Part shown: piece by piece, positions 1 to 11,724 of the stretch
How the letters are laid out: each line of letters starts with the position of its first letter
Position numbering within the stretch: position 1 is the first letter of the stretch
Source: Deferribacterales bacterium
GTDB taxonomy: Bacteria > Chrysiogenota > Deferribacteres > Deferribacterales > Geovibrionaceae
Direction: 5' to 3'
Assembly (NCBI GenBank): GCA_050253335.1
Contig: JBFWJG010000059.1
Span: 1 to 11,724, forward strand
DNA length: 11,724 nucleotides
Notes under the pieces: model-generated
Seen by the model: only the letters and a program-made list of their open reading frames with translations
What the model was told of the DNA's origin: nothing
Databases searched by the model: none
Position numbers and translations under genes: made by a program

Positions 1-2
1 AG

Positions 3-260
3 ACTGTTTATGACAACGTGCTGAAAGCAGCGCAGGAGCTTGAGCGTGATGATATCACGGTGGAATATGTTAAGGACACTGCTGAAATATCGAAATATGT
101 CATGGCAACACCCGGGGTTGTGATAGATGAGGTTGTGGTGCATGAAGGGAAGCCCCTTCCCACTGTGGAGATCATCAAGGAAATGATAATAGACGAAGAA
201 TATGACTTCGGCGACGGTGAAAGCTCAGGCGGCTGCGGATGCGGCGGATGCGGGTGCTGA
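3..260 (+). CDS. Small thioredoxin-like redox-active disulfide protein (MTH895/Thioredoxin_3 type), 5'-truncated, with an acidic and Gly/Cys-rich C-terminal extension
   Basis: The frame is open from position 3 (TVYDNVLKAAQEL...), so the true start and the expected CxxC lie upstream of the window. VEYVKDTAEISKYVMATPGVVIDEVVVHEGKPLPTVEIIKEMI matches the family pattern, including the cis-Pro TP motif. This family is commonly found in ars operons, and arsC follows directly. Stop TGA at 258-260. Confidence 0.85.
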   Translation, partial: TVYDNVLKAAQELERDDITVEYVKDTAEISKYVMATPGVVIDEVVVHEGKPLPTVEIIKEMIIDEEYDFGDGESSGGCGCGGCGC

Positions 261-263
261 ACA

Positions 264-686
264 GTGAAAAAGCGTGTTCTTTTCGTCTGCATCCATAACA
301 GCGCAAGAAGCCAGATGGCCGAAGCCTTTCTGAACAGCATGGCTCCTGACAGGTTCCAAGCTGAAAGCGCAGGGCTTGAGCCGGGGAAGCTGAATCCGTT
401 TGTGGTAAAGGCAATGGCGGATATTGGTATTGATATCTCCGCCAACAGCACAAACGCAGTGGCGGACTACCTCAAAGAAGGCAGGCAGTATGATTATGTT
501 ATAGCCGTCTGCGACAAAGAAGCGGCCGAAAGATGCCCTATATTCCCGGGTTCGGGCGAAAAAATGCACTGGGCGTTCAGAGATCCGTCATCCTTTGCCG
601 GAACGGATGAAGAAAAGCTCGCATTCGCCGCGGAAGTCCGTGATGAGATAAAGCAGAAACTCACAGAATGGCTCGGCGCAGTCTAG
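264..686 (+). CDS. arsC: Thioredoxin-dependent arsenate reductase (LMW-PTPase fold)
   Basis: P-loop VLFVCIHNSARSQMAE, SAG motif, resolving cysteine pair VCDKEAAERCPIFPG, and HWxFxDP. GTG start with an SD-like GGGTG about 7 nt upstream. Confidence 0.92.
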   Translation: MKKRVLFVCIHNSARSQMAEAFLNSMAPDRFQAESAGLEPGKLNPFVVKAMADIGIDISANSTNAVADYLKEGRQYDYVIAVCDKEAAERCPIFPGSGEKMHWAFRDPSSFAGTDEEKLAFAAEVRDEIKQKLTEWLGAV

Positions 687-3274
687 TCATACTCGTTCCG
701 CAGTATTTTCAGGGCTTCATCAAACTCGTAGCTGCTTACGGCCTTGTGCAGTTTCTTGAACTCAAGTTCGCTGAAAAAAGCCGAGGCCTGCTCGCGGACA
801 CTCATAAAATAGTCCACTGTTTCGCTGTCGTCATCCTCAAGCAGACTGCACATTTTTTCCATAATCCGCTCAAACTCCTCTCTGGAAACGGGCGGAACCG
901 CCTCCGTTCTGGTATGCACCGAGGATGACTTCAGCGATGCGGAAACAGACCCGACCAGATTCTCAATCTCTGAGGCAAACTCTTCAGAAGCAGCGGAAAA
1001 GTCGCCTCCGTCCGCAATTAGCCTTTCCAGTCTTCCCGCAGCAGCATAAAGCCTGTCAGCGCCTATGTTCCCCGCGGTTCCCTTCACTGAGTGAGCGGTC
1101 ATCTCCGCTGATTTGAGGTCGCCCCTCCTGATCTCCTCAAGTAGTTTTCTGCCTGTGTCCCTGTTTACTGCCGCAAATTTCTCCAGCATACGCAGATAAA
1201 GCTCGCTTTTGCCTGCGACAGTCCTGAGCCCCTTTTTAAAATCTATGCCTTCGATAGGCGGAATATCCGCTTCTTTTCTCGAGGTTCCGGCAGAAACACT
1301 GCATATACCGCCGAACTCACCCGTAAAACAGAAATTTTTCAGACATCCGTAAAGCTCCTCCGGATCAAGCGGTTTCGTTATGTGCCCGTTCATGCCCGCT
1401 TCACGGGTTTTCACCCTTTCACTCTCCAGAGCGTGCGCAGTCATGGCTATAACGGGCAGTTCAGCAAAACGGCTGTCTGAGCGGAGTATCCTCACAGCCT
1501 CATATCCGTCCATCTCAGGCATCTGGAGATCCATGAACACTATGTCGCATCTTTCGCCCGATCTTAGAAAATCCAGAGCCTCTTTTCCGTCCGCCGCCTG
1601 AAAAACGGCTGCTCCTGTATCTTCAAGCAGTTCTGCGGCTATCTGGCGGTTTATTTCATTGTCATCAGCGATAAGCACACTGACTCCCCTGAAGTTTTCG
1701 GTCTCCGGCGAGACTCCCGCCTCTATTTCATATCCTGATTTAAAAACAGCGGACGAAAGTCCGTCAATGAGGCTTGAAGCCGTGGCAGGCTTGACTATAA
1801 AGCCGTCAGCCCCGTATTCCTCTATGGTTTTCCTGTCGAGGTCACGTCCGAATGCGGTTACAAGCACTACATACGGCTTGTTTCTTATCTCAGGATCGCT
1901 TTTTATTATCTTCGAGGCCTCCAGACCGTTCATGCCGGGCATTTTCCAGTCCATCAGCACAATTATGTATGGGTCCTCAGCATCAGCCGCTTTTATCATC
2001 CTTAAAGCATCAGCGCCGCTTTCAGCTTCATCAGGCTCAAACTCAAGATTAACAAGGATTTCCGTTATTATCTGTCTGGCTGTGGCATTATCGTCCACCA
2101 CAAGCACCCGCATGTCCTTGAGGCTCTCGCTTCCGTATCTGAGATCCGTCACAGACGCTGTCCCTATCTCGAAAACTGCGCTGAAGGAGAATGTGCTCCC
2201 TTTACCGCGTTCGCTCTCAACATTAACCGAACCGCCCATGAGCTCTATCAGGCTTTTTGAAATACTCAGCCCGAGCCCTGTTCCGCCGTATTTCCTTGTG
2301 GTTGAGCCATCCGCCTGACTGAAAGCGGCAAAAAGCCTGCTCTTCTGTTCCTCAAGCAGTCCCATCCCTGTGTCACGCACGGCAAAGCGTATTTCCGCTT
2401 TACCGTCAAACTTTCTCACAACCGTCACACTGAGGGCGACCTCCCCCTCCTCCGTGAACTTAACTGCGTTGCTGACAAGATTGATCAGAACCTGCCCCAA
2501 CCGCAGCGGATCGCCGATTATAACCGCCGGAACATCCGGAGCCACATGCAGAAGAAACTCTATCCCCTTCTCCTCAGCCTTCTGAAAAACAACCGTGACT
2601 ATGTTTTCAAGCACGCTGTCCAAATGAAACTCAATTTTTTCAAGCTCGTTTTTGCCGGCTTCGACTTTGGAGAAATCAAGAATGTCGTTGACTATGGCAA
2701 GGAGCGAAACTCCCGCATTTTTAACTTTTCTGATATAGTCAGCCTGTTTGAGGGTCAACTCTGTCTTGAGTGCCAGATCGCTCAGACCAATTATGGCGTT
2801 AAGGGGGGTGCGTATTTCATGGCTCATGTTCGCCAGAAACATGGACTTTGCTTCCGTGGCGCTTTCCGCTGTCAGTCTGGCCGCTTCAAGCTCCTTCATG
2901 ACCCTTTTTTTATCTGTGATGTCCTCTTTAATCCCCACAAAATTTGTTATCTGTCCGGCTGAGTTTTTCACAGGGGAAATAACCACTGATTCCCAATAGC
3001 GCTCGCCTGACTTCTTTTTATTCAGAAATTCCCCGTGCCACTCCCTCCCTGCGAGAATGGACGACCACAGCTCCCTGTAGGTTTCATCATTTGTACTGCC
3101 GGATTTTAGTATGGAAGGCTTGCTTCCCCTTGCCTCTTCAGGGGTATATTCGGTGAGCTCCGAGAATTTCGGATTCACATATTCTATGATTCCGTCTGCG
3201 TCTGTAATCATTATGGAGGCGGGGCTCTGCTCCACTGCCTTGAGTATTATACGGTTCCGCTCCTCGGCCTCCAT
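683..3274 (-). CDS. Hybrid (unorthodox) sensor histidine kinase PAS-HisKA-HATPase_c-REC-REC-HPt, with no transmembrane segment in this ORF
   Basis: PAS/PAC at the N-terminus (AVEQSPASIMITDADGIIEYVNPKF...KEDIT). H-box FLANMSHEIRTPLNAIIG, N-box QVLINLVSNAVKFT, G boxes DTGMG and GGTGLGLSI. REC1 VLVVDDN...LMDWKMP...KP, REC2 VLIADDN...FMDLQMP...KP. HPt AHSVKGTAGNIGA. Confidence 0.95.
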   Translation of the reverse strand: MEAEERNRIILKAVEQSPASIMITDADGIIEYVNPKFSELTEYTPEEARGSKPSILKSGSTNDETYRELWSSILAGREWHGEFLNKKKSGERYWESVVISPVKNSAGQITNFVGIKEDITDKKRVMKELEAARLTAESATEAKSMFLANMSHEIRTPLNAIIGLSDLALKTELTLKQADYIRKVKNAGVSLLAIVNDILDFSKVEAGKNELEKIEFHLDSVLENIVTVVFQKAEEKGIEFLLHVAPDVPAVIIGDPLRLGQVLINLVSNAVKFTEEGEVALSVTVVRKFDGKAEIRFAVRDTGMGLLEEQKSRLFAAFSQADGSTTRKYGGTGLGLSISKSLIELMGGSVNVESERGKGSTFSFSAVFEIGTASVTDLRYGSESLKDMRVLVVDDNATARQIITEILVNLEFEPDEAESGADALRMIKAADAEDPYIIVLMDWKMPGMNGLEASKIIKSDPEIRNKPYVVLVTAFGRDLDRKTIEEYGADGFIVKPATASSLIDGLSSAVFKSGYEIEAGVSPETENFRGVSVLIADDNEINRQIAAELLEDTGAAVFQAADGKEALDFLRSGERCDIVFMDLQMPEMDGYEAVRILRSDSRFAELPVIAMTAHALESERVKTREAGMNGHITKPLDPEELYGCLKNFCFTGEFGGICSVSAGTSRKEADIPPIEGIDFKKGLRTVAGKSELYLRMLEKFAAVNRDTGRKLLEEIRRGDLKSAEMTAHSVKGTAGNIGADRLYAAAGRLERLIADGGDFSAASEEFASEIENLVGSVSASLKSSSVHTRTEAVPPVSREEFERIMEKMCSLLEDDDSETVDYFMSVREQASAFFSELEFKKLHKAVSSYEFDEALKILRNEYD

Positions 3275-3283
3275 CCTTCATTT

Positions 3284-4279
3284 TCAGCTTCCGGCGGTGA
3301 TAAAAATCATAAGCTGAACTGTGAGAACCACAGAGAAAACAGTCCAGAACACGGAGTTTCTCACAAGCGGGGGCAGAATCTCATCCATTTTAACCAGATA
3401 GGCGATCTGCCATGAGCCTTCGAGATCGTTCCAGTCGATGGGGTGAGTCTTAACAAGATATTTTTCTCCGCCCAGAGTTATATCCTCCCCGTCAAGAACA
3501 GCCCCGAGCTCCCCCGCCTGCTCCTGAAAACCAGAACCGAATCTCCGCAGGGAGGAAAGCCTTTTTTTTCTTTCGGAGTCAAGCCTTCCCGCAACTTTAT
3601 AGAGATATTCCGGCCTGTTTGAAGCAAAAACGACGCCGTGCGGAGAGACCATGAACACCGGATCTTCATATCTGCTTATGAAGTTCTCAAGGTTTTTTAT
3701 TGAGTCCTTGACCACCATTACCCCTATCACAGGCGAGCCGGACATTTTATCCGCGTAAACGGGCGTGGCGATGTAGAGACCTCTGGTTTTTGAAGATATA
3801 CCCTGCGCGGCATAAACATTCTGCACGCCCTTCATAGCCTGAATAAAATAAGGACGAAAACTGAAATTCTGCCCTGTGAGGCTTATAGGAGATACATCAG
3901 AATATGAGACAACCGTGCCGTCCCTGCTGAGGAGATAAACAGCCTCAGCGTCATTCTCCTTCAGAAGAACTTCCTGAATGTCCGCAACAACCGGATGATC
4001 CAAAGGCAGACCTCCGAGGACGATCGACTTTATGTAAGTATTGATTATTCCGAGTATGGACGCGGAACCCATGCTTTTGCTGTATATGGTTCGAGAGTGA
4101 ATATTATCTACTATCTCAGAGGCTGTAACCTGAATCTCGGAGCGTTTCTTGAAAATATATATCTTTTCCGCAGCTTTTGATGCCACATAGGATGCTGACA
4201 AAGGAAGCAGAAGAAGAAAAACCGCCGTGAAAAATATTTTCAGAAGCTTTGAAATCCTGCCGCCTTTCATATCAGTCAC
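3284..4279 (-). CDS. Membrane-anchored dCache sensor-domain protein (TM-dCache-TM, DctB-like); probably the detached N-terminal part of the downstream kinase
   Basis: N-terminal hydrophobic helix (IFFTAVFLLLLPLSASYVA). Cache motifs VYLLSRDGTVV, GQNFSFRPYFIQAMKG, RGLYIATPV, IGVMVVK and FMVSPHGVVFASNRPE. C-terminal helix VFWTVFSVVLTVQLMIFI. Start is GTG 4279 (overlapping the upstream stop) or ATG 4270. Confidence 0.85.
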   Translation of the reverse strand: MTDMKGGRISKLLKIFFTAVFLLLLPLSASYVASKAAEKIYIFKKRSEIQVTASEIVDNIHSRTIYSKSMGSASILGIINTYIKSIVLGGLPLDHPVVADIQEVLLKENDAEAVYLLSRDGTVVSYSDVSPISLTGQNFSFRPYFIQAMKGVQNVYAAQGISSKTRGLYIATPVYADKMSGSPVIGVMVVKDSIKNLENFISRYEDPVFMVSPHGVVFASNRPEYLYKVAGRLDSERKKRLSSLRRFGSGFQEQAGELGAVLDGEDITLGGEKYLVKTHPIDWNDLEGSWQIAYLVKMDEILPPLVRNSVFWTVFSVVLTVQLMIFITAGS

Positions 4280-5297
4280 CGAACTCGTCTTTTATTTTAA
4301 TCACATCGGGCATACATTTCAGAAGTGCCCCGGCGATGCGGGGATCAAAATGCTTCCCGCTTTCACTACGGATAAGCTCAACAGCTTTTTCAATGCTCCA
4401 TGCCGCCTTGTAAGGCCTGACGCTTGTGAGAGCGTCAAAAACATCCGCCACAGCGGCTATCCTGCCCACTATGGGTATTTCGTCCCCTTTCAGGCCGTCG
4501 GGGTAGCCGCTTCCGTCCCATTTTTCATGATGAGTAAGCGCAGCAGTCGCCGCTGTCTGGAGAAGCTCGGAACCGTGCCCGCCTATTATCTTGTAGCCTA
4601 TACGGGCATGTTCTTTCATCAGCCGCCACTCCTCAGCATCAAGGGGGCCGGGTTTAAGGAGGATCTGATCAGGGATGCCGATTTTTCCGACATCGTGCAT
4701 GGGCACAGCGGAAAGAATAAGCTCCGCTTCAGAATCCCTCATCCCAAGTTTCTTCGCGATGAGGTGGCAGTATCTGCTCATACGGACAATGTGCATACCT
4801 GTCTCATTGTCCTTATACTCGGCGGCAAAACCGAGACGGCGGATTATTTCATGTCTGGTTTCATGAAGCTCTTTCGTTCTTTCACGAACCATCTTTTCAA
4901 GCATTCTGCGGTGGTCATACATGCTGAGCTGGGTTCTCACCCTCGCCAGAACAATAGGAGCGCTTACTGGCTTTGTTATATAGTCAGCTCCGCCGGCGTC
5001 AAACCCCATGGATTCATCGCTGATTTCGCCTTTTGCCGTTATGAAAATCACAGGGATTGAGCGGGTGATAAGGCTGGATTTGAGTGCGCGGCAGACTTCA
5101 TAGCCGCTGATTTCAGGCATCATCACATCCAGCAGAATGATGTCCGGCAGGTCTTTTTCAGCTATTTCAAGGGCTTTTCGGCCGCTAACGGCCACCTTAA
5201 CCTTAAACTCGGGCTTGAGGATATTGCTGAGAATATCAATATTTTCAGGAACATCATCAACAACAAGAACTGTCTGCTTTTTGTCTCGATCTTCCAT
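4272..5297 (-). CDS. Response regulator with HD-GYP c-di-GMP phosphodiesterase domain (RpfG family)
   Basis: REC domain VLVVDD...LLDVMMP...FITA...YITKP. HD-GYP motifs AEYKDNETGMH, MHDVGKIGIPD, HHEKWDGSGYP and ADVFDALTSVRPYK. SD-like AGGTG 5 nt before the ATG. Confidence 0.95.
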   Translation of the reverse strand: MEDRDKKQTVLVVDDVPENIDILSNILKPEFKVKVAVSGRKALEIAEKDLPDIILLDVMMPEISGYEVCRALKSSLITRSIPVIFITAKGEISDESMGFDAGGADYITKPVSAPIVLARVRTQLSMYDHRRMLEKMVRERTKELHETRHEIIRRLGFAAEYKDNETGMHIVRMSRYCHLIAKKLGMRDSEAELILSAVPMHDVGKIGIPDQILLKPGPLDAEEWRLMKEHARIGYKIIGGHGSELLQTAATAALTHHEKWDGSGYPDGLKGDEIPIVGRIAAVADVFDALTSVRPYKAAWSIEKAVELIRSESGKHFDPRIAGALLKCMPDVIKIKDEFGD

Positions 5298-5389
5298 AGA
5301 TACACCTGATAAGGAAATGGTTGTCCTTACTAGATGTTAACATACACAAAAGGAAAAGTGTGAAAAATAATGACTTGATATTACATTTT

Positions 5390-5422
5390 GTGCAGGCAGA
5401 CAAAAATCAAAAGAGCCTGCAC
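5390..5422. terminator. GC-rich inverted repeat just downstream of the GntR gene; possible terminator or mRNA-stabilising hairpin
   Basis: GTGCAGGC (5390-5397) and GCCTGCAC (5415-5422) form a perfect 8-bp stem with a 17-nt loop, 4 nt beyond the stop codon at 5427. There is no U-tract on the - strand, so it is atypical. Confidence 0.4.
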
Positions 5423-5426
5423 GGAA

Positions 5427-6140
5427 TTATTTATTTGTTCTGACTATTTCGTTAACTTCATCAACAACATATTCCATATGTTCAAGCATCGCCCTGTAGG
5501 CTTCTTCCGGATCACGGGCACAGATTCCTTCATAGATTTTCTGATGCTGAAGATACAGCCTCTCAAAACGCTCGTTATCCGTGTAGAGCCTCGAACGCAC
5601 TTCATAACTGACCTTCTCCACCCACTGGTAGATTGTGTTCATGATGTGGATCAGCAGTATGTTGTTGGTGGCGTATGATATTGTGTTGTGAAAATTTGCA
5701 TCGGGAATGTGCCCCACTTCGCCTTTGTCAAGTGCTGAGCGCATTTCATCCAGATACTCCTTCATGTTTGCGATCTCTTCATCACTCGCGCGGGCGGCGG
5801 CAGTTTTCGCTGCCCAGGTCTCAAGGATTTTGCGCACTTCCATGAGGTCGACTATAGCGTCTTCACGCTTGATGAACTCTTCCATGGCTTTATCTATGGT
5901 CTGCGAGGTGAGAGACTTGACATAGGTTCCGTCCCCATGGTTCTGAAACAGAAACCCCTGAGCCTCAAGCTTATGCAGAGCCTCCCTGAGTGAAGGACGG
6001 CTGACACCGAGCTGAGCGGCAAGTTCCCTTTCCGAAGGAAGTCTCTCCCCGGGGGCAAGCTGCGCTGTGAGTATCATTTTCTTTATCTGCTCATAGATAA
6101 TGTCGCTTATCTTTTTCTGTCTTATTTTCTCAAACTTCAT
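5427..6140 (-). CDS. GntR-family, FadR-subfamily transcriptional regulator (GlcC/LldR/PdhR-like)
   Basis: wHTH PGERLPSERELAAQLGVSRPSLREALHKLEAQG and FCD domain (EVRKILE, DANFHNTI, QHQKIYEGI, MLEHM). ATG 6140 is preferred over GTG 6146 because AAAGG lies 8 nt upstream of it. Confidence 0.93.
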   Translation of the reverse strand: MKFEKIRQKKISDIIYEQIKKMILTAQLAPGERLPSERELAAQLGVSRPSLREALHKLEAQGFLFQNHGDGTYVKSLTSQTIDKAMEEFIKREDAIVDLMEVRKILETWAAKTAAARASDEEIANMKEYLDEMRSALDKGEVGHIPDANFHNTISYATNNILLIHIMNTIYQWVEKVSYEVRSRLYTDNERFERLYLQHQKIYEGICARDPEEAYRAMLEHMEYVVDEVNEIVRTNK

Positions 6141-6223
6141 TCCCACGGCCTTTAACTGTAAGTAGTATTGAACGAGTATATATTAAAAAATTGTTTTTTC
6201 TAATATATTTTTTGCGTGGAACA

Positions 6224-7459
6224 CTATTTTATTTTCCGTAAAAAATCATAAAGTTCCGTCACAGGATGAGTGACTTCCGCATCGAGCCCTTCCCTTGCGG
6301 CCGCATCAGCAAGCTGCATTGCGCACCCGGGACAGGGGCTGTAGACTTTCACGGTTTTTTTGTCCTTCATTTCCTGAATTTTTGAACGGGAAAAGCCCTT
6401 TGAGCGTTCGTAGTATTTCAGGCTGAAAGTGCCCGCGAACCCGCAACAGCTCTGGTTTTCAAGCTTAATATATTCTGTCGCCGTGCTGTTTCGCACAAAG
6501 TTTTCCACCAGCACTTTTTTGCTGTCCTGATAGTGGCAGGGAAAATGGACTGTGCTTCTGCCTTCCGCACCGCTCTGAAGCCTCACCTTGAGAATCTCCT
6601 CAAGGAAAACCAGAATATCCACCACTTCCAGCGGGCACTCGGCGCCTGTCTGCTTAGGCCCCATTTCATACAGGCCGTACCTGCATGTGGGACAGCAGGT
6701 TATGATATACGCTGCGTCTTTATATTCCGCCAGAGCGTTATAATTCGCGCTCACGGCATTTCTGTACATCTCAAGTTCGCCCATGGAGGCGGCGGGTATC
6801 CCGCAGCAGATGTTTGTTTCGGGCACATAAACAGATACCCCGAAGTGCCTGAGCACCTCCACCACAGCGGTTCCCCACTCGGTGTAGATGAGGTTCACAG
6901 CGCATCCGGGATAAAACACAACACGCATTATCTCGCTGTCGGCCTTGTTCAGCCCTCCGTATTTTTTCACGAAGGCTTCGCTTTTAAGCTCGACAACGTT
7001 TCTTCCGCCCAGACCCGGAATCAGGGGTCTGTAAATTCCGTCCTTGACCTTTTTACTGCCGAATTTAAGCCCCATGTGCATAAGCGGGGCCATCCTCGCC
7101 ATAAGTTCCGGCTTCTCCATGGCTGTTTTGAGTATGAACTTCTGCCATTTCGGCAGTTTTTTGATTTTGCGGAGAACTTCTCTTCCGCGCAGAAAAATCT
7201 CGTCGGTCTTAACGCCGCTGGGGCAGGCTTTGAGACAGCGGGTGCAGAGAAGGCACTGGTCAAGATGTTTAAGTATCCTGCCCGCATCCTCAATGCGCCC
7301 TTCGTACACAGACTGGAGAAGGGAGATTTTCCCCCTCGCCACTGATGATTCCCTTCCGTCAGTGCGGTAAAGCGGGCAGTCTGACTGGCAGGTGCCGCAC
7401 TTCATGCACTGAAGCATCATTTCCTCAAGCTCACGGAGCTCTTTTATCAGTTCATCCAT
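6224..7459 (-). CDS. glcF: Fe-S subunit of a glycolate/D-lactate dehydrogenase (GlcF-like; 2x[4Fe-4S] plus two CCG domains)
   Basis: CMKCGTCQSDCP and CLLCTRCLKACP ferredoxin motifs. CCG domains YPGC...ICCG...CCPTC and HFPCH...SCCG...PCPGC. The ATG directly abuts the upstream stop codon (TAG-ATG). Confidence 0.88.
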   Translation of the reverse strand: MDELIKELRELEEMMLQCMKCGTCQSDCPLYRTDGRESSVARGKISLLQSVYEGRIEDAGRILKHLDQCLLCTRCLKACPSGVKTDEIFLRGREVLRKIKKLPKWQKFILKTAMEKPELMARMAPLMHMGLKFGSKKVKDGIYRPLIPGLGGRNVVELKSEAFVKKYGGLNKADSEIMRVVFYPGCAVNLIYTEWGTAVVEVLRHFGVSVYVPETNICCGIPAASMGELEMYRNAVSANYNALAEYKDAAYIITCCPTCRYGLYEMGPKQTGAECPLEVVDILVFLEEILKVRLQSGAEGRSTVHFPCHYQDSKKVLVENFVRNSTATEYIKLENQSCCGFAGTFSLKYYERSKGFSRSKIQEMKDKKTVKVYSPCPGCAMQLADAAAREGLDAEVTHPVTELYDFLRKIK

Positions 7460-8833
7460 CTACAGCCCCATTTTGTGAGGATTGAGAAGATTTTTCGGAT
7501 CAAGGCCGTTTTTCAGCTTTTTCATAAAGCGGATTGTTCCGGCTCCGACCTCGCTTTCAAGATATTTTGCTTTTGCCGAACCTATTCCGTGCTCGCCGCT
7601 GATTGTTCCTTCCAGCTTGAGGGCTGAGGCGAATATTTCGTCAATCGCTTTTTCCACCCTCAACATCTCATCCTTGTTCCTTTTATCGGTAAGGATTGTG
7701 GGGTGGAGGTTGCCGTCTCCGGCGTGACCGAAGGTTCCCACCGTAAGATCATACTTAACGGTGATGTCCTTGATGCACTGCATCATTTCCGGTATGCGGC
7801 TTCGGGGGACGGTGGCATCCTCAAGGATCAGAGTGGGCTTCAGGCGCGCAAGACTGCTGAGAGCCTTTCTGCGTGCTTCCCAAAGCTTGTCTCTCTCCTC
7901 AGGTGTTTCAGCGACATGGATTCTTCCGCCGAGTCTGTTGCAGATCTCTTTGACTTTGGCGTAATCGTCCTCAACTGCCGCGGGGTGTCCGTCCACCTCT
8001 ATGAGAAGAAGGCCGTCAGCATCGGTGGGCAGGCCGATTCTGGCGCCTTCCTCAACAGTCTTAATTGTAAATCTGTCCATAAGCTCCAGAGTCGCAGGAG
8101 TTATCTTCGCCCCGATTATTTCCGACACTGTCACGCTGGCCTTCATAAGGTCATCATAAATAACAAGCATCGAACGCGAAGCCTGCGGCTGGGGCACAAG
8201 CTTCAGGGTATGTTCGGTCATAACGCCGAGCAGGCCTTCGGATGAAACCATAAGCCCGCTGAGATTAAACCCGGTAACCATTTTAACGGTTTTTCCACCG
8301 GCAATCACTGCGTTGCCTTCCATATCAAAAAACTTTGTACCCATAACATAATCGCCGGTAACACCGTATTTGAGAGCCCTGAGCCCTCCGGCGTTTTCGG
8401 CGACGTTTCCGCCTATGGTGGACATTTTCATGCTTCCCGGATCGGGCGGATAAAGAAGCCCTTTCGCACTGACAGCCAAAGCCAGATCGGCAGTAACCAC
8501 GCCGGACTGCACAACTGCGTACATATCCTCTGTGTTTATTTCCAGAATTTTATTAAGCCCGGACATGAGAAGGACACAGCCACCCTTAATGGGAAGCGTT
8601 CCTCCGCTGAGATTTGTTCCCGCTCCTCTTGTTACAAGGGGGATATTCTCCTCACAGCACAGTTTAATTATCATGCATACCTGCTCTGCGGTTTCGGGTT
8701 TAACAACAATTTCGGGTACGCACATTTCACCGAAGGAGGCGTCATATGCGTAGCACATGAGATCCTCCTCTTCTGTCCAGACATTTTTTCCGGCGATTTC
8801 GGCAAATTTAGCTATCAGGCCTTTGGAAAGCAT
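7460..8833 (-). CDS. glcD: FAD-linked 2-hydroxy-acid dehydrogenase subunit (GlcD/D-lactate dehydrogenase family)
   Basis: RGAGTNLSGG, YPPDPGS, STIGGNVAENAGG, LKYGVT and SEGLLG motifs, plus metal/substrate-site motifs HAGDGNLH and GEHGIG. Start moved to ATG 8833 (MLSKG...) because of the upstream GAGGA and because it removes the overlap with dctM. Confidence 0.92.
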   Translation of the reverse strand: MLSKGLIAKFAEIAGKNVWTEEEDLMCYAYDASFGEMCVPEIVVKPETAEQVCMIIKLCCEENIPLVTRGAGTNLSGGTLPIKGGCVLLMSGLNKILEINTEDMYAVVQSGVVTADLALAVSAKGLLYPPDPGSMKMSTIGGNVAENAGGLRALKYGVTGDYVMGTKFFDMEGNAVIAGGKTVKMVTGFNLSGLMVSSEGLLGVMTEHTLKLVPQPQASRSMLVIYDDLMKASVTVSEIIGAKITPATLELMDRFTIKTVEEGARIGLPTDADGLLLIEVDGHPAAVEDDYAKVKEICNRLGGRIHVAETPEERDKLWEARRKALSSLARLKPTLILEDATVPRSRIPEMMQCIKDITVKYDLTVGTFGHAGDGNLHPTILTDKRNKDEMLRVEKAIDEIFASALKLEGTISGEHGIGSAKAKYLESEVGAGTIRFMKKLKNGLDPKNLLNPHKMGL

Positions 8834-8846
8834 TTTGTCCTCGCTC

Positions 8847-10172
8847 TTATTTAAACACTGCGTTAGGCAGCCATGTGATGATTTCGGGGAAAACAACGCA
8901 CAGTATCAGCGCTATAAGCTGAAGCAGCACGAAAGGCAGAATCCCTTTGTATATATGGCTGAGTTCCATCCCTTCCGGTGCGACGCCTTTGAGATAGAAA
9001 AGCGCATAGCCGAAGGGGGGTGTAAGGAAAGACATCTGAAGGTTCACGCAGACAAGTATCGCAAACCACAGCGGATCGAAACCGAGCTGGTTTACTGCGA
9101 TAGGCGTGAATATCGGCACGCAGAGAAGAAGAATTCCCAGCCAGTCCACAAACATTCCCAGAAGGAAGATGATGAACATCATAACGCCGAGTATCACATA
9201 TCTGTTGTCGCTGACTGAGAAGAGAATGTCAGTGAAAACTTCTCCTCCGCCGAGACCCATGAATATGGATGTATAAAAGTTTGCGCCGACAAAGATAAGC
9301 ATAACCATACATGTTATCTTCATGGTGGAATAAGCCGCGTCTTTAAAAAGCTTCACATTTACCCTGCGGTTGGCGAAGGCAAGAAGAAGCGCACCCACAC
9401 AGCCCAGACCTGCCGCCTCAGTGGGCGTTGCGATACCTGCGGAAATACTTCCGAGAACCGCAAGAATCAGGAACAGTGGCGGGAAGAGAGATTTGCACAT
9501 CATAACAAATTTCTGACCCGCTGTGTGGATTCTCTCCGCTTTAGGGATTGGAGGACCTGCGTTGGGCTTAACCTGGCAGTAGATAAAAGCATAAACAAGG
9601 TATGTGAATGCCAGAAGAAGACCGGGAACAACTGCGGCCATGAAAAGCTTGCCGACGCTCATCCCTATGAGACCGCCGTACACAACAAGCATGATCGACG
9701 GAGGAATAAGTATCCCCAGCGTTCCGCCCGCGGTGATAACCCCCGCTGTGAGCGAGAGGTCATAGCCTTTTTTAACCATTGAGGGAGCCGCAAGAAGACC
9801 CATAGCAACAACAGAAGCGCCGACGATTCCAGTTGTAGCGGCAAACACGGTGCACACGACTATTGTCGCAAGCGCAAGCCCGCCTTTGATAGAACCCATG
9901 ACAACATACATCGTCTCATACAGATCATCCGCCACACCGGACTTGTCCAGAAACTGCGCCATCAGTATGAAAAGCGGTATTGCCACGAGAACATAATTTG
10001 TCATCAGGCCGTAGCTTTTGTTGGCAAGGATAAAAAACGCCGTGGGGCCGTAGCCCAGAATTCCGAAAATAATACCAAGCCCGCCGAGGGTTATTCCAAG
10101 GGGGTGTCCGAGGAAAACAACCACAAGCAGGATGACAAACATCGCTACCGATAAAAATTCAGGAGACATCAT
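8847..10172 (-). CDS. dctM: TRAP transporter large permease subunit
   Basis: Polytopic hydrophobic protein with AIPLFILM, GGTLGILIPPSI, ATPTEAA, GFDPLWF and SFLTPPFGYALFYL. The start overlaps the dctQ stop (ATGA). Confidence 0.95.
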   Translation of the reverse strand: MMSPEFLSVAMFVILLVVVFLGHPLGITLGGLGIIFGILGYGPTAFFILANKSYGLMTNYVLVAIPLFILMAQFLDKSGVADDLYETMYVVMGSIKGGLALATIVVCTVFAATTGIVGASVVAMGLLAAPSMVKKGYDLSLTAGVITAGGTLGILIPPSIMLVVYGGLIGMSVGKLFMAAVVPGLLLAFTYLVYAFIYCQVKPNAGPPIPKAERIHTAGQKFVMMCKSLFPPLFLILAVLGSISAGIATPTEAAGLGCVGALLLAFANRRVNVKLFKDAAYSTMKITCMVMLIFVGANFYTSIFMGLGGGEVFTDILFSVSDNRYVILGVMMFIIFLLGMFVDWLGILLLCVPIFTPIAVNQLGFDPLWFAILVCVNLQMSFLTPPFGYALFYLKGVAPEGMELSHIYKGILPFVLLQLIALILCVVFPEIITWLPNAVFK

Positions 10173-10669
10173 GCTCTCACACCTCTGATCTGCTGAACAG
10201 CTTTAAGGAATTCTGCTATCCCCTGAATAAGAAGAAAAACAAAGCCCACTGCCAGGAATGTTTTGAAATGATAAACAGGTGCGCCCCAGGGGGACTGCAC
10301 ACGCTCAAGCCCCTGCCAGGACTGAAGAGCAAAAACATAAGAGGCCTTAATAGCTATTATCATAAAAGGGAAGAAGAGCACGAGGTAGCTCACCGCAGCT
10401 ATCCACCCTTGAACCTTCGGGTTAAGTTTTGCTGTTATAATATCAATACCTACATGCATCTTGTGCTTCAGCGTGTAGCCGAAGCCCATGAGGAACATAA
10501 CTCCGTAAAGCATGTTGCTCAAATCGAATGCCCAGACTGTGGGCTTGCCGAAAACTTTTCTGCTGATTACTTCATAGACAACTACGATAAGCAGCAGATA
10601 AACGGAAAAAGAAAAAACCTTTCCCACCCACTCTGTTACTGATTCTATCAGTTTGATTAACTTTTCCAT
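10169..10669 (-). CDS. dctQ: TRAP transporter small permease subunit
   Basis: Four hydrophobic segments with YEVISRKVFGKPTVWA and YTLKHKMHVGIDI. Lies between dctP and dctM. ATG 10669 is preceded by GGAG at 5 nt. Confidence 0.93.
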   Translation of the reverse strand: MEKLIKLIESVTEWVGKVFSFSVYLLLIVVVYEVISRKVFGKPTVWAFDLSNMLYGVMFLMGFGYTLKHKMHVGIDIITAKLNPKVQGWIAAVSYLVLFFPFMIIAIKASYVFALQSWQGLERVQSPWGAPVYHFKTFLAVGFVFLLIQGIAEFLKAVQQIRGVRA

Positions 10670-10755
10670 AAATGCTCCGAAAAATGACTGCAATGATACT
10701 GTGCGGATCCTGATCCGCTCTGTTTCATATCCGTAAAACGCTTACAGTCCGACCG

Positions 10756-10795
10756 AAAATAAAGAAGCACAGGGCAGGAGAACCCTGCCCCGCGC
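10756..10795 (-). terminator. Intrinsic terminator-like / stabilising hairpin between dctP and dctQ
   Basis: On the - strand: GCGCGGGGCAGG-GTTCT-CCTGCCCTGTGC, a 12-bp stem with two G-U pairs, followed by TTCTTTATTTT. It begins 16 nt after the dctP stop. Confidence 0.8.
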
Positions 10796-10811
10796 CTTTC
10801 AGTTTAGTATT

Positions 10812-11723
10812 TTATTCGTAATGTTTGCCCGCAAGATATTCATCTTTCGGGAAAGCCGCAACTCCGCCTCTGAGGTCTTTCCATACAGAGTATTCAGCTA
10901 TGAAGCTGTTCTGAGAAGCGAGTATTTTATCAAGCAGGGGGTTGCCTGCTCTGAGTTTTGTAAGATAAGCATCAGTTGTTTTTCTGAGCTCGTTAAGCGA
11001 TGCAGCGTCAAGCTTGTTGAACTTCACGCCTTCTGCCTGATATTTCAGGATAGCTTCGGCATTTTTCTTTTCGCTTCTTGCTATGTCCCACATCTGTGTT
11101 TCATAGGAAGCTATAAGAAGAGCCTGCTGAAGGTAAGGGGGAAGCTCATCATACGCTTTTTTGTTTACAGTGAACATGTTCTGCACGCCTGTCTGGTGCC
11201 AGCCGGGAAGCATTACGTTTTTGGCGATTTCCTGGAAGCCCATGGGGTACGTGATGAAAGGAGTCGAGAACTCTGCTGAGTCAAGAACGCCTCTTTCAAA
11301 AGCGAGGTAGATTTCGCCGCCGGGGAGCGGAGTAACGGAAACACCCATTTCTTTAAGAATGTCTGCCGCCCAGCCCACAGTTCTGATTTTCATGCCGGAA
11401 AGCTGTTTAACATCAGTAACGGGGTTTTTGGTGAAGAAGCCCATCTCCTGACCGGAGTTACCGCCCATGAGGGGTTTAAGTCCGAAGTTGCCGTACAGCT
11501 CATCAGCAAGGCCGATACCGCCGCCTTCCATAAGCCATATGGAGTATTCGATGTTATTAAGACCGAAAGGAACGGAAGCGAAAGCAACGAAGCCTTCTTC
11601 TTTGCCTTTCCAGTAGCCGGGCCAGTCGTGACCCATTTCCACAACGCCGTTTCTCACAGCGTCAAACACCTCGAAAGCGGGCACAAGCGCGCCGTCGGGG
11701 AAAACTTTGATTTTGAGCTGGCC
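10812..11723 (-). CDS. dctP: TRAP substrate-binding protein of the TakP / 2-keto- and 2-hydroxy-acid-binding group, 5'-truncated
   Basis: The frame stays open to the window edge (GQLKIKVFPDGALVPAFEVFDAV). Motifs YWKGK, VPFGL, GNSGQEMG, GMKIR (conserved carboxylate-binding Arg), LPGGEIYLAFERGVLDSAEF and PGWHQ. Confidence 0.93.
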   Translation of the reverse strand, partial: GQLKIKVFPDGALVPAFEVFDAVRNGVVEMGHDWPGYWKGKEEGFVAFASVPFGLNNIEYSIWLMEGGGIGLADELYGNFGLKPLMGGNSGQEMGFFTKNPVTDVKQLSGMKIRTVGWAADILKEMGVSVTPLPGGEIYLAFERGVLDSAEFSTPFITYPMGFQEIAKNVMLPGWHQTGVQNMFTVNKKAYDELPPYLQQALLIASYETQMWDIARSEKKNAEAILKYQAEGVKFNKLDAASLNELRKTTDAYLTKLRAGNPLLDKILASQNSFIAEYSVWKDLRGGVAAFPKDEYLAGKHYE

Positions 11724-11724
11724 G

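Follow-up and report, generated by a model that had tools for sequence, protein, structure and literature searches.

Does the hybrid sensor kinase of this bacterium really consist of two separately encoded proteins, or does the assembled sequence only make it appear so? The window, that is the whole stretch of 11,724 nucleotides analyzed here, is one entire contig of a fragmented, low-coverage Geovibrio genome assembly, which is 99.9% complete as judged by marker genes, with an incomplete tRNA set. On the minus strand the assembled sequence of the junction reads GGA AGC TGA (3286-3284) AAA TGA (3280-3278) AGG ATG (3274). Sensor and kinase ORFs share one frame, with 9 nt from the first stop to the kinase ATG, so that the TGA-AAA-TGA-AGG arrangement reported in the first-pass annotation is present as described. 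The features of the locus are collected in Table 1.

Table 1. Positions of the junction features and of the genes around them in the window
Feature	Position	Strand	Remarks
First TGA	3284..3286	-	Codon 329; AGA (Arg) in 3/3 congeners
Second TGA	3278..3280	-	Codon 331; ATG, AAA or CAG in congeners
Sensor half, TM1 (12-30) - dCache_1 - TM2 (307-325)	3284..4270	-	328 aa from ATG 4270
Kinase half, PAS-HisKA-HATPase_c-REC-REC-HPt	683..3274	-	863 aa, motifs intact
REC + HD-GYP response regulator (RpfG-like architecture)	4272..5297	-	Pfam Response_reg and HD_5; first gene of the operon
Stretch uncovered by X1 contigs, 31 nt	3280..3310		Record 7 ends at 3279, record 8 starts at 3311
Perfect 8-bp inverted repeat	3283..3318		Arms 3283-3290 and 3311-3318, 20-nt spacer

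The sensor ORF, for which GTG 4279 is an alternative start, carries a dCache_1 domain (Pfam E 2.9e-14, 53.6 bits, above the cut-off), and by Pfam and hydropathy this domain is periplasmic and flanked by two TM helices. As previously noted, the ORF stops just after TM2 without basic residues: it ends three residues past the helix, with no lysine or arginine in between. At least one such residue within 12 residues after TM2 is found in 146 of the 147 homologues with a detectable TM2. In the kinase ORF the Pfam domains PAS, HisKA, HATPase_c, two REC and Hpt were identified. The HisKA histidine, the N/G1/G2 boxes, the REC aspartate and the HPt histidine are intact and conserved with the congeners, in keeping with the earlier statement that both halves retain their key motifs.

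In all three congener genomes the kinase is a single gene coding for a TM-dCache-TM-PAS-HK-REC-REC-HPt protein of 1192-1197 aa. All 21 junction-spanning Geovibrio proteins (24 examined; three other species clusters, not independent) unite sensor and kinase in one polypeptide, a state that is absent from the window assembly. The fused proteins P0020-P0022 are 67-77% identical to the window kinase over its whole length, and the window sensor half shares 65-74% identity with the N-terminal third of the fused proteins from the congeners. The orthologues P0021 (G. thiophilus; response regulator or RpfC according to the source), P0214 (G. ferrireducens) and P0223 (Geovibrio sp. ADMFC3) share the domain order of the window gene and read GNR[KR]xR through the junction where the window has GS*K*R. 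The gene order of the window is the same in the congener genomes G001-G003, and in all three the REC + HD-GYP gene lies directly upstream of the kinase (79-87% identity). The kinase ATG at 3274 corresponds to an internal Met codon that already exists in two of the congeners. The proposed tBLASTn-type comparison thus bears out the view that one ancestral hybrid kinase has been split in frame.

At the junction the orthologues align without gaps (GNRKMRM, GNRKKRM and GNRRQRL versus GS*K*RM in the window), and we therefore regard the stops as substitutions in the helix leading from TM2 to PAS. A strain 95% identical to the window, contained in sequencing run X4, also crosses the junction without gaps (record 31, 3072-3691); of 21 runs containing sequence, X1-X4 were compared at the level of contigs, the small shares of the others carrying no weight as evidence. 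Both observations favor substitutions over an indel reconstruction. The alternative frame reading YHRRKLKMK does exist at the junction, but it is not the homologous one, and the suggested compensating indel pair had to be given up. That both TGAs derive from Arg codons is only plausible from the sequences: the first TGA falls on an Arg codon of the congeners, whereas the second falls on a variable codon specifying Met, Lys or Gln in relatives and Arg in one protein, P0227.

The split was seen nowhere else: it is shared by none of the three congeners and none of the 21 proteins, and both split proteins form single-member clusters recorded on one contig. Searches of proteins, metagenomes, genomes and the genus for a conspecific allele returned only other species. 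Among the best 150 sensor homologues (147 with a TM2, three short ones without) none ends within 20 residues past TM2, and a stand-alone close homologue was not found in the searches for near or for shorter proteins. As far as sequences tell, the relatives lend no support to a functional two-protein receptor. Our literature search, which had most subscription journals outside its reach, found no paper on Geovibrio together with histidine kinases and, on sensor-kinase fission, none on the present system. Within the genome the junction is the sole mid-gene nonsense among 805 orthologues (300,424 codons), which led us to reject both a generally decaying genome and an assembly full of errors. The genome census also contained eight frameshift candidates, two of them at 100-N gaps.

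Of the options offered in the first-pass annotation, sequencing error and recent fission are the live ones. We give about even chances to the explanation that both TGAs stem from a consensus error confined to this spot of a metagenome assembly with low coverage; most likely the living organism carries one intact membrane hybrid sensor kinase of about 1195 aa. The fused orthologues, the gap-free alignment, the uniqueness of the lesion and the missing contig support at 3280-3310 all argue for this. About 400 further single-base changes could have created a stop, yet none of them occurred, and the two stops lie two codons apart; since independent hits would produce such closeness in only about 0.3% of cases, one clustered event is indicated. 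A patch of thin coverage, flanked by a hairpin and possibly containing two alleles, would be bridged by few reads, and here, where Lys and Arg codons abound, calling the initial A of AGA or AAA as T would create a stop. The accessible text of PMC11017572 names low coverage as a known cause of spurious internal stops. As in the spurious or young internal-stop pseudogenes of draft genomes treated there, a single low-coverage assembly stands against intact relatives, but the window differs from them in having two stops two codons apart, one of them in an inverted-repeat arm.

The sequencing runs bear directly on this point. Run X1 contains a nearly identical strain (all but one base match in the listed matching records). 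Its contigs end at 3279 and resume at 3311; the uncovered stretch includes the first base of both TGAs, and X1 therefore supports neither stop. Records 7 and 8 alone account exactly for the X1 bin depths of 2.43 and 8.03, and the word depth is 3.9 to the left of the hole and 8.8 to the right. X1 also carries a second strain, visible as a second allele at 2855-2972. The coverage of the RNA run X2 excludes 3081-3382, and X3 likewise lacks the junction. Logan, according to the part of its description available (10.1101/2024.07.30.605881), discards k-mers seen once. However, a contig hole by itself proves nothing: X1 has a second one at 2626-2639, a region for which no difference between the window and X2 or X3 is listed, and such holes can thus cover correct sequence. 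Moreover, the assembly may have been made from X1, in which case the two are not independent. Against a consensus error it also counts that the rest of the assembly is clean of nonsense errors and that at both sites the T is unlike the preceding base in either read direction. Classical Illumina dephasing (the pattern of Nakamura et al., PMC3141275, as far as the accessible text describes it) was rejected, as the preceding-base letters do not fit. Filling of the gap from elsewhere in the genome was rejected as well, the best other match of the 31 nt covering 18/19 bases (E 0.04). Among the differences of the window from near-conspecific strains, 35 are synonymous and 5 non-synonymous in the 40 rows listed of 81.

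Less probable, yet a serious competitor, is the possibility that the stops are real, very young and private to one strain or part of the population, having arisen in one clustered mutational event. The inverted repeat, which the first TGA perfects, fits a template switch in vivo at least as well as an error. Only 202 of 20,000 simulated AGA-to-TGA changes perfected a repeat in this way (1% background), and multi-base changes have been described to arise when repeat arms are homogenized (PMC8604942, accessible text). The first stop would possibly have arisen by template switching between the 8-bp arms. The changed base would perfect the quasi-palindrome for the first TGA but not for the second, which lies outside the arm and for which the repeat offers no template in register. 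In stability the junction hairpin does not exceed shuffled sequences. Inversion of the repeat spacer was rejected by inspection, the forward spacer matching the orthologues. A stop/non-stop polymorphism would likewise break contigs at 3280, although a real allele that is fixed gives no reason of its own to expect a contig hole, and the split was seen in no second assembly.

A young nonsense allele would reduce the sensor half to a non-functional membrane remnant. Of the kinase half there would be either no product or a small amount, translated by re-initiation at the Met codon that already existed 9 nt downstream; PMC10666635 (accessible text) takes gaps between -8 and +10 nt as a predictor of coupling. 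The re-initiated kinase would be soluble and blind to the periplasmic signal while feeding the HD-GYP regulator. Neither half shows decay in the proposed dN/dS check of each half: pairwise values are 0.09-0.12 (sensor) and 0.06-0.08 (kinase) including the window and 0.08-0.10 and 0.055 without it, with dS near saturation and three kinase pairs undefined. Judged by these ratios, purifying selection acts on both halves. The kinase start was said to lack a well-spaced Shine-Dalgarno sequence, and its score is indeed weak (-3.5 kcal/mol versus a genome median of -5.7, calculated with what we take to be the anti-SD 9-mer). Of 1003 first-ATG starts 30% are no stronger, and within this operon the starts of the sensor and of the rpfG-type gene are similar. 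Upstream of the kinase ORF, promoter-like sites did not exceed chance expectation.

We consider it improbable that the split is a lineage-specific fission kept by selection, which would pair a tail-less membrane dCache receptor with a soluble PAS-HK-REC-REC-HPt kinase. Translational coupling would yield both proteins from a single operon; they would either join again along the cut helix or act separately, with the kinase reading its own PAS. TM2 would have been re-tuned after the cut, and within the new 9-nt spacer the second TGA would be neutral or act as a reserve stop. The break at a clean domain border beside an existing Met, the selection on both halves and the presence of two stops in the spacer with none elsewhere are consistent with a fission. 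No other 20-codon window of the protein is as lineage-private as residues 315-334 (5/7 otherwise invariant columns; nominal p 1e-4, the best of about 60 independent windows, one column being the stop itself); TM1 is also raised (4/8). Against it stand the missing truncated and stand-alone homologues, the missing support in X1 and a sensor without cytoplasmic tail or basic anchor for partner binding. No Shine-Dalgarno sequence was gained, since a fused congener has the same -3.5 at the same internal ATG. The cut falls inside helix 301-347 of the predicted fused-protein model (pLDDT there only 54-80). The unlisted changes of X4 include four plus-strand A>T, the type that would remove the stops (weak, p 0.05). 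In LuxP/LuxQ, Bce-type transporter-kinase pairs and WalH/WalI, sensing and kinase also reside on separate polypeptides (PMC8534201, accessible text), but there the kinase keeps a membrane segment, which the window kinase half would not have, and the split in the window is, in contrast, not conserved.

Programmed recoding of the stops (selenocysteine insertion, TGA reassignment or readthrough) to a full-length protein, also proposed earlier, is very unlikely. Each TGA does have an A as its next base, and the reading frame is preserved, but TGA is often used as a stop here (it terminates 498 of the 1244 long ORFs), the orthologue residues are Arg and Met/Lys/Gln and not Cys or Trp, two successive readthrough events would be needed at stops that are not conserved, no SelA, tRNA-Sec over the cut-off or TCA-anticodon tRNA was found in the genome (tRNA set incomplete), and no significant structure lies 3' of the stops (z +0.8); a genetic-code change or Sec was rejected on the ORF ends and the missing SelA/tRNA-Sec.

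Returning to the intact kinase which we favor, its best NCBIfam matches are BarA, TorS, ArcB and LuxQ, with which it shares the HisKA-HATPase-REC(-HPt) phosphorelay core. It stays below all the curated cut-offs (BarA 486-506 bits versus 890) and, unlike them, has a dCache input, a PAS domain and two REC domains. RpfC has a multi-TM sensor as input, versus TM-dCache-TM here. A hybrid kinase beside a REC-HD-GYP regulator is likewise found in RpfC/RpfG of Xanthomonas, as far as the accessible literature describes that DSF system. The locus has this adjacent regulator, but neither a linked rpfF nor an RpfC-type sensor: an rpfF-type gene was found neither in the window, which has no crotonase-fold gene, nor in the 16-kb congener loci. 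Four ECH_1 matches elsewhere in the genome may or may not be RpfF. The REC + HD-GYP protein is likely the output of the phosphorelay. The dCache domain would bind a small ligand in the periplasm, judging from domain content and general knowledge, and TM2 with its continuing helix would pass the movement via PAS to the HisKA/HATPase core. Phosphate would then go from His to REC to HPt and to the co-encoded REC-HD-GYP protein, which would alter c-di-GMP turnover.

With a consensus error or a young nonsense allele the split has little importance beyond caution: an in-frame split that looks clean in a metagenome genome of low coverage has to be backed by the reads themselves. Were it real and lineage-wide, the split would be a natural test of whether signals from a periplasmic sensor can reach a kinase in the absence of a continuous TM2 helix, and it would bear on the origin of soluble kinases from membrane receptors. 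A true fission would offer a view of a sensor kinase soon after its division, with the fused sister species as controls.

In the assembled sequence the gene, a minus-strand dCache hybrid sensor kinase, is cut by two in-frame TGA codons (GGA AGC TGA AAA TGA AGG ATG) into a sensor ORF and a kinase ORF parted only by TGA-AAA-TGA-AGG, just as the first-pass annotation had described. It had also correctly noted that the sensor ORF stops just past its second transmembrane helix without basic residues: TM2 spans residues 307-325 of the sensor half, the ORF ends at residue 328 and no K/R lies in between. At least one K/R is found within 12 residues past TM2 in 146 of the 147 homologues with a detectable TM2.

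Features at the junction of the split sensor kinase gene
Feature	Position	Strand	Basis or remark
First stop TGA	3286-3284	-	assembled sequence
Second stop TGA	3280-3278	-	assembled sequence
ATG start of kinase half	3274	-	assembled sequence
Upstream ORF, TM-dCache_1-TM, 328 aa	from 4270	-	domain search
Downstream ORF, PAS-HisKA-HATPase_c-REC-REC-HPt, 863 aa	from ATG 3274	-	domain search
First perfect 8-bp inverted repeat	3283-3290 and 3311-3318		
Second perfect 8-bp inverted repeat	3320-3327 and 3358-3365		adjoins first

A match to the gene was found in 4 of the 40 relatives searched, namely three congeners, whose frames stay open for 1197, 1197 and 1208 aa, and a distant match at 27%, likewise in a long frame. 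The proposal that the joined halves give the standard fused architecture is borne out by the congeners and by all 21 junction-spanning proteins in the relatives' clusters, which fall into three species-level clusters and do not count as independent; the other 3 of the 24 clustered proteins are fragments without the junction. The junction aligns without gaps (GNRKMRM, GNRKKRM and GNRRQRL vs GS*K*RM in the window). The first stop corresponds to AGA in all three congeners, the second to ATG, AAA or CAG, and two of the three carry an internal Met codon where the kinase half has its ATG. More distant homologues of the sensor number 2751. Of the best 150, none stops within 20 residues past TM2; the tail measures 21-60 residues in 3 and is longer in 144, and 3 are short proteins with no detectable TM2. 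Protein, metagenome, genome and genus searches gave no conspecific allele of the gene, and both split proteins are on record from one contig only.

In such sensors the helix leaving TM2 is the expected carrier of the signal to the kinase. PMC8534201 leads to the same expectation. An AlphaFold model of a fused relative predicts a single helix (301-347) across the break position (pLDDT 54-80 over 321-350, pTM 0.41), so that the cut would be expected to fall within the signal-carrying element.

We compared 1222 ORFs from 1.6 of the 3.0 Mb of the congener G003 with the genome under study; 838 passed the filters and 805 (300,424 codons) were real-gene-like. Alignment-internal stops occurred in 26 of these 805 genes: 23 were N-terminal and were taken by eye as over-extended starts, two lay in the last ten codons and one was the kinase gene. 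The genome is therefore not decaying, nor is it rich in errors. If a dead gene took two stops independently, they would lie within two codons of each other in about 0.3% of cases, and about 400 further single-base changes that would create a stop in the gene are unhit. The adjacent stops thus require either a single clustered event, whether technical or mutational, or an earlier split after which nothing but the 9-nt spacer was free. The suggested dN/dS comparison of each half gave low values in pairs that include the window (sensor 0.09-0.12, kinase 0.06-0.08), close to those of pairs without the window, but with dS near saturation; no decay of either half is seen by this pairwise measure. 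Against near-conspecific strains, the 40 listed of 81 differences comprise 35 synonymous and 5 non-synonymous changes.

The first TGA perfects an inverted repeat, one of only two perfect 8-bp repeats of this kind in the 3.6-kb gene, both at TM2. A random AGA-to-TGA change completes such a repeat in 202 of 20000 trials, the match having been noticed after the fact. According to PMC3141275, inverted repeats and GGC set off Illumina errors and coverage dips, but the stop letters do not match the lagging-base pattern which that paper describes. In vivo, template switching makes the arms of a repeat alike (PMC8604942), but for the second stop the repeat offers no in-register template. The repeat therefore speaks for a local event driven by the sequence, which may have taken place in the cell or equally in the data. 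The lineage-private TM2 changes I317T, G320L and N328S also sit in the repeat arms.

We give about even chances to the two stops being an assembly error. Sequencing run X1, possibly the source sample and not independent of the assembly, contains 91% of the sampled words. Agreement of its contigs with the window is almost perfect, yet they stop at 3279 and resume at 3311, and by bin depths nothing of X1 covers the interval between. The hole opens with the first base of the second stop, and the first stop lies inside it; word depth beside it is 3.9 on one side and 8.8 on the other. At 2855-2972 a second allele is present in X1, with three differences that are also those of X3, so that two or more strains of this lineage must share that run. 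Since Logan drops k-mers seen once (10.1101/2024.07.30.605881), the patch is thin, branched or filtered. A hole by itself is no proof of wrong sequence. The X4 contig (95% alike) crosses the junction without gaps; its changes beyond the listed ones include plus-strand A>T four times and T>A never, which hints weakly at sense codons in the junction.

As a caution against over-interpreting the hole, X1 leaves another at 2626-2639, in a stretch for which no difference between the window and runs X2 or X3 is listed. Beside this second hole, however, at 2648-2650 (joined residue 541), the window reads Asn (AAC) vs Ile in X2, X3 and all three congeners; the X1 contig beside the hole has one difference, which may be this base. 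Asn541 may be one more local A/T consensus error, or else a private missense substitution. The genome comprises 2.58 Mb in 142 contigs (N50 34 kb, four N-gaps); the window makes up the entire contig C59, and the source names given for neighbouring proteins assign it to Geovibrio. In contigs C97 (3336) and C108 (3371), duplicated gene segments lie on either side of scaffold gaps of 100 N, which is typical of low-coverage scaffolding. ARAGORN detected none of the tRNAs for Lys, Asn, Glu or Ile, probably unassembled loci, and called one Leu(aag).

A young nonsense event in one strain is a tentative second explanation.

That the gene works as two proteins after a functional fission we regard as improbable. 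The break lies at a domain border 9 nt from a pre-existing Met, and PMC10666635 takes such a spacing to be compatible with re-initiation. SD scores at the operon's own starts are just as weak, and no other window of the protein is as lineage-private as the end of TM2 (5 of 7 invariant columns, with the stop counted in), TM1 being raised as well. However, the relatives are all unsplit, the kinase ATG gained no SD, the sensor half is without a cytoplasmic surface and the stops are without contig support. Programmed recoding to a full-length protein, also offered by the first-pass annotation, is highly improbable and finds no support: TGA is an ordinary stop here (498 of 1244 ORFs of at least 300 aa), SelA was not found in the genome, no tRNA-Sec passed the cut-off in a tRNA set whose incompleteness leaves its absence unproven, and the RNA 3' of the stops folds no better than shuffles.

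Cock and Whitworth reportedly studied two-component fusions and fissions in 2007. Our literature search on sensor-kinase fission and Geovibrio histidine kinases found no paper on this system. Among the family hits listed for the kinase, none passed the cut-off of a named family. Upstream of the kinase module, on the same strand and in all congeners, lies a block (5427-11724) with a FadR/GntR regulator, glycolate/lactate oxidase-type genes (GlcF, GlcD) and a TRAP transporter (DctPQM); a carboxylate as ligand of the dCache sensor is a guess. Synonymous divergence from the congener G002 is much higher in the regulator-kinase module (683-5297, dS 1.8-2.4) than in the glcD/glcF/dctM-type genes (6224-10172, 0.4-0.75), and the closest-relative pattern shifts between them, possibly by mosaic history or weaker codon bias. 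Unlike RpfC, the kinase has another sensor type and no rpfF is linked to its gene. A REC-HD-GYP gene lies directly upstream, in the same order in all three congeners, and we infer that the kinase would work as a BarA/RpfC-type phosphorelay feeding this HD-GYP regulator.
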